From: a virus | Length of the DNA stretch: 64,000 nucleotides | Virus record (IMG/VR): IMGVR_UViG_3300025154_000052 | Span: 1 to 64,000 of that record | Strand: one strand, 5' to 3' | Shown: positions 1 through 64,000 of the stretch, in pieces | Numbering within the stretch: position 1 is the first letter of the stretch | Layout of the letters: every line of letters starts with the position of its first letter | The notes under the pieces: model-generated | Database searches by the model: none | What the model was told of the DNA's origin: nothing | What the model saw: the letters and a program-made list of their open reading frames with translations, nothing else | Translations under genes and position numbers: made by a program

Positions 1-816
1 CGTGCTGCAGGAGGCGCCTTCGCTGGGTTACTCGCCTCTCCACTCCTGCAGCACGGAATGCGCGTGGTCAAGGCTGTACGAGCCTGGGACGCGAAGAAGT
101 ATGAATGGGGGCCAGGTGGGAGCAAGGTCCCCTCGAACGGTCCCATCACAGCCACGTTCGACGCTGTGGACAAAGCATCGGTGAACTTCCTTCGAAAGTC
201 CACCGTCAACTTCGTGACCGACCAGTTTAAACAGCGTTCAGCCCAATGGAGTGAAGCCGCACGCTCCATTACCGCTCGGGGCTTCGAACAGGGGCTATCG
301 GGTGACGAGATCGGTAAGGACCTGTCCAGATGGCTCGAGGTCCGGGGAGGCAATCCAAACTACTATCGCGTTGTGGCCAATGCCTACACGGTGAGGGCTG
401 AAGCCTATGGACACCTGAGCACTTACAGTAAAGCTGGAATTGAGACGGCAATTTTTACAGCTATACTGGACGAGAGGACCAGCGATCAGTGTAGATGGGC
501 TGACGGCAAGTTTGTTAATGTTGGACGCGCGCTTGATTTACTCAAAGGGCTCGAGTCCCTCGATGATCCGATGGACGTCAAGTACGAGAATCCATGGGTC
601 AGAGAGAGACAACTCGACGACGGCAAGAAGGAGATATTCGTCCGTGGCAAGGACGGGACAGACACCGTTCTCGCTGAGATCTCCCGGTCAGGGATGGGGA
701 ACAGGGACGACCGGGGAGAGTACACGGATAAGGTCAACGATATCCTCTCCCAAAGCATAGGGCCCCCTCCACTGCACGGGTTGTGTCGGTCTACACTCCA
801 GCCTGTGATCGTCTGA
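1..816 (+). CDS. Head morphogenesis / minor capsid protein (Mu gpF / SPP1 gp7-like), 5' partial
   Basis: Frame is open from base 1. TAILDERTSDQC...PPLHGLCRS (C...HxxCR) pattern. Sits just before the protease and capsid genes. Confidence 0.8.
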   Translation, partial: RAAGGAFAGLLASPLLQHGMRVVKAVRAWDAKKYEWGPGGSKVPSNGPITATFDAVDKASVNFLRKSTVNFVTDQFKQRSAQWSEAARSITARGFEQGLSGDEIGKDLSRWLEVRGGNPNYYRVVANAYTVRAEAYGHLSTYSKAGIETAIFTAILDERTSDQCRWADGKFVNVGRALDLLKGLESLDDPMDVKYENPWVRERQLDDGKKEIFVRGKDGTDTVLAEISRSGMGNRDDRGEYTDKVNDILSQSIGPPPLHGLCRSTLQPVIV

Positions 817-884
817 TTCCTGCCCGATTTTGACGCCCTTCCTGCCTACCTGCTACCGTGGACTCAAAACCTATTTGGTGATTC

Positions 885-3800
885 ATGGCAGACAAATTTC
901 CCGCCCGAATGATTCGTGCCTTCAAAGTCGGTCTGAAGTGGCATAGCGAGGGCTTTAGCGGCGACGGGCTGAAGCCTGAAACGGTGCGTCGTGCTCAGGG
1001 AGTAGTCGACGGGGACACGACTCCGTCTGATGACTGGGTTAAGGAAGCCTCCGCATGGCATTCCCGGCACCACTCCAATGGTGTCAGCAAGATCGACGCA
1101 AGGAAGGCAGACCCAGTCCCGCTTGATGTGGCAACGGCACTCTGGGGAATACTGGGGCCATCGGATGCAAAGTGGTGGGACAACCAGGCACAGGAGCTCG
1201 CAGAAACGATGAAAGACGCCATTGCGATCGTTATCAAGGACACCTACTCTGTCGGCGGACTCCATCGGCTCGACTTCTCCGACGACACCTATCTGTCGGT
1301 GGAGGACGTCGAGAAGTGGCTTGCTGCCAACTTCTACGCCATCGAAGATGACGAGGCTATCACCAAGACGGGGAACCGCTGGGTCGCTACCATCCGTGCC
1401 GAGAGCAAGTTCCAGTCAGGCAATCCCCGCTTTCATCCGCTTCCACTCGGTGATGGCGTGACCGCCTACATCGGCGTCCCGCTGCCCAAGCAGGCTAAGC
1501 CTCCGCGTAAGACCAATAAGCCGGTGGAAGGTGGTCCCATTGTTCCTGAGATCGTGGATGTCGAGTCGCTGGCCTCGGGTGGTGAGGTCAAGACCGAGCC
1601 GACACTGAAGGCCGATGAGCCGACAGCCGACATGACCGATGACGAGGCGAAAGCCGCACAGCAGGCCCGAGCCGGACGGTTCGCCATCGAGATTCTCGAA
1701 AGTACCAACCTTCGATTTCCCAAAGGGTTCCCCATAAGCCTCGAGGACTACGGGGATCCTGTCAATCTCAAGTATCCGCTCATACCGAAGGGGCGACTGC
1801 GGAACGCCCTGTCCCGATTCACCGCCAATTACGAGGAGTATACCAAGCCTCGCTCCCGGAAGATCGTGTTCAGCCGTATCGTGTTAAGGGCACTCCAGGA
1901 AGGTGTCACGGTCGACCCTGATAGCACCCTGGTGAAGACTCTTCTGGCCCCTGATCTGAAGCGGCGCGTGGATGAGCAGGTACAGGAAACCGCCAAGGAG
2001 ATGGTCGCGAAACTGGATCTGGGTGGCGGAACCATTCAGGACTTCATGGCGCTACTCGAGCGGGCCGTTACGAGCGCTGCCAAAGATGGGTTGTGGGGAA
2101 CCTATAATCACAGCGACCACTACTATCCCGGCTACATCCACGCGGTCATGGAGACGGAGGTCATCGTCTACAACTACCGCGATGTGATGTACTACCGTGC
2201 AGGCTGGGCACGGAACGGCGACACGATCACGTTCAGCGACGTCCAGGAAGTCAAGGCGGTAGTTTCATTCATTTCGGTGGAGCCGCCGAAGCCTCCTGAG
2301 TCCGTCACCGTACAGACAGAGAAGATCGATCTGGCCGGACAATCGGTCGAAGTATTCCGGCGTGACATGTACGATGCGGTGAAGAAGGCAGGACTTACAG
2401 GCATCTTCGGACCCACGGATCATGACTACTGCCCGGCCAGTTTGGACGGTGTCTACGAGACATACATTATCGTTTACAACTATCGCAATGATGGCTTCTA
2501 CCAGACCGACTGGACCAAGTCCGCAGATGGCTCAATCACCTTCTCGAACGTAACCCAGGTGGAGGCGGTCGTCTCGTTCAAGCCGGTGGCAAAGCAGTTC
2601 AACAAGACCGATCTGGATGATGTCCTGGCCGACTGGAAACATTTGCCTGCCGAGATGACGCAGGCGTCCGTACTCAAAGCGGTCGCGGACTTCGAAGCGA
2701 AGATCGACGCACTACCTATTCCAAACCGAACACAGACCTACAAGGGCGCAGATGGGAACACGGTGCGACTCGTCCCCATCCTGAAGATCGACGCACCCAA
2801 TCGAATTGTTTCCTACGAGGTCTATCGGCCATACGAGAAGGACACTCACGGGGACTGGATGTCCCCTGAGACGATCTACAACGCCATGACCTTCTGGATG
2901 GAGAAAAGTCAGGAATTCGATGCCGACCACGACTATGCCAAGCGAGACGCGCGAGTCGTTGAGAACTGGCAGGTGAAGTCGGGTGATACCACGGCACCCG
3001 AAGGCACATGGATGCAGTCTGCCAAGATCATGGATGACAGCCTCTGGAAGTCCATTGAGGCAGGTGAATACGGCTATGTGTCCATCGCAGGGACGGCAAA
3101 GCCTGTCCAGGGGAGTGAACCTCCAGCCATGAAAATGAAGCAGAACGCAGAACTCCAAGAGATGGAGGTCTGGAAAGTATCCTTCGTCAATCGAGGTGCC
3201 AATTCAGGCCAGGGTGTGAAGTCGTTCAGTGTCTTCAAGTCGGGCGATGACTTCGAGTCTGAAGCATTGACTCGCATTTTTGACAGTCAGTCAAGTGACG
3301 TGTCAACTTCAAAGCAGAGTATGTGGAAGCGCGTTTGGGACTGGATCGTTGGTGGTCCGGCACAGAGTGAGACTGACAGCTTCCTCAAAGAGTTTGAATC
3401 GACCATCCGGGAGAGTGACATGAAGGATGTACTCAAGGGTATCGCCCAGTTCGTGCGCGAGAACCACCAGAAGGACCCCACGGCAACCGTCCAGGCGCTG
3501 AAGGACGTTCACGGCGGCGTCGGTCTGCTCATCAGCGAGATCGAGAAGACCACCACGAAGCCGACCGAGACCGAGAAGACCGAAGCCGACAAGACCACGG
3601 AAAAGGCTGACATGGCGTGCCCGTCCTGCAAGGCCATGAACACCAAGGAAGCCAAGTTCTGCAGTTCGTGCGGTGGCTCCATGAAGCCGAAGGCCGAGAA
3701 GACCGAGAACGCGGACGCGCTCAAGGAGAAGACCGAGAACGCGGCAGTCGACCCGTCCGTTGCCCTGAAGGCCGAGATGGAAGCGCTCAAGGCACAGATG

Positions 3801-4103
3801 ACCGACTTCACCAAGGCCCAGCAGGCACTGAAGGACGAGAATGCCGTGCTGAAGGCCCAGGCCGATAAGGCCCAGACCGATAAGGCCACAGCTGAGAAGG
3901 ACGCCGCTGCAAAGGCTGCGCTGCTGAAGGATGCCGGGCTGGGTGGCAACACCACGACATCGGACGCTGACGCCGGGAAGCAGAACACCGAGAAGTCCGA
4001 TCCGTGGGCCGAAGTCGACGCCGTGGGCCGATCCTACAAGGTCGCGGGCGCCACGGGCCGTCCCCGTGTGGAGAAGGCGTCGGACGACGACGATTCCTGG
4101 TAA
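885..4103 (+). CDS. Multidomain prohead protease/scaffold (XkdF-like protease domain, tandem repeat domains, zinc ribbon, coiled-coil scaffold tail)
   Basis: IVSYEVYRPYEKDTHGDWM...FDADH...VVENWQV...WMQSAKI...YVSIAG resembles XkdF-type proteases. Also CPSC...CSSC and an Ala/Lys/Glu-rich C-terminus. Directly upstream of the capsid gene. Confidence 0.75.
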   Translation: MADKFPARMIRAFKVGLKWHSEGFSGDGLKPETVRRAQGVVDGDTTPSDDWVKEASAWHSRHHSNGVSKIDARKADPVPLDVATALWGILGPSDAKWWDNQAQELAETMKDAIAIVIKDTYSVGGLHRLDFSDDTYLSVEDVEKWLAANFYAIEDDEAITKTGNRWVATIRAESKFQSGNPRFHPLPLGDGVTAYIGVPLPKQAKPPRKTNKPVEGGPIVPEIVDVESLASGGEVKTEPTLKADEPTADMTDDEAKAAQQARAGRFAIEILESTNLRFPKGFPISLEDYGDPVNLKYPLIPKGRLRNALSRFTANYEEYTKPRSRKIVFSRIVLRALQEGVTVDPDSTLVKTLLAPDLKRRVDEQVQETAKEMVAKLDLGGGTIQDFMALLERAVTSAAKDGLWGTYNHSDHYYPGYIHAVMETEVIVYNYRDVMYYRAGWARNGDTITFSDVQEVKAVVSFISVEPPKPPESVTVQTEKIDLAGQSVEVFRRDMYDAVKKAGLTGIFGPTDHDYCPASLDGVYETYIIVYNYRNDGFYQTDWTKSADGSITFSNVTQVEAVVSFKPVAKQFNKTDLDDVLADWKHLPAEMTQASVLKAVADFEAKIDALPIPNRTQTYKGADGNTVRLVPILKIDAPNRIVSYEVYRPYEKDTHGDWMSPETIYNAMTFWMEKSQEFDADHDYAKRDARVVENWQVKSGDTTAPEGTWMQSAKIMDDSLWKSIEAGEYGYVSIAGTAKPVQGSEPPAMKMKQNAELQEMEVWKVSFVNRGANSGQGVKSFSVFKSGDDFESEALTRIFDSQSSDVSTSKQSMWKRVWDWIVGGPAQSETDSFLKEFESTIRESDMKDVLKGIAQFVRENHQKDPTATVQALKDVHGGVGLLISEIEKTTTKPTETEKTEADKTTEKADMACPSCKAMNTKEAKFCSSCGGSMKPKAEKTENADALKEKTENAAVDPSVALKAEMEALKAQMTDFTKAQQALKDENAVLKAQADKAQTDKATAEKDAAAKAALLKDAGLGGNTTTSDADAGKQNTEKSDPWAEVDAVGRSYKVAGATGRPRVEKASDDDDSW

Positions 4104-4165
4104 TAGCAGCCGCTTCGATTGCTGCGCTGTTGAGCTAAACGCTCTTGCTGATGGGAGAATTTCAG

Positions 4166-5107
4166 ATGGCACAAGATTTCCGTTCTCTGTTCGAAAAAGC
4201 CGATATGGCGCTCGGTGAGCTCACCAGTAATGGAGGTGTGCTCCAGCCCGCACAGGCGGCAAAGTTCGTCGCCAAGATCCTCAGACGGGCCGTGGTCCTG
4301 CCGATGGCGCGAACCGTGACCATGAACGCGCCGAAGCAGCTCGTCGAGAAGATCGGCTTCACCACTCGCGTCATGCGTGCCGGCACGGCTAGAACCGCTC
4401 TCAGTGTGAACGACCGGTCCAAGCCTGTTACAGAGAAGGTGGAACTCGATTCGAAGTACCTCAAGGCCGAGGTTCGGCTGGACACCGCAATCCTCGAGGA
4501 CTCGATCGAGCGGGGAAACCTCCGGACCACGATCATGAACCGGCTGCTCGACGCCGTCCCCCGCGATCTCGACGAACTCGCGGTCAACGGTGACACGACC
4601 AGCTCCGATACCTACCTGGCCGTCATGGACGGGTATGTGAAGTTGGCGACGTCCCACACCTACGACGCCAACGACGCCGAACTCTCCGGCGATGTGTTGC
4701 GTCTCCTGCTCAGGCAGATCCCGGTTCAGTACCGGCGCAGTCTCGAGGACATGGCCTTCCTCACCGGATGGAATGCCGAGGTCGAGTATAGGAACACGTT
4801 CGGTCAGCGGGTGGGTATGGACGCCTACCTGCTGGAGAACAAGCGCATCCAGTACAGCGGCATTCCGCTGGTGCCGGTCGATGTTCATCTCGAGACGCTG
4901 GGAACGAACAGCGACCAGACCACCGTTCTCCTGTCCCCGCGACAGAACATGCTCATCGGCTTCTGGCGCCAGGTCAGCATCAAGACCGACGAGGACATCA
5001 GCAGCGATGAGATCATCGTGGTGGTGACCCTTCGTATGGCCGTGCAGTACGAGGAAGAGGACGCCGTTGCAAAGGCAACGGAAGTTCGAGTGCCGCTGGC
5101 TGCGTAA
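4166..5107 (+). CDS. Major capsid protein (HK97 fold)
   Basis: About 313 aa; GGVLQPAQAAKF, ILEDSIE, LAVNGD, VTLRMAVQYEEEDA. ATG at 4166 follows GGAG. Position after protease/scaffold. Confidence 0.85.
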   Translation: MAQDFRSLFEKADMALGELTSNGGVLQPAQAAKFVAKILRRAVVLPMARTVTMNAPKQLVEKIGFTTRVMRAGTARTALSVNDRSKPVTEKVELDSKYLKAEVRLDTAILEDSIERGNLRTTIMNRLLDAVPRDLDELAVNGDTTSSDTYLAVMDGYVKLATSHTYDANDAELSGDVLRLLLRQIPVQYRRSLEDMAFLTGWNAEVEYRNTFGQRVGMDAYLLENKRIQYSGIPLVPVDVHLETLGTNSDQTTVLLSPRQNMLIGFWRQVSIKTDEDISSDEIIVVVTLRMAVQYEEEDAVAKATEVRVPLAA

Positions 5108-5121
5108 TTCGCTGACCGGGT

Positions 5122-5149
5122 CGGGGGCTTAACACGCCCCCGTTCTCCT
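5122..5149 (+). terminator. Stem-loop after capsid gene (weak terminator or processing site)
   Basis: CGGGGGC-TTAACAC-GCCCCCG followed by TTCTCCT. Confidence 0.4.
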
Positions 5150-5168
5150 CAGTTACAGGGAGAGATCT

Positions 5169-6380
5169 ATGAAGGGATTCTTTGGCGATGTCGTTCGCAC
5201 GCTGGTTCGAAAGAGCCACTTCGCAGGCGGTGCGAACCTGAGCGATGCGCCGGCAGACATGCCGAATCGTGCTTCGCTCGCGGCAGTCATCCGGGACCTG
5301 GTGACCGATATTTCGGGCATTCAGCACACCAAGCCCGCCACGGCGGCAGTGAGTGCGCCGGCAGCGGTGACTGTGCAGGGGTCGATTCCCGCTGCTCAGA
5401 ACCCTCTGGCCACGGTGACGGGCGGAACAACGGTCACGGACACTGTCGCTGAGACCGTGTCTCGCACGCTGACGATCGCTACGAACGCGTTGACGTCGGG
5501 CAAGGTCTTCAAGGTGCGGTTCGGGGCGTATTTCCCGTCCACCAATGGCGCGGACACCGCTCGGGTACGTCTGCGACTGGGTGGTGTGGCCGGGACCATC
5601 CTGCTCGACAGCGGCGCCATCGACGTTGCCAACAATGACTTCGTCGTGGGCGACTTCGAAATGGTGGCGACCGGTGCTCCCGGTGCAGCCGTGCCGGTCA
5701 TCGGCTACGGCTACATCTGCGAGCCCAGCGCAGCCGGAAGTCCGATAGTGTCCGGCGTCTCGCTGCCGACAAACACCTTCGCCACCAATGGAGCACTGGA
5801 TCTGGTGGTGACGATTGAGTTCTCGGCGGCAAGCGCGGATAACCAGGGCGTCTGCAACTACTTCCACATCTCGGCACCCGAGACCAACACGCTGGCCACG
5901 GATCACAACCTGGCCGCGACCGACGTCACTAACCTGCGCGCGACGGCAGCAAGCCTGGTGACCCTTACAAACGAACTCAGGACCAACGCCCTGGCGGCCG
6001 GAAAGACCGCGACGGCACGTTCGATCGTGTCCAACAACGCCCAGACGTACAACGTGAACGGCGGGAAGACGTTTGCCTTCCAGTTGGATGGGGTGGCGAT
6101 GTCCTGTCCCATTACCAGTGCAATCGCCACCGCGAACGCCACTGACGCCACTGCAGCCACCGCAGCCGAGGTGGTCACCATGCTCGAGAAGGCCGGGCTG
6201 AACCGGCTGGGCGTAGTCCCGAGCGTGAGCGGTGGGACGAAGGTGGCGCTCACCACGTCTCGGAAGGGTGCGTCCCGGACGCTCAACACCTTCTCCGGCA
6301 CGCTCGAAACTGTACTCGATCTTACCGGTGGTGTGGCCACGGCCGGCACCGGCTACGAGTCCCTGGTGGGTAACGCGTAG
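5169..6380 (+). CDS. Virion structural protein (putative head decoration/fibre)
   Basis: 403 aa, Ala/Thr/Gly-rich with beta-strand character; follows the capsid gene. Confidence 0.5.
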   Translation: MKGFFGDVVRTLVRKSHFAGGANLSDAPADMPNRASLAAVIRDLVTDISGIQHTKPATAAVSAPAAVTVQGSIPAAQNPLATVTGGTTVTDTVAETVSRTLTIATNALTSGKVFKVRFGAYFPSTNGADTARVRLRLGGVAGTILLDSGAIDVANNDFVVGDFEMVATGAPGAAVPVIGYGYICEPSAAGSPIVSGVSLPTNTFATNGALDLVVTIEFSAASADNQGVCNYFHISAPETNTLATDHNLAATDVTNLRATAASLVTLTNELRTNALAAGKTATARSIVSNNAQTYNVNGGKTFAFQLDGVAMSCPITSAIATANATDATAATAAEVVTMLEKAGLNRLGVVPSVSGGTKVALTTSRKGASRTLNTFSGTLETVLDLTGGVATAGTGYESLVGNA

Positions 6381-6417
6381 CCTTCTCTCAACCTGTGTAT
6401 GTGAAAGGATTTTCTTC

Positions 6418-7020
6418 ATGTCCGATTCCCTCTATGTCCGCATTCGTCGTGTCGGTCCCAACGAACCGAAGCCGAGCAACTACACCATCGGCGGTACCAA
6501 TTTCGAGTACAACCACGACGGGTGGTACAAGGTGTCCACCGTGTTTGGCGAGGGGCTTCGCAACAAGCGCAGCAATGTGCTGAACCCGAACAGCCCGCCA
6601 GTGTTCGAGGTGTTCACCCACGAGCAGGTCATCAACCTCGAGCAGTCCGAGGCCATGGCCAAGAGACTCGCCCTGCAGCGACAGCAGCGACAGGCGACCG
6701 GGGAACGGGTAAGCGCTGCGATTCCGAAGGACGCGATGGTGGACACCAAGCGGGTGGGACGTCTCAGTGAATCGCCCATCGTCGAACCCGAGAAAGTGCT
6801 GGTGGCTGAGCCCGTCGTGACCGCACCCGAACCGGAACCGGTGGCGCCTTCGTCCAGTGACAACTGGGACGACTCGGCCGAAGCGCCGGCACCGGCACTG
6901 GAAGAGAAGCCCGAAGTCATCGACTCTGGCAAACGGGCCGATGGGCCGAGTCTGGTGAAGGTCCCGGAGCCTGCCGTCAGACGGAGTGGCAAAACTCTTC
7001 GTGCGGAGAAACGGCGGTGA
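6418..7020 (+). CDS. Hypothetical protein (acidic Pro/Glu-rich C-terminus)
   Basis: ATG at 6418 after GAAAGGA; ORF runs to 7020 in the head cluster. Confidence 0.6.
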   Translation: MSDSLYVRIRRVGPNEPKPSNYTIGGTNFEYNHDGWYKVSTVFGEGLRNKRSNVLNPNSPPVFEVFTHEQVINLEQSEAMAKRLALQRQQRQATGERVSAAIPKDAMVDTKRVGRLSESPIVEPEKVLVAEPVVTAPEPEPVAPSSSDNWDDSAEAPAPALEEKPEVIDSGKRADGPSLVKVPEPAVRRSGKTLRAEKRR

Positions 7021-7316
7021 GTCTCTATATCACTTCCGACTTGGGACTGGCCGGATGGCTGCTGATACAAGATGACTCTGGCCAATCCAGGTTGAGTATG
7101 GAAGACGCTCAACGGTTGGATGACGGGAAGTTCCGTCTTGTCTTCTCGGACCCGCACGCTCGAGGGCCCGCTCTTGCCATCGAGTACCTGACCAGCGAAA
7201 GTGCGCAGCATGACCAGCAGGTACGGAACCTGAAGAGCCTGCTGCACAACAGGAGAAGCCATGGCGACACCGTGGAAACGAGAACTCCCGGTCCCCGAAT
7301 CTGTAGCCGCAGGTAG
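7017..7316 (+). CDS. Hypothetical small phage protein
   Basis: GTGA overlap with the previous stop codon; 99 aa. Confidence 0.55.
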   Translation: MSLYITSDLGLAGWLLIQDDSGQSRLSMEDAQRLDDGKFRLVFSDPHARGPALAIEYLTSESAQHDQQVRNLKSLLHNRRSHGDTVETRTPGPRICSRR

Positions 7317-7587
7317 GGCGCAGTCCATCCCACCGCTTGCGACCCCTTTGCATGTCCAGGTGATGGATGGTGCAGTCCAGTGGGATGGAACCGTCTCGCT
7401 GCAGGTGAGTCTAGACGGGGTCAACTTCGTCGACGTGGGCAATGCCGGTCTGGTGGGGATGACGGGTGTCCAAATCCCAAAAGCATCGCTCGAGGTCGTC
7501 AGTGAGTACGCTCGCTGGATTCGGGCGAATACCACCGTCTACGCTTCAGGCAAAGCCAGCATTATCCTGTCCGCCACTGAGGAGTAA
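7261..7587 (+). CDS. Hypothetical structural protein
   Basis: AGGAG RBS, 108 aa, beta-rich. Confidence 0.6.
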   Translation: MATPWKRELPVPESVAAGRAQSIPPLATPLHVQVMDGAVQWDGTVSLQVSLDGVNFVDVGNAGLVGMTGVQIPKASLEVVSEYARWIRANTTVYASGKASIILSATEE

Positions 7588-7592
7588 GCCTC

Positions 7593-8654
7593 ATGGCCAC
7601 CACTCGTGACACTGCCCTGGTCGGTACCGACCTTCTCCTTCAGATCAAATTCCAAGCGACTGCCACCTACACCTACTTCGATCCGTACTCGATCACGTCG
7701 GTACAGATTCTGGATACGGACGGTGTGACAGTCCTGCAGACCATCACCGGGTCCAATATCGTCCAGGTACAGACCGGCATCTACGAAGTGACCGGGCTGG
7801 CTGCCAACTACGACTCGGCGGGCACGTACTACGACCGATGGACGGTGGTCGTCAACGAGGGTGAGGCGGCGACCGTCTACACACTCCAGACGGCTGTTGC
7901 TGCCACGTCTTTGGTCAGTTCGTATCTGACGGTACAGGAGATGCGAGATCAGGGATTCACCGTTACGGCTTACCCCAACGATCAGGTAGCAGATGCCATC
8001 GACGTAGCTACCCAGTACATCGACGTAATGACCGGTCGATGGTTCGCTCCCAGAGCGTTCCCCGAGTCATCGCCGTTCATCGTTGATGGCTCAGGAACGC
8101 ACGTTCTCGAACTGCCCATACCCATCATTTCGATCTCCAAGATTGAGGTCACCAGCCGTGTTGACGGGTCGACGCTGTATGAAGTGGGCCTGGACACAGT
8201 GATGGTCTACACCCGTCATCTGCGAGGTCAGGTGACGGGTACGATGGATGACCGCGAGAATCCACGGATCGAACTCCTGCACACTACTCGCCGTGAAATG
8301 CGGCTGTACGATGACCAGGATGGCAAGTGGCCCGAGGGGAGCGGCAACGTCCAACTGTCCGGTTACTTCGGCTATACCGACTATGATCCGTCGAACGTGA
8401 GAGGTAAGACACCACGGCTCATCAAGCGTGCCTGCGCCCTACTCACAGTGCGCGAACTCCCGAAGTTGTCGCAGACACATAAGCGTGACACTTTGCGCCA
8501 CCGGTTTCGTATCTCGAGCCAGGAGACAAAGGACCAGAGTTTCAGCGTCACATCTTCGGCGCAACTGGTCGGGCGTGGCATGTTCACGGGCGACCCTGAG
8601 ATCGACTCTATCTTGACCATGAACATGCGTGCTTCGTATGTGGGGTCAGCATGA
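7593..8654 (+). CDS. Head-tail adaptor with N-terminal Ig-like domain
   Basis: YLTVQEMRDQG...IDVATQYIDVMTGRWF...LIKRACALL is an adaptor-like pattern; position in the neck cluster. Confidence 0.6.
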   Translation: MATTRDTALVGTDLLLQIKFQATATYTYFDPYSITSVQILDTDGVTVLQTITGSNIVQVQTGIYEVTGLAANYDSAGTYYDRWTVVVNEGEAATVYTLQTAVAATSLVSSYLTVQEMRDQGFTVTAYPNDQVADAIDVATQYIDVMTGRWFAPRAFPESSPFIVDGSGTHVLELPIPIISISKIEVTSRVDGSTLYEVGLDTVMVYTRHLRGQVTGTMDDRENPRIELLHTTRREMRLYDDQDGKWPEGSGNVQLSGYFGYTDYDPSNVRGKTPRLIKRACALLTVRELPKLSQTHKRDTLRHRFRISSQETKDQSFSVTSSAQLVGRGMFTGDPEIDSILTMNMRASYVGSA

Positions 8655-9160
8655 TGCTCGATCTGAACCCTGGCCTGGTGACTCAGTACCAGGTGATTGT
8701 CGGCAGACTCGACACAGAGAGCGACGACGCACCCGGCTACAACGACCTACTGCGTGAACCGGTTGGGGTCGACGACAACGGCGATGGAATAGCCGACCTC
8801 ATCAGGGCCGAGACACAGGTCACTCTGTACGCTCAGATCTCAACAGATACATGGGAGAAGTTGCGAATGGTGCAAGGTGGTATTGCACCGACTACTCAGA
8901 TTGAACTGGTGTTCGACCATGACGATCTTGTAACCGCTTCACTGATTGGTTCTGGCGGCGAATGTCTGATCAGAACGAATGACCGGCTCGTGTCTGTCTA
9001 TGACGAGGACGGCGTACTTCTGATTTCGTTCGACGACGATCCCGGTGCTACTGACCACCGGCCACCACTGAAGGTCGATCAGGTCCGCCCGTCAGGATTC
9101 ATGGTCAGTCAGCACTTGTGGGTAGTGACATTCAGCCAAGAGGATCGGTACGCCAGATGA
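8651..9160 (+). CDS. Head closure/stopper protein
   Basis: Synteny and size (169 aa); ATGA overlap. Confidence 0.45.
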   Translation: MMLDLNPGLVTQYQVIVGRLDTESDDAPGYNDLLREPVGVDDNGDGIADLIRAETQVTLYAQISTDTWEKLRMVQGGIAPTTQIELVFDHDDLVTASLIGSGGECLIRTNDRLVSVYDEDGVLLISFDDDPGATDHRPPLKVDQVRPSGFMVSQHLWVVTFSQEDRYAR

Positions 9161-9705
9161 GGCTGACAGGTGACTGGAGAACTGTTGGACCGATGCTAAA
9201 GGCGCTCAACATCGTTGCTCCCCAGATCGTTCATAGGGCTGTACAGCAGGAAGCGCTTCTTTACGAGAAGGAGATGAAGGAGCGCATCGTCAAGCAGGAT
9301 ATCGTCCCGCCTGAACTCAGTCCGCTGACATTGGCGATACGGAAACTCAACCGCAACTCAGGTACGAAAGCATTGGCGGTTACTGGTGCGCTGATGCGGT
9401 CGATCAAGACCATCACACCAGTCAACCCAACAGTCAAAGGATTCCAGGTCTTCGTCGGAGTCAATCGGAAGAGCAGGACGAATCTTCATGGCGGTAAAGG
9501 GTGGAGCGCCAAACTCATCAATGTAGCGATGGCTCAGGAATTAGGAACAAAGAAGTTCTACATCCGAGTCACGCCGAAACTTCGGAAGTTCTGGGCATTA
9601 CTCTGGTGGATGGGGTTCGTCGCTGCCCCGCTTAAGGCTTCTACCACTGTACTGGGACCGTTCCAAACGCCGGCGCGCCCTTTCATCGGCCCGGTACAGT
9701 GGTAG
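9157..9705 (+). CDS. Neck / tail completion protein (HK97 gp10 / Mu gpG-like)
   Basis: LAVTGALMRSI...AMAQELGT...PARPFIGP pattern; ATGA overlap at 9157. Confidence 0.65.
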   Translation: MRLTGDWRTVGPMLKALNIVAPQIVHRAVQQEALLYEKEMKERIVKQDIVPPELSPLTLAIRKLNRNSGTKALAVTGALMRSIKTITPVNPTVKGFQVFVGVNRKSRTNLHGGKGWSAKLINVAMAQELGTKKFYIRVTPKLRKFWALLWWMGFVAAPLKASTTVLGPFQTPARPFIGPVQW

Positions 9706-9785
9706 AATAAGAGCAAGTCTCCGGATCGAATCCGTGAGCGAGCGTTCAGTGAATTTAGACAGTCTGTTCGTCGATTTGGAGGCCG

Positions 9786-10682
9786 GTGATGCCTGCACCT
9801 ACCATCTCCACAGTGTCACCGTCGTCTGGGCTCACTCGAGGCCGAACGTATGTGCTCATCACCGGAACCAACTTCCCCGTTCAGGAGGTAGGCGAGGGCG
9901 ACGAGGATAAGGTGCTGGTCAAGTTCGGCACCGATGAAGCATTGAACGTTCAGGTGCAAAGTGCTACCCGGATCGTGTGCCAGTCACCGTCTCATGACCC
10001 GGGAGTGGTCAGTGTTTCGGTACAGAACATCGACACCGAGCAGACGGCGACAAAGGCCAGTGCGTTCACCTATGGCCGCCCAAACCTTACGGCTCCGTCT
10101 CATCTGCAAGAAGTGATCGAGGCGGTCGTCCGGATCTTCCGGCGTGAAGTGATCGAGGATGTGTCGCGCCTTAGCCACTCGGAATACGATCCGAATACCA
10201 GCGATACCAAGAGCATTCCTCAGCACGCCTCGCTTCCGTGTATCACATTAAATGGGCCACTCTCTGGCCCAAAGGACGCATGGACCGAGACGCAGGAGTC
10301 TACGTCGATCACTTACGACGCTGGTGGAGACCCGGTGTCGTTTGAAAAGCGGAGAGCTCCCACCCGTTGCAACCTCGTTTTTGAGCTTACAATCGGGGCG
10401 CGTTTTGACGTCGAGCTCTTCTCGCTGGTACATCACACTACAGAGACGCTGACTGTTACGCCGAAACTGGCTGTGCTTACACAGTCAGGGACGACTCTGG
10501 AATACGATTGGGATCTGATTGAAGAATTCGATCTCCCAAGTAAGGCAAATGATTCGGATGTAAGGGAAGCGTCATGCAGATTCGTGGTTCAAGGCGTTCT
10601 GTTCGAGGACGGCGAGACCCTGGAGCAGGGACCGGTGACGGACTCGAGCAGCATCATCCTCAGTTACGGGAGCCAGTCGTGA
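9786..10682 (+). CDS. IPT/TIG-domain protein fused to a putative tail terminator domain
   Basis: PTISTVSPSSG...VLITGTNF...VKFG...VQSATRIVCQSP is an IPT/TIG pattern. Located before the sheath gene. Confidence 0.6.
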   Translation: MMPAPTISTVSPSSGLTRGRTYVLITGTNFPVQEVGEGDEDKVLVKFGTDEALNVQVQSATRIVCQSPSHDPGVVSVSVQNIDTEQTATKASAFTYGRPNLTAPSHLQEVIEAVVRIFRREVIEDVSRLSHSEYDPNTSDTKSIPQHASLPCITLNGPLSGPKDAWTETQESTSITYDAGGDPVSFEKRRAPTRCNLVFELTIGARFDVELFSLVHHTTETLTVTPKLAVLTQSGTTLEYDWDLIEEFDLPSKANDSDVREASCRFVVQGVLFEDGETLEQGPVTDSSSIILSYGSQS

Positions 10683-10927
10683 GAGATGTCGTTGAACTCA
10701 AAAATACCGACCGCGCAAACATGGTCACATGCGCTCTGGATGGGCCGTTTGCGAGGGATGGCATACCCTACACGATGACCATCCTGGCTGGCGAGACCGT
10801 AACCGTCGACGCGTCCGTTCTTCGCTGCCAGGACGTCTCACGCAGGCTTAAACCGAATGGACCTCTAAAGGAAATCCGCAGATATCGCCCGGTTCCAGGT
10901 GACCCGGCACCCATGATTACGCTGTAG
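10679..10927 (+). CDS. Hypothetical small protein
   Basis: GTGA overlap at 10679; 82 aa. Confidence 0.5.
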   Translation: MRDVVELKNTDRANMVTCALDGPFARDGIPYTMTILAGETVTVDASVLRCQDVSRRLKPNGPLKEIRRYRPVPGDPAPMITL

Positions 10928-10945
10928 CGGCTGCTGGAGGATGTT

Positions 10946-13180
10946 ATGTCGCTTCAGCGTAATCAGGTCAAAATTCAAGAGGCCAACCCATCGCTCAAGA
11001 TCTTTCAGACTTCGAGCACAGCGGTCAGCCTGTTCCTGGGTGTCACAGAACGCGGCCCGATCCGCACACCCACCGAGATCGCTGACCTGGCGACCTACAC
11101 CAAGATCTTCGGCGGACACCGGTCCAATGTGACTCTACGCACTGCCATCGAGGCCCACTTCAATGAGGGCGGCGGGCGGTGCTGGGTAAGTCGGACGTGT
11201 CACTACTCGGACATCACAGACTCAACGTCTGTCGCTGCGGCGACTTCGACCGTAACGGCGGCGAATAGCACATCCAGCGCCACGAAGGGCACCACGACCT
11301 GTAGCATTGATGGCACATACGACCTCGAGCCCGCTGACACCCTGGTTATCTCCACCAATGGCGGTGGAAATGAGACCGTGACGTTCGACGCTTCGGCGGC
11401 GACCCGTGCGACTGCTGGAGCTGGCCCCTATGTCCTCGCAGACGGGCTGACCCTGACCTACTCCGTGGGAGGCACGGCCAAGCCAACGATTACTTTCGCC
11501 ACGGCAGACTTCGTTGATATCACTGCCGCGACGGCGCTCGAGGTCGCCAACGGTATCAATAAGTATGCTCAGGGATGCAGAGCATACGTGAATGCCGGTG
11601 CCGGCGTGACGATGGAGACCAATCAGCGCGGAACGGGCGCCTCCATCCAGATTACCGGTGGCACTGCAAACGCGGCTGGAAAACTCGAGTTCCAGGCCGG
11701 CGCGGCCACTGGCTCGGGTGACGTCGCCAACATCGACGCGGTCACCCCTGCCGAGGTGCGGGATCGAATCAATGCCGATACTACCGGGCTTACGGCTACG
11801 GTCGTAGGGGACCGGGTCAAACTCGAGACAGACACCGCAGGTGCAACCGGGTCCGTCCAGGTCCAAGCGGCATCCACAGCCGATGCGATCATCGGATTCG
11901 ATAATGCCCTTCATTCGGGCGCCAACGCATCGCTGGCGGTCAATACGCTCAAGTTCGACGCCAAGACGCCGGGCGGGTGGGGCGATGGACTCACGGCAAT
12001 CGTATCAGCAGCATCGAACGCCTCCTCGTACTACTTCAACCTCAAGGTGTACCAGGGTGGCATCCTCAAGGAGACATGGCAAGACCTGTCGATGAGCGAC
12101 ACCGACGACCGGTACGTTGAGGATCTGATCAACGACGTTACGACGGGGTCCAACTACATTGCGGTCACAGATCTGGACAGCGCCAACAGCGCACCAGCAG
12201 ATCGTCCAGGAAGCGCCACCTACACGCTTACGGGTGGCAATGACGGCATCTCGGCTCTGGCTGATACCGACTACACGGGGTCGCAGGCAGGCGGAACCGG
12301 GCTGTACGCCTTCGATACCGTCATGGATGGTACCGTGCTGGTCGTCCCGGATCGCTCGAGTCTGTCCGCTGTTTCGACGGGAATGATCAACTACGCCGAA
12401 GATCGCAGGCTCTTCGCTATCATCGACCCCCCGGCCAATCTGACCGCATCAGCAGCCAAGTCCGACCTGACCAGTCGCGGGCTCAAGGCCCTGTCGGAGT
12501 ACGGCGCCTATTACTGGCCACGGGTCAAGGTACTGAACCCTGACAAGACTGTCCACGGTACGGCAGAGACCATCACCATTCCGCCTTCCGGACTGATTTC
12601 CGGATTGTACGGACGGGTGGACGGCTCCAAACTGGGTGGAGTCTACCTCCCGCCCGCTGGTGAGGAAGTCGGCAGGCTGAGGAGCGCCCAAGGGCTCGAG
12701 ACCACCGAGGTCCAGAAGAGTGCGGCGCGCGGGCTGGTCTTCCCGGAACGGATCAACCCCATCACCAAGAACGCGAACGGCGTCTACTACGTCGATGGGG
12801 CAAGAACATTGAAGGGAACCGGCAACTTCCCCAGCGTGTCGGAGCGGCGCGGTGTGCTCTACATCGAGAAGGTCGTGGAGGACAACCTCCAGACCTACCG
12901 TCACCGGAACAACGACGCTCGGCTATGGAACGAGATTGCACAGTCAATTCGGGCCTTCCTGTACACGCAGTATACTGCCGGTGCGTTCCGTGGGGCCACC
13001 CCGGCAGACAGTTACACGGTAAACTTCGGTGACGATCTGAATCCGCCCACCGAGGTCTTCGTCAACAGGATCAACGGCGAGATCGGGCTCGCAACGCAGA
13101 AGCCTGCGGAGTTCATTATCGTCACGTTCCAGCAGGACATGCGTGATATTCAGGCAGAACTGGCAGCAGCGGGCGCGTAA
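10946..13180 (+). CDS. Contractile tail sheath protein
   Basis: LFLGVTERGP, AKTPGGWG, YWPRVKV, IPPSG, RINPI, GARTL, SERR, KPAEFIIVTFQQ; GGAGG RBS. Confidence 0.95.
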   Translation: MSLQRNQVKIQEANPSLKIFQTSSTAVSLFLGVTERGPIRTPTEIADLATYTKIFGGHRSNVTLRTAIEAHFNEGGGRCWVSRTCHYSDITDSTSVAAATSTVTAANSTSSATKGTTTCSIDGTYDLEPADTLVISTNGGGNETVTFDASAATRATAGAGPYVLADGLTLTYSVGGTAKPTITFATADFVDITAATALEVANGINKYAQGCRAYVNAGAGVTMETNQRGTGASIQITGGTANAAGKLEFQAGAATGSGDVANIDAVTPAEVRDRINADTTGLTATVVGDRVKLETDTAGATGSVQVQAASTADAIIGFDNALHSGANASLAVNTLKFDAKTPGGWGDGLTAIVSAASNASSYYFNLKVYQGGILKETWQDLSMSDTDDRYVEDLINDVTTGSNYIAVTDLDSANSAPADRPGSATYTLTGGNDGISALADTDYTGSQAGGTGLYAFDTVMDGTVLVVPDRSSLSAVSTGMINYAEDRRLFAIIDPPANLTASAAKSDLTSRGLKALSEYGAYYWPRVKVLNPDKTVHGTAETITIPPSGLISGLYGRVDGSKLGGVYLPPAGEEVGRLRSAQGLETTEVQKSAARGLVFPERINPITKNANGVYYVDGARTLKGTGNFPSVSERRGVLYIEKVVEDNLQTYRHRNNDARLWNEIAQSIRAFLYTQYTAGAFRGATPADSYTVNFGDDLNPPTEVFVNRINGEIGLATQKPAEFIIVTFQQDMRDIQAELAAAGA

Positions 13181-13208
13181 CGGCTGACGGCGGATAAGGA
13201 GAGTATCA

Positions 13209-13670
13209 ATGGCCTTCGGGACCCCCCGGAATTACTACAAGAAATACCTCTTTGAGGTCCAGATCGACGGCATCGCATGGGCAGGATTCATGTCCTGTTC
13301 GGGCCTGTCATTTGAGACTGAAACGATCGAGATCAACGAAGGCGGACTGAACCGTCCCGCTGCCAAGGACCCCGGGCGTGTGAAGTTCGAGCCCATCACG
13401 CTGAAGCGCGGGGCTACCGATGACCTGGACACCTATGCCTGGGCCATCGCCGTCAACGAGGGCGCCTCCGGTATCGGCCTTCCCAGCCAGGTCGTGAAGC
13501 GCAACGTTTCCATCGTTCAAAAAGACCGTTCCGGTGTCGTGCTTCGACGGTGGAACGTTGTGAATGCATGGCCGAAGAAGTTCACGGCCGGGGACTGGGA
13601 CAACAGTTCGAACGAGGCGACCATCGAAGAGATGGTGCTCGAGCACGATTACTTCGCTCTGGCCGAGTAG
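13209..13670 (+). CDS. Tail tube protein (T4 gp19-like)
   Basis: FEVQIDG, FMSCSGL, PITLKRG, WPKKF, IEEMVLEHD. Confidence 0.92.
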   Translation: MAFGTPRNYYKKYLFEVQIDGIAWAGFMSCSGLSFETETIEINEGGLNRPAAKDPGRVKFEPITLKRGATDDLDTYAWAIAVNEGASGIGLPSQVVKRNVSIVQKDRSGVVLRRWNVVNAWPKKFTAGDWDNSSNEATIEEMVLEHDYFALAE

Positions 13671-13700
13671 TCTGCAATTCAGCGAATGTGAAGGAGACAA

Positions 13701-14495
13701 ATGAAGACCATCCGCGTTACTCTCCCTTCGGGGTTGGGGTGTGAAATCCGTAAGCTTCAAACCCCGGAACTCGATATCCTGGCTTCTCCCAGTGCTGCAC
13801 ATTCTCCTGACATCGTCGGTCAGATCTTCACGTCGGTCGCCACCGGGATCTACGACATCCCGCCGTTCTATGACCTGGACGAGCACATCCGTCCGTCAGA
13901 ACTACTGGTGGGTGACCACACCGCACTTCTGTACTACCTACGGCGATGGACCTACGGCGACGTCATCGAGTACGACTGGACGTGTCCGCATCCAACTTGC
14001 CTGCATCCGAACCAGGAAGAGGGCGACCTGAGCAAACTCATTGTGCGCCCACTCCCGGAGGAGAGTATCCAAGCCCTGACCGAGGGACGGCTATTCAAGA
14101 CGACGCTCCCGGACAGTGGCGCAGTTGTCGAGTTCAACATTCTACGAGGCAGAGACCAGACGAAACTGGCGAAGCTTCGTAAGCAGAAGAAGAACGAACT
14201 CGTGACCGCGATTCTCGGCTACCGGGTGGCGACCATCAACGGGAAGATGACCACCGACGCACTGATCCGAGAGTACATCGAGGGCTACGACCAGGACTGG
14301 CTGATGAAGCACTGGGAAACGGTCGACTGCGGCGTCGACACAGCCGTGCCCGTCGTCTGTGAGGAATGCCGGAGGAGAACCGAGATCGAAATCCCTTTCG
14401 GTGGGAAAGGCTTCTGGAGTGCAGCGAAGACACTGAAGAGGACTCTGACCGATGGCGACGGGAGCCGACACCAGGCGGCTGTCTCCGACCGGTAA
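13701..14495 (+). CDS. Tail assembly chaperone / baseplate hub assembly protein (T4 gp26-like)
   Basis: CPHPTC and CEEC motifs, GVDT, IPF...FW near the C-terminus; lies between tube and tape measure genes. Confidence 0.65.
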   Translation: MKTIRVTLPSGLGCEIRKLQTPELDILASPSAAHSPDIVGQIFTSVATGIYDIPPFYDLDEHIRPSELLVGDHTALLYYLRRWTYGDVIEYDWTCPHPTCLHPNQEEGDLSKLIVRPLPEESIQALTEGRLFKTTLPDSGAVVEFNILRGRDQTKLAKLRKQKKNELVTAILGYRVATINGKMTTDALIREYIEGYDQDWLMKHWETVDCGVDTAVPVVCEECRRRTEIEIPFGGKGFWSAAKTLKRTLTDGDGSRHQAAVSDR

Positions 14496-14719
14496 CGAGC
14501 ACTGACCGACTCTGGCTACCTTTCCCTATCCCTTCACAGGAGACGCTTCGAAAGCTCATCTTCAAACTCTCATACCGGCAGGACGGGTATGGACTCGGCT
14601 GGTCTTACCGCGACATCATGGAACTCGACGCACCGGATCTGATAGCATACGCTCAGATGCTGGAGGACCAACTCGAGGCCGATTCCAAGGCGATACGAGA
14701 AGCGAACCAGTCAAAATGA
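14393..14719 (+). CDS. Second tail assembly chaperone (possible -1 frameshift extension, G/GT-like)
   Basis: The -1 frame is open from 14366 to 14719 with no clear RBS/start. Slippery heptamer C CCT TTC at 14393-14399. Contains IFKLSY...GWSYRDIMEL. Confidence 0.5.
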   Translation, partial: PFRWERLLECSEDTEEDSDRWRREPTPGGCLRPVTSTDRLWLPFPIPSQETLRKLIFKLSYRQDGYGLGWSYRDIMELDAPDLIAYAQMLEDQLEADSKAIREANQSK

Positions 14720-14870
14720 CCCACTGATGCCTAAAAATCAGATCCATCACTAGATGACGTTGGTGGGTTACGTCGTCACATTCCGTCCCTCACATCCCTG
14801 ATTCGCCAGCCCATGTCATCGGGTGCCATAGTGGGGCTAGTAGCACTGATGTGTCTCATCTCAAGGGTGT

Positions 14871-17246
14871 ATGATGGCATTGAATGGTAGTTTCGGGCTC
14901 GGCGTGGTCTTCGACTTCGTCAATCGAGGCATGCAAGGAATCCTCGATACGGATCGGGCATTCGGCAACTTGCACCGAAACATCTCCACACGTTCGATGG
15001 ATGTTGGTTCCGCCCTGCACAAGATGGGCATCGCCTTCGCCGGTATCGGGATGGCCGCTGCTCCGCTGATGGCGTTCAAATCCCTCGCAGATCGAGCTGG
15101 TGAATTCGAACTCGGGCTCGCCAAAGTCCGCAACGTATCGGGCGCCACATCAGAAGAACTGGTCAAACTGCGTCGAGCCGCTATCGACGCTGGCATAGCC
15201 ACCCAGTTCAGTCCGACACAGGCCGTCGAAGGACTCCAGAACATGGCGTCTCTCGGCTTCACTGTCAATGAGCAACTTACAACACTCATTCCGACTTTGG
15301 ACTTCGCAGCGGGGCAGTCACTGAGTGTGGCCGACGCCGCGACCATCGCCGGTGCTGCAATGAAGATCTACGGCATCGGCGTAGATGATGCAGGGTTCGC
15401 TCTTGACCGGTTGACCAAGATCTCAAACCTTACTGCAATCCAGTCGACCGATCTCCAGGTGGCATTGGCCAACTCTGCTAAGGGTGCCATCGCAGGTAAG
15501 CAGGGACTGACCGAAATGCTCGTTACCATGGGTCTGGCCAAGAACGCTGGACTCGATATGAGCGTGGTGGCCAACTCAGTCAACCGTGCCCTTCTCTCAA
15601 TGAGCACGACAGGCAAGGCCACATTCGACGAACTCGGCATCGCAGTTGCGAACGACAAGGGACAATTCCGGGACTTCGGTGACATCCTCTTGGACCTGGC
15701 AGCGAAGACAGAACACATGTCTGATGTCCAAAGAGCAAAAACCCTGGACGACGCACTTGGTACGTTTGGTATGACCGCATCTCTGGCCGTGATGGAGCAG
15801 TTGAAAAATGGAGTCACGACTGCGAGTGGCGAGATTCTGAAGGGTGGAGATGCGCTGGCATACCTTCGCCAGCAACTCCAAAATTCAACGGGTACGATGG
15901 CTCAATTCCGAGACAACATCCAGAACACCTTCGAAGGCCAGAAAGTGCTTCTCCAGGGCACGATGGAGACAATCGGGATCGTTCTCGGTGAACCGCTGGC
16001 GAAAGTATTCGGACCCGCGGTAAAACTCGTCACCGATACGCTCAACAAGTTCCTGTACGCGTTCGATCAACTTCCTGCCGAAACCAAGTCTGGCATCGTG
16101 CAGATAGTGTTGGCGGCATCTGCCTTTGTTGGCCTGGTGAGCGCATTCGCTGCTTCCAAGGCAATCCTGGGTCTCCTGATACCCCTTCTGTCCGCGTTTA
16201 AACTATCGCTTCTTGGGCTTGGTCTGGGGACAATTCTGCCACTACTGCCGATCATCCTACTGATGCGCGACCACTGGTCTGAAGTGAAGTTGGTGTTGAA
16301 GTCCTTCATCGACATCCTGACCACGGGCCAGATGAGTAGCGCGATGGAACAGGAACTCGAGAAGGCAGAGAACCAAGGGGTACGCGCCTTTGTCCTGGCA
16401 GCGCAGGAAGGCTTCGCTTCGGTTCGTACCGCCATCAAGGAAACGACCGGATTCCTTATGGAGCACAAAGAAGTCGTTGAGATGGTCGTAATTGCCTACG
16501 GTGGTATCAAAGGTGCGACCCTGGCATATGCTGCTGCTCTCGGAACGTATGGTTCAGCAGTCAAGATCATCACTGCACTCACAGTGGCGTGGAGATGGGC
16601 ACAGTGGCAGTTGAACTTGGCCATGGTTGCTAATCCAGCAGGATTGGCGATTGCTGGCATCATCGCCGTAGTAGCTATGGTTGCGTATAGATGGAAGAGA
16701 ATCAAGACAGAATGGATTTATCTCGTTAGTGTCATGAAGGAGGGCTTTTCGCTATTCGTTGATTTTATCAAAATACAACTCGGTTTTGTGATGGACATGA
16801 TCATCAAAGCCGCGCGAATGATTCCCGAGAAATTCCAGGTCGGCCCCATCAAGACTCTCGCGCAGATGCAAACGACACAAGAGAAAAAAGAATCATGGGA
16901 CAAGGTCGCTCCTGCATTAACAACTGGACCAAGTAGAAGGGCCGGGCCACGAAATAGGGCAACACTCAATGAGGATGATTGGGGTGACGTATACGATCAG
17001 GACCCGATGGAAAGCCTGCCTATGGTCGTTCGATCAGGCGCTCTGGAATCTGACGCAAAGCGTCGATGGGAAGCCAGTCAAAACGAAGCATGGATACGGG
17101 ACGCGCTAAGGGAACAAGCCAATATACCGATCGAAACCCACATCGCCCTGGAACTCGACGGTGATAAAATCGCCGGAATGGTTCACCGTCGCACCAAGGA
17201 CGGCGAAGACGAGATGTTCATGGACGAACCGGAGTACGCGTACTAG
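14871..17246 (+). CDS. Tail tape measure protein (TP901 family)
   Basis: FELGLAKVRNVSGAT...TQFSPTQAVEGL core, helical with a hydrophobic mid-region; 791 aa. Confidence 0.92.
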   Translation: MMALNGSFGLGVVFDFVNRGMQGILDTDRAFGNLHRNISTRSMDVGSALHKMGIAFAGIGMAAAPLMAFKSLADRAGEFELGLAKVRNVSGATSEELVKLRRAAIDAGIATQFSPTQAVEGLQNMASLGFTVNEQLTTLIPTLDFAAGQSLSVADAATIAGAAMKIYGIGVDDAGFALDRLTKISNLTAIQSTDLQVALANSAKGAIAGKQGLTEMLVTMGLAKNAGLDMSVVANSVNRALLSMSTTGKATFDELGIAVANDKGQFRDFGDILLDLAAKTEHMSDVQRAKTLDDALGTFGMTASLAVMEQLKNGVTTASGEILKGGDALAYLRQQLQNSTGTMAQFRDNIQNTFEGQKVLLQGTMETIGIVLGEPLAKVFGPAVKLVTDTLNKFLYAFDQLPAETKSGIVQIVLAASAFVGLVSAFAASKAILGLLIPLLSAFKLSLLGLGLGTILPLLPIILLMRDHWSEVKLVLKSFIDILTTGQMSSAMEQELEKAENQGVRAFVLAAQEGFASVRTAIKETTGFLMEHKEVVEMVVIAYGGIKGATLAYAAALGTYGSAVKIITALTVAWRWAQWQLNLAMVANPAGLAIAGIIAVVAMVAYRWKRIKTEWIYLVSVMKEGFSLFVDFIKIQLGFVMDMIIKAARMIPEKFQVGPIKTLAQMQTTQEKKESWDKVAPALTTGPSRRAGPRNRATLNEDDWGDVYDQDPMESLPMVVRSGALESDAKRRWEASQNEAWIRDALREQANIPIETHIALELDGDKIAGMVHRRTKDGEDEMFMDEPEYAY

Positions 17247-17254
17247 GAGGCGGC

Positions 17255-17854
17255 ATGGCACGACTCGAGCGGGTACAACACGAGCCAGTCAAGCCCAATA
17301 ACAGGCTCGAGCGGGTGGAGTATACTCAGCTTGAGCGCAGTGTTGCGCCTCCTCCATCTATCCCATGGGAGACTCGTCCACCCAGGGTGGTCATCGTAAA
17401 TACGGATACTACCGAGGAATATGAGTGTCAGTACAACCCAACAGAAGTGACCAGACAACTCGAAGTCGTCTACAACGTCATCCAGGCTGATGGGTTGGGG
17501 TACACTCCACTTCAGTATCGCAACACCAATGCGCAGGCTATATCTCTGGCATTCGACCTGCAGGCCATCTCTGACAACGTTCAAAAGATGGCGGACGCCC
17601 TTAGATTTTTTGAATCGTTATGCTACCCGACACAAAGTGAGTCGGGGCTTGGATCGAGTCCTCCCCCTATTCTGGTGGTATGGCCCAACTGGATCAGTAT
17701 GACATGCGTGGTCCAACGATGGAAGGAAAGTATCACCCGGTTTAAGACAGCAGACATGCGCCCGATGCTTGGCAGAATTGAACTTGAGGTGATGGAGGCT
17801 CGAGCGACCGCCATCTATAGTCAGGATGTTCGATTCTTTGGAGCGCGACGATGA
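17255..17854 (+). CDS. Baseplate/tube initiator protein (contractile injection system tube-like, P2 gpU/Afp7-like)
   Basis: QYNPTEV, LQYRNT, FFESLCYP, PPPILVVW pattern; follows the tape measure gene. Confidence 0.7.
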   Translation: MARLERVQHEPVKPNNRLERVEYTQLERSVAPPPSIPWETRPPRVVIVNTDTTEEYECQYNPTEVTRQLEVVYNVIQADGLGYTPLQYRNTNAQAISLAFDLQAISDNVQKMADALRFFESLCYPTQSESGLGSSPPPILVVWPNWISMTCVVQRWKESITRFKTADMRPMLGRIELEVMEARATAIYSQDVRFFGARR

Positions 17855-18174
17855 GCGCGTTATTCCCCAGCCGGTATCTGTACAGCGAAACCATCACGGA
17901 TGGCACGACTCTGTTGGCAGAGGATCCACGTCTGGAGAAGTTTCGCTTCAAAGAGCGCGAGGACAACCTACAGGTTACAGTGTTTGAGGGGGAGCGACTC
18001 TGGCACATTGCCCATCGACTCTACCCAAACAATCCTCGAGCCGGAGAACTGTACTGGGTGATAGCGGTCTACAACAACATCGCAGATCCAACCCTGGAAC
18101 TCGAACCCGGCATCATTCTTTATGCCCCGTCCAACCGCGTTCTTGCTGAAGAACTCTTCGGGTTTGAGGACTGA
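17851..18174 (+). CDS. LysM / tail protein X-like
   Basis: GERLWHIAHRLY...YWVIAVYNNIADP...ILYAPS. Confidence 0.8.
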   Translation: MSALFPSRYLYSETITDGTTLLAEDPRLEKFRFKEREDNLQVTVFEGERLWHIAHRLYPNNPRAGELYWVIAVYNNIADPTLELEPGIILYAPSNRVLAEELFGFED

Positions 18175-18176
18175 CG

Positions 18177-19334
18177 ATGGACATCCGGGTAAACGAAGGT
18201 GGCGTATTTTTCATCAAGATCGTCCCTGAAAAAGGGGAGGCGATCGATCTGCCTGCCGAACGGGTGGAGAGTTTCAACTTCGAGGACCGGTCAGTTGGCG
18301 TGGACAAACTCACGCTGCAGGTGAACAACTCCGACCTAGCGTTCTTTGAAGACCCCATTCTCCTGCCTGGGAACAAGATCGAGTTCACCTTTGGATATCC
18401 ATCGAAACTGTCCTTCAAGCGGGCGATGAAGGTCAAGGTGGTGAAAGGCTTTCTTCGCCTGACCGTCGAGGCATACGGTAAGGAGAGCGACTTTCACCAT
18501 GAGAAGTTGACCAAGACGTGGAAGGGACTGTCCGTCGACGAGATCGCCGCACAGATGGCGAAGGACATGGGCCACACAAAGACCAGTATCAGTGCCTCAA
18601 ATGTGAAGCGTCAGGTGGTCCAGCAAAGTCAGGAGACCTACGCTCAATTCCTCATGCGATGGGGTGCACGTCTCGGGTGTGAATGGTTCATTGATGTGGA
18701 CGACACGTTCCACTTCCATCCTCGAGATCATCAGCAGGCACCAGTGCGGACGTTCGTCTGGCGCGGGGCGAAAGATCGATCTGAGATAGTGCTTACTCCC
18801 GAACTTGAGCACAGCGTAAAAAACAAGCCGGGCTCCATGGAGACGGTTGCAGTCGACCCAAAAAAAAAGAAGGTGCGTAAGCACAAGGCCAGCAAATCAA
18901 ACGTCAGCACATCCGTTCTTGGCCCGGCAACGCTCGTTCAGGAGGCGGTTCCCTTCTCCTCCAAGCCTCTCCGATCATTGTCGCTTCAAGCCTGGCATAA
19001 CGACCAGCACCTGAAGGAGACCGCTGAGGCTAAGTACCGAGTCACCCAGCAATCACAACTGAAACTGCGCCTCCCGGTCGTTGGTGACCCGACTCTTACA
19101 GCCAAGAGAGTGATCAGGCTGGAGAACTTTGGAACCCTGCTCAATGGCAACTACTATGTGGTGAGAGCGGTCCACAAGATCAGCGGTGGGTACTACACGG
19201 ATCTTGAGTTGCGTCGTGACGCCATCGGGAAGCCGAGTAACCGCAAGGACACCAGCGTAGGGGCGGCTCGAGAAAACAGAGAGAAGACTCCCAAGGTGCA
19301 GAGACCTCGTGAGGACTTCCTGCCAAAGAAGTAG
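18177..19334 (+). CDS. Baseplate hub protein (late control gpD-like)
   Basis: IAAQMA, QSQETYAQFLMR, GDPTLTAK...GNYYVVRAVHKI. Confidence 0.85.
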   Translation: MDIRVNEGGVFFIKIVPEKGEAIDLPAERVESFNFEDRSVGVDKLTLQVNNSDLAFFEDPILLPGNKIEFTFGYPSKLSFKRAMKVKVVKGFLRLTVEAYGKESDFHHEKLTKTWKGLSVDEIAAQMAKDMGHTKTSISASNVKRQVVQQSQETYAQFLMRWGARLGCEWFIDVDDTFHFHPRDHQQAPVRTFVWRGAKDRSEIVLTPELEHSVKNKPGSMETVAVDPKKKKVRKHKASKSNVSTSVLGPATLVQEAVPFSSKPLRSLSLQAWHNDQHLKETAEAKYRVTQQSQLKLRLPVVGDPTLTAKRVIRLENFGTLLNGNYYVVRAVHKISGGYYTDLELRRDAIGKPSNRKDTSVGAARENREKTPKVQRPREDFLPKK

Positions 19335-19340
19335 GAGTAT

Positions 19341-20075
19341 ATGTCGGTCTGGGATCCGGATACTCAATACCCAGAACAGAAACTGTACGGACTGTATGAC
19401 GGCTTCGTATTGGAGCGCGACGACCCGGACGGACTCGGGCGGGTGAAGGTTACTGTCCCGGGGATACTCGAGGAGAGTGACTGGGCATTCCCGGTGGGTG
19501 TTCCTGGCGGCGGCGCGGGCCAGGGCGGGTTGTGGTGGGTGCCGAAGGTCAATGCGTCTGTGGCAGTGTTTTTCGTCGCCGGAGATATCGAGGCCCCTCG
19601 TTACATGCCGTCACACTGGGGCGACGGAGAAGCACCTACGGATGCCCACGTCGACAAGGCCATCCTCGAGACCGATTCGTGGATAATAGAGATTGACGAG
19701 AGGTCCGGTCAGCGGTCCCTGAAGTTGCGCTCGAAGACGACAGATGACCATCTGGAATTGGATCTCGAGTCTGGTGAGACCGTTATCAGCGGTTCGAGTA
19801 AGGTCATCGTCAACGCGCCCAACGTGTATCTGGGAAGCGATACAGCAGGTCATCCAGTAGCGTGGGGTGACATCGTCAGTGACTTATTGAACGGCTTTGC
19901 TCAACTGTTGAAGTCGGCGGCTCCACTTGGATTTGCTGCTATCCCAGTGGCATTCTCGGCAGATGTGACAGGGTTTACTACCAAGTATGGCGCGGGTGGC
20001 ATCACAGCGGTAACAACAGCAGGTATGGCCGCAGACCTTGCCGCCAACAAGAGCGGTAATGTAAACACGGAGTAG
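19341..20075 (+). CDS. Baseplate spike protein (gpV / gp5 OB-fold)
   Basis: YDGFVLERDDPDGLGRVKVTVP...WWVPKVNASVAVFFVAGD. Confidence 0.88.
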   Translation: MSVWDPDTQYPEQKLYGLYDGFVLERDDPDGLGRVKVTVPGILEESDWAFPVGVPGGGAGQGGLWWVPKVNASVAVFFVAGDIEAPRYMPSHWGDGEAPTDAHVDKAILETDSWIIEIDERSGQRSLKLRSKTTDDHLELDLESGETVISGSSKVIVNAPNVYLGSDTAGHPVAWGDIVSDLLNGFAQLLKSAAPLGFAAIPVAFSADVTGFTTKYGAGGITAVTTAGMAADLAANKSGNVNTE

Positions 20076-20077
20076 AC

Positions 20078-20983
20078 GTGGCACTGGATGGCGGGACTGT
20101 TAATCCTCCGACCGGATTGGCCGGGGAAATAGCTGACGCACTGGAAGCCGCGGGGCAGATTTCTGCTGCTCAACGATCATCGGCTCAATGCGAAGATTCT
20201 CTTAACCCGTTCTGTGAGGGTCTTGCTTCGTACCTTGACCCATTTGTCGCTGGTGCTACGCCCACTGTTTACGGCACTCTGTTCGACACATCTGGACTGG
20301 TCCATCAGGCGGACGCCTACGTTGCTCCGTGGACGTATGAGAATACAGCAAAGAGCGATAAACCCAACTGTAATGACAATACCAGCCTTGCAAACGCCAG
20401 GACGGTCAAGGCCGGAGCAGCAACGTCGTCATGGGTGACCGGGACGAACACGACGCCGATGGGGTCGAAGCTCATCACGCCCAGTATATGCCAGGGTCAG
20501 GTATTTTACAGCCGAATTACGAGTAATCTCCCGGTCAACTTTGACGCGGCGGGAATCCACGTTCATCTCCGATCCAATAGAGATAGGCGCTGTCTGGCCT
20601 ATATCCAATGGATCGGCGGGCAGTACAAGGTGTACGCCGATCACGCCGGTTCCTACTCAGCCGGGATCGTGATCACAGCGGGGCAATTGGCGGCGGGTGT
20701 CTGGCTCGCTATCGCGTTGCAGCCCGCTGGTGGTAACCTGGGCGCTCACGCTATGTACAGTCTAGCCAATTCCGCGACCGCCCCCACCACAGGGTGGACT
20801 ACGCTCGGCTGGAATGGGTCGGTGTTTACGGGCGTAGGGGGCCCCCTCGGTTACGGCTACTGGCACAATGCGAATGATGTTTCTGGATCACACGTTATGC
20901 GCGTCATGGCGTTCGACGATAGCGGTATGCGCGTTATTGATCCGGCGGTCGACTTGACCGATGCCACCGGGGCGCAGGGGTGA
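20078..20983 (+). CDS. Hypothetical baseplate-region protein
   Basis: 301 aa, GTG start after GGAG; lies between spike and gp25-like genes. Confidence 0.5.
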   Translation: MALDGGTVNPPTGLAGEIADALEAAGQISAAQRSSAQCEDSLNPFCEGLASYLDPFVAGATPTVYGTLFDTSGLVHQADAYVAPWTYENTAKSDKPNCNDNTSLANARTVKAGAATSSWVTGTNTTPMGSKLITPSICQGQVFYSRITSNLPVNFDAAGIHVHLRSNRDRRCLAYIQWIGGQYKVYADHAGSYSAGIVITAGQLAAGVWLAIALQPAGGNLGAHAMYSLANSATAPTTGWTTLGWNGSVFTGVGGPLGYGYWHNANDVSGSHVMRVMAFDDSGMRVIDPAVDLTDATGAQG

Positions 20984-21402
20984 TTATGGCCAGCAAGATT
21001 CTCGGCTTCGGAGTGCTGTCACCATTTCGAAGAGAAGGCAAAGACTTCGTGAACGGCGGTGATGCTGCCCTAGTCCAATCGTGCATCGAAAACATTCTTG
21101 GCACTCAGTCAGCTATGCCCAACGGATTGAGTGCTGGCGAATTGCCATGGCAGCACACGTTCGGTTCGAGATTGGGTATGCTCAGACACCGCAACCTTGG
21201 ACCGACAACAGATGCCTTGGCTCAGTTCTACGTCGAGGAAGCATTACGCCGGTGGGAACCACGGGTAAGGGTGACTGAGGTTGTCGTAAAGAATGACGCC
21301 ACTACCAATACGCGCAGTATCGACGTCCAGTACCGACTGATTACCGCGAACGTGCCGTCAAACCGCGTCGTAGTGGACCAGACCGCGACGGTGGAGATCT
21401 GA
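20980..21402 (+). CDS. Baseplate wedge / sheath initiator (gp25/gpW-like)
   Basis: GELPWQHTFGS...EALRRWEPRVRV. Confidence 0.9.
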   Translation: MIMASKILGFGVLSPFRREGKDFVNGGDAALVQSCIENILGTQSAMPNGLSAGELPWQHTFGSRLGMLRHRNLGPTTDALAQFYVEEALRRWEPRVRVTEVVVKNDATTNTRSIDVQYRLITANVPSNRVVVDQTATVEI

Positions 21403-21403
21403 C

Positions 21404-22945
21404 ATGGCTGACTATACCGATCGTGACTACGCAGCGTTGATGGTCCGGGAACAGGCGCTCGCTCAGCAGCAGTTTCCCGCATGGACTGATTACAACGAGG
21501 CGAACTTCGGCAATCAGTTGCTGCAGGCGTTCGCCTTTATCGGAGACATTCTCTCCTACTATCAGGACAATCAGGCTGGTGAAAGTCGGATTACCACTGC
21601 CCAGCAGCGGCGGAATATGATCGGCCTGTTGAAACTCATCCAGTACGAGATGAGCGGGGCGACTGCTGCACAGCACACCGTCACATTCTCGATCGCGTCT
21701 GCCCTGGGTGAGGACATCATCATCCCGGCTGGAACGATCGTAAAGACGCGAGAGTCGACGCCAACAGAATTTCAGCTCCTGGCGGCCGTCACGATTACAG
21801 CGGGAAATACATCGGTGAATGGTACCGCTGAACATTCGCAGTTCTGGGATGACGAGACGTGGCAAGTGGACGGGTCTACAGGCCAGGTAATCAAGTTGGG
21901 TAGGACTCCGTTCCTAGACGACTCACTTGCTGTGGCCAACGGTGGATATGTTCAGGTTGACGCAATGGACTATTCAGAGGTCTCCAACTTCCTTGATTCG
22001 ATCTCGACGGACAAGCACTACACTGTCACGGTGGATGAGAACGACCGTGCATACATCCGGTTCGGGGACGGCGTAAACGGTGTGGCGCCATCCGGGACGC
22101 TCACCGTGAAGTACAAGACGGGTGGCGGGGTGGCTGGCAACGTCGAGGCCGCCGCAATCAAGGACATCTCCGGGACGCTCACGACCGTAGGCGGGACACC
22201 GGTATCCGTAGCCGTAACGAATGCGGCTGGTGCGTCCATCCTGGGTACAGACCGGGAGTCGATTGAGACAGCTCGGACGGCGGGTCCTGCCAGCCTGCGA
22301 GCTCTCGAGCGCACGGTATCGCGCACCGACTTCGAGGACAATGCGCGTCTCGTGACCGGCGTAGGACGGGCCCTGGCCATCACCAAAAACGAAGCTCCAT
22401 TAGTCCTGAGTCTCGAGAACACCACCTACGTCTACATCGTCCCAACCGGGGGCGGTACGCCATCAGCAGGGTTGAAGACAAACGTCGACACCATGTACAG
22501 CACGACCCGGCCCGTGATGGTGACCCACGTCGTTGATGTAAAGGACCCCACCTACGCGACCATCAACATTGTCTGCTGGGTGTACCTGACATCCGGCGCG
22601 GTTGCAGCCACCGTGAAGGCCGCCATCGTCGCATCACTGACAACGTTCTTTGAGCCAGTGGTGAGTGATGCGACGGCTGACGACTACCTGCAGCCGAATT
22701 CAAATGTGAACTTCGGCTACTACATGCGGGATGAGAACGACGATCCGGAACCGTCCATTAGATGGTCGGATATCAACGCCATCGTGAAGAACACGGCAGG
22801 GGTAAGGAAGGTCGGAACACCGGTGGACGGTCGTGCGACGACGCTCAATGGTGCGGCTGACGACTACACCATCAACCTGGTGGAGTTCCCGAAACTCGGC
22901 ACCGTAGCGGTGTGGAACGGTGATACCGGGGCCGAAATCCCGTAG
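21404..22945 (+). CDS. Baseplate J-like wedge protein
   Basis: WTDYNEANFG, RFGDGVNGVAP, TGGGVAGNV, RTVSRTDFE. Confidence 0.9.
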   Translation: MADYTDRDYAALMVREQALAQQQFPAWTDYNEANFGNQLLQAFAFIGDILSYYQDNQAGESRITTAQQRRNMIGLLKLIQYEMSGATAAQHTVTFSIASALGEDIIIPAGTIVKTRESTPTEFQLLAAVTITAGNTSVNGTAEHSQFWDDETWQVDGSTGQVIKLGRTPFLDDSLAVANGGYVQVDAMDYSEVSNFLDSISTDKHYTVTVDENDRAYIRFGDGVNGVAPSGTLTVKYKTGGGVAGNVEAAAIKDISGTLTTVGGTPVSVAVTNAAGASILGTDRESIETARTAGPASLRALERTVSRTDFEDNARLVTGVGRALAITKNEAPLVLSLENTTYVYIVPTGGGTPSAGLKTNVDTMYSTTRPVMVTHVVDVKDPTYATINIVCWVYLTSGAVAATVKAAIVASLTTFFEPVVSDATADDYLQPNSNVNFGYYMRDENDDPEPSIRWSDINAIVKNTAGVRKVGTPVDGRATTLNGAADDYTINLVEFPKLGTVAVWNGDTGAEIP

Positions 22946-22953
22946 AGGTAAGC

Positions 22954-23820
22954 ATGGCTGCTCCGACAATCGTATCCGTCGTCCCTGTCGCCTTCTGGCC
23001 CGAAACCATTCTTCGTATCACGTTCAGTGCGGCACTGGACCCGGCACAGGCAAACAGCACCACGGCATCGACGTACACGCTCACAGGCACAAGCGAGGAC
23101 GAGCATACCGTCATACCTCGCAGCGCTGTCCTGTCGGCGGCTGCCGTCATCGACCTGTACTGCTACGGCGTCCCCAACGGCAACTACACGCTGACCACGA
23201 CGGCGCCGATCTACGCCAATGCAAACCCGGACCCGCTTCCAACGGGGAGCACTAAGGCGGTGGTCGCCAACGGGCAGCCATCCGGAAGAGTCGTCGCACT
23301 GGACGAGATGATCGCCTCCATGCACTGGTCACGGGACGACTCGGGGGATCTGGCTCGGTTCATCAAGAACATCCTCCAGCCGATTCTGGATGAGCTACTG
23401 GTCTACATCGATCGATGGACGGACATCATCGATCCGGACCTGGCCCCTGAGACGTTCCTTGATGACATGTTGACCGACCTTGGGAATCCGTTCCCATTCG
23501 CTCTGACGGTAGTGCAGAAGCGCGCCCTCGTTCAGACGCTCATCCCCATCTACCGGCAGACCGGGACGGCGGCGGGCATCGAGAACGTGATTCGATTCTT
23601 CCTGGGCATCAACGCTACAGTGTACCCAGTTCACAAGAGTAGTTGGAAACTGGGGACTGACAAACTCGGTACCGAAACGGTACTTAGTTCAGCCAACGTG
23701 ATTTATACGTTCGACATCATCTTGCCGGCGCCGGCGTCCGCCTTTGAAGAGAAGGCGATTACCTGGATAGCCAACCGTATGAAGGTATCTCACGAGCATT
23801 TCCGCCGAATCGTAGTGTAG
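22954..23820 (+). CDS. Baseplate wedge / tail protein I-like
   Basis: DPDLAPETFLDDML...YRQTGTAAGIENVIRFFLG. Confidence 0.8.
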   Translation: MAAPTIVSVVPVAFWPETILRITFSAALDPAQANSTTASTYTLTGTSEDEHTVIPRSAVLSAAAVIDLYCYGVPNGNYTLTTTAPIYANANPDPLPTGSTKAVVANGQPSGRVVALDEMIASMHWSRDDSGDLARFIKNILQPILDELLVYIDRWTDIIDPDLAPETFLDDMLTDLGNPFPFALTVVQKRALVQTLIPIYRQTGTAAGIENVIRFFLGINATVYPVHKSSWKLGTDKLGTETVLSSANVIYTFDIILPAPASAFEEKAITWIANRMKVSHEHFRRIVV

Positions 23821-23828
23821 TGGAGTGA

Positions 23829-25511
23829 ATGATGGACAGATCAGATTTCTACCATGGGCAGATCGTCACGCAGGATGACATGGATGAGGCGTTCGTTGAC
23901 GTCGACGAGGCGATCAAAAACTACGTGATGGACGTCAGCTATACCGGCTCGCACGGTGTCGCCTGGGGACTCACAGTCGCTCCGACAGGTCCTGTATCCA
24001 CAAACGTTTCGGTTGCTGCCGGTGTGGCATACGACCAGACAGGGGACCGCGTTCCAGTGACGCCGGCACAGTTGGTGGACTGTTCGGTGGACAAGAACGG
24101 CGCATCCACTACAGTCGCCAACCCGGGCGAGGAGCGATGGCTGTCCATCTTCCTGGTCGCTGCTCGTGTCGAGTCGGAGCCCTACGTGGACGACAACGCT
24201 GTCCCGGGCAACTACCGGTCGGAAGAGTCGTTCACGATCGAAGTGGAGATGGAGGCGGCAGCCGCAATCGGAGCAGCGGTCAAACCGGCGCTTCGAGCCG
24301 ATGCTACTCTTCTGGCCGATGCGAGACGGTTCAACGCAGATGGGGGAATAGATACCGCTCAGATAAGCACGACTCGCCGGGAAGACTACGACATTGTCTC
24401 TCCGAGTTTCCAAGACCTTGAGGACGACGTTGTCGCCAACTACATCAAGAACTACGAGACGCTCGAGGGCCTGATCACTACCCTACCCGTAAACTCTGGC
24501 GGCTTCGTCAAAGGCCCGTGGGTGGGGATCGACACGCCCTATACGTCGTTTTGGGATCTCTCCCCGGCTGCTGCAACGAATGGATATCGTGTCTGCTCGG
24601 ACGGTGAACAGGTGTATTACATCTGGTACGACGGCGCCGGCAACGAGTATCTTCGTGCCGTATCACGAACCGATGGCTCTCAGTTGTGGCAGATCGCGAC
24701 AGCCGGGGAGAGATCCCACGTTCATAGCGATGGCGAATCGGTCTACTACGCTGACCCGGCTGTGCCCTGTGTCTACCGAGTCGCCCGCGCCGATGGGAGC
24801 CTGACCAACAGCAACAACACGCTCGGAGGGTCGGGCTACGTCGGCTACTCAGACAGCACTCAGGTCATCCTCGCTTGTAGCGGTGGCGCTTCCTTCACCA
24901 GCGGTGACTGGGTAATTGCCCTCACGCCGTCACTGGCTGGCCCTGCAACATGGGGCTATGACCATTCAGCGGCGGTCAATCAAGTAGTTTCGAACGGTCG
25001 TTACGTGTTCATGGGTGGCGTAGCTGGAGCAGGAGGATTCCAACTTCGGCGCCTCGATTATCTTGCCGGAACGGTTGACTGGAGTGTGGTCGTCGGTGCT
25101 ACGGTCAACTCAATCGCGCTGGATCAGGATCTGCTGATAGCGGGCCACGCAGCCGCAGCCGGGAAGTATCTTACGGCATTCAGCCCAGATGATGGCTCTG
25201 TCGTCTGGACGATCGACCCTGGCTCTGAAGTGGTCTCGGTACACTCAGACGGCCGCTACATCTACGCTGCAGCAGGCAACGAAGTAGTGGTCGTCAGTCG
25301 GACAGGCCACGTCATCGACCGGATTGACTACGGTGTTATCACTCGGTCTGTCTTCAGTGACGGAGACGCTCTCTTCGTCGCCTACGACGTCACCGGTGGT
25401 GCGGTCGGAACACGGGTGATTCTGCCTCACGTCTCACGGTGGTTCACTCGAGTCGCCGCCACTGCCGCCTATCGCCGCCCGTTCCACACCCTGGCCCTTC
25501 CAGAGTTGTGA
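23829..25511 (+). CDS. Tail fibre protein with C-terminal PQQ-type beta-propeller
   Basis: N-terminal FYHGQIV...GVAWGL...GVAYDQTG attachment region; repeated DGS(Q/V)LW-type blades. Confidence 0.7.
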   Translation: MMDRSDFYHGQIVTQDDMDEAFVDVDEAIKNYVMDVSYTGSHGVAWGLTVAPTGPVSTNVSVAAGVAYDQTGDRVPVTPAQLVDCSVDKNGASTTVANPGEERWLSIFLVAARVESEPYVDDNAVPGNYRSEESFTIEVEMEAAAAIGAAVKPALRADATLLADARRFNADGGIDTAQISTTRREDYDIVSPSFQDLEDDVVANYIKNYETLEGLITTLPVNSGGFVKGPWVGIDTPYTSFWDLSPAAATNGYRVCSDGEQVYYIWYDGAGNEYLRAVSRTDGSQLWQIATAGERSHVHSDGESVYYADPAVPCVYRVARADGSLTNSNNTLGGSGYVGYSDSTQVILACSGGASFTSGDWVIALTPSLAGPATWGYDHSAAVNQVVSNGRYVFMGGVAGAGGFQLRRLDYLAGTVDWSVVVGATVNSIALDQDLLIAGHAAAAGKYLTAFSPDDGSVVWTIDPGSEVVSVHSDGRYIYAAAGNEVVVVSRTGHVIDRIDYGVITRSVFSDGDALFVAYDVTGGAVGTRVILPHVSRWFTRVAATAAYRRPFHTLALPEL

Positions 25512-25519
25512 TTTTTTTG

Positions 25520-25548
25520 TTGACTTTTATAAAATGCTTCTTTACTGT
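25520..25548 (+). promoter_or_regulatory. Putative sigma70 promoter of a moron gene
   Basis: TTGACT-N17-TACTGT in an AT-rich island within the structural operon. Confidence 0.55.
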
Positions 25549-25602
25549 TTCAGTAACAGTCTCATTATTCAGTAATCAAAATTAACCCTTGGAGAGATTC
25601 TT

Positions 25603-26175
25603 ATGAGACACTTCATGCTTCTGGTCATCGCTATTCTGTCCTTCGTCTCGTCGCCCATCCTGGCGTCGGAGTTCATTACCTCCGAGGTCCATACCCGGGT
25701 CCGGTCGGATACGGAGTATGTGGAGGGCTGGACCACCTATCACTCCACGACGTCCGGTGACTGGGCCAAGGTGCCCCTCACCGATACGCTCGTGTATGAT
25801 CTGGAGTCCTGCGACATGATCAGGATTCAGGGCTACGTGCACGTCAACGTGGTCGGTCAGAGTTCACCGATGGCTCGAGCACGACGGGTGGAAACCGGAA
25901 TCCGCAAGGCCGGCGTCCAACTTCGTGTGGTCGTGTCGGGACCCGCCTACGGGGATGAACACTACTCCACTATGGTGCAGAACAGCGCCACATGGGCAAG
26001 CCAGTCGAGTAAGGTGCCCATCTACGGCACCATTCAGTTGCAGTGGAGTCCCGACGCTGAATACTGGGTGAGTTTACAGGCCAGGTCGGTAGACGGGACG
26101 TGGGTGGATTTCGTCGGCCCGATGGACCTCAGCGTGGAGGTGCTACGCGCATCAGACGACGTCGGCTGCAACTAA
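25603..26175 (+). CDS. Secreted protein with signal peptide (moron-like)
   Basis: MRHFMLLVIAILSFVSSPILA-S: basic n-region, hydrophobic h-region, small residue at -1. Confidence 0.65.
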   Translation: MRHFMLLVIAILSFVSSPILASEFITSEVHTRVRSDTEYVEGWTTYHSTTSGDWAKVPLTDTLVYDLESCDMIRIQGYVHVNVVGQSSPMARARRVETGIRKAGVQLRVVVSGPAYGDEHYSTMVQNSATWASQSSKVPIYGTIQLQWSPDAEYWVSLQARSVDGTWVDFVGPMDLSVEVLRASDDVGCN

Positions 26176-26304
26176 TCCCGCTGTTTCCCTCCCGCTTCCC
26201 TACACTTATCGTTTCCCCCGCTCGTTTTGACCACTTGAGCCCGCTCGGCTACTCTGAAGCCACACAGTTTTCTCCAGTGTGGCTTTTACGGAAGGAGCAG
26301 GCTC

Positions 26305-28185
26305 ATGTTCAATCTGCGGAACAATGGTGCAATTTACAGGCTGGTTCTCTGGATCTCCCAGACTCTCGGTGACATCACGTCGTCCCCCACGATTACGGCG
26401 GGCACGGGGGCGCCCACGGCAGCCGAGCCGAACGGGTCCACCTATCACCGGACGAACGGATCCATCTACAAGCGGACCGGTGGCGCCTGGGTGGAGATGA
26501 TCGATACGTCGGTCATCAATGACATGGACTTCACGGCGAATGCCGACGCGGCAGCCGGTGCAAACGAAGTCGGGTCGTTGCGGGCCAAGTCGTCCAGTGT
26601 GGCCGAAGTCCATTCGGTCGTGCTCGAGAACGACGCCACCAATAACTGGGCCGCCCTCTACCGCCTGAACGGCGCAACCCCCGTCTCGACACACGTCCAC
26701 CTGGGCGTCCCCGGTGACACGAATCTGGGCCGAGACATCACCATCACGATGGACGCCAGCACAGACGCGGGCCTGGCCAACCCTGCCACCATCGTTGCCA
26801 GGGGCCAGGAGGACGACCTGTCCTTCGCCGGCGTGGCCACATACGCCTTCGACGGAAACATTACGGTGACGGGCACGGTGGACGGGCGGGACGTGGCGAC
26901 GGACGGCGGGAAACTCGACGGGGTCGAGTCTGGGGCAGACGTGACCGACGCGACCAATGTCGCGGCGGCTGGCGCGGTTATGGAATCGGATACGACCACG
27001 GCAGCGATGAACTTTGTGGTCGATGAAGACTCGATGGTCTCGAATCTCGATACCAAGGTGCCCACGCAGCAGAGCGTCAAGGCATACGTCGACGGACGAG
27101 TCGCGGGACTGCTCGACTACAAGGGCGGCTATAACGCGGCGACGAACACGCCTGACCTGGACACGACGCCTTCCGGGGTGCTGAAGGGGGACAGTTACAC
27201 GGTAACCGTTGCCGGCACTTTCTTCACCGCGGAGGTCGAGGCGGGCGACATGCTGATTGCCGAAGTCGATGCGGCGGCGGCCGAGGCGGACTGGACGATC
27301 GTTCAGTCGAATCTTACGGCCGGGTCGATCAAGACCGCATACGAGTCCAACGCAGACACCAACGCGTACACGGACGCAGAGGCTGCCAAGTTGGCAGGGA
27401 TAGAGGCATCGGCCGACGTGACCGATTTTACGAACGTGTCTGCCGCCCTGGCAGCGGCTTCGGGATCTGTTGCGGTCAACAGCCAGAAGATCACCGGGCT
27501 GGCTTCCGGTGCGGCTTCCGGCGAAGCGGTCCATTACTCGCAGCTCGAGTACTCGCTGAACGGCGTCATCCCGAACGCGGTGCTCGCTCTCCCGAATGCG
27601 GTGGTCGATGGAGATTACGTAGAGATCGGAACGGATCTCTACGAGTGGGACGACGGCGGCGGAACGGCTCAGCCGGGAGCCATCACCGTTCTCCTGGGTG
27701 GCGGAATCGCAGACGCTCGAACGAACCTGATCACCGCAATCAACACGTCCGGAACCGAGAACGTGAAGGCGACGGCAGATGGAACCGGGGTGATGATCCA
27801 GCCGGCCGATGCCCCAGGCGGAACGGTGGTGGCTGCCAACCCGGACATCCTGCTTGCCGAGACCATCACCGATGTGGCGGACATCTGGGTGTGCGGTGCG
27901 GTGAACTTGAACACGCTCGGCGGCGAGGCAACAGCACTGAAGCGGAAGTGTACGGCCAGCATCACGATCACGACTGCGATGGTAGCGGGGGCCAGTTACA
28001 GACTCTTCGACGCCCCGTTCACGCCGAGTCGAATCAAGGGAGTCTTTGTCCGGACGGCAGTCGGCGCGATCCGGTACGACGTGACTGACCAGTTCACGAT
28101 CACCGGCAACGGGGTGACGTGGACCAGCGCAGGCGCAACACACCTCGTCAACACGAACGTCGTCGAGGTGGAAGTCATCGGATAG
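26305..28185 (+). CDS. Tail fibre / virion fibre protein
   Basis: GTGAP...GSTYHRT...GGAW motif and KLDGVESGADVTD / KLAGIEASADVTD repeats typical of phage fibres. Confidence 0.65.
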   Translation: MFNLRNNGAIYRLVLWISQTLGDITSSPTITAGTGAPTAAEPNGSTYHRTNGSIYKRTGGAWVEMIDTSVINDMDFTANADAAAGANEVGSLRAKSSSVAEVHSVVLENDATNNWAALYRLNGATPVSTHVHLGVPGDTNLGRDITITMDASTDAGLANPATIVARGQEDDLSFAGVATYAFDGNITVTGTVDGRDVATDGGKLDGVESGADVTDATNVAAAGAVMESDTTTAAMNFVVDEDSMVSNLDTKVPTQQSVKAYVDGRVAGLLDYKGGYNAATNTPDLDTTPSGVLKGDSYTVTVAGTFFTAEVEAGDMLIAEVDAAAAEADWTIVQSNLTAGSIKTAYESNADTNAYTDAEAAKLAGIEASADVTDFTNVSAALAAASGSVAVNSQKITGLASGAASGEAVHYSQLEYSLNGVIPNAVLALPNAVVDGDYVEIGTDLYEWDDGGGTAQPGAITVLLGGGIADARTNLITAINTSGTENVKATADGTGVMIQPADAPGGTVVAANPDILLAETITDVADIWVCGAVNLNTLGGEATALKRKCTASITITTAMVAGASYRLFDAPFTPSRIKGVFVRTAVGAIRYDVTDQFTITGNGVTWTSAGATHLVNTNVVEVEVIG

Positions 28186-28615
28186 CCTCGCTCTCCCTCG
28201 CCCACTTTCCTACCTGTCCACAGTAACTAATCCTCTGACTGAAACTCGCTGGAATACACTGCGTGACTTCCTTCCCGTCCGCACTGTGCGGGCATTCCGA
28301 CTTGCACCGCTCGAGTACTCGTCGCTCCACGTCCGGTTGTTGATCCACTGCTTCCGTCTTCTCTGTCGCGGCTTCGAACCTTGATGCGCATACACTGATT
28401 ATCGCACCCACCTGGTCAGCGTACATCTTGCCGACGCACACGTCAGCCTTGAGACACGACTCACAGCCAACACCCGCCGCTCGAGTCGGAATGATGGCGT
28501 AGCCGATCGACTTCACATGCTGGACCACGAAGCCGCACGAGGTGCACAGCCCTTCCTCTGACGCCGCCTTTACGCTCTCGCACATCAGACACATGTCATC
28601 CATCGCAGCCTCCAA
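28175..28615 (-). CDS. Cys-rich hypothetical protein
   Basis: Several CxxC pairs; GGAGG RBS. Confidence 0.5.
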   Translation of the reverse strand: MEAAMDDMCLMCESVKAASEEGLCTSCGFVVQHVKSIGYAIIPTRAAGVGCESCLKADVCVGKMYADQVGAIISVCASRFEAATEKTEAVDQQPDVERRVLERCKSECPHSADGKEVTQCIPASFSQRISYCGQVGKWARESEAIR

Positions 28616-29456
28616 GATAACGCTTTATCGCCTCCCTGCCGGTCGTAGTCGCCCGGTAGGTATATCGACCAGGGCATGGCTCCGTTCGCTCTACCAGTCG
28701 CCTTGCAGTGAGCCTGGCGCACATTCTCGACATGCCCTGCCAACTGATGCCGATCCCCATTGCCGCCTGTGCTATTGATGATCGTCCATCGGCCATGGCG
28801 ATCAGTGCCGCGAGCGCTTCATGGGACAGCGGGACAGGCATGGGAGGTAGAACGATCGCATACCGACTCACCTCCTCACCGACTGCGTATCGGTCCACCA
28901 CACGGCCACACGCAGGACAGTGGGGACGGTGTGACATGAGCGGCGCCCAGAAGGTAACGATCTCAGACCCGGCGTGACGAGTTGACGCCTTGCACTCAAG
29001 TCGCTTCCATCGGAAGGGTGTCTCGAGGCATGACACGTTGAACAGGTACCGCTTTCGTAGCCGCGGGCTGATCCAGTCAGGGTCTACGATCTCGGGTCGA
29101 TGGGTGAGAAACTTCTCAACCTCGTCGAGCGCAAACATGCGCATGGTCGCTCGCCCAAATACCTTGCGCGGTCCATCATGTGTCACCATGCCGAGTTCCG
29201 TCACCCAGCGGGTGATCTCTTTCGGACTGACACCCAGTAGCGCAGTAATGTGGAGCGTCGGATACCATCCCTGATGATCCGTCTGGGTGTAGCCGAGTTC
29301 AGCCGCCTTGGCCTTCACCGCACCCACAGTGCGCCTTACACGCTTGGCAACAAACTCAGGTGTCTGCGCCCCCCACATGTCCGTCAGGATGTCCAGATCA
29401 GATTTCGAGTCGCTGAATGCATCCTGTTTGTTGATGATTCCCCATCTGCGTCCCAT
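28596..29456 (-). CDS. Putative DNA-binding regulator (HTH, zinc finger, winged-HTH)
   Basis: VAKRVRRTVGAVKAKAAELG, TALLGVSPKEITRW, CPAC, QAAMGIGISWQGMSRMCARLTARRLVER. Confidence 0.55.
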   Translation of the reverse strand: MGRRWGIINKQDAFSDSKSDLDILTDMWGAQTPEFVAKRVRRTVGAVKAKAAELGYTQTDHQGWYPTLHITALLGVSPKEITRWVTELGMVTHDGPRKVFGRATMRMFALDEVEKFLTHRPEIVDPDWISPRLRKRYLFNVSCLETPFRWKRLECKASTRHAGSEIVTFWAPLMSHRPHCPACGRVVDRYAVGEEVSRYAIVLPPMPVPLSHEALAALIAMADGRSSIAQAAMGIGISWQGMSRMCARLTARRLVERTEPCPGRYTYRATTTGREAIKRYLGGCDG

Positions 29457-29479
29457 ACTCCGCTCTCCGCATCGCGCCG

Positions 29480-30043
29480 CTACAACAAGCTTTCAGTGGG
29501 TGTGCTGGAGCTGTTCGCGATAATGGCGTCCAGCACAGGGCTCAATTTATCGTTGGTGACGATCCGGCTGATGCGCCGGTACTCTTCGAGAAAGGACTCG
29601 TACACGTCCTTGTGGACCCAGCCGGTAACATCCCCTATCAGAAAGGGTACCCAGTCGCCCGACTCGGGGTCTGGGTTTGAGTCGAATTGGTGGATGGCCT
29701 GGCGTAGCGCAACCTGGACGGCAGGCGGGAGACCGCGAAGTTTCAGCAGATTCCTGATGTACCCTGACGGCACACCCAGCATCATCTGTCCGGCGTGCTT
29801 CTTCGCCCGGTATCCCATAATGAACCGTCCGCGATCGTCTCGACGTAGCCAGCCTTCGTACTCATCAAATGCGGATTTGAGGAACCCGCCGACCTGCCCG
29901 TTCGGGAGGCTTTGGGGTGGGCGTGACTGGCCTGATGATATCGACGGCGCTGTCGGGGACGGCGAACCAGTGGGTTCCTTCGTCTCCTGGCCACCAACAG
30001 ACGTAGGTAACTTCAGCGTGGGTCGTCTTCTGTCGCCTGACAT
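29480..30043 (-). CDS. Hypothetical protein (true start probably further downstream)
   Basis: MGYRAKKHAGQMMLGVPSGYIRNLL resembles the small xPFGKxKG...VPxxYLxW domain. The 5' part overlaps another ORF. Confidence 0.45.
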   Translation of the reverse strand: MSGDRRRPTLKLPTSVGGQETKEPTGSPSPTAPSISSGQSRPPQSLPNGQVGGFLKSAFDEYEGWLRRDDRGRFIMGYRAKKHAGQMMLGVPSGYIRNLLKLRGLPPAVQVALRQAIHQFDSNPDPESGDWVPFLIGDVTGWVHKDVYESFLEEYRRISRIVTNDKLSPVLDAIIANSSSTPTESLL

Positions 30044-30176
30044 ACTCCCCCTGTTCCCGATTCAACGCCGACTCGGGGATGATCCGGATCTCCGTCCCCG
30101 CTGGCATCTCCATCCACCCGCCCTTCCCCTCCCGGTGGAATTTCAGAGTCGTCTTCAGTGTCGCCGGAATGAACAT
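29865..30176 (-). CDS. Hypothetical small beta-rich protein (start uncertain)
   Basis: Protein-like ORF overlapping its neighbours. Confidence 0.4.
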   Translation of the reverse strand: MFIPATLKTTLKFHREGKGGWMEMPAGTEIRIIPESALNREQGEYVRRQKTTHAEVTYVCWWPGDEGTHWFAVPDSAVDIIRPVTPTPKPPERAGRRVPQIRI

Positions 30177-30414
30177 CGGTCACCCCATCTGCCAGCCTGA
30201 ACCGTGGTTCATCCTCACTGTCGAGCCAGTCAGCGACCAGTTTTCCTTCCATCGTGAGTTTGATGGCTGCCGCCATGGCGAGTGCTCCGGCACACCAGTT
30301 CACGAACCGATGCGCCTCCTCCTCGGTAACTCTCGCGTCTCCTCGTCCATCAACGAGTGCGATGATGAGGGCTTCGATCTGGTCGTCGGTAAGGACGTTG
30401 ATACTATCGAGCAT
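30013..30414 (-). CDS. Hypothetical protein translationally coupled to the type V nuclease
   Basis: ATG lies inside the last codons of the nuclease gene, after AAGGA. Confidence 0.55.
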   Translation of the reverse strand: MLDSINVLTDDQIEALIIALVDGRGDARVTEEEAHRFVNWCAGALAMAAAIKLTMEGKLVADWLDSEDEPRFRLADGVTDVHSGDTEDDSEIPPGGEGRVDGDASGDGDPDHPRVGVESGTGGVCQATEDDPR

Positions 30415-32089
30415 CGTGCAGTTCCTTCTTTGCGCATCGTGGTTTCTTCACGACTGCACTCTGTTCACCGGTTGTCTTCGCCTCATCCAGCGCTTTACGC
30501 AGTATGTTCACAGCCGCGTTGATGTCGCGATCATGAGACACACCACACACCGGACATGTCCATGTTCTCACCGACATCGGCAGATCGTCCACTCGCTCAC
30601 CACATGCAGAGCATATCTTGCTCGATGCGGACCACTTATCGATCCGCACCGACCGACCGCCATACGCCGGCGCCTTGTACTCGAGTTGCCGGCGGAATTC
30701 CCCAGGGCATGCGTCGGTCAGACTGCGCTGGAATCCGCGCTTGCGCTTCCCTTCGCCGGTCATCTTCTCTGCGTTCTGAGTCTTCATCTCGTTGAAGTTG
30801 ATGTCCTCCAGTCCGATAAAACTGTAGGTCTGCACGATGCGAGTTGTGGCCTTGTGCATGTGATCATTACGCTGATTGGCGGCATGCTGCTGGAGTTTGG
30901 TGATCTTCGCCTCAAGGTCGATCATGCGCTGTGACTTCTGGCGACCACACCCCCGGCACCGACGACAGCGCTTTGACTCGTCCTCCAGATCCTTCCCGGT
31001 GCCCTTGCAGACCTCACATGTCACTGCCCGCCTATCCTGGACCTGGCCTGCACCAGAGCACCGCTTGCATTCCTTCTTCTTGTCCGGTTCACCAGCGCAC
31101 GCCGGGCACGGAAGCCAGATACTCTTGAGACTGATGGCCTGATTGAGTTTCGCGATCCGTGGTTCGTTCTTTCGTGCAGCGTGGAGGTTATCGATCTTCT
31201 CACCAGTGGAGAGAGTGGCAGTTGACGCTACGCCAAGATCGACACCGACTGATGGACCGGCATGCGCGGCAGGATCGGGAACGGTAATATCCATCACCTG
31301 AATAGATGCGTACCAATGCCGGTTGTCCTCGAAGACTCGAGCAGACGCAACCCGCCCTTGAAAACGCAGTTCTTCTGCCATCGTAATGCGCTGATGGTAT
31401 TTGTTCCCAGTGAACACGAAGTGTTTGCCATCAACGCCAAATATCGCGTTGCAGCCACTCTTGTCTGAACCCGGCAGAAGAAAACTCTTCCCGCTGCTTC
31501 TGTTCTTGAATCGCGGATGACCACATCCCATCCATGCGGGGAAATCCTTACACCAGCAGTTCTTGTCATCCTTACGGCGTGAGCATGGCTTTGAACCACA
31601 CTCCTTGAAATACTTATTCCACGCCTTGTTGAGGTCGATGAATGCATTGAAGCCGACCATCGCAGGCACGGCATTTGCGATTACTGCACCACGCAGTTGC
31701 CCGGATGCCGATGTCTTCTTGACCTGTGTCCATGCCGCACTCGCAGGAGCAGAGTCCCAACCTGTGGGAGCCCGCTTCAACCGATCATCATCTGTATAAC
31801 TTGCCCATTCAACCTTGGGCTTGCTCTGCTTTTTCTTTTTATCGTCAGACACTTCAGTCTTTTTCTTTTTACGCTTTGATTCTTTCTTGGGTTTCAGTGC
31901 TGGATCACGGGCCAGTCGTTCGGCGTCTGAGAGTGCATTCCAGTCGGCAATGACGCGACGATTCGACTCAATTAAGAATGACAGCCCGAAGTTCCAGGCG
32001 GTGCGAGCCACGAAGGCGCAGTCTTGGAGAAAGCGTTCCTGCTCTTTGGTGGGGAACAGACGTATTCTGTGCGACCTTGATATGTTCAC
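30404..32089 (-). CDS. CRISPR-associated TnpB-derived type V nuclease (Cas12f / V-U-like)
   Basis: N-terminal HRIRLFPTKEQ...ARTAWN (TnpB-type). RuvC-I VGVDLG, RuvC-II IGLEDINF, CSAC...CPVC zinc finger, RuvC-III HDRDINAAVNI. GTG at 32089 after GGAGG (ORF track start 32101). Adjacent to CRISPR arrays. Confidence 0.85.
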   Translation of the reverse strand: MNISRSHRIRLFPTKEQERFLQDCAFVARTAWNFGLSFLIESNRRVIADWNALSDAERLARDPALKPKKESKRKKKKTEVSDDKKKKQSKPKVEWASYTDDDRLKRAPTGWDSAPASAAWTQVKKTSASGQLRGAVIANAVPAMVGFNAFIDLNKAWNKYFKECGSKPCSRRKDDKNCWCKDFPAWMGCGHPRFKNRSSGKSFLLPGSDKSGCNAIFGVDGKHFVFTGNKYHQRITMAEELRFQGRVASARVFEDNRHWYASIQVMDITVPDPAAHAGPSVGVDLGVASTATLSTGEKIDNLHAARKNEPRIAKLNQAISLKSIWLPCPACAGEPDKKKECKRCSGAGQVQDRRAVTCEVCKGTGKDLEDESKRCRRCRGCGRQKSQRMIDLEAKITKLQQHAANQRNDHMHKATTRIVQTYSFIGLEDINFNEMKTQNAEKMTGEGKRKRGFQRSLTDACPGEFRRQLEYKAPAYGGRSVRIDKWSASSKICSACGERVDDLPMSVRTWTCPVCGVSHDRDINAAVNILRKALDEAKTTGEQSAVVKKPRCAKKELHDAR

Positions 32090-32111
32090 TTCCGCCTCCA
32101 CTCTACACTTT

Positions 32112-32348
32112 GCTACTCAGCATCCGCTGTCACGCGCCGGTGGTAAACAGATGGGCTGGATCGAGCAGCTCACAATGGTTCTCGCTACTCAGCATCCGCT
32201 GTCACGCAGATCGGGGGGCGGTCATGATTACCAAACCTGTCACAATGGTTCTCGCTACTCAGCATCCGCTGTCACGTCTCTTTCCAGGCGGTTACGTCGC
32301 ACACCTCTTCGGTCACAATGGTTCTCGCTACTCAGCATCCGCTGTCAC
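32112..32348 (-). CRISPR. CRISPR mini-array 1: three near-complete repeats, one truncated terminal repeat, 3 spacers
   Basis: Repeat GTGACAGCGGATGCTGAGTAGCGAGAACCATTGTGAC (37 bp, minus sense) at 32312-32348, 32239-32275 and 32169-32205 (one mismatch); 22-bp remnant at 32112-32133. Spacers 36, 33 and 35 bp. Confidence 0.93.
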
Positions 32349-32391
32349 TGCCTCACTAAATTTGTAAGGTGTAGCAACCATTTGCGAGCAC

Positions 32392-32462
32392 GTAGCGCGA
32401 ACCTTCGCGTTTCCAGTTGAGCGTCAACTATATCCGCGCTTATACCGATGTGTGCTCACCGG
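32392..32462 (-). ncRNA. Putative tracrRNA-like scaffold and anti-repeat, copy 1
   Basis: 46/62 identity with 32910-32971; hairpins with compensatory changes; 13/16 match to repeat 1 in anti-repeat orientation at 32392-32407. Confidence 0.6.
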
Positions 32463-32557
32463 TAAATACCTGAAATCTATTGTTTATTTTTCTTGTCTAT
32501 ACCTGCGCGAACCTGCCTGTGTTTTGATGTTTGCTACAGGTCCGCGATCATTCTAGT

Positions 32558-32855
32558 CACTCCCAACGATCAGCTATTGTCAGCCATTACCCATCTCATC
32601 AGTGCCCTCAATGGCACTCCCAACGATCAGACATTGTCAGGTGTTGTGCACTGGTCGATCGGTTTTACCCAGACGCCCTCAATGGCACTCCCAACGATCA
32701 GACATTGTCAGTGTTAGCTGTAAGTGAGGTTAAAGTGGCAAGTATCGTCCCTCAATGGCACTCCCAACGATCAGACATTGTCAGCCGGGACTGTGTCAGC
32801 AGCAGCCGCACGCAGTGCGCCCTCAATGGCACTCCCAACGATCAGACATTGTCAG
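32558..32855 (-). CRISPR. CRISPR mini-array 2: four full repeats, one degenerate terminal repeat, 4 spacers
   Basis: Repeat CTGACAATGTCTGATCGTTGGGAGTGCCATTGAGGGC (37 bp, minus sense) at 32819-32855, 32748-32784, 32675-32711 and 32604-32640; degenerate copy at 32558-32583. Spacers 34, 36, 34 and 20 bp. Confidence 0.95.
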
Positions 32856-32891
32856 GGCTGCCACCAAGACGCCAGCAATTCCAATGGCTTA

Positions 32892-32971
32892 TGATCACGT
32901 TTTCGAGCGCCTTCGCGTTTCCGGTTAAGGTTTAACCATTGACGCGCTTAAGCCGACGCTAAGTTCACCGG
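32892..32971 (-). ncRNA. Putative tracrRNA-like scaffold and anti-repeat, copy 2
   Basis: Homologous to copy 1 at nearly the same distance from its first repeat; GAGCGCCTTCG versus repeat 2 GAGTGCCATTG. Confidence 0.55.
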
Positions 32972-33221
32972 CTATCAACTAGTTGAACGTCGTAACGTCC
33001 AATCCTGTATTCAGTTTTCAAAACTCGGTATAGACCATCTGGTCATGCGAGCGACCCCCGGGATCTGAGACATCGCCGGGCCGCTCGAAAAAGGATGTCG
33101 AAGGTGCTCTCATGAGTCATGAGAATTGGCCGATCACCGTAGAGCCTTAGCACCGACGACATGAACCCAGTCTAGCACGAATCATTAAACTAGTCTCTAA
33201 AATAATCCGTGCCAGGAGGTT

Positions 33222-33731
33222 TTAGTTCCCCATCGCCGCAAACGCCGCGTCGAACGGCGCTTCGTCCTCGGTCAACACGTCGATGTCGATCCACAGGCTC
33301 GAGTTCAGTCGATGGTAAAGAGCGTTCCACGTCGCCTCATCCAGTGCAGCGTCCACCTTGAATTCAAGGCAGGCGGACCCGCCCTGAACGAGGCACTTCA
33401 CCTTACCGGTAATGATGGCCTCGTTCAGGGTGATGACGGCGTGGTGAGTGTCCAGCGTGGCATGTAGACGAATAGTGAGAGGCGGGAAGGTGTCCTCAAG
33501 TTGGTCGTCCCAGCGGCGACCGTCAACACTGTCCTCGAGCCGCTGGCGAAGTCCTGGAAAGTGGGTCTCGACAGATTCGACGACCTCGTCCGGGACGTCT
33601 TCGTCGAGTTCAAGACGGAAGCCCATCTCCCCCCTGACTGCTCGCTCTCCCCGAAGTGGAGACACCTTGACCTTGTGGTGAGACCGAAACAAAGTGACCC
33701 GCACCCGCTTGAACGACTCGAACATATCCAC
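33222..33731 (-). CDS. Hypothetical protein
   Basis: 169 aa, GTGGA RBS-like sequence, own promoter. Confidence 0.6.
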   Translation of the reverse strand: MDMFESFKRVRVTLFRSHHKVKVSPLRGERAVRGEMGFRLELDEDVPDEVVESVETHFPGLRQRLEDSVDGRRWDDQLEDTFPPLTIRLHATLDTHHAVITLNEAIITGKVKCLVQGGSACLEFKVDAALDEATWNALYHRLNSSLWIDIDVLTEDEAPFDAAFAAMGN

Positions 33732-33756
33732 CCCACAGCAAAAAGACCACGGGTGT

Positions 33757-33784
33757 ATTATATCACGGGAGGGGAATGGATCAA
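33757..33784 (-). promoter_or_regulatory. Putative sigma70 promoter (may read through into the CRISPR locus)
   Basis: TTGATC-N16-TATAAT with an extended TG. Confidence 0.6.
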
Positions 33785-33835
33785 CAAAATTAAATGGTAG
33801 TTTAATCTATCCGTACATGCGGACAAAAAAAGGGG

Positions 33836-34333
33836 TCATGTGGTGATGGTCACTTCGATGCGTGCCGAGTCGGATTCGACCCACTCCCACGATCCCGCTC
33901 TCACCACACGAAGACGGTCATCCTTGATCACACCAGCCTTGACCATGGCGTCGAGCACGCTACCGATCGCGTTGTCGCCGTCACACGAACCAGCGCCACC
34001 GATGAGTTTCACATCCACGCGAACTCGCTCGAGTCGCATGGGTCCAGTCCATTGTGAAGTGATCTGCTTCTGTGCCTGCCTCAACCACTCGGTGTAATCG
34101 GCTGGCCGTCGAACGTCGATACCTCCTCCGTCGTCGATAAACGACCGTCCACGGGCTTTTCCCTTGGGTGGAAGGCTCAAGACAAGCATGTAGGTCTGAC
34201 CGCTCTCTACAACCGGGACAGTGGGCTTCCTGGCCGTGTTCGTTCGCCCGATCTTCCGGGTGTCGACCATCCGGAGATCTCCACCCGCCTCTTTCAGCAA
34301 CCGTCTGAACTCTTCCCGCGTAATGTCCGCCAT
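33836..34333 (-). CDS. rusA: Holliday junction resolvase, RusA family
   Basis: LPPKGKAR...DGDNAIGSVLDAMVKAGVIKDD...ARIEVTI. Confidence 0.8.
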   Translation of the reverse strand: MADITREEFRRLLKEAGGDLRMVDTRKIGRTNTARKPTVPVVESGQTYMLVLSLPPKGKARGRSFIDDGGGIDVRRPADYTEWLRQAQKQITSQWTGPMRLERVRVDVKLIGGAGSCDGDNAIGSVLDAMVKAGVIKDDRLRVVRAGSWEWVESDSARIEVTITT

Positions 34334-34428
34334 CGCTTCCGCTCCGATTTGTCGTGTAGAATCGGTCGTGATACAGTCGAATCTGTTGGAACCAACACAA
34401 CAGTCAATCCCTGTACAGGAGTAATTTC

Positions 34429-34761
34429 ATGGCTATCACAGTCGCAAATGATGCCGTTATCGGCGTCGTCCCGTCGTCCCCCAAGCGCACCATCCGTATG
34501 AAACTCACCGGAGACGCGACCTACGCAGCCGGTGGCTACACCCTCGGTCTCGGTGCGCGCGCCGGCTTCAAGGACCTGGGAACCGGCGTCAAGCCCAACA
34601 CCATCACCTTCGAGGGATGTACGGTGTTCACTCTGGCCGCCGCCTACGACCGGGCCAACGACAAGATCTACATCGTCGACTACTCGACCGGCGCCGAAGC
34701 GGCCGACAACCTGGGAGGCATCAACGGCGCGATCTTCTACTTCCAGGTGACCTTCGAGTAG
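34429..34761 (+). CDS. Small putative virion decoration-like protein in reverse orientation
   Basis: AGGAG RBS, strongly C/G-ending codons, GDATYAAGGY motif; only plus-strand gene in the block. Confidence 0.55.
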   Translation: MAITVANDAVIGVVPSSPKRTIRMKLTGDATYAAGGYTLGLGARAGFKDLGTGVKPNTITFEGCTVFTLAAAYDRANDKIYIVDYSTGAEAADNLGGINGAIFYFQVTFE

Positions 34762-34763
34762 GA

Positions 34764-36137
34764 TCACCGTTCCAGATCCGAGAACCGCCCAGTCTCCTTC
34801 TCGAACATTACCTTCACGGTGCCAGTCGGGCCATTCCGCTGCTTTGCGATGATGATCTCGCACACCCCCTTCTGATCAGGATCGATGTCCTTGTTGTAGA
34901 CCTCGTCACGATACATGAACATGATGAGATCCGCGTCCTGCTCCAACGAACCACTCTCACGCAAATCAGACATAACAGGCCGTTTGTCTTGTCTACTCTC
35001 GAGACTTCGATTGAGTTGGGCCAGGGTGAGGCACGGCACCTCTAACTCTTTCGCCAGTCGCTTGAGTTCACGGCTACGCCGGGCGATCTCCTGCTCCCGG
35101 CTCCCGCCGATGTCGCTGTCATCCATCAACTGGATGTAGTCGAGGATGATCGCCTTGAGTTGGTACTTCTTGTGAGCGGCCCGGGCCTTGACTTTCAACT
35201 CTTCGATGGTTCCTGGCATCTCGTCGATGTAGATCGGCGCGTCGTAGATCCGATCTACGGCATCGTTCAGGAGTGCTGCTTCCTCGTCGGTCATCTGTCC
35301 GGTACGAACCGCCTGAGCATTGACACCGGACTCTGAACAGAGTAGCCGAAGGTGCAGTTGTAGCAGGCTCATCTCAACACTGAATATGGCCACCGGGTAG
35401 TTGTAAACCATCGCCATGTATCGGGCGAGGTACAACGCAAAGGCCGTTTTTCCCATCGACGGACGGCCCGCAAGGATGATCTGATCCGTGGGTTGAAGAC
35501 CAGCTGTAAGTCTGTCGAGTTCAGTCAACCCGGTGGGGACTCCGGTGATGGCTGCCTGATTATTCCGCAACCGCTGAATATGGTCCACGGTGGCCTGGGT
35601 GGCGTCAGCGATGGAGATCAACCCCTTCCCCGTCGTCTGCGCTTCCGCCAGTTCTTCACCGACCTGACTGGTGAAGGTGAGGAGTTCCCCCACAGGCGTT
35701 CCCATGTCGATAGACTTCTCGGAGAGACGCTTACCCGCGGCATATGCCTTTCTGCGAATGGCATCTTCCTTCACGGTCAAGGCATAGTGCCGGGCCCGGG
35801 ACGTGTCAGCGACATGCGTTGTAAGATCGGAGACATATTCCAGGCCACCCGCGACATCCACCCGATCCGCCTTTATCAGCGCTCGAGGTAGGGTTACTCC
35901 GTCGATGGGTGACGACTGGGCGTGCAACTCCACGATGGCCTGGAAGATCACCTGATGCCGTGGATTCCAGAAGTCAGCCGGCTTCACAAGGGTGAGCACA
36001 TCATCCACGACCGAATTGTCGATGATGATAGATCCGATCACGGCTCGCTCGGCAACTTCATCCCGGGGCAACGGGCTATTCGCTTCCGTCGTTCTGAGTC
36101 CTGGCCTTGTCCGCTCCCGCTTCTGCTCTTTCCTCAC
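34764..36137 (-). CDS. dnaB: Replicative DNA helicase DnaB
   Basis: AERAVIGSII, GRPSMGKT, DYIQL, AQLNRS, DLRESGSLEQDAD, KQRNGP. GTG start overlaps the previous stop; no intein. Confidence 0.96.
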   Translation of the reverse strand: MRKEQKRERTRPGLRTTEANSPLPRDEVAERAVIGSIIIDNSVVDDVLTLVKPADFWNPRHQVIFQAIVELHAQSSPIDGVTLPRALIKADRVDVAGGLEYVSDLTTHVADTSRARHYALTVKEDAIRRKAYAAGKRLSEKSIDMGTPVGELLTFTSQVGEELAEAQTTGKGLISIADATQATVDHIQRLRNNQAAITGVPTGLTELDRLTAGLQPTDQIILAGRPSMGKTAFALYLARYMAMVYNYPVAIFSVEMSLLQLHLRLLCSESGVNAQAVRTGQMTDEEAALLNDAVDRIYDAPIYIDEMPGTIEELKVKARAAHKKYQLKAIILDYIQLMDDSDIGGSREQEIARRSRELKRLAKELEVPCLTLAQLNRSLESRQDKRPVMSDLRESGSLEQDADLIMFMYRDEVYNKDIDPDQKGVCEIIIAKQRNGPTGTVKVMFEKETGRFSDLER

Positions 36138-36943
36138 TGGTCGCCTCCCGAGAACGTTTTCAATTCGGCGCGATAGTTCGGGCCGGTAAAGGTAATTTGC
36201 TTGCCTTCGCACATCTGGAAGAGCCGATAAGCGACCCTTGCAGGGTAGACCTGTGCGACGTCTGCAAGGCTATGCTCAGACGTGACCACGGTAGGAAGCC
36301 GCCACAGAGCACGGTGGTCGATGATGTCGCAGATGAACGACTGGAGCCAGTCGGGGAGTCCTCCTTTCGTGCTGCCCAGATCGTCAATCACCAGTAGCCC
36401 GGCGTGTCTCCACTCCTTCCGAATGTCCGCCTTCGTTCCGGCATCCACGTCTGACTCTCGCATGAACCGGCCCGATCTCCCCGTGTGGCGAATGTGGTGC
36501 AGCAGTGCAGCTATCGCGGCAACAGTCTTCCCCCGCCCGGTCTTACCGCACAGATGGACAGACCCACCCGACTCAACGACCGACTGCAACTTCCTGAGTC
36601 GGTCCTCGTTCGTCTCGTTGATCAGACCATCCAATGTCAACGTCCAGAGATGGCTGGGCACACCAGACAGGGAGATCTCACGATGAACCGACTCTGCCCA
36701 TGCCTTGGCCGCTGTCTGCGCCTGCCGAGCCGCGCGACACGTCGAACAGGTCTGTAGTACCCACTGGCTTGTTGACAACGGCATCAGGCGATACTGGAGG
36801 GACGCTCCACACTCGCACTGAACCGGGTCAGGTTGCGGCGTGAGCGGGACAGCTCCTGCTTCCTTCCACCGTCGATACGATCCCATGTCAAAACTCAACA
36901 GCCTCCTCCTTTCACAATTCACGCACTTCGGGCATCTCGTCAT
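36134..36943 (-). CDS. DnaC/IstB-like ATPase (helicase loader)
   Basis: GKTGRGKT Walker A, LLVIDDLG Walker B, VVTSE, CECG...CSTC zinc motif. Confidence 0.85.
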   Translation of the reverse strand: MTRCPKCVNCERRRLLSFDMGSYRRWKEAGAVPLTPQPDPVQCECGASLQYRLMPLSTSQWVLQTCSTCRAARQAQTAAKAWAESVHREISLSGVPSHLWTLTLDGLINETNEDRLRKLQSVVESGGSVHLCGKTGRGKTVAAIAALLHHIRHTGRSGRFMRESDVDAGTKADIRKEWRHAGLLVIDDLGSTKGGLPDWLQSFICDIIDHRALWRLPTVVTSEHSLADVAQVYPARVAYRLFQMCEGKQITFTGPNYRAELKTFSGGDQ

Positions 36944-38234
36944 GAATGTAGTACGTTTGGCCCTTTCGAATGTCGGGTAGGCGTTTTACAGGCTGTGCCG
37001 CCGCTTTTCTCCTGGCTATGGCCGCCTGGAGGTTGTCCATGCTTCCGAACAGCCGGATGAACGTGTACTTACCCTGTTCCTTCCAGTAGGTGTCCGCCGG
37101 AGCTCGCGCCCCGTCGATGTACTGGTCGCGAGGAGCGCCAGACGTGATCCACGCCTGTGCGGTCATGCGGACGGTGTTGTAGCCCCGTGCATCAAGGGCT
37201 GCCGGTTGTCCATGCGCTTCCGAGAACGCGACAAGGGAGTCGGCCACCAGCGAGAAGACATCTGGATCGGCAGGCTTGCGCTGGCACTCGGTGCCGTACC
37301 ACAGGCTGGACCACAACTTCACGAGTGACGAGTTTTTGAACCGCTCCTCGAGCATCGGCTTCGCCTTCCCGGTTCGGCGCTTCGTCGGCGTGGATGTGCC
37401 CTGTTGTGACTCTTCCATGGGCGGAACGGCATCCTCTCTGGCAGGCTCAGCCAATAACGAAACGGGCTCATCGTCAGCCGTAACGGGGGGTAGACTGCGT
37501 TCGCAGGACTGAGCGGCTGGGGTGGTAGCCGTTCGGGGGGGGCGGCCCGCTGACGGGGCGATATCGAGTCGGAGTTGCGGCCGGGCACGACGCGACGGGG
37601 TGGGTGCTATCCCCGATCCCGTTTTGGTTCCCGTTCCCGTATTCTCCCCCCGGTCCCCGACCTCTCTCTTCCCAGCGGTCCCCTCCCCGTTCCCCCGATC
37701 AGCCACGGTGCCCGCTCCGGGCTCGATGCCCCGATCCGCTACTGACTCGAGCGAAGCCGAGTCAGTTATTCCCCGTACCCTCTCCTCCCGAAGGGAGGAG
37801 ATATTGTTAGTAGGGTTAAGATCAGAAGAAGAAGTATTAATAATAGAATAGGTATTAGACGCGCGCGCGCGCGAGGGAGGTTTTTGGGAGGGAAGCGGGA
37901 GGAATTCGGGAGGGAGCGTGGAGGGATCAGGGCCTGAGAACCGCGCCATTACGGCATCGGCTGGGAGGAATGCTGGAGAAGTACTGGGAGGTTTTTGGGA
38001 GGGAAGCGGGAGGAATGCATTCGTATGTGCCAACCTTATGACTTGACGTGCTTTCCAGTCTGTCATCCCGGTGTGAGAAGAAAACCGCCGTCTACCCCAA
38101 TCGGCTTCATGTCCAGTGGCCAGAATCGCTTGATAGGCGATCTCGGCTAGCAGTTCATCGCATGGAGCGTCAGCGGTGTATCTGCCCGCAAGAAAGTGCT
38201 CGTATACGCGCTCGGCTTGAATAACGAGATGCAT
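36912..38234 (-). CDS. Replication initiator protein (lambda O-like position)
   Basis: ATG at 38234 after GGAG; internal direct repeats and low-complexity linker; upstream of the DnaC-like and DnaB genes. Confidence 0.6.
   Translation of the reverse strand: MHLVIQAERVYEHFLAGRYTADAPCDELLAEIAYQAILATGHEADWGRRRFSSHTGMTDWKARQVIRLAHTNAFLPLPSQKPPSTSPAFLPADAVMARFSGPDPSTLPPEFLPLPSQKPPSRARASNTYSIINTSSSDLNPTNNISSLREERVRGITDSASLESVADRGIEPGAGTVADRGNGEGTAGKREVGDRGENTGTGTKTGSGIAPTPSRRARPQLRLDIAPSAGRPPRTATTPAAQSCERSLPPVTADDEPVSLLAEPAREDAVPPMEESQQGTSTPTKRRTGKAKPMLEERFKNSSLVKLWSSLWYGTECQRKPADPDVFSLVADSLVAFSEAHGQPAALDARGYNTVRMTAQAWITSGAPRDQYIDGARAPADTYWKEQGKYTFIRLFGSMDNLQAAIARRKAAAQPVKRLPDIRKGQTYYIHDEMPEVREL
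37800..38016. repeat. Iteron-like direct repeats, GC-dinucleotide run and AT-rich tract (probable origin)
   Basis: 31-bp GGGAGGTTTTTGGGAGGGAAGCGGGAGGAAT at 37875-37905 and 37986-38016; alternating CG run at about 37860-37873; AT-rich 37800-37858. Confidence 0.65.
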
Positions 38235-38244
38235 GATGTCTCCG

Positions 38245-38457
38245 CTACCGCTGACATGCCGGCTTATCGATACTGGACGTGCAACCGGAATTTGTTGCTG
38301 CATTCTCAATGGCTTCAATTGCCGCCAGTGGAATACGGATGGCACCACGCGGATGGAGTCGTATGGAGGGGATATCGCCGCGCCTGATAGCAGAATAGAC
38401 AACGCCTGGTTTAAGGTTCAGCCTGAACATCACATCTCTTGGTGACAAATACTTCAT
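38245..38457 (-). CDS. Excisionase/MerR-like HTH DNA-binding protein
   Basis: YLSPRDVMFRLNLKPGVVYSAIRRGDIPSIRL...IRIP. Confidence 0.75.
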   Translation of the reverse strand: MKYLSPRDVMFRLNLKPGVVYSAIRRGDIPSIRLHPRGAIRIPLAAIEAIENAATNSGCTSSIDKPACQR

Positions 38458-38602
38458 GTTTACCGCCTCCGCAAATCAGAGCTAATCGCAATCGAGATTT
38501 TACCCTGTGAAAAGGTGGCAGTCAATGAAAATAACTATCAAATAGTATTTGAATGATTGTCTTGGCAGGTAGGAGATGGCGATGGAAGAAGAGGATGATG
38601 GT

Positions 38603-39190
38603 CTAGAACGGGATGTCGTCGTCGAAGTTGGTATAGTCGCCATCGGACGGAGGCGGGGCATCGCCTGACACGGCGTCGGAGGACTGTCCGGAAGCCTGCT
38701 GTCCATCGTTCGGCTCTTCGGGGGCGAGTGGATCACCCAGTGCCGCGATATGCCGTTTCACGTCGAGGTAGTCCCCCGGTGTGATCTGGGCATAGGAGTA
38801 GGCGTCGATCTCCATGAACTTCGGGTTCTTGCCCTTCCGTATGGCGGCCTTGAACAGTCGGCCACCCATTGCGTCGAGAATCGCGTTGGCGTTATCGAAG
38901 TCAAACGGCTTATGGATTTGGTTCCCGTCCGCGTCTCGGTACGCGGCGCGGACCCAGTTGATGAATACCCAGCGCTGTTTTTCTGCCGCCGGGTTGAAAA
39001 AAGCACTGGTCTCCTGGTTGTGGATCAGCGCGCCCTTGTCGTTGTACCCGAAGCCGACGAAGATGCATTTCTTTCCTTGATCGTGCGGAATCACTTCCGC
39101 CAGGGCCAAGACGGCTGTCCCTTCGTCGCGAATGTACTTGGATTGTGTTGCAGAGTCGAATTTCGAATCGAACGGATCTTCTACTGTCAT
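38603..39190 (-). CDS. Single-stranded DNA-binding protein-like
   Basis: Acidic C-terminal tail ending FDDDIPF; follows the AAA ATPase gene. Confidence 0.6.
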   Translation of the reverse strand: MTVEDPFDSKFDSATQSKYIRDEGTAVLALAEVIPHDQGKKCIFVGFGYNDKGALIHNQETSAFFNPAAEKQRWVFINWVRAAYRDADGNQIHKPFDFDNANAILDAMGGRLFKAAIRKGKNPKFMEIDAYSYAQITPGDYLDVKRHIAALGDPLAPEEPNDGQQASGQSSDAVSGDAPPPSDGDYTNFDDDIPF

Positions 39191-39228
39191 ACTTTCTCCG
39201 AAAATGAATTGAGAACGTGAACTTGATA

Positions 39229-40122
39229 TCAGGTCAACCGCGAAACGGCACGTCTGCCGGTGCGCGGAGTAGATGAGGATGTCGTTTGTGAGACGTCTTC
39301 CCCTGTGGACCCGTCAAAAGCACCGGGCTTTTCATCCGTGATGGGGTGTACCTGGTCAGAGTCTTCCTTGTCCTGGCTTTCCCCTTTGATCCAAAGGGTC
39401 AGGAGGGACGCCACTTCGTCGCCCGGGTTGGCAAAGGTCTTGCCGTCCAGCGCAGGGACACGACACTTGCCGTTGAAGTGGAGCAGACGGCTGTCTTTCG
39501 TCTGTTCCAACTGGCAGATGATCTTGAACTGGTACTCATCCTCCGGGCGGAAGATGGCCTTTTCCCCGAGTTTCACGGGCACTGCCTTCTTGTTGCCACG
39601 GTCATCTACTCGTTCTTCGATCCCGGTCTTGATGGAACTCTTGGCGGTCACAAGTACAGGGAGCCCGAGTTTGTTCATTTCCTCGAGCAACCGTTCGTGA
39701 CGCGGTGTCATCACCGACCATGGGTTTGCGCGGGATGTCTCCTTGAGTTTGTCGATCTCCCGGAGGATGCCCCCGGACTCGTTCCATTCAGAACTCAGGG
39801 AGTCGATCCCGACTACCGAATAGCCGGCCGATTTCACCTCGTAGAGCGCCGCGATGAAGCGCTCGGGAGTGTAGGGTGCGTCAAGGGGGAGTACGTCGAA
39901 GTCGAAGTGCTCCTGATAGTCCAGGGTGGATGTGGATTCGGTATCGATCACGCAGAGGCGACCGTCACCGGGCTTACCATTGCCGCGTTTGAGCAGTGCC
40001 GCAAGCGGACACCCGATCTTCAGGAGGGAGAAGGTCTTACCCGACCAAGGAAGACCCCACATGAACATGACGAGATGTCGATACCGGTTGGTGCGCGCGT
40101 CCCGCGCTCTGATGATGGCCAC
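39229..40122 (-). CDS. AAA-family ATPase (phage recombination module)
   Basis: WGLPWSGKT, LCVIDTE, VGIDSLSSEW. Confidence 0.8.
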   Translation of the reverse strand: MAIIRARDARTNRYRHLVMFMWGLPWSGKTFSLLKIGCPLAALLKRGNGKPGDGRLCVIDTESTSTLDYQEHFDFDVLPLDAPYTPERFIAALYEVKSAGYSVVGIDSLSSEWNESGGILREIDKLKETSRANPWSVMTPRHERLLEEMNKLGLPVLVTAKSSIKTGIEERVDDRGNKKAVPVKLGEKAIFRPEDEYQFKIICQLEQTKDSRLLHFNGKCRVPALDGKTFANPGDEVASLLTLWIKGESQDKEDSDQVHPITDEKPGAFDGSTGEDVSQTTSSSTPRTGRRAVSRLT

Positions 40123-40166
40123 TTCCGCCTCCGCTATAAGTTGTCGCCGTCGTCGTCAACAACAAT

Positions 40167-40195
40167 AGTGTACCATGCGGTAAGCGTAAATACAA
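40167..40195 (-). promoter_or_regulatory. Putative sigma70 promoter
   Basis: TTGTAT-N17-TACACT with an extended TG, in an AT-rich gap. Confidence 0.55.
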
Positions 40196-40212
40196 ACTAT
40201 TTTTTTAATGGT

Positions 40213-41649
40213 TCAGACCTGCGGGGCAAAAAAATCATCGTCCCAGTTATCTTCGACCGGGGATTCGGGGATGTCTGACGGAATGGAGAACAGGCTGGAC
40301 AGGTTCGGGTGCTGGCTACACAGTTGAACGTATTCACACGTTCCTCTGCCCATGCACGCCCATGGCGCGGAACGTGGGAAGTCGAGCACCAATTCTGTGT
40401 CGGCGCTACTTGCCAGTTTCTCGAGCGTGACGCGGTTAGCCGATTTATAGTCTTCGACCTGCAGTCGTGCCCGGCCAAGGGATAACACATCCCGATAAGC
40501 CGCTATCTCGAACACCTCAATCTGATGATCCGTGACCGTTATCGGCTCGCGGTGGAAGAACCAGTTAGAGACCAGACCGTTGTACACGGACTGGTAGTCT
40601 TCGCTCTCCTCCAGAACGACCCCCAACTCATCCACAGCAGTTCGATACATCTCCGCTGTGGTGTCGATGGCAGCGGTGCTGACGGCTCGAGCCTTGGACC
40701 CGTCGAGAGACCTGCCGGAAGTCGTTCCGCACCGAGAACAGGGAACGGTATTTCCCTTCGCGTGTGTCATCGGACAGGCAATCAACTTCGGCTCGCCGGG
40801 AAGTTTCGTCCTGATGAGGTTGTAGATCACCTCGTTCGGACGGTCCTGTCGTCCCCACAGGCCATCACCGAAGGCAACGTAGGCGATGCCCTGTGTATCG
40901 AGCCGGTACATCTCCATGGCGGCTTCCCAGCGTCGGGAGATGGTAGTCTTGTGTTCGATGATCTTGATCCTGCCATCAGCCAGGTCCCGAACCACCAGAT
41001 CCCGGCGTCCTCGGTAGTATTTATCCCGGGCGAGTCGTCCGGTGGGAGTGTACACCCGGCCTGAGAACCATCCCTCTACGTCGATGATCTGATACCATTG
41101 GGCGTCGTGGTCGCCCCACGTCGCCCAATGGTTCCACATGAGGCTATCGGCCAGGTCCATCATGTCCTGCCGTGCCTCATGCGTCATTGGGATATCCTGC
41201 CGGTCGATCATCTCCCGGAGTACGATGTCCCGTTCCTCGAGCACGCCCATCCACGCACCTGTGACGTCGTTATGCTTGAGCCGAAGGAGTCGACACACAT
41301 CGTCCTTGTCCTTCACCCCAAGGAAGCTGAAGATGTCTCGGATATCGTCACCGGTCAGTCCTTCAGCGGTAGGTCCCCATGCGATGATCTTGAGTAGCGG
41401 TTCAATGGCCGCCTTCCTGGTGACCTTCTGGACGATGTACAGGCGTTGCAGGAGGTCGTGAACGAGTCCGCCAAGGTAGGCAGGTACTCGAGGTCGGGTA
41501 GGTTTGATGCCGAGTCCGTGGTTGAGTAGCCACTTGAACCGGCACTTCTTCAGTTCGACGAGTTGACTATGACTCGCCGTTATCGGTCTCTGCCGAACCT
41601 TCATCTTCACGCCACCCCTCCAGGAGAGCGGCCGGATATCCGATCGCAT
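40213..41649 (-). CDS. PD-(D/E)XK exonuclease (RecB/AddB/Cas4-like)
   Basis: SHSQL...CRFKW, GGLVHDLL, GRRDLVV...IIEHKT, QGIAY, C-terminal Cys cluster (ACMGRGTCEYVQLC). Confidence 0.8.
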   Translation of the reverse strand: MRSDIRPLSWRGGVKMKVRQRPITASHSQLVELKKCRFKWLLNHGLGIKPTRPRVPAYLGGLVHDLLQRLYIVQKVTRKAAIEPLLKIIAWGPTAEGLTGDDIRDIFSFLGVKDKDDVCRLLRLKHNDVTGAWMGVLEERDIVLREMIDRQDIPMTHEARQDMMDLADSLMWNHWATWGDHDAQWYQIIDVEGWFSGRVYTPTGRLARDKYYRGRRDLVVRDLADGRIKIIEHKTTISRRWEAAMEMYRLDTQGIAYVAFGDGLWGRQDRPNEVIYNLIRTKLPGEPKLIACPMTHAKGNTVPCSRCGTTSGRSLDGSKARAVSTAAIDTTAEMYRTAVDELGVVLEESEDYQSVYNGLVSNWFFHREPITVTDHQIEVFEIAAYRDVLSLGRARLQVEDYKSANRVTLEKLASSADTELVLDFPRSAPWACMGRGTCEYVQLCSQHPNLSSLFSIPSDIPESPVEDNWDDDFFAPQV

Positions 41650-42100
41650 CTCGAAGTATTTCGACTGGCAACCCGAGTTGCGCTGTCACCGGCACCAGTT
41701 TTTCATCGTTCGCCTCATGCGGCGACCGGAGCCACTGGGAAACCGACCGCTGCGGCAGGCTGATGAGATCGGACAGCCGCTGTACCGATAAGTCGATGGC
41801 CGCCATCCGAACGCGGATACGGTCCTTCGTGTTCGCTTCGTGCCGGAGCCCTTCCTCGTAGTTCTCGAACAGGTAGTCGCCCAGATCAGGGCGGAACCAG
41901 TAGTCGAGGCTTGAGAGACCCAACACCGAAGTCAGCATCGACAGTCGCTGGAGTTCGGGAAACTGCCGTGACTTCATGGAGTGGTAGGCTTGAGGCGTGA
42001 AGCCCACCTCGCGGCAGAGCCAGGTGAAACTTCTATCGAGAGCCGCCAGCCGTATCGCCACCTTCTTGTGAAAGTGCTGGACGGGTTTTGGTTTTGCCAC
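41567..42100 (-). CDS. Tandem double-HTH (XRE-like) transcription regulator
   Basis: Two XRE-like units (FTWLCREVGFTPQAYHSM; VQRLSDLISLPQRSVSQWLR). GTG at 42100 after AAAGGG. Confidence 0.6.
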   Translation of the reverse strand: MAKPKPVQHFHKKVAIRLAALDRSFTWLCREVGFTPQAYHSMKSRQFPELQRLSMLTSVLGLSSLDYWFRPDLGDYLFENYEEGLRHEANTKDRIRVRMAAIDLSVQRLSDLISLPQRSVSQWLRSPHEANDEKLVPVTAQLGLPVEILRDAIGYPAALLEGWREDEGSAETDNGES

Positions 42101-42133
42101 AGAAAATCCCTTTCTATATTGAACGTTACCGAC

Positions 42134-42169
42134 TAACGCTAACATATCAGCGTTATTTTAAGGTGTCAA
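42134..42169 (-). promoter_or_regulatory. Sigma70 promoter with overlapping inverted-repeat operator
   Basis: TTGACA-N17-TATGTT; TAACGCT-N8-AGCGTTA spans the -10 box. Confidence 0.7.
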
Positions 42170-44048
42170 ATCGAGTGCTAAGGTGTTGTGCTATCTGCAC
42201 AATATCTGCTTGGGTGTTTCCGTCAGACGTCGCGCTGACAATGCCACGTTTGCGCTCGATCACATCCCATATGTCCTCGTAGATAGTGCCCTTCCCTACG
42301 AGATAGTAAGCCGTGACCGGGTGCGTCTGGCCGCTACGCCAGCTCCTATCTTCCGCCTGATCGTGGGCGGTGGATGTCCAGTCGAGATCAACGAATAACT
42401 CATTCGGCCCAGCAGTGATATTCAACGCCTCTCGGCCTGCTTTGAGCGAGATGACGATCATCTGCGCTGCCGGTTCGGCCTGGAAGCGCTGGACCTGAGC
42501 GAACCGTGTGGCCGGTGAGTCGTCCCCATGAACTCTCACAGAGATGTCACGAAAGCGCTCATATATCGCCTGCTGAACGTCTCTACTCAGAGCAAAGACC
42601 AGCAACTTTTGGCCCGACTCGAGGAAGTCGGTAATCCATTGGATAGCTACCGGAATCATCGCCTTTGAGGCCAGACTACGCAGCGTTCCAAGCCTGACAA
42701 GGGTCTCAGCCGGAGAAGGCTGCATCGACAGCCAGGATGCGGTTTCTTGCTCGGCTTTCCGGTATTCCTTGGGAAGATCGAGGTCGACCAGCACCTTAAC
42801 CCGGGTCTTCGGCGGAAGGTCCTTGAGCACATCGATCTTACGGCGTCGGATCATGCAGGTACTGCGTAGCACCTCGTTGAACTCGCGCAGATGTAGCGCT
42901 TCCGGGTCCGCGTCGGGATGGACCCATCCCCAGTTTGCTTGGTACGCCCCGCAATAGCGCTTCGTCATGGTGTGCCAGCCACCAACGTCATCCAACCGTC
43001 CAAGAATCTTCAGGATCGGAATCCACTCCTTCACCTGATTGTTGATCGGCGTGCCGGATAGGCCCAATCGGACACGAAGTTTAGCACCCAGGATCTTGAC
43101 CAGATCCATGATGGCGCTGGTGCGTTGGCTCCCCGGGTTGCCGAGATAATGAACCTCGTCAAGGACAAGCCCAGACAGTCCCTGTTGAATGAGGTTTTGA
43201 AGTATGGCCGATAGCGCGACTCGTCGCCCCTTCTTCTCGACTCGCCAGGGTTGTTCCTTTGTCGCCTCATTGAATGTGCGTCTGGCCGTTGGGCTGATAA
43301 TGCAGTTGCGCAGACGTCGCGCTGGACGGTCGTATCCACCGACTACGATACCGAGGGATTGAAGGAGCTCTCTCGCTTCACGTTGCGCCATGCCTTCGGG
43401 ATGGAAGATCGACGCAACATCCATCCAGCCATCGGCCAGCAGGTCGTAGTTGATCACGGTGATGTCGGCTGGAGTCGTATTCCCCTGTCCCGAGTTGATC
43501 ACGTTAACGCTTCTGTGAGGAAGCGCAATAGCCAACTCGTCAGCCCAGTTGTACTTTGCGCTGGCAGGACAGACGACCAGTGCTGGGTAGGCTTGAGCCA
43601 GTTCGACTGCTGCGATGGCTTGCAGAGTTTTCCCAACGCCCATCTCGTCAGCAATGATGACACGGAAGTCGGCCATCTGGCAGTAACAAACGCCGGCGCG
43701 CTGGTACGGCCTGAGTTTTCGGCGAAGTCCCGGGACATCAACTGATGCGTCAACGGCTCGAGAAGCCGCGAGCAACTTGCGCCCATTCCCTTCAAGCGAG
43801 ACAATCTTATCCATCGCTACCCGCTGACACAGGAAGTTGTGCTTCCTTCCGAGTAGCCGGACAGCGATGGCAGCAGATCTTGAAGTAGCAGGGACGGTCC
43901 AGATTCCACGGGACGGGTCGTATTCTCGGCCTGGCAAGTCATGCACGTCGGCTATTAATGCCTGACTGGGCGTGAAACCCACATGAAACGTGTCTGCCGA
44001 TTTGTCGTATCCAATCCATCTCTCTGGTGCCAATCGTGCTACCTCCAA
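42153..44048 (-). CDS. SNF2-family helicase (HARP/SMARCAL1-like)
   Basis: ADEMGVGKT, DEVH, LSGTP, QAEDRSWRSGQ; N-terminal HARP-like region. Confidence 0.9.
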   Translation of the reverse strand: MEVARLAPERWIGYDKSADTFHVGFTPSQALIADVHDLPGREYDPSRGIWTVPATSRSAAIAVRLLGRKHNFLCQRVAMDKIVSLEGNGRKLLAASRAVDASVDVPGLRRKLRPYQRAGVCYCQMADFRVIIADEMGVGKTLQAIAAVELAQAYPALVVCPASAKYNWADELAIALPHRSVNVINSGQGNTTPADITVINYDLLADGWMDVASIFHPEGMAQREARELLQSLGIVVGGYDRPARRLRNCIISPTARRTFNEATKEQPWRVEKKGRRVALSAILQNLIQQGLSGLVLDEVHYLGNPGSQRTSAIMDLVKILGAKLRVRLGLSGTPINNQVKEWIPILKILGRLDDVGGWHTMTKRYCGAYQANWGWVHPDADPEALHLREFNEVLRSTCMIRRRKIDVLKDLPPKTRVKVLVDLDLPKEYRKAEQETASWLSMQPSPAETLVRLGTLRSLASKAMIPVAIQWITDFLESGQKLLVFALSRDVQQAIYERFRDISVRVHGDDSPATRFAQVQRFQAEPAAQMIVISLKAGREALNITAGPNELFVDLDWTSTAHDQAEDRSWRSGQTHPVTAYYLVGKGTIYEDIWDVIERKRGIVSATSDGNTQADIVQIAQHLSTRFDTLK

Positions 44049-44173
44049 ATCTTAATCTAACTCCGGATGCACAAACTTTCAACTGATTTTTTATTGATAC
44101 GAGACAACGGCGTGAATTTGCCCACATCGATCAAATAAGACACGATGGATCAATCAGTCATTTTGGAGGAGTC

Positions 44174-44860
44174 ATGGACGAGCAAGACAAAGATCTTGAA
44201 ACGCATAGCGGAACCGCCAGGTCATGGAATCGTCAGCCCGGGGAGACATCGAAAGCATGGGCGCTATTCAAGTTGTGGCTTCGAGATCCGAATCACAGTT
44301 TTACCACTGCGGCTCGTAAGTACCGTGAGATCAACGGGCTGAAAAATCCGCCAAAAAATCCATGGATCGGTTGGATGCAGGATGCCCGGCTGAAGTGGAA
44401 GTGGGAGAAAAGACTTGATGATTACGAGGCACACCTTGATCAGCAGCGGGCTGCACTCGAGGCTGAGCAGCAGCGCGCACAGGTAAACATGTGGTTCGGG
44501 CGTGATCCGGCGTGGAGGGAGGAGCGCTACAAGATGGCTGAAGCCCTCGTGGATCGAGTGAAACAGATGCTCGCTATCCCGCTGGTTGAGACAGTCAGTG
44601 AGACGACAGAGGCACTTCCGGATGGACGGACACTTAAGCGTGTGACCATCCTTAAACCGGTGCACTGGCGGCATTCGGACATCCCCAGTTTTCTGGCCGT
44701 GGCAGATAAACTGGCGGCGCTGGCACTTGGCAAACCGACCGACCATACCAAGGTGGAGACCAACAACTACGCTGAAATGTCAGAAGACGAACTCGATAGA
44801 CTCATGGAGAAAAAGATCCTTGAACTCAAGGGTCTCACCGTCCCAGACATGGTCCAGTAG
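44174..44860 (+). CDS. Hypothetical DNA-binding protein, possibly terminase small subunit-like
   Basis: WNRQPGETSKAWALF...W..KWKWEKR pattern; helical. Confidence 0.35.
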   Translation: MDEQDKDLETHSGTARSWNRQPGETSKAWALFKLWLRDPNHSFTTAARKYREINGLKNPPKNPWIGWMQDARLKWKWEKRLDDYEAHLDQQRAALEAEQQRAQVNMWFGRDPAWREERYKMAEALVDRVKQMLAIPLVETVSETTEALPDGRTLKRVTILKPVHWRHSDIPSFLAVADKLAALALGKPTDHTKVETNNYAEMSEDELDRLMEKKILELKGLTVPDMVQ

Positions 44861-44959
44861 CTTCCGACCGCGAAACATTAAAATAGCCGTTGACTCTGGT
44901 GCAATTCCGGGCTACGATCTCCTCTGCGGTACTGGCGTGAACGCTGACAGGAGATACGC

Positions 44960-46582
44960 ATGCCCGGAATGGAAGCGGTACGGAGTCTTTTTGGTCGGTT
45001 GGATAAACCGGCAGTAGCCGTGGGGTTCTGCGGAATCGGCGGAGCATGCAAGGGCATTCAGGACGCCCTTGGTGTGGCCCCGCTGGTTGCCGTGAATCAC
45101 AGCCGGGCGGCCATCGCTGCCCATGCAGCCAACTTTCCGGACACGATCCACATTCAGGAGGACATCTTACAAGTTGCCCCGCTTCGCGTGACCCGTGGCC
45201 GCAAGGTAAAGTACGGCTGGCTTTCCCCGGATTGCACTCATCATAGCCGGGCCAAGGGAGCAAAACCGCTCGATTCTGGGCGCCGCTCGCTTGCCAACGT
45301 AGCCATTGACTGGGTTAGAGACCTCGGGCTCGACGTACTTTTCCTCGAGAACGTTCCGGAGTTTCGGCAGTGGGGGCCGTTGTATCCGGACGATCATCCG
45401 GACCCGGCGTTAAGGGGACGGCCGATCAAGGAGCGCGCCGGCGAAGACTTCCGCCGATGGTGCGGTGAACTCGAGGCGCTCGGCGGCCATGTGGAGTGGC
45501 GGGTTCTCCGGGCGTGCGACTACGGTGCTCCGACCAGCCGAGAGCGCCTCTATATCGTGGTGCGCTTCGACGGGATTCCCTTCCGATGGCCAGAGCCGAC
45601 GCACGGACCCGGTAGAGTATACCCATGGCGCACCGCTGCATCCTGCATTGACTGGTCGATTCCGGAGCTCAGTATCTTCGCCTCTCCGGAAGAGGCACGG
45701 GCCTGGGCGAAGGCAGTTGGCGCCGATGGCGTGCCCAAGAGGCCGCTTGCCGATGCGACCCTGCGCCGGGTGGCTACGGGGCTGGTGCGGTTCGTGATCG
45801 AGAGTCCACGGCCGTATATCATCCCTTTGAGGGGCACATCTCTGAGTCACCGATCGGCTCATAGTATTGATGTCCCTTTATCCACCGTGACTGCCGGCGG
45901 GACTCATCACGGACTCGTTTCCCCGCTACTCATCAACACGCGGAACGGCGAGCGGATCGGCCAGGCTCCCCGGGTGTACGACATTCAACAGCCATACCCA
46001 ACCGTAACCGCTCAGGGCAGTCAGGGTGCGCTTGTGACCGCCCACCTGACGAGTTTCTATGGCCAGTCAAAAGGGTCGTCTCTCGATGCTCCGTGCCCGT
46101 CGCCGATGGCGAACGTGAACCACGAAGCGCTTGTGACCGCCTGGCTCGCCAAACATTACACGGGCGTCGTCGGCTCGAGCCTGACCGACCCGCTCGGCAC
46201 CGTGACCGGGATCGACCATCACAGCCTCTGCCAGGCCCACCTTGCCCCGGCAGAGATCGCAGGCGCCCGCCGTGTGGCGTCATTCCTATGCACCTACTAC
46301 GGCCAGTCGATCGGCCAGGACCTGCGCGAGCCGATGGCTACCGTCACCGGGCATGACCGGTTCGGGCTTGTGACCGTCGACATCCGTGGGGAGCCGTGGG
46401 TGGTTTATGACGTGTCCTTACGGATGCTCCAGCCGCGAGAGTTGGCAAGGGCGATGGGCTTTCTGGACACCTACAAACTCATCGGCACCAAAGCGGAGCA
46501 AGTGGCAGGGATCGGGAATGCGGTCAGCCCTATCATGGCAGAAGCGCTGGTGCGATCTCACCTGGGCCTGACTGTACAGTGA
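44960..46582 (+). CDS. DNA (cytosine-5) methyltransferase
   Basis: FCGIGG (motif I), SPDC (IV), ENV (VI), RER (VIII), GNAV (X). Confidence 0.93.
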   Translation: MPGMEAVRSLFGRLDKPAVAVGFCGIGGACKGIQDALGVAPLVAVNHSRAAIAAHAANFPDTIHIQEDILQVAPLRVTRGRKVKYGWLSPDCTHHSRAKGAKPLDSGRRSLANVAIDWVRDLGLDVLFLENVPEFRQWGPLYPDDHPDPALRGRPIKERAGEDFRRWCGELEALGGHVEWRVLRACDYGAPTSRERLYIVVRFDGIPFRWPEPTHGPGRVYPWRTAASCIDWSIPELSIFASPEEARAWAKAVGADGVPKRPLADATLRRVATGLVRFVIESPRPYIIPLRGTSLSHRSAHSIDVPLSTVTAGGTHHGLVSPLLINTRNGERIGQAPRVYDIQQPYPTVTAQGSQGALVTAHLTSFYGQSKGSSLDAPCPSPMANVNHEALVTAWLAKHYTGVVGSSLTDPLGTVTGIDHHSLCQAHLAPAEIAGARRVASFLCTYYGQSIGQDLREPMATVTGHDRFGLVTVDIRGEPWVVYDVSLRMLQPRELARAMGFLDTYKLIGTKAEQVAGIGNAVSPIMAEALVRSHLGLTVQ

Positions 46583-46589
46583 GGATGCA

Positions 46590-47114
46590 ATGGCGAATCG
46601 AAAGCGGACCACTTCACGCGAGCAGAAACCATGTCTCCATTGCGGAACGATGTTCGAACGCAAGCCGAACGTGGGCATGCCAGTGTTCAACAAGCAGAGG
46701 TTTTGTAGCCCACGATGTGGACGACTATGGAACGAAGCACAGAAGCCTCCGCTGGAGCAGCGAGAGCGAAAGTGCAGCACACGGTACTTTAAGACTAAGG
46801 TTGCTGGTAGGACTATCAACGTGCACCGCTACGTGATGGAACAGAAACTGGGCCGGAATTTGAAACCGGATGAAATTGTCCACCACGTCAACGGGGACAA
46901 GCACGACAACAGTCCGGAGAATCTCGAACTGACCACTGCAAAAGATCATTCTCATCACCATAATCAGAAGCACCCGTTGACATCAACCTGCACGGTTTGC
47001 GGGAATGAGTTCACGCCATCTCCGACGAAGCGAGCCAGGGCGAAGACCTGTAGCCCGGCGTGCAGGGGCAAGGCCATTGGTAGAGCACAGTCTGCCCGCT
47101 GGAGTGCCGAATGA
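46590..47114 (+). CDS. HNH endonuclease with zinc-finger motifs
   Basis: HRYVME...IVHHVNGDKHDNSPENLEL. Confidence 0.88.
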   Translation: MANRKRTTSREQKPCLHCGTMFERKPNVGMPVFNKQRFCSPRCGRLWNEAQKPPLEQRERKCSTRYFKTKVAGRTINVHRYVMEQKLGRNLKPDEIVHHVNGDKHDNSPENLELTTAKDHSHHHNQKHPLTSTCTVCGNEFTPSPTKRARAKTCSPACRGKAIGRAQSARWSAE

Positions 47115-47319
47115 AACAACTTGGATTGGTTCAGGAAGATAAGTTCTAAGGGGTGGAAGCCCTAAAGGTGCGATGTCTTTGCGGGTCAATAGCCAGTAAT
47201 GAGGTCTGGGTACGAGACGGAACCTTTATCGACTGGACGGAGCACCGTGTGATGCCGGTGTCGTGCGATCAGGCTAACGGATGTGCCTGAGTTGAATAAC
47301 TTCCAATGGGAGATCGAGC

Positions 47320-47832
47320 ATGAAGGTTGAACGTTCGACCGTCACAAAGTTGACGATCAAAAACATCCCGCATTTGGATCCGGTGAGTGTCATCCTTGAA
47401 GACATCGGACTACGGCAGGGCAAGGTCATCATCGAGTGCTTCGGGGAGTCGTGGACAGCCAATTGGGGTGGTATAGGAGCCAGGACAGTGCAGCAGTTTT
47501 TCGCGTCCTGCTCGTCTGGCTACCTTGTGGGCTGTCTCGATCGTGGGTGTTCTGCCATCATCACTGACAAAAGCCGGCTCCAGGATTGGCTGAAGGAGAC
47601 GGTTCTGCAGCGACGTCGAGATGGTGATTTCACCCGTCAACAAGCGCGGGAGTTGTGGGACGAGGTCAATGACCGTCGTCCAGATGATGTGGATCACTAT
47701 GACGATCTGATCGAGTCGGTCGTTGGCCCCGAGTGGTGGCATTGCCTGCCACAGTGCGAGAACCCACGATACGTATATCTGACACGCATCGTCAAGGCGG
47801 TACAGGAGGCGATGAATGCGAAAACTGTTTGA
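47320..47832 (+). CDS. Conserved phage hypothetical protein
   Basis: LDPVSVILED...CFGESWTANWGG; GGGAG RBS. Confidence 0.6.
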   Translation: MKVERSTVTKLTIKNIPHLDPVSVILEDIGLRQGKVIIECFGESWTANWGGIGARTVQQFFASCSSGYLVGCLDRGCSAIITDKSRLQDWLKETVLQRRRDGDFTRQQARELWDEVNDRRPDDVDHYDDLIESVVGPEWWHCLPQCENPRYVYLTRIVKAVQEAMNAKTV

Positions 47833-47881
47833 TGTGTGCCGCCATGGTGTCGGTGCTGATTTTGATAATCGTGAGGTGAGT

Positions 47882-48250
47882 ATGAGTCTGATCGAAACAT
47901 GGGAAGCCCGGACACGCGACCCAATGACGTCCGTCGAAGAGCGGCAGCAGGTCACGCGCTGCATTGACGACCTCGAGGATGCCACTACGCCCCGCGCCCC
48001 GCGTCCGGAGTGGTTTGAGCAGTGGGATGCGTGGTGGTTTAAGGACATAGGGGTGCTCCTCGATGTTGAATACGATCGGAACGGCATATCCGGAGGCACG
48101 CGGGAGAGTTGGATCTATGGGACATGGGACGATGGCGCCCGGGTTGGATTTCCTGCTGACAGGTGCACAGCCTGCATCCCCGTTCGTCGTCCGCCAGATC
48201 CCCCGGCGATGGACGTCGGTTGGGGCGTGGTTGGAGGGGTGAGATGCTGA
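47882..48250 (+). CDS. Hypothetical protein
   Basis: GAGGTGAG RBS before ATG at 47882. Confidence 0.5.
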   Translation: MSLIETWEARTRDPMTSVEERQQVTRCIDDLEDATTPRAPRPEWFEQWDAWWFKDIGVLLDVEYDRNGISGGTRESWIYGTWDDGARVGFPADRCTACIPVRRPPDPPAMDVGWGVVGGVRC

Positions 48251-48618
48251 CGACGGCTCATGCGCAGATCGGCACCATGTACCGGCTACCGCCCTCTCGA
48301 CTCGAACGCATCGAGTCGGAGGTAGAGGTTTTTCTGTCGCGGTTTTCAAGCGTCGTTGCGGCTGTGAAAGACACTGGAGGAATGGGGTTGTGTGAGTTCT
48401 ACTCACGCTCGCTGGCCGCATGGCTCAGGCATCGCGGTCACTCTGCATACGTAGCATGGGTGACGCGTGAGCAGGTGTCATATCCGTATGATGTCGCGGT
48501 GAACGGTGATCCAGAAGTAGACCACTACATCACTGTAGTTGGTGATGTACGAATAGATTTGACCGCACGCCAGTTTGATAGCCTCGCCCCGTTTCCGATG
48601 GTTTGGAGGACAAGATGA
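48244..48618 (+). CDS. Small papain/transglutaminase-like Cys-His-Asp protein
   Basis: GLCEFYS, DHYITV, IDLTARQF in catalytic-triad order. Confidence 0.5.
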   Translation: MLTTAHAQIGTMYRLPPSRLERIESEVEVFLSRFSSVVAAVKDTGGMGLCEFYSRSLAAWLRHRGHSAYVAWVTREQVSYPYDVAVNGDPEVDHYITVVGDVRIDLTARQFDSLAPFPMVWRTR

Positions 48619-48938
48619 AAACACACATCGGCCCGTTTCCGCCCAATGACGGCAAGGAATGGGATTACCAGTGCGCCAGGTGCGGATCTACTGCTGACTT
48701 CCTCGAGTGCGAGGCGTGCGGAGGGGAGGGCGTATCTGGTCACGACTGCGGAGAGGATTGTTGCTGTTGCGAGGACCCTGAGGACAACATCCGTTGCGAC
48801 ATCTGCAACGGTGCATGCGGTTGGTATGTCTGTCTATCCACTGAGGAATGGTGCGAGCAGAATCCGTATACCGATCCACCCCGGGGGCGAGGGCAGATCG
48901 AGTGGTTTTGTCTGGCAGAGGAGGATAGCTACGAATGA
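48615..48938 (+). CDS. Cys-rich zinc-finger protein
   Basis: CARC, CEACGGEG, CDICNGACG; ATGA overlap. Confidence 0.55.
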   Translation: MKTHIGPFPPNDGKEWDYQCARCGSTADFLECEACGGEGVSGHDCGEDCCCCEDPEDNIRCDICNGACGWYVCLSTEEWCEQNPYTDPPRGRGQIEWFCLAEEDSYE

Positions 48939-49420
48939 AACACCTTCGAGACATGACCCCATGCGACCTATCGGAACTCGCCACACTCGACCCGGAGACC
49001 CCGGACGGGCGGGCGACGTTTAACCGCCTGGCGCATGAGATGAGGGGGCTACCGGACGCCGTTGTATGCCCAGAGTGCTTGGGCGTCGATTGGGATGAGC
49101 ACGAGGTGGAGTGGGACGATGGGTCAACCTCATGGCGCGATGCGTGTAGTTGCGCCCGGAATGAGGTAGGAGGCTACATCGTCGCCCCGATCCTCGACCT
49201 CTGCCACCCGGGTCCCTTCGACCCAGAGCCCGTCGTGGCAGCGGTGAGGGCGTGGACGGGGATGGACCTTCATCTCGAGATCGAGATCAACGGTCACGGA
49301 TACACCTTTGCGCGGTTTGTCAACGTCAGTGAGTCCGACTGGCAGACATCTCGCCACATGGCCCACGCCTGCATCTACGCGGGCATCATCGCCTGCGTGG
49401 TTTACGGGAGGGTGGGATGA
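48935..49420 (+). CDS. Hypothetical protein
   Basis: ATGA overlap; 161 aa. Confidence 0.5.
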   Translation: MKHLRDMTPCDLSELATLDPETPDGRATFNRLAHEMRGLPDAVVCPECLGVDWDEHEVEWDDGSTSWRDACSCARNEVGGYIVAPILDLCHPGPFDPEPVVAAVRAWTGMDLHLEIEINGHGYTFARFVNVSESDWQTSRHMAHACIYAGIIACVVYGRVG

Positions 49421-49776
49421 AGCCCGACACATGTAAGCACTTCACCGGCGTTCAGCATGACCGATGTGAGAGCGGTATTCGGTATCAGGAAGTGAGAGAC
49501 TCGAGCGGACCCGGTGCCTACCGGTGGCCATGCCTTCCGCCACATACGCCGGGCACGACATGTCAGACGACGTGTACCGCTCGGGAGTATCTGACACAAG
49601 CAGAGGTGTCCGCCTTCGACACGCAGGTTGAAGCGGCTGTCACTGCGGCGCTTTCCGCACTCGCGGACGGTAAGTGCCCGCACTGCGGCAACCCAATCGA
49701 GAGTAAGCAGCAAGTCGGACCGTGTGTCTATGCCCGTCCCTGCGGACACCGGATACGCCAGGGGACGGCGGCGTGA
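49417..49776 (+). CDS. Cys-rich hypothetical protein
   Basis: ATGA overlap; CPHC...PCGH. Confidence 0.55.
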   Translation: MKPDTCKHFTGVQHDRCESGIRYQEVRDSSGPGAYRWPCLPPHTPGTTCQTTCTAREYLTQAEVSAFDTQVEAAVTAALSALADGKCPHCGNPIESKQQVGPCVYARPCGHRIRQGTAA

Positions 49777-49967
49777 AGATCCAACCCTGCCGTCACTGCA
49801 ACCACAAGCCCACGTTGCAGAAAGTCGCTGGTCCGTCAGCCTCCGGGCTCTGGTACACCTACGTCTGCCGGTGCGGAGCGACACCGGACGTGTACGACGG
49901 TACCCGGCTCGAAGCGATCGAGCGGTGGAATGCCACGCATGGAGAAAGGAGTGGAGCGAATGACTGA
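49773..49967 (+). CDS. Lar-like restriction alleviation zinc-finger protein
   Basis: PCRHC...CRCGA...EAIERWN matches the Lar-family pattern; GTGA overlap. Confidence 0.65.
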   Translation: MKIQPCRHCNHKPTLQKVAGPSASGLWYTYVCRCGATPDVYDGTRLEAIERWNATHGERSGAND

Positions 49968-50253
49968 ATTCAGCAGCCGAGACCTGATCGACGCCCTGCG
50001 TCGTCTTCGTGACGTCAACGACCACGTCATGATCTACGTCGGACCCATCAGCGTAAACGTCCACCTGTACCCGTGGCGCGGTTGCCTGTCGTCGCTGTCG
50101 GTAGGTCCTCTCAGTGTCTGGTTCTGGCGTATTCACGAGCCCGGACGCAGACTCAAGTGGTGGTGGGAAGGGAAGGAGTTGAACGTTCAGGTCCGTTCAT
50201 GCCGGTTTGACAACGTCAGCCGCTGCGCGGCGCGCGCGGGGAGGGGGAGATGA
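49960..50253 (+). CDS. Hypothetical protein
   Basis: GGAG RBS; coupled to the previous gene. Confidence 0.45.
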   Translation: MTEFSSRDLIDALRRLRDVNDHVMIYVGPISVNVHLYPWRGCLSSLSVGPLSVWFWRIHEPGRRLKWWWEGKELNVQVRSCRFDNVSRCAARAGRGR

Positions 50254-50588
50254 AACCGCCCAGCCCGGCTGCAGCATACGCCATCCTATACCCGCAGTTG
50301 GCCGAGATCGCACGCCATCATGGGTACACACTGGCTATCCACGGGTCGATGACTCGAGATCTGGATCTGATCGCTGTCCCGTGGGTGGACGACGCAGGCG
50401 ACCCGCAGGCGCTGGTTGCTGCCCTGACGGCCGAGATCGGCGGGTACGTGATCGGCAACACCAGGACAGCGGGTACAATTCCCCATCGAATTAAGCCCCA
50501 TGGACGCCGCGCATGGACGATCCACTGGGAGGCGAGTGGCGAGCACTACATCGACCTGAGTGTGATGCCCAGGTTGGAGGTGAGATGA
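50250..50588 (+). CDS. Small phage protein with nucleotidyltransferase-like GSxxxDxD motif
   Basis: LAIHGSMTRDLDLIAVPW. Confidence 0.55.
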   Translation: MKPPSPAAAYAILYPQLAEIARHHGYTLAIHGSMTRDLDLIAVPWVDDAGDPQALVAALTAEIGGYVIGNTRTAGTIPHRIKPHGRRAWTIHWEASGEHYIDLSVMPRLEVR

Positions 50589-50986
50589 TTTGCGAATGCG
50601 GACAACGATTGTGCATGCCTGGGATTTTTCTGGGACAGACAGCACTATTGGTACCTATCGTCCAATTTCAGTGCCCGGCAGGGCATGTCACGCGAGTTTC
50701 ACTGGAGACCATGCGGCCCTACAATGCGCTACGCAGCGAGGTATTTCCCGCCCCGCGTGGCCAGTACAAGACTTGTGCAGACGGGCCGGTGTTCACCTGT
50801 CCTCTCTGCCCGCAAGGACTGATCCCTCTTAAACTCCCGGTGCACACCGTCCATGCTGACGGGAGGGTTACGCCGAGTGTCATTTGTCCGCAGGGATGCG
50901 GATTTCACGCCTACGTGACGCTGTCCGACTGGCGCCCACTCAGACTCGATGGTGAACCGTTAACCTTGGAGGACCATCATGGATGA
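50585..50986 (+). CDS. Cys-rich hypothetical protein
   Basis: CECG, CPLC, TPSVICPQGCGFH. Confidence 0.5.
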   Translation: MICECGQRLCMPGIFLGQTALLVPIVQFQCPAGHVTRVSLETMRPYNALRSEVFPAPRGQYKTCADGPVFTCPLCPQGLIPLKLPVHTVHADGRVTPSVICPQGCGFHAYVTLSDWRPLRLDGEPLTLEDHHG

Positions 50987-51464
50987 CACCCTGGCCCGCG
51001 CCGGTTGGCGCAGATGCCCAGACAAGGACATCATCAGATCGTGGGAGAAACCAAAGTCCGAAGGTGGACCAGGCGGGACCTGGCAGTGGATTGGCGAATG
51101 TGCCATCCCACAGTACGACATTAGTGGGTTGACGCCGTCAATGCGCGCAAGGATTCTTGTTCGTCCAGTCCATCCCGATGCCGGGTGGGATTACTGCCCC
51201 GAAGGATGGGGAGCACCTGCACCGGTCGCGACTGTCCAGGACCTCGGCAACGGCGTCACACTCACGACGACTGTGCAGATTGTCCCGTGCGCCGTTGTTC
51301 CGACCGAGCAGGGGTGGTGGTGGAGGCGGGACCGGGATGACCCGGTCAAGGTGTTCGCAACTGCCAACGGCGCGCTCCACTGGGCGCTACCTGACCACGA
51401 TTGGCGATGTGGAGTCACTGACGACGGGCAGTGGCTCGGACCATGCGTCAAGCCGGGAATGTGA
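50979..51464 (+). CDS. Hypothetical Trp-rich protein
   Basis: GGAGG RBS; 161 aa. Confidence 0.5.
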   Translation: MDDTLARAGWRRCPDKDIIRSWEKPKSEGGPGGTWQWIGECAIPQYDISGLTPSMRARILVRPVHPDAGWDYCPEGWGAPAPVATVQDLGNGVTLTTTVQIVPCAVVPTEQGWWWRRDRDDPVKVFATANGALHWALPDHDWRCGVTDDGQWLGPCVKPGM

Positions 51465-51488
51465 CACAAGGATAGGAATGGAGACGCT

Positions 51489-52040
51489 GTGCGGATACGA
51501 TTCAGGCGGATGCGGCCAGGCGCGATGGTTCCCACGAGACAAACGGAAGGGTCTGTCGGGTATGATCTTCATTTCTGTCCTGCTGATGGGAAGCCGGTAA
51601 CTATTCCGTCAGTGTGGACGTCTGTCTTCTGTTGTGTCGCTGGAATGGTCCCTACCCTGATCGATATGCGGCACAGTATCGAAGTGATCGGCCAGGTCCG
51701 CAAATACTGGCTTGATCGTTTGAAAGTCGGATCCACTCTCCTGTCTACTGGCATCGCCGTTGCAATCCCGCCAGGTTACGAAGGTCAGGTAAGATCCCGC
51801 TCTGGCTTGAGTTACAAACACAGTCTGCTTCTGATCTGTGGTGCCGGTACCATTGATCAGGACTATCGAGGGGAGATCTGTGTCCCGCTACTCAATCTTG
51901 GGCCTGTCCCTGTAGTTCTCCAGCCAGGTGAGCGTATCGCTCAGGTCATCATCGCCCCCGTGCTTACTCCGGAATGGGTGGAGGCGGATTTGGACGATAC
52001 CGCTCGGGGTAAGGGCGGATTTGGCAGCACCGGAATGTAG
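51489..52040 (+). CDS. dut: Trimeric dUTPase with an insertion between motifs I and II
   Basis: GYDL, RSGL, GTIDQDYRGEI, ERIAQ, RGKGGFGSTG. Confidence 0.95.
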   Translation: MRIRFRRMRPGAMVPTRQTEGSVGYDLHFCPADGKPVTIPSVWTSVFCCVAGMVPTLIDMRHSIEVIGQVRKYWLDRLKVGSTLLSTGIAVAIPPGYEGQVRSRSGLSYKHSLLLICGAGTIDQDYRGEICVPLLNLGPVPVVLQPGERIAQVIIAPVLTPEWVEADLDDTARGKGGFGSTGM

Positions 52041-52046
52041 GGGCTG

Positions 52047-53801
52047 ATGATACCGCGTGAGATCATCGACGAAGTCCGGAATCGGATCTCCATCGTGGAG
52101 GTCGTGGGCCGTTATGTGGGATTGCGCCAAAAGGGTAAATCTCACTGGGGTCTGTGCCCGTTCCATACCGAGAAGACCCCTTCCTTCCACGTCAGCGACC
52201 TCAAGCGGATGTTCTACTGCTACGGCTGTCAGGCGGGTGGCGACGTCTTCAAGTTCGTCGCTCAGATCGAGAGTGCTTCCTTCATGGAAGTGCTTCAGGA
52301 CCTGGCCCGCCAGTGCGGCGTTGAACTCCCGCCAGCGTCCCCGCAAACGCAGCGCGTCCAGACTGAGCGTGAGCAACTTCTGAGCCTGACAGAGGTTGCT
52401 ACCAGTTGCTATGAGCGTGGCCTGGCCAGGTCGCCTACTGCACGAGCGTACCTCGAGCGGCGAGGAATACCGCCCGAGATTGTAAAGTCGTTCAGGCTGG
52501 GCTATGCGCCTCCGGGATGGGAGAACCTACATCGATACTTCGCCCGCCATGGACACTCGGTTGATGGTGGTGTCAAGACCGGGCTGCTGGTACGTCGTGA
52601 GGATGGCAAAGGCTGCTACGACCGGTTCAGGGATCGGATTATTTTTCCCATCTTCAACGTCTCCGGGAAGGTAATTGGATTCGGTGGGCGGATACTGGAC
52701 ACAGGCGAGCCAAAGTATCTCAACTCGCCTGAGAGCGTCCTGTTCAACAAGTCGAACGCTCTGTACGGGCTCGAGCAGGCACGGCGAGTCATCGCTCAGG
52801 AGGACTGTGCAGTCGTTGTGGAGGGCAACATCGATGCACTGTCGTTGCATGCGGCTGGTATCCGTCATGCTGTGGCGACGTGTGGTACTGCCCTGACGAA
52901 AGGGCATCTCCGGACGCTGAAGCGATACACCAGGCGGGTGCTACTCGTCTACGACGGTGATCGAGCTGGCCAGGCGGCGGCTGAACGTAGCCTGCCGATG
53001 TTTCTGGATGAGGACCTGTGGCCGTACTTCGTGTCACTACCTGTCGGTCAAGACCCGGATGACATAGTGCGTGCCGAAGGTGGAGACAGGTTCAAGACAC
53101 GGCTTGCTGGGGCTGTACCGCTGCTCGAGCACGTCATAGCGGTACATGCTAAGGGTGCAATCTCGTCGCCCATGAAACGTGAACAGGGATTGCGCGAGGT
53201 GATACCTCTCCTGGCCCGTCTGGCGGCTGAGCGGTGTGACTACTATGTCGGCTATACTGCGCAACTCTTCGGTGTCCGTGAGGAGTCGATACGCACGCTA
53301 CTGAGTGTTCAGGGTCCACGACAAGCGCAAGACATCCCTATCACGGCCAATCAGACACCCCTACCTGTGCAAGAGGAGTGGCTATTACAGTGGCTGCTCT
53401 GCTGTCCTGAATGCACTGAGACGGTGGACGAGATCAAGGTCATTGACTTCGTGTCTGATTGGCGTGTTCAGAAGATGGCTCGATGGATCGTCCGGCAACG
53501 ACTAGCCGGCAAGGTAGTCGAGTCGTCAACTTTTCTGGAGATGGTCAGGGACCAGGAAGTCAAGCAGCGACTGATTGAGTTGATCATGGAGGGTGTTGGA
53601 GATGGGGATGATCGACATTTTGAACAGATGGTTCTACGAATCAAACTAGCACGACTCCGACAGATCTCGAGCGAGGCTCAGGGTGAGATTCAGACGGCTA
53701 GTCGGGGTGCTACCCAGGAACGGATACTTGAGTTGATACAGCACAAGGTGCGGGTCGATCGAGAGGTTGCGGCAGTGCAGCGGATGCTGAAAGGAGACTG
53801 A
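52047..53801 (+). CDS. dnaG: DNA primase DnaG (full-length, bacterial type)
   Basis: CPFHTEKTPSF zinc finger, DRFRDRIIFP, KYLNSPE, EGNID, DGDRAG. Confidence 0.96.
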   Translation: MIPREIIDEVRNRISIVEVVGRYVGLRQKGKSHWGLCPFHTEKTPSFHVSDLKRMFYCYGCQAGGDVFKFVAQIESASFMEVLQDLARQCGVELPPASPQTQRVQTEREQLLSLTEVATSCYERGLARSPTARAYLERRGIPPEIVKSFRLGYAPPGWENLHRYFARHGHSVDGGVKTGLLVRREDGKGCYDRFRDRIIFPIFNVSGKVIGFGGRILDTGEPKYLNSPESVLFNKSNALYGLEQARRVIAQEDCAVVVEGNIDALSLHAAGIRHAVATCGTALTKGHLRTLKRYTRRVLLVYDGDRAGQAAAERSLPMFLDEDLWPYFVSLPVGQDPDDIVRAEGGDRFKTRLAGAVPLLEHVIAVHAKGAISSPMKREQGLREVIPLLARLAAERCDYYVGYTAQLFGVREESIRTLLSVQGPRQAQDIPITANQTPLPVQEEWLLQWLLCCPECTETVDEIKVIDFVSDWRVQKMARWIVRQRLAGKVVESSTFLEMVRDQEVKQRLIELIMEGVGDGDDRHFEQMVLRIKLARLRQISSEAQGEIQTASRGATQERILELIQHKVRVDREVAAVQRMLKGD

Positions 53802-54514
53802 TGAACATCCCTCTAGGACTTCGTGTCCCCAGGGGCGAGGCATGGCGCTTTGCTGACCTGATGATGAAGGAACTTGCACCTCACTGCGAGCGCATACAGG
53901 TAGTGGGCATGCTACGCCGGCACGGTCCGAAGAATGGGGGTAATCAGTTCCAAAGGTGGGTGGATGGGATCGACTTACTCATCATCCCAAGGATGGCGCT
54001 TTTACCTACCGGGTTGTATGCCGCAGGAAAGCCGATACTGACTCGACAACTGGCCCCAGTTGCATGGCTTAACGACGCGGTGCTTAGACGGTTGGTGAAG
54101 GTGCTGTCATGGGGCGATAAACACCTGTTGTTCAAGTACAAGTGGGCGCAGATTCGAGTATGGATGGCGGACGATCAGAACTGGGGACATCAGATGGTAG
54201 TCCGAACTGGGTCAACCCGCTATGTCGCTTGGTGGTACCTCAGAGCATTGAAACGGGCGGGCTATACGATCAAGGATGACTACGTCCGTAAGGGCAAGAC
54301 CATCATCCCTGTGGAGACTGAAGAACAGGCGTTCTCGCTGGCTGGTATGCCGGTGATCGATCCAGCCGATAGGAGACCCAACCTGTACAAGCCTAATCCT
54401 CGAAAGAAGAATCCTGGTCCCCGCAAACGCAAGAAGGTGCCCGTCAAGAAGGTCATTAAGAAGGTCGTCAAGAAGGTTCCAAAAAAGAAGAAGCGTAAGA
54501 AACAATTAAAATAG
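53801..54514 (+). CDS. Truncated family X DNA polymerase-like protein with basic tail
   Basis: VGMLRR, GIDLLII, RTGS, VETEEQAFSLAGMPVIDPADR; Lys-rich C-terminus; catalytic aspartates look altered. Confidence 0.75.
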   Translation: MNIPLGLRVPRGEAWRFADLMMKELAPHCERIQVVGMLRRHGPKNGGNQFQRWVDGIDLLIIPRMALLPTGLYAAGKPILTRQLAPVAWLNDAVLRRLVKVLSWGDKHLLFKYKWAQIRVWMADDQNWGHQMVVRTGSTRYVAWWYLRALKRAGYTIKDDYVRKGKTIIPVETEEQAFSLAGMPVIDPADRRPNLYKPNPRKKNPGPRKRKKVPVKKVIKKVVKKVPKKKKRKKQLK

Positions 54515-54589
54515 AGATTGAATGATACGTGCTTTTGTGATACGCTGACCTATGCTGATTGCTGTCTTACCTACCAGAATGGAGTGGCT

Positions 54590-55702
54590 GTGGAGTTCTA
54601 CATCACGAAGAAAGTGTTTGAGCGGGCACTGGCTGAAGTAGTGCCTTTCATGGACATCAAGAATACCATCTCCAGGTTGTCGATGGCGCGGCTCGAGTTG
54701 AGCCAGGATGGTCTGACGATATCGGGCACTGATATGGAGATGGGATTCTCGAATCGGTACGAGGCCAGGTGCATTCTCCCCGGCGTCCTGCTTCTCGGTG
54801 GACGCCAATTGCTCGAGATCATCAAGGCTCTTCCCAACAAGGAGGTTCACGTCCGGGAGCTCGACAACTGGTGGATTGAGATCGTCTGCGGTAAGAGCTA
54901 TTTCAAGTTGGCTGGCCTGGACTCTACAGGCTATCCGGAGAGTCCAAAACTGGCCGGCGAGGATGTCACGCTGCTCAGCATTGGCGCCTCCAGGCTGGCT
55001 GACATGATCGATGATACCATCGTCAGTGTGGCCACCGATGACTCACGGTACGGGCTCAACGGCGCCTTCCTCGAGTCCGGCAACGACGACGACAAACACT
55101 TCGTCCGCATGGTGTCCACGGACGGACACCGGCTGACGCTCTACCACTCCGCCATGGACGCGCCGACCGGTGAATGGCTGCTTCCCCGCGTCGGCTTGAA
55201 ACTGCTCCAGAACTGGCTGCGTGGTGTGTCCGCCGATGTGGAGTTGTGTCTCGACTCCCGGACGCTCTCTATCAGACACGGGGATGTGTGCGTATGGATG
55301 CGGCTGTTGGAAGGCGACTTCCCCGACTATCGCCAGGTGATCCCTCAACGGTTCACCCGCACCGCTGAAGTGTCTCGAAGCGATCTCCTGTCTTGCATGA
55401 AGCGGGTAGCGCTTCTCTCGAGCGAGAAGACCCACTCGGTGAAGATCGAGTTGGGTGATGAGGGGATCATCGTTTCGACATCCAACCCGGATCTGGGGGA
55501 GTGTCGCGAGTCCGTTGACGCGACAGTATCGAAGCCTGATGGCGGGTTCTCCATCGGCGTGAACGCTCGGTACATGGTGGATCGACTCGCCAAGAGCACC
55601 GCAGTCCAAGTGACGCTCCGACTCCAGGATTCACTCAACCCGATCACCATCGTCGATGGCTCCGACACGATCGCAGTGATCATGCCAATGCGGCTTGACT
55701 GA
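54590..55702 (+). CDS. dnaN: DNA polymerase III beta sliding clamp
   Basis: GTDME, RYGLNGAFLE, VSTDGHRL, RLLEGDFPDYRQVIP, VIMPMRL. GTG at 54590 after GGAG. Confidence 0.95.
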   Translation: MEFYITKKVFERALAEVVPFMDIKNTISRLSMARLELSQDGLTISGTDMEMGFSNRYEARCILPGVLLLGGRQLLEIIKALPNKEVHVRELDNWWIEIVCGKSYFKLAGLDSTGYPESPKLAGEDVTLLSIGASRLADMIDDTIVSVATDDSRYGLNGAFLESGNDDDKHFVRMVSTDGHRLTLYHSAMDAPTGEWLLPRVGLKLLQNWLRGVSADVELCLDSRTLSIRHGDVCVWMRLLEGDFPDYRQVIPQRFTRTAEVSRSDLLSCMKRVALLSSEKTHSVKIELGDEGIIVSTSNPDLGECRESVDATVSKPDGGFSIGVNARYMVDRLAKSTAVQVTLRLQDSLNPITIVDGSDTIAVIMPMRLD

Positions 55703-55950
55703 TGCCATGTAAAGACTGCTGCACTATCTACCATCGGTGGATCGGCCAGGCTCGAGAGTGGTCCCTCACCCATGGGCAAGACTTCTGGAATCTCCTGCTG
55801 GTTCGAGACCGCGTCTACCTGCATGAGATCGGTGGACAGCGGTGGATTCGAGGCGAGTGGAATGGTCGCGCATTGACAATGGAGTGTGCGCCATCTCTTC
55901 GACGGATTGTCCGTCAAGCACTGATGGAGACAGGGAATGAAGCCATCTGA
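55702..55950 (+). CDS. Hypothetical protein
   Basis: TGATG overlap; 82 aa. Confidence 0.5.
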   Translation: MPCKDCCTIYHRWIGQAREWSLTHGQDFWNLLLVRDRVYLHEIGGQRWIRGEWNGRALTMECAPSLRRIVRQALMETGNEAI

Positions 55951-56623
55951 TCCCATCTTCCCGCTCGGCTGGAGACAGTCACTCCCTCCAGCCATTGTGT
56001 CGTCAATGCTGTCGTTCCTGGCCAGCGACGTCCACGCAGGATATCTGTTGAATCCGTCTCCGTCGCTGGTGTTTCGGGCACTTCAGGAAGTGGATCTCCC
56101 AGATGTCCGGGTGGTGGTGTTGGGCCAGGACCCCTACCCGAATCATCTTGACGCCTGTGGCCTGTCGTTCAGCGTCCCGCCAGGGCGACCGGTCCCGGCT
56201 TCTCTGAAAAACGTCTTCAAGGAGATCTCCCGGGACACGCGGACGTCCCTTCCACCGTGGCAACGGGTGTCGGGTGATATCTCACACTGGGCGCAACAGG
56301 GCGTCCTTCTGCTCAATGCCGATCTGACGACTCGAGCGGGATATAGAGCAGCACACTTTGGCTATTGGCGGTCATTCACCAAAGCGGTCTTCGTGGCGCT
56401 CCGTCAGCACCGCCAGGGTGTGGTGTACATGCTCTGGGGGCGTAGTGCGAAAGACTGGGCTGAAGCCATCGACAAGCGGTGTAACCTTGTTCTCGAGGCC
56501 GCTCATCCCAGCCCGCTGGCCGGTAATACGTTTTCCGGCTGTGGTCACTTCACCAAGGCCAATGACTATCTGGCACAGCATGGCCACAAACCCATCGACT
56601 GGACATGGGCTGTGAACTACTGA
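55937..56623 (+). CDS. ung: Uracil-DNA glycosylase (family 1)
   Basis: GQDPY, GLSFSV, QGVLLLN, HPSPL, HFTKAN. Confidence 0.95.
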   Translation: MKPSDPIFPLGWRQSLPPAIVSSMLSFLASDVHAGYLLNPSPSLVFRALQEVDLPDVRVVVLGQDPYPNHLDACGLSFSVPPGRPVPASLKNVFKEISRDTRTSLPPWQRVSGDISHWAQQGVLLLNADLTTRAGYRAAHFGYWRSFTKAVFVALRQHRQGVVYMLWGRSAKDWAEAIDKRCNLVLEAAHPSPLAGNTFSGCGHFTKANDYLAQHGHKPIDWTWAVNY

Positions 56624-56633
56624 TGAGGATACA

Positions 56634-57023
56634 GTGAAAGTAAAGGTCACTGCTTTTGATCGTGAGCGAGTGATTAAGGCCATTCGAGACATCGATCGGC
56701 AGCACACCAAAGGCAAGATGTGCTTCGCTGCCATTATTGACGAGGCGCACGAAGTCGATCACGCTGTAGTGCGCGCAGTGATGAATGAACTGGCACGTCA
56801 GGGTGTGTTCAACGTCCAGTACTATCCAGTGCACAGGCACTGCGGACGAGTCATTGACGCCCCAGCCAAGACCAAAGCCACGATTCAGCGACGAATCGAC
56901 CAGGAGCACTACGGAAGGGTCTGCTTCCTCTGTCATGAGGATATGGATGGGAACCTCGAGGTGAGTCGACGACTCATCTACATCGGGCTGGAATCCTTCG
57001 ACAATGGAAGGGCATCATCGTGA
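56634..57023 (+). CDS. Hypothetical protein
   Basis: GAGGA RBS; 129 aa. Confidence 0.5.
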   Translation: MKVKVTAFDRERVIKAIRDIDRQHTKGKMCFAAIIDEAHEVDHAVVRAVMNELARQGVFNVQYYPVHRHCGRVIDAPAKTKATIQRRIDQEHYGRVCFLCHEDMDGNLEVSRRLIYIGLESFDNGRASS

Positions 57024-57565
57024 AGTTGGATATTGATCAGGTCAAGAAGGACACAACTCTCCGGACGCAGTTATCAGCAGGCTCACAGGTGAAGCGAGTA
57101 GAACAATATCTGTCCGATGAAAAGAGTGTAGTGAGACTCGAAGCACTCGAATGCCGGTCGTGTTTCTACCTTAAGTCCGGAGCAACGTCCGGTCAGGCTT
57201 TCAGTAACTACATCTGCAGTGTCTGCAGTAAACCCGACCAGTGGCCCAACACCCACGTTCCGAATATCTGCGCCGACTGTGCAAAGGAAAACCGGATGTG
57301 CCATCGATGTGGGGCATCCCTGGACTACGCTGACATTGAACTCGCGCCTCACAGCGACTGTACGCGCACTCAATACGGTTTCCGGTGGGGGAACATCAAT
57401 ATTTCTCGGATGTGCAACGATCCTCGTGCCGGGCGAGTGCTCTTGATCATGAGCCCGAAACATCATCTTCAGGTCAGGTTCACCAATTCGGGCCTGATCC
57501 GTTGCTTCTTGTCGAAATCGACGGAGGAGTCCATCGGGCCGCTCGATGTGGTGAAGTCGAAGTAG
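57020..57565 (+). CDS. Cys-rich hypothetical protein
   Basis: CRSC, CSVC, CADC, CHRC. Confidence 0.55.
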   Translation: MKLDIDQVKKDTTLRTQLSAGSQVKRVEQYLSDEKSVVRLEALECRSCFYLKSGATSGQAFSNYICSVCSKPDQWPNTHVPNICADCAKENRMCHRCGASLDYADIELAPHSDCTRTQYGFRWGNINISRMCNDPRAGRVLLIMSPKHHLQVRFTNSGLIRCFLSKSTEESIGPLDVVKSK

Positions 57566-57566
57566 C

Positions 57567-58160
57567 GTGGTTTGTATCTACAGACGTGCGGATGAAAAGG
57601 TAGAGGCTGCAGTGGATCGTCACCCGGTATTCAATCTTGTCGCACCATGGATGACTGAACTTCTTGACGGACTAGATCATCCGTGGGCGGTCTGTGGTGG
57701 GGCTGTTCGTGACGTCATTCGTGGCAAGACTCCGCATGACATCGACATCATGAGTTTCGCCACGACGCGGGCACTCCTTGACGCGATAACCAGCAGGCGT
57801 AATGACGCTACGGTCAAAGCGCCGTATACGCTGGGTGGTAAGGGCAAGGTGAGGTTCCCTGCCGCTGGCTGGATATCCAAGGCAGATATCGAGCCCATCG
57901 TCATCGGCGCCGGCAACATGGAGGTCTGGTCTTGTCTCGAGTACGGGTGGACCGGGATCCCGAAAGGCAGGATCGAAGAGTTTGACTTCTCCTGTAACGC
58001 CATCGCCGCATGGTCGGACGGGACGCTGTCAGCTGATGACGAGGTCCTCCACCATATCAAGACCGGGCAGATGGCCATCCTCACGCCGAAGCGAGCACTA
58101 CGTCCTCATCGTGTGGGGCACATGCAGGCCAAGGGCTTCCGCCTGGTGAGCGCCGCATGA
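57567..58160 (+). CDS. Stand-alone poly(A) polymerase / CCA-adding head-domain nucleotidyltransferase
   Basis: VCGGAVRDVIRG...DIDI and FDFSCNAIA (a variant of RDFTxNA). Confidence 0.8.
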   Translation: MVCIYRRADEKVEAAVDRHPVFNLVAPWMTELLDGLDHPWAVCGGAVRDVIRGKTPHDIDIMSFATTRALLDAITSRRNDATVKAPYTLGGKGKVRFPAAGWISKADIEPIVIGAGNMEVWSCLEYGWTGIPKGRIEEFDFSCNAIAAWSDGTLSADDEVLHHIKTGQMAILTPKRALRPHRVGHMQAKGFRLVSAA

Positions 58161-58513
58161 ACTCCTCAGAGATAGCCATGCTGATAGGCGGTTACCGCTA
58201 CACATTTCCCGATGAACAGGGACTGCAGGACGGTATTGAGCGTGTATTGACCGGAGCGGGAGTTACGTTCCAGCGGGAGGCGCAGTTGTCGGTTGATGAC
58301 CGGATTGACTTCCTGATTCAATGCGGGATCGGGCTCGAGGTCAAGGTGCAGGGACGGCCGGCCGACGTGACGCGCCAACTCCACCGGTACGCTCAGCATG
58401 ACTCGATAACGGCGCTCGTATTGGTGACCAGCCGTATGCAGTTGGCTCGCGTCCCCAAAGAGTTGAACGGTAAGCGGGTGGATGTGGTGCGGTTGATGGG
58501 GAGTATCTTTTGA
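58157..58513 (+). CDS. Small PD-(D/E)XK restriction-endonuclease-like protein
   Basis: FQRE...DRIDFL...IGLEVK...QLHRYA. Confidence 0.7.
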   Translation: MNSSEIAMLIGGYRYTFPDEQGLQDGIERVLTGAGVTFQREAQLSVDDRIDFLIQCGIGLEVKVQGRPADVTRQLHRYAQHDSITALVLVTSRMQLARVPKELNGKRVDVVRLMGSIF

Positions 58514-60192
58514 TAGAGCGGATGTACGGTAGGGTTGAACTGGCTGGGTCAAACTGGTGTATCGTCACCGAGCCCCAGGTGTCGCTTCGAATGAAGCGTG
58601 TCTTCCAGCGCATGGACAAGGGCCAGTTCGGGAAACTCTACCTGAGCGATACGATCGAGAACGCTCGAGAACTGGAGTGGTTCCTCGAGCGGTATCCGAT
58701 GGATGTCCATCCCCGAGAATACCTCTCCCAGCGCTCACAACAGCACAAGTCGCTGGCGGTCACTATTCACCACATCTTGACTGGGCACTACGAACCCACC
58801 CAGTTCCAACTGGCTCTCCCGCCTCGAGAGTATCAGCGTGTTGCAGCCGACATGGCTCTGGCTACGGGGAGCCTGCTTCTGGCTGACGATGTGGGGTTGG
58901 GTAAGACTTTATCTGCCATCTGCACGTTTTGTGACAGTCGTACCCTACCGGCGCTGGTCGTGTGCATGAGCCATCTCACCTGGCAGTGGCGGGATGAGAT
59001 CAAGAAGTTTGCGCCCGATCTGCGGACGCACGTCATTCGTACCGGCAAGGTTTATGACATCGCCCGCACCCGGGAGATGAAGGGCCAACTTCCTGATGTG
59101 TACATCATCAACTACCACAAGTTGAGGGGATGGGCCGATACGCTGGCCCCGATCATCAAGTCCGTGGTCTACAACGAGGTGCAGGATTTACGCACGGGTG
59201 AGGGGCTGAAGTACGCGGCTGCGAAACACATCAGCGATAACGTGGCGTTCAGGACAGCGCTCTCAGCCACCCCCTTTTACAATTACGGCGGTGAGTTTTA
59301 CAACGTGGCTGAAATCGTCCGACCTAGCGCGCTCGGCACGCGAGAGGAGTTCATCCGGGAGTGGTGTACCTACGGTGAGCAGAAACCGCGAGTGAAAGAC
59401 CCACGGGCGTTTGGGGTGTATCTCCGGGAGACCGGATTGATGTTGCGCCGGACGCGGAAAGAGGTAGGTCGTGAGTTGCCACCTGTTATCCGAGTGCCGC
59501 ACACCATCGAAGCGGATACGGCAGAACTCGAGCGGATCAAGTCCAGTGCTACCGAGCTGGCGCGGATCATCCTCTCCCAAGGACAGCAGGCACGAGGCGA
59601 GAAATTCCTGGCTGCTGAGGAGTTCTCCAACCTGGTCCGGCAGGCTACCGGCATCGCGAAGGCATCGTATGTGGCCGAGTTCGTCCGGCTGCTGGTGGAG
59701 TCGGGTGAAAGGGTGGTCCTCTTCGGGTGGCATCGCACCGTGTATGATATCTGGCTGGACCGGTTGCGCGACTTTATGCCTGCCATCTATACCGGCTCAG
59801 AATCGCCCCAGAAGAAGCATGCTGAGGCGAAGCGGTTCATGGACGGTGCTACCCCTATCCTCATCATGAGCCTGCGCTCAGGGGCCGGTATAGACGGTCT
59901 CCAGCATACGTCCAAAGTGACGGTGTTCGGAGAACTCGACTGGAGTCCGGGCGTTCACGACCAGTGTATCGGTCGTCAGGCGCGGGATGGTCAGGATGAG
60001 ACCGTTCTGGCCTACTACCTGGTGTCAGAGACTGGATCAGATCCTGTCGTGATGGATGTACTGGGTCTGAAGCGACAGCAGATCGAGGGGGTCAAGAATC
60101 CAGATCAGGACCTGATTGAGATGCTGGATTCGGGTGGGGCGGACAACGTGAAGCGACTGGCGCAGGAGTATCTGACCAGGCATGGAGCGTGA
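58510..60192 (+). CDS. Second SNF2-family helicase
   Basis: ADDVGLGKT, YNEVQ (atypical motif II), SATP, ELDWSPGVHDQCIGRQARDGQ. Confidence 0.88.
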   Translation: MIERMYGRVELAGSNWCIVTEPQVSLRMKRVFQRMDKGQFGKLYLSDTIENARELEWFLERYPMDVHPREYLSQRSQQHKSLAVTIHHILTGHYEPTQFQLALPPREYQRVAADMALATGSLLLADDVGLGKTLSAICTFCDSRTLPALVVCMSHLTWQWRDEIKKFAPDLRTHVIRTGKVYDIARTREMKGQLPDVYIINYHKLRGWADTLAPIIKSVVYNEVQDLRTGEGLKYAAAKHISDNVAFRTALSATPFYNYGGEFYNVAEIVRPSALGTREEFIREWCTYGEQKPRVKDPRAFGVYLRETGLMLRRTRKEVGRELPPVIRVPHTIEADTAELERIKSSATELARIILSQGQQARGEKFLAAEEFSNLVRQATGIAKASYVAEFVRLLVESGERVVLFGWHRTVYDIWLDRLRDFMPAIYTGSESPQKKHAEAKRFMDGATPILIMSLRSGAGIDGLQHTSKVTVFGELDWSPGVHDQCIGRQARDGQDETVLAYYLVSETGSDPVVMDVLGLKRQQIEGVKNPDQDLIEMLDSGGADNVKRLAQEYLTRHGA

Positions 60193-60195
60193 GCG

Positions 60196-60399
60196 TTATT
60201 TTGTCTCGACATCTCGCCAGCCAGGAGCCTTCTCATCGGCCCACGCCTCGAGCGTATCCGCTACTCCGTGATGGACAAGGTAAGCCTTAAGTCGAGGGTC
60301 CACCTTGGTGTTTAAGGGGACCCGCTTAGGTCTTCCGGCGTTTCCTATGCCGGATTTGCGGCCACGGGGTTTGCGGTCAGACATACGATCTCCAATCAA
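60196..60399 (-). CDS. Small basic DNA-binding protein (RHH/AT-hook-like)
   Basis: KPRGRK...GRPKRVPLNTKV. Confidence 0.45.
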   Translation of the reverse strand: MIGDRMSDRKPRGRKSGIGNAGRPKRVPLNTKVDPRLKAYLVHHGVADTLEAWADEKAPGWRDVETK

Positions 60400-60694
60400 G
60401 AGACTTTCCGTTCAACCCGGCCCGGGATGCCACCCAAACCATCTCCAGCGGGGTGTAATAGTCAGGGCATACCGCGCGTAGCGCCTCTGGCGTACCGTCC
60501 GTGCGTGCCGCAGCATCCACGATATCGGTGGGCGGTATGAAAGAGTAAGGGCGCTGATTCACGCAACACTGCGATAAAACGCACCACGTACCGTTCTCTT
60601 GCCTGCCTTTATGGGTACACTTTACTGCAGCCGGGCTTTCCATGGTCTCTCTTCCCTCTGCCTCCTGCGATTCATCGCGGAGACTGCGTAGCAA
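60377..60694 (-). CDS. Hypothetical protein
   Basis: ORF within a minus-strand run of overlapping genes. Confidence 0.4.
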   Translation of the reverse strand: MLRSLRDESQEAEGRETMESPAAVKCTHKGRQENGTWCVLSQCCVNQRPYSFIPPTDIVDAAARTDGTPEALRAVCPDYYTPLEMVWVASRAGLNGKSLDWRSYV

Positions 60695-60926
60695 ACTGCT
60701 CTGTATGCGCCTTCAATGCGTTCCAGTCGGCCCGGCTCAACGCACTGCCGGACACGCGAGAGCCTGCACGCTGATATCGTTTTGATGTCCAACGGCCTTT
60801 TTGCCGATAAACTACCACCGGGCTTGACCACAACTCAAACCACCCTACGAGGTCCCCGTTATGTTCACGCTTGAGCAGCCGCGCAGAGAGCTCGAGACCT
60901 GATGGCAATGTGATCGTGGTCACCAT
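60672..60926 (-). CDS. Hypothetical protein
   Basis: AAGGAG RBS; 84 aa. Confidence 0.55.
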   Translation of the reverse strand: MVTTITLPSGLELSARLLKREHNGDLVGWFELWSSPVVVYRQKGRWTSKRYQRAGSRVSGSALSRADWNALKAHTEQFATQSPR

Positions 60927-60971
60927 AGTCTCCTTGTGCCCGGGATATCCGCCGGGGTTCGGGTGTAGCGG

Positions 60972-61166
60972 TTATGCCCAATCAAAAATCCACACTCCGG
61001 CAGGGCAGCGCAGGACGAAGATGTCAGCGTAGTCCTCCGGAAGAACCCCACCGTCCTTAATCGCCTGCTGGATAATCTTCAGCAGGTTGCCTTCGATCAC
61101 CGCGTTCGTGTTGTTCATCCAATCGGGCTTGATCACCATATCCTCATCCTCCGTCCGGCCGTTCAT
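60972..61166 (-). CDS. Hypothetical protein
   Basis: 64 aa, downstream of an AT-rich promoter-like tract (61180-61215). Confidence 0.5.
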   Translation of the reverse strand: MNGRTEDEDMVIKPDWMNNTNAVIEGNLLKIIQQAIKDGGVLPEDYADIFVLRCPAGVWIFDWA

Positions 61167-61322
61167 CGACCGTCCATGTAGATAATATAATACCTGGATT
61201 TGATTAACGTCAAGACGTTTATTGAAAATAATCGCTCGGGATGAAAAAATAATCAGTGGGGATTTGCAAACTACTCGTTGACACTGGTACCGGGTAGAGC
61301 TATTGTTCCGGTGCAGGCACCA

Positions 61323-61841
61323 TTACGACGCTCCGAGTTCCTGCACAGCACCCGTTAGCTGTTCCACGTCCCCTGTAGTGACGGGGTGGGGGATGTGGCC
61401 CCATTCATCCATCCACTTTCCCGCACCTAAAGCCGCAAGAAAGCCGCGGCATCCACTCTCGATCCGAAACATAATCGCTAATTCTCTAGAGGTTTGCTTA
61501 GATGCTCTTGTCGCACCAGTGACAAGTTGTGAAATGGCGCTTTGCGAAATCTGTGCCGCGTCCGCCAGTACACTCTGAGTGAGCCCGAAGATCTCCAACA
61601 GGTACTTCATCTGCGGCCCGAGAATGATGCCCTTTGTCTCAATTATCCAGTCACAGAAGATCTGGACCTGTAGTTTCTCGAGGCGCTCATCCTCGCCCGG
61701 TTTCAAGATGACATACAGATCCGAATCCAGCACATCTGCCCGGCAGGCATGAGTACCCAGTGGGGTATTCATCACGTAGTCCTCGATGGTTTTCCAATTC
61801 AGGCTGTCCACCGGGACGGGAACGAAATCTTGGCGCGCCAT
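61323..61841 (-). CDS. XRE-family HTH protein
   Basis: KYLLEIFGLTQSVLADAAQISQSAISQLVTG. Confidence 0.7.
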   Translation of the reverse strand: MARQDFVPVPVDSLNWKTIEDYVMNTPLGTHACRADVLDSDLYVILKPGEDERLEKLQVQIFCDWIIETKGIILGPQMKYLLEIFGLTQSVLADAAQISQSAISQLVTGATRASKQTSRELAIMFRIESGCRGFLAALGAGKWMDEWGHIPHPVTTGDVEQLTGAVQELGAS

Positions 61842-61855
61842 ATGTACCTCGCTAC

Positions 61856-61900
61856 ATTATAAGTCACTTATCAGTGTAGCGATGCGGATGGGTTGGTCAA
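61856..61900 (-). promoter_or_regulatory. Putative promoter for the XRE gene
   Basis: TTGACC-N16-TACACT plus a downstream TATAAT. Confidence 0.4.
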
Positions 61901-62313
61901 GAAAAAGTGGCGCGCAATTGGTCCAAGGCGCTTGTCACGAACGGCTCGAGTCCCCACGCAAACAGCAGTTTCCCATTCTTGGCCGCCCCGCACGGTGTAG
62001 CTCCCGCCGCCAGATAGAGGGCTCCATCGTGCCCGGCCGCGGGATCCGCGTAACTGATGAGCAGGCGAGGCTTGGCTATCAGTTTATGGTCGCACTTCTG
62101 CCGCTCCCAGACATCAGCCAGAGACGGCAGGCGGTCACCACACATGCACCAATCTGGTAGCCAGTGGATGATCGCGCGTTTCAGCGCCATATCGTGACCT
62201 GCCGCCAGTGGGCAGTGTGGCTTGTGCCGCTCCCCACGGATTACCCTGCGAAGCACCTCGGGTGTGAAGTCGGGTGCGACCGATGGTGTGAGGCTACTTG
62301 TGATGCCCCCACA
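61897..62313 (-). pseudogene. N-terminally truncated Mom-like DNA-modification protein
   Basis: EVLRRV and LLISYADPAAGHDGALYLAAGA motifs. Frame is open to 62313 but there is no good start and no N-terminal HHY motif. Confidence 0.55.
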
Positions 62314-62992
62314 TTAAAGGGGTCTCTAGCGCTTTTGCAATACTCCAGCCTCTTTTAAGCCGTGCGGAGATACAATCCGATCTAAGTCCATATCTTTCCG
62401 CCCATTCACTCAAACAGAGCGTCTCGCCATTGAACTCCATACGTCTATTGCTACGCATGTTCCTCGTTTGTGTTGTTATCGTGGCCCATCGACAATTACC
62501 AGGTTCGTAGTTTCCATTGACGTCGATTCGATCTAGAGTACTATCATTTGGCCTAGGCCCCATGTCTGACAGAAACGCTTTGAAACTGGCCAACCAGTTT
62601 TCGCAAATTGAGATGCCACGGCCACCATAATTGTGGAACTCGGGGTCGTAAACATTTGTGCAGCGTGCTTTCATGCTAAGCCATGACGAGTACTCTGGCG
62701 TGCTATGACCTCCTCGTTTAGCTCCGTGCGTTATGTTCCAGTTGGAGTGCATTTCCTGTCTCAGGCAACCGCAGGATTGACTGTCACCGCTGGTTAGCAC
62801 ATGCTTCGGGAGTTGACGCTCTATACCGCATTCACATTTCACATGCCATAGTTGTACCCTTGCTGGCGAGCGTTGTCCTTTGCCTAATACGGTCCATCGA
62901 CCGAACTTAGATCCAATAAAATTGGTAAGGTCATACTTTGGCATAATGTGGTTCCCATGTAAGTAGTGATACTGTGTATAGTATAGCATCAA
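62294..62992 (-). CDS. HNH homing-type endonuclease
   Basis: SCGC, HG...TPEYSSWLSMKARC, YGGRGI, TLDRIDVNGNYEPGNCRWAT; visibly more AT-rich than its flanks. Confidence 0.9.
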   Translation of the reverse strand: MMLYYTQYHYLHGNHIMPKYDLTNFIGSKFGRWTVLGKGQRSPARVQLWHVKCECGIERQLPKHVLTSGDSQSCGCLRQEMHSNWNITHGAKRGGHSTPEYSSWLSMKARCTNVYDPEFHNYGGRGISICENWLASFKAFLSDMGPRPNDSTLDRIDVNGNYEPGNCRWATITTQTRNMRSNRRMEFNGETLCLSEWAERYGLRSDCISARLKRGWSIAKALETPLMWGHHK

Positions 62993-63009
62993 CAGAACAT
63001 AATGAGAAG

Positions 63010-63816
63010 CTACTCCGTGTAGGAGAACTTCGGATAAGGCAGGGCGGTCCAGTGCCTATCGACATGTCGCCTATCACGCCGATTCAGCACCCATGCATAC
63101 TTGTGGTTTCCCGGGTGTCTGAGCGGCCTGGTAAGCTTCGGAAGCCAGTAGTTGAGCCATACGTCAGAAGGCTCGAACAGTGGCCCCTGATAGGCTGTGG
63201 CGCCATGTTTTTCGAGGAGGGCGCAACTGTACTTCCACCCACGCTCGAGACTACGAATTTTGGAGATCGCACGGTCGCTCATGACGGTGCCGTCTGGCAA
63301 GAGTCTTAGCCGGCGAGATGTCCCCCTGCCCAGGTAGGTTGCGTTATGCCCTTGGTATATTCCCCCGATGTGGCCCGCGAACACATGGTGTCCGTCGATA
63401 GATTCTCGAGGCATAGGGTCGCTAAACGACAGCACCCCGACCATATCCCTCTTCCGAAGCAACTCCCAGCACCTGGCCAACATCCAAGTTTCACCATTCC
63501 CAGGAACATCGTCCAGAAGGACGAAGCGTCCGAGCTCGACGGATTGAAGTCGCTCCCCCGGAAAAATGGAGAGCAACCTGTCATTCGTCGGGTGGGAGAA
63601 CACCGCTACGCCAACCAGAGATCCAGCACGGTACAGACCGAACCTGAAGCGTGCCGCTGGATAACTGGCGCTGTAGTGATGGGTCTCTACGAAGGCTCGA
63701 GCAATTGTGTCACCGGGGATCTCAGCCACCTCGTAGTGGCTGGTGTTGATGACTTCATCTGCGGGACGATACACGCCTCTGCGTTCCCGCCAGCGCTGCG
63801 CTACCGCTGTGATCAC
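63010..63816 (-). CDS. Mom-like DNA modification protein (GNAT-fold)
   Basis: ARAFVETHHYS, LVGVAVF, VELGRFVL, VLSFSDP, GHIGGIYQ. Confidence 0.75.
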   Translation of the reverse strand: MITAVAQRWRERRGVYRPADEVINTSHYEVAEIPGDTIARAFVETHHYSASYPAARFRFGLYRAGSLVGVAVFSHPTNDRLLSIFPGERLQSVELGRFVLLDDVPGNGETWMLARCWELLRKRDMVGVLSFSDPMPRESIDGHHVFAGHIGGIYQGHNATYLGRGTSRRLRLLPDGTVMSDRAISKIRSLERGWKYSCALLEKHGATAYQGPLFEPSDVWLNYWLPKLTRPLRHPGNHKYAWVLNRRDRRHVDRHWTALPYPKFSYTE

Positions 63817-63824
63817 TTCAACCT

Positions 63825-64000
63825 CTACTTTTGGCCGAGTCGTCGTTCCGCTACCTCGTCCCAGTCGATGTCGTCGTGCTTATCCTGACATCCCTGGCAC
63901 CAAGGACGGCCCAAAACATCTTTACGAATGGTGCCGTCCTTCTCAGTCGAACCGCTGTCCTTCCATCGCCCGATGGTTTCATCGGTCAGGTAAACACCGC
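63825..64000 (-). CDS. Hypothetical protein, 5' partial (runs off the window)
   Basis: Open frame from the window edge to TAG at 63825; WCQGC. Confidence 0.5.
   Translation of the reverse strand, partial: GVYLTDETIGRWKDSGSTEKDGTIRKDVLGRPWCQGCQDKHDDIDWDEVAERRLGQK

Follow-up and report, generated by a model that had tools for sequence, protein, structure and literature searches.

Effector gene and repeat arrays of a groundwater phage

The DNA analyzed here, hereafter called the window, is a stretch of 64,000 nucleotides from a tailed phage from groundwater, which is represented by an IMG/VR virus record of 137,577 nt (about 137.6 kb). The phage context included genes for a tail sheath, a tape measure protein, a baseplate, a head-tail adaptor, DnaB, RusA, and an exonuclease. 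These structural and replication genes, together with the origin of the sequence in a virus record, bear out the claim in the preliminary description that the system is encoded by a phage. It was also noted that the best matches to the sheath protein in cultured phages were merely 24% to 30% identical in sequence. The features of the locus are listed below in the order of their coordinates in the window.

28175 to 30414, minus strand: 4 downstream ORFs of 133, 187, 286, and 146 aa, co-oriented and overlapping (context only)
30404 to 32089, minus strand: effector gene, encoding a TnpB-family RuvC nuclease of 561 aa (public gene call, GTG start at 32089)
32098 to 32349, minus strand: array B, 4 repeats (36 to 37 nt) and 3 spacers, running from 32349 to 32098
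32350 to 32466, minus strand: predicted scaffold/leader B, with a CGCG/CGCG stem, a 7-bp hairpin, GGAAACGCGAAGG at 32414 to 32402, and an anti-repeat at about 32405 to 32372
32547 to 32856, minus strand: array A, 5 repeats (37 to 38 nt) and 4 spacers, running from 32856 to 32547
32857 to 32975, minus strand: predicted scaffold/leader A, with a stem, a hairpin, the GGAAACGCGAAGG core at 32922 to 32910, and an anti-repeat at about 32913 to 32880

A GGAGG motif was located 5 nt upstream of the GTG codon at 32089, while the alternative first GTG codon at 32101 would give an effector ORF from 32101 to 30404 on the minus strand, encoding 565 aa. The protein had been described as a RuvC nuclease of roughly 560 aa with intact D/E/D residues, and the 3 motifs GVDLG, LEDIN, and DRDINAA were all found in the 561-aa product. 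Its scores exceeded the gathering thresholds of PF12323, PF01385, and PF07282 (HTH_OrfB, OrfB_IS605 with the RuvC domain, and the TNB zinc ribbon), and it obtained 207 bits with the NCBIfam model NF040570 for guided_TnpB, for which the cut-off is 100. In an alignment of 70 TnpB sequences, D284, E428, and the cysteines C493, C496, C512, and C515 were invariant and D522 was nearly so (numbering of the 561-aa protein); the effector keeps both the RuvC D/E/D residues and the CxxC zinc ribbon (TNB). The protein also contained a lysine-rich disordered insertion at about residues 68 to 122 and a DnaJ-like zinc-finger insertion with 4 CxxC motifs at residues 325 to 378, between RuvC-I and RuvC-II, the latter of which was not seen in the 68 nearest TnpB proteins.

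No match to a Y1 TnpA (PF01797) or a serine recombinase (PF00239) was obtained in the window or in the 137.6-kb record. Searches of the 64-kb window and of the whole 137,577-nt record likewise revealed no cas1 or cas2 gene, and the absence of cas1, cas2, and tnpA noted earlier for the window thereby holds for the entire record. The effector gene carried no marks of a mobile IS605/IS607 copy, in that tnpA was lacking and the gene was present in a single copy in the record. With the models NF038281 and NF038280, which served as the test for mobile IS200/IS605 or IS607 elements, the scores were 151 bits (cut-off 425) and 134 bits (cut-off 350), respectively. Because the first downstream ORF overlaps the effector stop codon by 11 nt, no space is left for a 3' omegaRNA or a right end; the genes continue from there without a gap, and an Rfam scan of positions 29000 to 34000 identified no known RNA family. 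A mobile IS200/IS605 or IS607 (OMEGA) copy was therefore rejected as an explanation for the gene. Taken together with the adjoining arrays, these results support the domesticated TnpB-to-Cas12 system that had been proposed. As for the downstream ORFs, the product of 286 aa was a MarR-type wHTH protein, whereas the ORF of 133 aa was rejected as a conserved accessory gene, being an ORFan with no match in Pfam, PHROG, or PADLOC.

The 2 arrays are located on the same strand as the effector gene and directly 5' of it, in agreement with the earlier account of a nuclease that lies immediately 3' of 2 mini-arrays with distinct repeats of about 37 bp. The repeats were 36 to 38 nt long, and those of arrays A and B were found to be related but not the same. 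In array A, the spacers were 33, 35, 33, and 19 nt, and 4 of the 5 repeats matched the reference at 95% to 100%, while the terminal repeat (32584 to 32547) was degenerate in its 3' third. Array B contained spacers of 36, 33, and 35 nt, and 3 of its 4 repeats were 97% to 100% identical; the terminal repeat (32134 to 32098) was again degenerate in the 3' third, and it overlaps the GGAGG ribosome-binding site of the effector gene. Near-perfect repeats of 36 to 38 nt at a regular spacing of 70 to 73 nt are far above chance, and the direction of the arrays is supported by the degeneration of the terminal repeats at their 3' ends only. Both repeats contained an internal hairpin at the same place but of different sequence, CAAUG/CGUUG in A and CAGC/GCUG in B. 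The locus thereby shows the generic layout of type V systems, with a single RuvC effector that adjoins the arrays in a common transcription unit, as judged from the shared strand and the overlap with the ribosome-binding site.

The arrays were identical in every assembly compared, and no spacer turnover was therefore seen. Exact-match searches of IMG/VR detected neither repeat A nor repeat B in another contig, and a search of the same type in 185,579 GTDB species genomes gave no match to the 22-mer at the 5' end of repeat B. No protospacers were identified in the phage's own genome, in GenBank phages beyond the chance level, in IMG/VR for the 20- to 22-nt cores of spacers A2, A3, B1, and B2, or in GTDB genomes for spacer B3. 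Matches in PLSDB were at the chance level, the best of which covered 32/38 positions of spacer B3 in Nonomuraea (E 0.7). Another PLSDB match of 32/36 positions was rejected as a protospacer, since it straddles the border between spacer and repeat.

The effector lineage and its one close relative

A single close relative of the effector, with 41% sequence identity, was identified among about 15 billion proteins. The other matches were ordinary TnpB proteins of about 400 aa (E about 1e-43 to 1e-52), and none of the proteins in GenBank phages exceeded about 29% identity. Scans of IMG/VR and JGI metagenomes with degenerate peptides for further family members retrieved only ordinary TnpB proteins of about 380 aa without arrays. 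A repeat at one locus from the scan for family members (L035) was considered as a CRISPR array and rejected, being a 30-nt tandem repeat. The effector and its relative have CWC, 4xCxxC, and EGKR insertions in common, and formed their own long branch among ordinary TnpB proteins (SH-aLRT 100, stem 1.22). The suggestion of a possibly undescribed lineage thus holds as far as it is testable, and the pair appears to represent a so far undescribed and very rare lineage.

The gene for the relative, which is located on a contig of 1768 nt, has repeat-like copies immediately in front of it, and the final copy (GTGACAGGATGCC...) enters the ribosome-binding site of the gene. These upstream repeats appear decayed and had a spacing of 44 nt. 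As regards the question of whether homologs also adjoin arrays, the repeat-like copies abut the start of the sole relative, but the similarity to them was weak, with p = 0.045 for repeat B against the region upstream of the gene in this one contig. For the scaffold against the region downstream of the gene in the same single relative, the value was p = 0.18. The anatomy of the locus in one phage, with weak comparative support from the relative, suggests a functional link between the nuclease and the arrays.

Proposed scaffolds, anti-repeats, and alternative explanations

A stem, a hairpin, and the GGAAACGCGAAGG core were common to scaffolds A and B, and the pairing in the hairpin was maintained by 2 double (compensatory) changes. 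In the 137.6-kb genome, there were exactly 2 occurrences of the scaffold core, one ahead of each array, and the conserved part of the leader sits 55 to 115 nt upstream of the first repeat. Independent minimum free energy folds of each scaffold with its first repeat yielded one common topology for the 2 cassettes, in which a helix begins at GG:CC. Compensatory pairs made up 7 of the 27 pairs of the consensus, a covariation that rests on the sequences of the 2 cassettes. Starting from the GG:CC anchor, 11 of 12 positions of anti-repeat B are paired with repeat B, whereas anti-repeat A forms 7 bp, followed by 4, 4, and 5 bp with loops between them. The cognate duplexes had energies of -22.9 and -26.4 kcal/mol, as compared to -14.0 and -18.0 kcal/mol for the swapped ones.

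Leader B against repeat B gave p = 0.002 in comparison with shuffled sequences. By energy alone, the p-values were 0.01 to 0.07 for a 34-nt segment of anti-repeat B and 0.03 to 0.09 for anti-repeat A, or 0.26 for the latter against the whole leader. An unconstrained scan for long anti-repeats on both strands of positions 28000 to 35500 yielded nothing above background, in contrast to the leader analysis anchored on the register, which alone was informative. We dropped a pseudoknot that would join the repeat tail to the internal loop of the scaffold, since it is compatible with cassette A (UCAAU:AUUGA) but, in the same register, not with cassette B. The one match to the scaffold pattern in IMG/VR was attributed to chance, since it falls within the coding sequence of a high-GC phage that is unrelated. 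A strict promoter scan did not detect a sigma-70 site upstream of cassette A or of cassette B. A possible -35/-10 pair in scaffold B (TTTACC, 16 nt, TATAAG) was read by eye.

With moderate support from these pairings, it looks as if each array has a private tracrRNA. The preliminary description had called it unusual for one effector to sit next to 2 different repeat families. Both families are real, but the statement needs to be amended, since they seem best explained by the duplication and divergence of a cassette composed of scaffold and array, with each of the 2 resulting cassettes holding an anti-repeat to its own repeat. On the basis of these sequence features, we lean toward the view that the locus is a phage-borne, adaptation-less, TnpB-derived type V system (V-U or TranC-like), composed of 2 tandem cassettes and one effector.

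In such a system, each cassette would have an upstream promoter of its own that drives transcription on the minus strand, and the effector gene would probably share one transcript with array B. The scaffold of about 90 nt may act as a tracrRNA-like helper, of which the 5' stem, the hairpin, and the GGAAACGCGAAGG core would be recognized by the protein. The variable stretch after GAAGG would form a duplex with the cognate repeat, acting in cis on the first repeat and in trans on the rest, so that a 7- to 9-nt tail of the repeat (AUUGAGGGC or AUUGUGA) and the spacer downstream of it would remain available as a guide. A guide 3' of the scaffold would correspond to the TnpB/Cas12 orientation. One effector could serve both arrays because the parts presumably contacted are conserved, namely the scaffold core, UGACA at the 5' end of the repeat, and CCAUUG toward its 3' end, with co-divergence confined to the helix between repeat and anti-repeat. 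The degenerate 3' ends of the terminal repeats would prevent guides from being made from flanking phage DNA. The ribonucleoprotein is predicted to cut DNA that matches the spacer and is flanked by a PAM/TAM, and its likely targets would be rival phages, other mobile elements, or host loci.

The internal hairpins, which are placed alike in the 2 repeats despite their different sequences, could also mean that the same effector and arrays work with crRNA alone, the repeat's own hairpin being the handle as in Cas12r, Cas12j, Cas12l, or Cas12m. The upstream elements would then be promoters, leaders, or cis-regulatory RNA, and the anti-repeats would be chance matches or remnants of a duplication. 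We regard this as unlikely. Although the anti-repeat energies are barely better than those of shuffled sequences, the GG:CC-anchored helix is present in the same register in both cassettes, with compensatory changes, and cognate pairing is better than swapped pairing by about 8.4 to 8.9 kcal/mol. Ordinary leaders are conserved beside the first repeat, whereas the conservation is here found 55 to 115 nt upstream. Furthermore, while Cas12r is of similar size (564 aa) and works without a tracrRNA, the nearest structural relatives (TnpB, LaTranC, Cas12p, and Cas12f) act with a long guide-RNA scaffold or a tracrRNA.

Phage mini-arrays are often found without cas genes and with repeats that mimic those of the host, and the arrays could be orphans of this type that use the Cas machinery of the host, next to an unrelated TnpB-like gene whose own guide RNA, if it has one, escaped detection. 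The 36- to 37-nt repeats end in AUUGxG, which recalls the AUUGAAAC-type tag of type I/III repeats, and 2 repeat families would suit 2 host systems. This explanation is nevertheless improbable. A conserved association of effector and arrays is not demonstrable statistically from one relative, but that relative likewise has repeat-like copies abutting its start, and array B merges, through its terminal repeat, into the ribosome-binding site of the effector gene on the same strand. A scaffold with a cognate anti-repeat would be useless for Cas6-type processing, no alternative guide-RNA locus was found for the nuclease, and mimicry of host repeats is not borne out by the exact-match searches of other IMG/VR contigs with both repeats and of the 185,579 species genomes with the 22-mer of repeat B. 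The idea of a decaying or repurposed remnant, with static arrays and a nuclease engaged in homing, recombination, or regulation but not in spacer-guided interference, would accord with the invariance of the arrays in all compared assemblies, their shortness (one spacer is just 19 nt), the lack of targets in the collections searched, and the decayed appearance of the relative's repeats, but it is very improbable, since the internal repeats of both arrays show perfect or almost perfect conservation, no catalytic or zinc residue has been lost, and both scaffolds retain their structure through compensatory change, which indicates purifying selection on both RNA and protein.

For the origin of the 2-cassette system favored here, we tentatively propose that an unsampled TnpB lineage became a phage CRISPR effector and that its upstream scaffold was duplicated together with the array, so that one nuclease would natively read 2 orthogonal tracrRNA:repeat pairs. 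The zinc-finger insertion may be an adaptation of this lineage for the handling of these RNAs or of the target DNA.

Comparison with known systems

The general kind of system is already known, as phage-borne, TnpB-derived type V systems have been described earlier (Cas12r, Cas12p, and CauTranC9). In bioRxiv 10.64898/2026.03.27.714800, TranC systems are presented as transposon-CRISPR intermediates (Jin et al., Cell 2025), some of which are phage-borne, such as CauTranC9. Dual use of crRNA and reRNA is reportedly a trait of the TranC clades (Jin et al. 2025). TranC systems and the V-U* variants of Altae-Tran et al. 2023 (PMC10691335) have repeats of 32 to 38 nt and short arrays with medians of about 4.5 to 5 repeats, and their tracrRNA is thought to be derived from the omega/reRNA scaffold. 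The phage system resembles TranC/V-U* systems in having a TnpB-like effector near ordinary TnpB in both sequence and fold, a short array, and no cas1, cas2, or cas4. It differs from them in its upstream arrays, its 2 cassettes with different repeats and apparently private scaffolds, and its 4xCxxC insertion. In the Foldseek search, the top matches were ISDra2 TnpB (5e-20), ISFba1 TnpB, and LaTranC (4.6e-17). LaTranC, the sole TranC compared (from the PDB), was also among the top matches by sequence (E 6e-18), but ISDra2 TnpB outscored it.

Cas12r from Thermus Lalka phages (bioRxiv 10.64898/2026.04.20.719267) is likewise phage-encoded and TnpB-derived, consists of 564 aa as compared to 561 aa here, adjoins a short array without adaptation genes, and comes from a TnpB branch not earlier tied to CRISPR. 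However, its 29-bp repeats are located downstream of the gene, no tracrRNA is needed, the spacer is 5' of the repeat part in the crRNA, and the origin is thermophilic. Cas12p, or "Cas12 hacker" (bioRxiv 10.1101/2025.01.20.633832; PDB 9JFS), is similar in being phage-associated, 500 to 700 aa in size, and an intermediate at an early stage between TnpB and Cas12. Its repeat of 37 nt is close in length to those described here, and its long tracrRNA has omegaRNA-like stems, but only the C-terminal RuvC/TNB part could be aligned (E 9e-7), no thioredoxin-binding domain was evident in the phage effector, and the RNA layout is different.

Cas12n (V-U4; RdCas12n, PDB 9J09) and Cas12f are comparable as miniature, TnpB-like, tracrRNA-dependent type V effectors, and 9J09 was matched by sequence at 6e-27, but their arrays are located downstream of the effector and not upstream as here. 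The top PADLOC match of the effector was to the Cas12u4 profile, with 220 bits (132 bits for the relative), and the Cas12f profiles gave 200 bits. Since ordinary TnpB proteins scored higher, with 247 to 298 bits for 5 of them with the Cas12u4 profile and 241 to 298 bits over the Cas12u4 and Cas12f profiles, these matches are not diagnostic and an identity as Cas12n (V-U4) was rejected. Cas12f was rejected as well, as the NCBIfam model NF049972 for Cas12f2 gave 33 bits against a cut-off of 450.

The best match in fold and sequence for the WED/RuvC/TNB core was the TnpB of IS200/IS605 elements (ISDra2, PDB 8H1J/8EXA), and its omegaRNA is mimicked by the combination of predicted scaffold and repeat (about 130 nt) with a guide on the 3' side. 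Unlike these elements, the phage locus has no tnpA, no transposon ends, and no 3' omegaRNA site, and the gene is present in a single copy, encodes a protein about 160 aa larger, and would obtain its guides from upstream arrays.

If active, the system would add a compact RNA-guided nuclease (561 aa) from an almost unsampled branch, with an insertion unseen in its nearest relatives, and a natural 2-channel guide system in which one effector uses 2 co-diverged pairs of helper RNA and repeat. Such a case would bear on the splitting of the TnpB guide RNA into a tracrRNA and a crRNA, as well as on the coexistence of orthogonal guide scaffolds on one protein, a matter of practical use for multiplexing. 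The locus is also a further addition to the growing evidence for phages as a setting in which TnpB is converted to CRISPR. The position of the arrays upstream of the effector gene is atypical: in conserved Cas12-CRISPR associations, the array lies downstream of its effector in nearly all cases (PMC10691335), and the order observed here contradicts the rule that arrays occupy the former omegaRNA site.

The effector and its lineage

The minus strand of 30404-32101 contained a single long ORF, the translation of which included a TnpB-type N-terminus (HRIRLFPTKEQ...) and the motifs GVDLG, LEDIN, and DRDINAA, in agreement with the preliminary description of a RuvC nuclease of about 560 amino acids. 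The public gene call for the identical protein (P0002, here called the effector) placed a GTG start at 32089, with GGAGG five bases before it, and gave a length of 561 amino acids. The Pfam domains identified were HTH_OrfB_IS605, OrfB_IS605, and the Cas12f1-like TNB zinc ribbon, and the NCBIfam guided_TnpB model matched with 207 bits (cut-off 100); the scores for the NCBIfam IS200- and IS607-specific TnpB, Cas12f2, and C2c8 models were far under each cut-off. Since D284, E428, and the four zinc-ribbon cysteines were invariant, and D522 nearly so, in an alignment with the 68 nearest TnpBs, the nuclease site looks intact. The closest fold neighbours of the AlphaFold model (mean pLDDT 78.9) were the ISDra2 and ISFba1 TnpBs, followed by LaTranC, Cas12p, Cas12f, and Cas12m. 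The best PADLOC profile was Cas12u4 (V-U4/Cas12n) with 220 bits, but because the same profile scored 247 to 298 bits on five ordinary TnpBs, this match is uninformative about membership.

When representatives of some 15 billion proteins were screened exhaustively with HMMER, one relative was recovered besides the effector itself, P0003 (501 amino acids, 41% identity by BLASTP, E 9e-116), the next-best match having an E-value of only 1e-43. The other matches were ordinary TnpBs of about 400 amino acids, which aligned chiefly over the C-terminal RuvC-II/TNB/RuvC-III part, and the family did not grow when IMG/VR and JGI metagenome contigs were scanned with degenerate peptides. A maximum-likelihood tree placed the effector and P0003 together (SH-aLRT 100) and outside the 68 TnpBs, at the end of a stem of 1.22 substitutions per site, which supports the earlier suggestion of a possibly undescribed lineage. 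Relative to these TnpBs, the pair shared three insertions:

Effector amino acids 168-185: CWC-containing loop, shared with P0003
Effector amino acids 325-378: 54-amino-acid block that carries four CxxC motifs and lies between RuvC-I and the helix preceding RuvC-II, weakly matching the DnaJ zinc-finger domain, shared with P0003
Short EGKR loop in the effector, shared with P0003

Another insertion, at about amino acids 68-122 (31760-31890, minus strand), is Lys-rich with K runs, predicted to be disordered (pLDDT 40-50), and present in the phage effector but missing in P0003.

The Logan contig encoding P0003 (L004, 1768 nt) was searched for array-like flanks, as proposed in the preliminary description. 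The 94 nt before the start (L004:1-94) held two copies of a unit of about 27 nt ending in GTGAC, spaced 44 nt apart and thus separated by a gap of about 15 nt, and a third copy, GTGACAGGATGCC..., entered the ribosome-binding site, as does the last repeat of array B at the effector. The 168 nt after the stop (L004:1601-1768) ended in GAAAGGATCGCGAAGG / CGCGAAGG at the contig end, resembling the scaffold core described below. Repeat-like copies thus occur before the homologue, but the resemblances are weak (p = 0.045 for the upstream copies, 0.18 for the downstream scaffold-like sequence), and they are suggestive of a conserved effector-array association without establishing it. On this short contig, either decay of an array or a layout with short guides could account for the upstream units.

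Two arrays and their putative scaffolds

Directly upstream of the effector, and on the same strand, were the two mini-arrays with distinct repeats of about 37 bp that had been noticed at the outset:

32856-32547, minus strand: array A, five repeats (37-38 nt) at intervals of 71, 73, 71, and 57 nt; spacers of 33, 35, 33, and 19 nt
32349-32098, minus strand: array B, four repeats (36-37 nt) separated by spacers of 36, 33, and 35 nt

Similarity between the repeat families was confined to UGACA at the 5' end and CCAUUGxG at the 3' end. The terminal repeat of either array kept its 5' two-thirds and was degenerate at its 3' end, which fits transcription of the minus strand with the guide 3' of the repeat, and the terminal repeat of array B overlapped the ribosome-binding site of the effector. 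The last spacer of array A (32585-32603) was 19 nt, compared with 33 to 36 nt in the other six, and adjoined the degenerate terminal repeat.

Each array was preceded by one copy of a 47-nt direct repeat (77% identity), within leaders that could be aligned over about 115 nt. Their layout was CCGGTGA...TCGG.TTAAGCGCG, seven variable bases, a 7-bp hairpin, GGAAACGCGAAGG, and a variable stretch, and the core pattern occurred exactly twice in the 137.6-kb genome. Pairing in the hairpin survived two double substitutions (G-C to A-U and A-U to G-C). Independent minimum-energy folds of scaffold plus first repeat gave an identical topology for A and B (z-scores of -1.6 and -3.1, respectively), in which a CGCG/CGCG stem encloses the hairpin, the GG of GAAGG pairs with the CC of CCAUUG in a long-range helix that extends into the variable parts, and the final 7 to 9 nt of the repeat are single-stranded beside the spacer. 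From the GG:CC anchor, 11 of the first 12 positions paired in cassette B; in cassette A, 7 of 7 paired, followed by 4, 4, and 5 bp with interrupting loops. Compensatory pairs made up 7 of 27 in the two-sequence consensus, and the cognate duplexes (-22.9 and -26.4 kcal/mol) were better than the swapped ones by about 8.4 to 8.9 kcal/mol. Compared with shuffles, the energy of putative anti-repeat A had p-values of 0.03 to 0.04 and that of putative anti-repeat B 0.05 to 0.07; compared with genome windows, the values were 0.09 and 0.01, respectively. The whole leader against its own repeat gave p = 0.002 for B and 0.26 for A. Because the signal judged by energy alone is moderate, a tracrRNA-like role is retained as the most likely reading of the scaffolds, not as shown; the rival is the same effector-array system in which the crRNA alone would suffice.

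Phage context, targets, and repeat distribution

The parent IMG/VR record (137,577 nt, 87% complete) encodes tail sheath, tape measure, baseplate, and head-tail adaptor proteins in one arm, and DnaB, RusA, an exonuclease, and a helicase in the arm carrying the locus. The lack of cas1, cas2, and tnpA reported for the window extended to the whole record, in which no Cas1, Cas2, Y1 transposase, or serine recombinase was detected with models that were positive on control genomes. The effector is single-copy. A 133-amino-acid ORFan starts 11 nt before its stop and is followed by three more overlapping ORFs, which leaves no space for a TnpB right end or a 3' omegaRNA. This overlapping gene string also includes a 286-amino-acid protein (28596-29456, minus strand) whose C-terminal part is a winged helix of MarR type (Pfam MarR_2, 30 bits, cut-off 27); it may be a regulator, and no connection with the system is known. 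A 1072-amino-acid protein (885-4103, plus strand) is a large multi-domain head-module protein, with matches at about amino acids 606-990 to PHROG families that are annotated as head maturation protease, protease, and DNA methyltransferase, and an uncharacterised N-terminal 600 amino acids.

No spacer matched the phage's own genome, and none matched GenBank phages or PLSDB above chance; exact searches gave no match for the 20- to 22-nt cores of four spacers in IMG/VR or for one spacer in the GTDB species genomes. The third spacer of array B (32134-32171) aligned at chance level (32/38, E 0.7) to a PLSDB record of Nonomuraea gerenzanensis, noted solely as a possible lead to host or target. Under a second rival explanation, the arrays would borrow host Cas proteins and the neighbouring TnpB would be unrelated. 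Exact-match searches, which diverged copies would escape, found neither repeat in other IMG/VR contigs and no occurrence of the repeat B 5' 22-mer among the GTDB species genomes; this speaks mildly against arrays that simply mimic those of a host.

Assemblies of at least 12 samples, including a groundwater metagenome (SRR1658472, PRJNA268031), yielded this phage as contigs of about 137 kb. The last alternative is a static remnant; in its favour, the locus was identical across the four contigs compared (L002, L003, L053, and L054), where they overlap it. One of these (L054:1-130; ENA ERZ27254733 k141_440965, 137,443 nt) starts exactly at the first base of the third repeat of array B, the 36-nt repeats being far shorter than the assembler's k of 141; the break may stem from variation of the array within the population, or simply from an arbitrary cut of a circular assembly.

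Interpretation and comparison with known systems

The locus is most likely a phage-borne, adaptation-less, TnpB-derived type V system, in which two scaffold-plus-array cassettes would serve one effector. The co-diverged helix would tie each helper RNA to its own array, and the protein would recognise what is conserved, namely the core of the scaffolds and the ends of the repeats. Scaffold and repeat together span about 130 nt and are followed by a 3' guide, as in an omegaRNA or single-guide RNA, a layout that fits a published proposal which, in outline, derives type V guide RNAs from the splitting of a transposon RNA.

TnpB-derived CRISPR systems are already known as a kind. TnpB has been recruited to CRISPR many times, with 40 V-U* branches listed (PMC10691335), and recent examples, several of them phage-borne, are the TranC clades (via bioRxiv 10.64898/2026.03.27.714800), Cas12p (bioRxiv 10.1101/2025.01.20.633832), and Cas12r (bioRxiv 10.64898/2026.04.20.719267). 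The effector motifs appeared in none of the literature texts searched. Compared with known systems, the effector lineage consists of two known sequences with a DnaJ-like zinc-finger insertion, and the arrays lie upstream of the gene, whereas in conserved Cas12-array associations the array is almost always downstream (PMC10691335). Furthermore, a single effector would be shared by two cassettes that differ in their repeats and apparently have private helper RNAs.

Follow-up and report, generated by a model that had tools for sequence, protein, structure and literature searches.

A duplicated leader element of two phage CRISPR arrays as the putative tracrRNA-like half of a split TnpB-type guide RNA

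Two short CRISPR arrays stand beside a single gene for a TnpB-family nuclease in a phage genome, and the leader of each carries a copy of the same structured element, which raises the question of what this element is for. The origin of type V CRISPR systems from TnpB is currently explained by a splitting of the omegaRNA into tracrRNA and crRNA. A preliminary description of the locus had proposed a conserved RNA scaffold of the tracrRNA or omegaRNA kind. The window analysed here covers the first 64 kb of an IMG/VR virus record that is 137.6 kb long and stems from groundwater metagenomes. I consider it very probable that the element is a functional RNA structure of the minus strand, and favour, at a probability of roughly 0.6, the reading of each copy as the 5', tracrRNA-like half of a split TnpB-type guide RNA, duplicated once per array. 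The scaffold is supported by sequence conservation and pairing, by covariation and strand asymmetry, by the homologous position of the copies and by association with the nuclease lineage.

Genes for a DnaB helicase and for RusA are among the neighbours of the phage locus. Read along the minus strand, the ORF at 33731-33222 is followed by leader 2, array 2, leader 1, array 1 and the gene for the 561-aa nuclease (Table 1). In both arrays the degenerate repeat stands at the low-coordinate end, which places the leaders at the high-coordinate side, as initially assumed, and makes minus-strand transcription the expected one, as for the gene. The repeats of arrays 1 and 2 are about 54-60% alike and show no structure of their own (z about 0), which is as expected for tracrRNA-dependent repeats. 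Upstream of the modules, the minus strand has one sigma-70-like match only, and a read-through transcript starting from this promoter-like site (33784-33757) could run across the ORF, both leaders, both arrays and the nuclease gene. A consensus promoter scan found no sigma-70-like site inside the scaffold element, and neither a promoter or terminator of the modules' own nor a 3' end of the scaffold was recognisable. An 11-bp stem (32506-32546) lies directly after array 2. Genes for Cas1, Cas2, a Y1 transposase or a second TnpB-like protein were not found in a search of the 137.6-kb record.

Table 1. Positions of the features discussed, in window coordinates.
Feature	Positions	Strand	Remarks
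Sigma-70-like promoter match	33757-33784	-	10/12, TG-extended; consensus match only
ORF	33731-33222	-	conserved hypothetical phage ORF; product clusters with hypothetical phage proteins
Leader 2	33221-32857	-	
Module 2 scaffold	32905-32973	-	RNAalifold, pair counts, model R1
Hairpin A, module 2	32951-32973	-	loop 32959-32965
4-bp stem, module 2	32943-32946 + 32914-32917	-	
Hairpin B, module 2	32922-32938	-	
Anti-repeat 2	32905-32911	-	7 contiguous pairs with repeat 2, one G-U
Linker 2 (anti-repeat 2 to first repeat of array 2)	32857-32904	-	poorly conserved, 47% vs linker 1
Array 2 (CRISPR)	32856-32547	-	5 repeats, 37-38 nt; degenerate repeat 32547-32584
Array 2, leader-proximal repeat		-	anti-repeat partner 32828-32834; candidate pseudoknot strand 32822-32826
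Leader 1	32546-32350	-	
Module 1 scaffold	32392-32464	-	RNAalifold, pair counts
Hairpin A, module 1	32443-32464	-	loop 32451-32456
4-bp stem, module 1	32435-32438 + 32406-32409	-	
Hairpin B, module 1	32414-32430	-	
Anti-repeat 1	32392-32403	-	11/12 to reverse complement of repeat 1
Linker 1 (anti-repeat 1 to first repeat of array 1)	32350-32391	-	poorly conserved
Array 1 (CRISPR)	32349-32098	-	4 repeats, 36-37 nt; degenerate repeat 32098-32134 abuts nuclease start
Array 1, leader-proximal repeat		-	anti-repeat partner 32320-32331; candidate pseudoknot strand 32314-32317
Nuclease gene	32089-30404	-	TnpB-family, CRISPR-associated, P0001, 561 aa

The nuclease matched the Pfam families HTH_OrfB_IS605, OrfB_IS605 and Cas12f1-like_TNB, and scored 207 bits with the NCBIfam model guided_TnpB, above its cut-off, while the Cas12f2 model gave 33 bits against a cut-off of 450 and the C2c8 model likewise stayed far below its own. 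Its nearest PDB structures were ISDra2 TnpB (8H1J/8BF8; 9e-27), Cas12n (9J09; 1e-26, with similarity only in the RuvC region) and LaTranC (6e-18), and Cas12f in the PDB matched at 1.7e-4; the best PADLOC model was Cas12u4 (1e-65). The protein thus groups with TnpB over the established Cas12 subtypes while CRISPR arrays abut its gene, as in a TranC effector. The RuvC D/E/D triad is intact and aligns with that of the homologous ISDra2 TnpB (D191/E278/D361). An insertion holds a DnaJ-type CXXCXGXG zinc finger, the chain ends only about 25 residues beyond the last RuvC motif, leaving no disordered C-terminal coding tail, and the stop codon is overlapped by an ORF at 30013-30414. A search of 1.84 billion cluster representatives returned a single relative, P0002, with 41-47% identity, after which all best matches were ordinary TnpBs of about 400 aa, from 1e-43. 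The lineage has two members among about 15 billion proteins; shorter protein fragments belonging to it were not found, and no relative in IMG/VR was confirmed.

The duplication reported for the two leaders was reproduced, with 46 of 62 positions identical in a global alignment of 32402-32462 with 32910-32971, and a repeat search recovered the pair 32402-32448 / 32910-32956 at 77%. The local alignment of the two leaders scored 42, well above 500 shuffles (mean 17, maximum 27). Using the present repeat borders, the copies lie 52 nt (module 1) and 53 nt (module 2) from the leader-side repeat, compared with the 53 and 54 nt given earlier. The core block is the best-conserved part of the two leader and array modules, with 76% identity between them compared with 54% for the repeats, 50% for the anti-repeat and 47% for the leader-proximal linker (43 nt). 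An invariant 13-mer ends the conserved element in both copies, and the leader parts upstream of the scaffold are not conserved between the modules.

Both copies fold identically, into an 8-bp hairpin A and a 4-bp CGCG stem around a 7-bp hairpin B, followed by two A's and the anti-repeat, so that three helices precede the anti-repeat and the stretch from hairpin A to the anti-repeat spans 69-73 nt. The central hairpin of the preliminary description, hairpin B, does have two pairs that switch together, and the CGCG stem enclosing it is invariant. Hairpin A, which had been described for G-U and U-G pairs that form on the minus strand only, retained this property and proved longer than noted, having 8 bp, two more basal double changes and one U-A to U-G change. 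RNAalifold, proposed as a check, together with explicit pair counts, returned these three local helices with 38 of 38 cells paired; registers slid by 1-3 columns had 24-37% of their cells paired and zero double changes. In a five-helix model of the two modules, whose anti-repeat and pseudoknot helices had been identified in these two sequences by inspection and with RNAalifold, 59 of the 60 cells in 30 pairs were paired and 7 pairs had changed on both sides. This outcome was reached by only 6 of 500 shuffles, and slid registers (1-3 columns) gave 29-40% pairing, again with zero double changes. The five-helix model contains 7 G-U and 0 A-C cells; only the minus strand, which also carries the repeats and the gene, can therefore form the complete structure. 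The available sequences are two full copies and one partial relative, a non-independent set that keeps covariation statistics near their floor; other assemblies and runs of the same phage were identical in sequence and hence held no natural variants for covariation, and no RNA run was listed for the locus. The fold energy was low against shuffles for copy 1 (z -2.38) and unremarkable for copy 2 (z -0.43), the MFE fold of which comes without hairpin A. At E up to 1, positions 28000-38000 had no relevant match in Rfam.

In both copies the invariant 13-mer is followed immediately, at an equivalent position, by an anti-repeat complementary to the 3' part of the cognate repeat. The cognate duplexes reached -18.1 kcal/mol in module 1 and -14.3 kcal/mol in module 2, compared with -7.0 kcal/mol for scaffold 1 crossed with repeat 2 and -9.2 kcal/mol for scaffold 2 crossed with repeat 1. 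Sites of the quality of anti-repeat 1 number about 14 in 275 kb (both strands of the 137.6-kb record), so that about 0.003 would be expected in the 54-nt linker of module 1. When leader and first repeat were folded together, linker 1 formed the loop of the anti-repeat:repeat stem in the MFE structure. When the whole linker was compared with its own repeat, module 1 stood out (z -2.30) and module 2 did no better than shuffles (z -0.30). Taken alone, the module 2 duplex is weak and short, at 7 bp; its weight comes from occupying the same columns in leader and repeat as in module 1, with two double changes. For anti-repeats of compact type V systems, a published criterion asks for pairing at no fewer than 6 of 10 positions in the 16 nt that end the repeat (bioRxiv 10.64898/2026.03.27.714800), and both modules show this degree of pairing.

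The loop of hairpin A can additionally pair with the 4-5 nt before the spacer, giving four pairs in module 1 and one more in module 2. The modules share alignment columns for four of them; one of these has a double change and another has gone from G-C to G-U, and the arrangement would arise by chance with a probability of 0.015-0.075, depending on the null. This candidate pseudoknot between the loop and the repeat tail is suggestive only. Two other complementary segments were set aside: a possible anti-repeat in leader 1 (32365-32385), directed at overlapping nucleotides of the repeat, has no counterpart in module 2, and a 7-nt complement of the repeat 2 tail within copy 2 (32934-32940) has none in copy 1.

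A covariance model, R1, had only the two copies as its input, and its best non-self match (E 0.01 over 262 kb, 0.0026 over 66 kb) was L003:1632-1699(+), on a contig of 1768 nt. The match lies on the strand of the gene for P0002, the nuclease's one known relative, 32 nt past the stop codon of that gene. The covariance search suggested at the outset thus did find the element beside a relative's gene, which indicates that it travels with the nuclease lineage. Hairpin A of this third sequence has 8 bp and a loop equal to that of copy 1, and with it added, 5 of the 8 pairs are double-changed across the three sequences and all cells are paired, in an alignment that was fitted to the model. Beyond hairpin A, the R1 alignment is weak. 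The element here follows the gene, with no visible array behind it; the repeat-like units of the contig end like repeat 1, and no convincing anti-repeat was found for those that are visible. R1 gave no match at the 3' end of the window's own nuclease gene, and none in 44 JGI metagenome loci selected by a protein pattern, all of which encode ordinary TnpBs. The nine matches of the conserved 16-mer in IMG/VR were all unrelated sequence, blastn against INPHARED phages returned no match, and the pattern of the conserved core had 6 chance matches in 185,579 GTDB species genomes, in coding or unrelated intergenic sequence and at no arrays. An occurrence of the element as a leader motif in host arrays whose effectors are unrelated, named earlier among the findings that would speak against an RNA scaffold, was searched for and not found.

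In the omegaRNA of ISDra2, the loop of stem 1 holds the 5' strand of a pseudoknot whose other strand is at -5 to -3, a 4-bp stem 2 encloses a 7-bp stem 3a, and the tetraloop of stem 4 joins the tracrRNA-like and crRNA-like parts (PMC10097598); in Cas12n, positions -4 to -2 pair with the stem 1 loop (PMC12216341). The predicted topology of the scaffold matches the ISDra2 omegaRNA and the Cas12n sgRNA helix for helix: hairpin A takes the place of stem 1, the CGCG stem that of stem 2 and hairpin B that of stem 3, while the anti-repeat:repeat duplex would be a stem 4 that has been cut open, with the 3' strand of the pseudoknot coming from the repeat tail. The arrangement differs from that of ISDra2 in that the omegaRNA is one RNA that overlaps the tnpB 3' end and has one guide, set by the transposon flank, whereas stem 4 here is split between leader RNA and CRISPR repeats, and the elements lie 0.3-0.9 kb 5' of the gene and upstream of the arrays. 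The omegaRNAs of the 44 TnpB loci had no sequence similarity to the scaffold.

Further parallels are found among CRISPR effectors derived from TnpB. TranC systems are described as transposon-CRISPR intermediates (Jin et al. 2025, Cell 188:6283, as related in PMC13639567, PMC13565253 and bioRxiv 10.64898/2026.03.27.714800). As far as these accounts go, they share with the locus, as it is read here, a TnpB-lineage nuclease beside a short CRISPR array and the absence of adaptation genes, a guide in which tracrRNA and crRNA together reproduce an omegaRNA, and repeats 32-38 nt long in arrays of 3-5 units, and some of them are phage-borne. The mapping onto an omegaRNA with a split stem 4 is to be expected under the 'functional RNA splitting' account of TranC systems. 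The locus departs from TranC in the DnaJ-type zinc-finger insertion and the two-member lineage of its nuclease, and in having the tracrRNA-like part in the array leader, in sense orientation and in two copies that are each matched to a different repeat. Cas12n (type V-U4) is likewise a miniature TnpB-like effector, its dual guide and stem 1 loop pseudoknot resemble those proposed here, and the element right after the P0002 gene is near where the Cas12n tracrRNA sits; that tracrRNA, of about 170 nt, overlaps a disordered C-terminal coding tail (PMC12216341), whereas the elements of the window are in leaders. Cas12f (type V-F) is similar to the proposed guide in the placing of its tracrRNA between effector and array, in a pseudoknot with the repeat and in a short repeat:anti-repeat duplex beside few unpaired bases before the guide, and differs in acting as a dimer on a longer scaffold. 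The tracrRNAs of compact type V systems are typically 100-200 nt long, compared with the 69-73 nt from hairpin A to the anti-repeat here.

The scaffold of tracrRNA or omegaRNA type that had been proposed is supported, although not proven, by the compensatory changes in both hairpins and the asymmetry of G-U and A-C cells, to which the cognate-only anti-repeat at a homologous position, the candidate pseudoknot, the topology match and the R1 match beside the P0002 gene can be added. I infer that it is transcribed, processed, bound by the nuclease and active as part of a guide. Each array would then encode its scaffold half in its own leader, sense-oriented, and the anti-repeat would recreate stem 4 of an omegaRNA together with the 3' part of a repeat of the same module, while the loop of hairpin A and the 4-5 nt before the spacer would recreate the pseudoknot of TnpB, Cas12f and Cas12n guide RNAs. 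The conserved stems 1-3 and the junction would be the part recognised by the single 561-aa nuclease, and the two duplexes may have drifted together with the repeats of each array. The leader-proximal repeat could pair in cis, yielding a natural single guide, and later repeats would be served in trans. Such an RNA would be of a known kind, the dual guides of TnpB-derived type V effectors (TranC, Cas12n and Cas12f type); new would be its leader-embedded sense position, its duplication with co-diverged repeats and the rare effector lineage.

A structured leader RNA could also act in cis only, on the stability, processing or read-through of pre-crRNA and outside any guide complex. The element is sense-oriented in the possible long transcript from 33784-33757, a separate promoter or terminator is not recognisable, the 11-bp stem after array 2 suggests further signals at the RNA level, and the evidence obtained concerns the structure of the minus-strand RNA, all of which suits such a role. 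It leaves unexplained, however, why a match to the cognate repeat lies beside the core in both modules, why the hairpin loop covaries with the repeat tail, why the helices resemble those of TnpB and Cas12n guide RNAs one by one, and why the element of the P0002 contig follows a gene and not a visible array, so that I regard a purely cis-acting leader RNA as rather unlikely. Still less probable is a signal at the DNA level, kept after duplication of leader and array, such as a promoter or operator or a docking site for spacer integration by the host. Both leaders do carry the element at the same distance from the array, palindromes can bind proteins, and a phage without Cas1 and Cas2 could depend on those of its host. 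The compensatory changes, however, preserve pairing and not sequence, the wobbles make the structure strand-specific, and no sigma-70-like site is present in the element. Conservation is also distributed the wrong way for a leader used in adaptation, since the 43 nt beside the first repeat, the usual anchoring place in studied systems, are the least conserved and the distal core the most, and neither Cas1 nor Cas2 is encoded. The core pattern had only chance matches in the 185,579 species genomes and IMG/VR, none of them at arrays, and the placing after the P0002 gene is equally at odds with a DNA signal of leaders.

Two further origins are considerably harder to reconcile with the locus. The hairpins might be a functionless remnant of the subterminal hairpins at an IS200/IS605 right end, where Y1 recognises single-stranded DNA, carried along with a captured TnpB gene; the nuclease is of the TnpB family, omegaRNA scaffolds derive from right ends, and the hairpins of such ends co-vary too. 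Against this, the record has no Y1 transposase, the two copies lie in array leaders and not at the 3' end of the gene, the element is better conserved than the repeats, and pairing with the cognate repeat has no role in transposition, which makes a remnant very improbable. It is scarcely credible, finally, that the true tracrRNA of array 2 is encoded elsewhere and the leader element has no part in guide formation. Within 6 kb, no segment gave a lower duplex energy with repeat 2 than 33488-33527(+), at -38.7 kcal/mol (mean -19.0, sd 3.9 kcal/mol), but its alignment score of 13 is below genome-wide chance maxima of 22-24, it sits inside the ORF at 33222-33731, whose product clusters with hypothetical phage proteins, and repeat 1 has no counterpart. 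As an anti-repeat of repeat 2 it was consequently rejected, the sequence match being insignificant and its place being in a real gene.

If the reading of each copy as the tracrRNA-like half of a split guide RNA holds, the locus would show the splitting of an omegaRNA in a very simple form, with the tracrRNA-like half still directly before the repeat-spacer units, in the same orientation, and mapping onto the ancestral RNA. Since the module occurs twice, with diverged repeats and one nuclease, it separates the parts read by the protein (stems and junction) from those that only pair (anti-repeat and pseudoknot), and this separation would be useful for the design of minimal or orthogonal guide scaffolds for miniature nucleases. 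Added to this is the rarity of a nuclease lineage with an unusual zinc-finger insertion.

A further-reaching version, which I hold to be doubtful, is that the one nuclease works with two orthogonal leader-embedded tracrRNA/repeat pairs, that the first unit of each array serves as a single guide, and that self-targeting regulates or processes phage DNA and is not confined to the exclusion of competitors; if so, the first unit of each array would be a living intermediate of omegaRNA splitting. Five spacers searched against IMG/VR had no protospacers, and a PAM could therefore not be derived. The first spacer of array 1 has a perfect 36-nt match in the phage's own genome, at G000:C1:106059-106094.

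The spacer nearest the leader in array 1 (window 32277-32312) has a perfect match within the phage's own record, and both samples contain contigs that carry this target. The target sits in a small minus-strand ORF, at its 3' end, with the next gene ~80 nt downstream, and the ORFs around it had no match in Pfam or PHROG. A crRNA made from this spacer would base-pair with the template (plus) strand of the DNA rather than with the mRNA. On the non-target strand, the sequence flanking the target on its 5' side is unlike the repeat end. The nuclease that would use the spacer appears to have an intact catalytic triad.

Coordinates of the self-target and of features in and around the nuclease modules
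Feature	Position	Strand	Details
Target of the leader-proximal spacer of array 1	G000:C1:106059-106094 (phage's own record) = L059:5060-5095		36/36 identity
Stem-loop between modules	window 32506-32546	minus	11-bp stem, 19-nt loop
Hypothetical-protein ORF	window 33222-33731	minus	directly upstream of leader 2
Nuclease-gene insertions	window 30914-31117 and 31736-31912	minus	zinc-finger insertion and lysine-rich insertion

In array 1 the terminal repeat is degenerate (window 32089-32134) and reaches or enters the region of the nuclease start codon, and on this layout the array and the gene are probably co-transcribed. The last unit of array 2 (window 32547-32603) likewise has a degenerate repeat, with a spacer of just 19 nt, and immediately past it, at the start of leader 1, lies the stem-loop, which has no U-tract downstream and may signal processing or pausing between the two modules. 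Upstream of leader 2, the product of the hypothetical-protein ORF is a conserved protein of tailed phages according to ESM Atlas clusters, with no match in Pfam, PHROG or PADLOC, and ahead of this ORF (window 33757-33784) lies the one strong match to a sigma-70-like promoter in the region.

The zinc-finger insertion of the nuclease is of the DnaJ type, carries CXXCXGXG four-fold between RuvC-I and the bridge region, and is shared with P0002, the only known relative; the low-complexity lysine-rich insertion (residues ~60-118) is absent from P0002. On the contig encoding this relative (L003), two repeat-like units merely 44 nt apart are located upstream of the P0002 gene (L003:1-71). Downstream of the scaffold element, L003:1700-1768 forms a long stem-loop, and at the contig end the 8-mer with which the element in the window finishes occurs a second time; L003 does not extend far enough to distinguish an array from a single guide at this position.

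Elsewhere in the window, positions 53773-53790 (plus strand) match repeat 1 over its 5' half, read in the crRNA sense, at 17 of 18 positions (one gap), with a ribosome-binding site and an ATG immediately downstream. This may be a chance match or a solitary repeat-like site.

Follow-up and report, generated by a model that had tools for sequence, protein, structure and literature searches.

Two putative co-evolved tracrRNA-plus-array cassettes upstream of a TnpB-derived nuclease gene in a groundwater phage

The locus analyzed here probably encodes a phage-borne, TnpB-derived type V-like (TranC-like) system, in which one tracrRNA-dependent nuclease would be served by two co-evolved tracrRNA-plus-array cassettes. 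The window, i.e., the whole 64,000-nucleotide stretch of the record IMGVR_UViG_3300025154_000052 that was analyzed, belongs to a phage contig of 137.6 kb obtained from groundwater metagenomes; the phage record also contains genes for tail-fibre, DnaB-like helicase, and RusA. The order on the minus strand is scaffold 2, array 2, an 11-bp hairpin, scaffold 1, array 1, and the nuclease gene. The features, in window coordinates, are as follows (R1 and R2 are the repeats of arrays 1 and 2).

30404 to 32089, minus strand: gene of the TnpB-derived predicted RNA-guided nuclease, 561 aa from the GTG at 32089 or 565 aa from the GTG at 32101
32098 to 32348, minus strand: CRISPR array 1, three identical 36-nt repeats (R1) and a degenerate terminal repeat, with spacers of 37, 34, and 36 nt
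32371 to 32388, minus strand: anti-repeat 1b, partial, to R1; alone, 7 and 5 bp separated by a 3-nt bulge (−17.4 kcal/mol)
32392 to 32410, minus strand: anti-repeat 1a, 16 pairs (14 Watson–Crick, 2 G-U) with the 3'-terminal 20 nt of R1, −24.1 kcal/mol
32389 to 32480 (core; in full, from ~32490 to 32366), minus strand: scaffold 1, candidate tracrRNA 1, with stems A, B, and C, then the anti-repeat
32506 to 32546, minus strand: 11-bp hairpin separating array 2, which it directly follows, from scaffold 1
32548 to 32855, minus strand: CRISPR array 2, four identical 36-nt repeats (R2) and a degenerate terminal repeat, with spacers of 35, 37, 35, and 21 nt
32874 to 32918, minus strand: anti-repeat 2, 15 pairs with the 3'-terminal 21 nt of R2, −18.9 kcal/mol
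32897 to 32990 (core; in full, from ~33010 to 32874), minus strand: scaffold 2, candidate tracrRNA 2, with the same three stems as scaffold 1

The two arrays together hold seven unique spacers, and R1 and R2, aligned with a 1-nt indel, are identical at approximately 21 of 36 positions. The terminal repeat of each array is the gene-proximal one; it keeps its 5' half, and degeneration is confined to the 3' half, which a guide would follow. The terminal repeat of array 1 ends in the GGAGG ribosome-binding site of the nuclease gene. The gene-proximal position of the degenerate repeats, GGAGG in the last repeat, and the strand of the gene together place the leader on the scaffold side and imply transcription of the minus strand. 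Since the degenerate repeat of array 1 runs into GGAGG and GTG (32089–32133), array 1 and the nuclease gene probably form one transcription unit. No sigma-70 promoter site is predicted for the cassettes, nor do they contain a terminator-like site, the sole one (31984–31999) being located within the nuclease gene, with the count within the shuffle expectation; the cassettes have no match in Rfam. Public runs containing the locus are four, all of DNA and all from one groundwater study. On the strand of the nuclease gene and three genes farther downstream, window positions 28596–29456 encode a 286-aa protein containing a MarR-type helix-turn-helix.

Complementarity between repeats and anti-repeats is present on both strands, and it could also be read as a Cas9-like layout of the plus strand, with arrays running from 32098 to 32349 and from 32547 to 32856 and a tracrRNA behind each array, its 5' end formed by the anti-repeat; a T-rich run (~32482–32500) does follow scaffold 1 in that direction. 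We consider this layout highly improbable. The minus-strand RNA duplexes are 6–8 kcal/mol more stable than their plus-strand equivalents, because G-U pairs of the former become C-A in the latter; the degenerate repeat would be the first in each array; TnpB and Cas12 guides sit 3' of the repeat; and the nuclease gene, with its ribosome-binding site, is on the minus strand.

On the minus strand, scaffolds 1 and 2 show 79% identity across the 94-nt core. For scaffold, linker, and first repeat of the two cassettes, RNAalifold yields a common structure of 35 pairs, of which nine are changed on both sides and none is broken, these counts coming from only two copies in one genome and from a consensus structure derived from those same two sequences. 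As good a result is obtained in two of 500 column shuffles, and slid registers give 0–1. Stem A (8 bp) and stem C (7 bp) contain two compensatory pairs each, while stem B, GCGC with GCGC, is invariant between the scaffolds. The consensus anti-repeat:repeat helix comprises 5 bp, two of them changed on both sides (U-A to C-G and U-A to G-U).

This helix occupies identical columns of the two-cassette alignment, in agreement with the same register proposed by a sequence-only reading of the window. The latter also had the shared CCTTCG pair with CCATTG of the repeats; here, the conserved contact holds from GG:CC, but CG of CCTTCG more likely closes stem B (GCGC/GCGC). The strings it quoted are all present at their positions. 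Plus-strand 32392–32407 equals the minus-strand R1 segment at 13 of 16 positions, one mismatch becoming G-U in the minus-strand RNA, and plus-strand 32905–32915 equals the R2 segment at 8 of 11, with two more G-U pairs and a bulged extension to 32892; the second partial anti-repeat to R1 that it had pointed out is anti-repeat 1b of the list. Together, anti-repeats 1a and 1b can span the whole of R1 (29 pairs, −32.3 kcal/mol), with 1b taking its 5' half, and anti-repeat 2, with bulges, makes 25 pairs over 32 nt of R2 (−24.6 kcal/mol). A 9–10-nt copy of the anti-repeat 1a core is carried by the 3' arm of the hairpin between the cassettes, which may be a processing or termination element or a third pairing site for R1.

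The strength of the pairing was assessed with RNAduplex against the window background, using the last 22 nt of each repeat and 25,324 tiles from both strands, arrays excluded. The cognate pair of cassette 1 (AR1:R1) ranks first (z −4.9) and is the best site in the 64-kb window; that of cassette 2 (AR2:R2; −19.3 kcal/mol) ranks 1963 (top 8%, z −1.5) and is not exceptional alone; non-cognate pairs are ordinary (z −1.3 and +0.65). When flanks are shuffled with the shared 9-nt core fixed, the AR1:R1 energy is reached by 3 of 1500 shuffles and the AR2:R2 energy by 34 of 1500. The cognate-minus-non-cognate energy is −17.0 kcal/mol for the 3' 22 nt and −23.6 kcal/mol for the whole repeat, and none of 800 shuffles reaches it. 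The cognate test was done on homologous anti-repeat segments, not on whole scaffolds; raw RNAduplex of whole scaffold against whole repeat leaves cognate and non-cognate pairs inseparable, since other parts of the scaffold give rise to long, loose duplexes. RNAcofold net binding, which counts the cost of opening the scaffold self-structure, is −9.5 and −13.9 for the cognate pairs (17/300 and 13/300 shuffled repeats are as good) and −5.7 and −7.6 for the non-cognate ones (74/300 and 132/300). By both programs, cognate pairing beats non-cognate and shuffled pairing, which was the check set beforehand for the proposed anti-repeats. The data support the preference of each anti-repeat for its own repeat, more modestly for cassette 2 taken alone. 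Homology of the cassettes, this preference, and the both-side changes in pairs support the earlier proposal that scaffold and repeat co-evolved as two cassettes.

The modest standing of AR2:R2 against the window background, conserved blocks at exact leader positions, and an AT-rich stretch ahead of each block would also suit duplicated CRISPR leaders only, with promoter or integration signals, the anti-repeats being decayed inverted copies of the repeat and the nuclease using crRNA only, as does Cas12r of Thermus phages, which works without tracrRNA. Such an origin seems clearly unlikely. Both the two hairpins and the anti-repeat:repeat helix show compensatory changes, which suggest that selection acts on pairing in RNA rather than on DNA motifs, and the cognate specificity is beyond all the shuffles. 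A crRNA-only nuclease would find no hairpin to hold in the repeats themselves: folded alone, they are no better than shuffles (z −0.11 and +0.78), as expected of tracr-dependent repeats. Finally, adaptation genes that would need a leader are missing, with no Cas1 in the 137.6-kb phage record.

A different question is whether the pairing occurs in cis. The sequence-only reading had each cassette able to fold as a natural single guide, i.e., scaffold joined to the first repeat and spacer, similar to an omega RNA, with the further repeats secondary. For both cassettes, the minimum free energy fold of scaffold plus first repeat does contain the anti-repeat paired to the first repeat, which begins only ~43–49 nt downstream of the anti-repeat. 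The energy of this cis fold is −80.2 kcal/mol (z −4.3) for cassette 1 and −82.6 kcal/mol (z −0.84) for cassette 2, the latter being no better than shuffles. TranC, as Jin et al. (Cell, 2025) reportedly found, uses both CRISPR RNAs and single-molecule right-end RNAs, and it is the first spacer of cassette 1 that matches the phage genome perfectly (see below). On the other hand, each array maintains three or four further identical repeats that could be served only in trans, and a trans-acting tracrRNA explains the same facts, so the claim is unsupported in the form in which it was made. Present facts do not distinguish between cis and trans pairing; we assign the single guide a small but appreciable probability, and prefer the tracrRNA-dependent reading with two cassettes.

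The nuclease has the Pfam domains HTH_OrfB_IS605, OrfB_IS605, and Cas12f1-like_TNB, and its best sequence family is NCBIfam guided_TnpB (4e-61); sequence matches in PDB are ISDra2 TnpB, RdCas12n (9J09), and LaTranC. In a Foldseek search with the AlphaFold model (pLDDT 72), ISDra2 TnpB 8h1j is the best match (TM 0.70 on target), LaTranC 9jfq the second, and ISFba1 TnpB follows. The RuvC residues D288/E432/D526 and four Cys of the C-terminal zinc ribbon (CxxC..CxxC) are invariant in a 45-sequence alignment; hence, as judged from the alignment, the catalytic triad and the zinc ribbon are intact. Between RuvC-I and RuvC-II there is a DnaJ-like zinc-finger insertion (4x CxxCxGxG; ~aa 331–386, window 30932–31111), where the model confidence is low; it is common to the nuclease and its only close relative, P0003, and absent from the aligned ordinary TnpBs. 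The N-terminal helical region carries a lysine-rich low-complexity insertion (~aa 63–119, window 31745–31915; pLDDT <50), which P0003 does not have.

P0003 (41–47% identity) is the sole relative, besides the nuclease itself, among about 15 billion proteins; a word-indexed search and exhaustive HMMER over 1.84 billion cluster representatives gave the same result. Other matches are generic TnpBs aligned mainly at the C-terminal RuvC part. IMG/VR yields no relative, INPHARED no DNA match, and other contigs encoding the protein are identical to the window. By these searches the lineage is very rare, nearly orphan, with two known members. The contig of P0003 (L003, 1.8 kb) is too short to judge whether an array is present. 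Upstream of the P0003 gene (L003 1–94), two 27–29-nt units resembling the 3' half of repeat 1 lie 15 nt apart; downstream, only two 8-mers are in common with the scaffolds. A covariance model built from the two scaffolds has no match on this contig and no anti-repeat is visible there; the contig neither confirms nor refutes the scaffold RNA, and was dropped as evidence on it.

Other possible copies were sought as well. The scaffold model finds no copy in or 3' of the nuclease gene end, where the stop codon is overlapped by the following ORF. JGI metagenomes, scanned with the scaffold pattern, contain four matching loci; these have neither a TnpB gene nor an array, and are regarded as chance matches. 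The repeat consensus pattern finds nothing in IMG/VR or GTDB genomes. Two long TnpB-like proteins, P0147 and P0125, were checked for a comparable cassette, and neither has one. Downstream of P0125 (531 aa, GCA_001188585.2), at the end of the contig, a 22-nt unit occurs in two identical copies, 61 nt apart (L014 4105–4187), and the protein may be another CRISPR-associated TnpB with a downstream array.

Comparison with known systems places the locus closest to TranC. The published route from transposon to type V CRISPR is one in which the TnpB right-end RNA is split into tracrRNA and crRNA (PMC13565253; bioRxiv 10.64898/2026.03.27.714800), and a phage-borne example, CauTranC9, is known (bioRxiv 10.64898/2026.03.27.714800). 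As in TranC (LaTranC, PDB 9JFQ), a little-grown TnpB-like nuclease adjoins a short array with 36-nt repeats; the guide is divided, here by prediction, between a crRNA and a tracrRNA that carries the anti-repeat at its 3' end; adaptation genes are absent; and phage-borne examples exist. Unlike TranC, the locus has two arrays whose repeats have diverged; the leader of each, located ahead of the gene, contains a separate, likewise diverged copy of the candidate tracrRNA. The nuclease has one close relative and the DnaJ-like insertion. On all features testable in sequence the locus appears to fit the TranC kind, this being a likeness by features, not a clade placement.

TnpB of IS200/IS605 elements (ISDra2; PDB 8H1J, 8EXA) gives the nuclease its best fold match and its best sequence family, and the guide is likewise expected 3' of a structured scaffold. 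Here, however, guides are kept in CRISPR arrays, the protein is ~160 aa longer, and there is neither TnpA nor a transposon context, nor a scaffold copy at the gene 3' end. The 137.6-kb phage record has no match to the Y1 transposase (TnpA, PF01797), and the nuclease gene is the only TnpB-like gene in it. With the PF01797 match and the 3'-end scaffold copy missing, the locus was not classed as an IS200/IS605 TnpB transposon.

Cas12n (type V-N, formerly V-U4/C2c9; RdCas12n, PDB 9J09) and Cas12f are similarly miniature TnpB-derived effectors that need a tracrRNA, the 3' anti-repeat of which pairs with the 3' part of the repeat. The tracrRNA of Cas12n overlaps the 3' end of its own gene (bioRxiv 10.64898/2026.03.27.714800), whereas the candidate tracrRNAs here are in array leaders. 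The top PADLOC match of the nuclease is Cas12u4 (222 bits), but ordinary transposon TnpBs score 296–301 bits with the same model, so that the match shows TnpB ancestry, not membership. NCBIfam scores are 95.7 bits for C2c8, vs. a cut-off of 350, and 33 for Cas12f2, vs. a cut-off of 450; the family HMM scores rule out membership in Cas12n (V-U4), C2c8 (V-U2), and Cas12f. Cas12r of Thermus Lalka phages acts with crRNA alone and has 29-bp repeats after the gene (bioRxiv 10.64898/2026.04.20.719267). It is also a phage-encoded TnpB-like nuclease (~564 aa) that comes with a mini array and lacks adaptation genes; the locus differs from it in the 36-nt unstructured repeats, located before the gene and accompanied by anti-repeat scaffolds, and on these grounds was not assigned to Cas12r. 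TnpB-derived effectors with a tracrRNA and an array, including those in phages, are known from published work. What appears unusual here is the duplicated cassette, with co-diverged repeat and anti-repeat, and its location in the leaders of arrays that precede the gene.

The spacer of array 1 nearest the leader (32312 to 32276) is identical to a site in the phage genome itself (106058–106094; 37 of 37 positions), in the same strand sense. The matched site coincides with the 3' end of an 80-aa ORF, ~80 nt ahead of the next gene; its 5' flank ends in TTCACC, and the protospacer and its flanks are identical in contigs from both samples. Apart from this self-match, no protospacer of any spacer is found in INPHARED, PLSDB, IMG/VR, or GTDB, and hence no PAM/TAM can be derived. 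No array variants occur among contigs aligned to the locus. In the second groundwater sample, summed contig depth at the leader-proximal spacers of array 2 (32656–32843) is 7.0 and 2.3, vs. ~13 beside them, which could reflect heterogeneity of spacer content in the population, contig depth being a poor measure.

For transcription, processing, loading, cleavage, and targets, we infer the following scheme. The minus strand would be transcribed through scaffold 2, array 2, scaffold 1, and array 1 into the nuclease gene. Each scaffold of ~80–140 nt would fold into the three stems, and its 3' anti-repeat would hybridize, starting from the conserved GG:CC contact, with the 3' part of the repeat of its own array, which would otherwise be unstructured. 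Either the nuclease or RNase III of the host would trim the tracrRNA:crRNA duplex, and the resulting pair would load the single 561-aa RuvC nuclease, which would cut DNA matching the spacer beside a 5' motif. The two cassettes may have arisen by duplication of a tracrRNA-plus-array unit, with repeat and anti-repeat then changing together; after this joint change, each tracrRNA would prefer its own array.

A bolder version, which we regard as speculative and rather unlikely, is that one nuclease uses two orthogonal co-evolved tracrRNA:crRNA pairs, so that two guide sets are matured or regulated independently, and that the self-guide is used on the phage itself and is not accidental. If true, this use might be gene control, genome processing, or exclusion of near-identical competitors; in any case, the self-matching spacer raises the question of what use a phage has for a guide against itself.

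As far as the sequence can tell, the locus is a real and very rare member of the TnpB-to-CRISPR transition with a duplicated tracrRNA-array design, its function being predicted. If the cassettes work as predicted, they would provide two mutually selective tracrRNA:repeat pairs for one 561-aa nuclease, i.e., ready-made orthogonal guide maturation in a very compact editor scaffold, and would offer a within-genome view of the joint drift of repeat and anti-repeat after the omega RNA of a transposon nuclease has been split.
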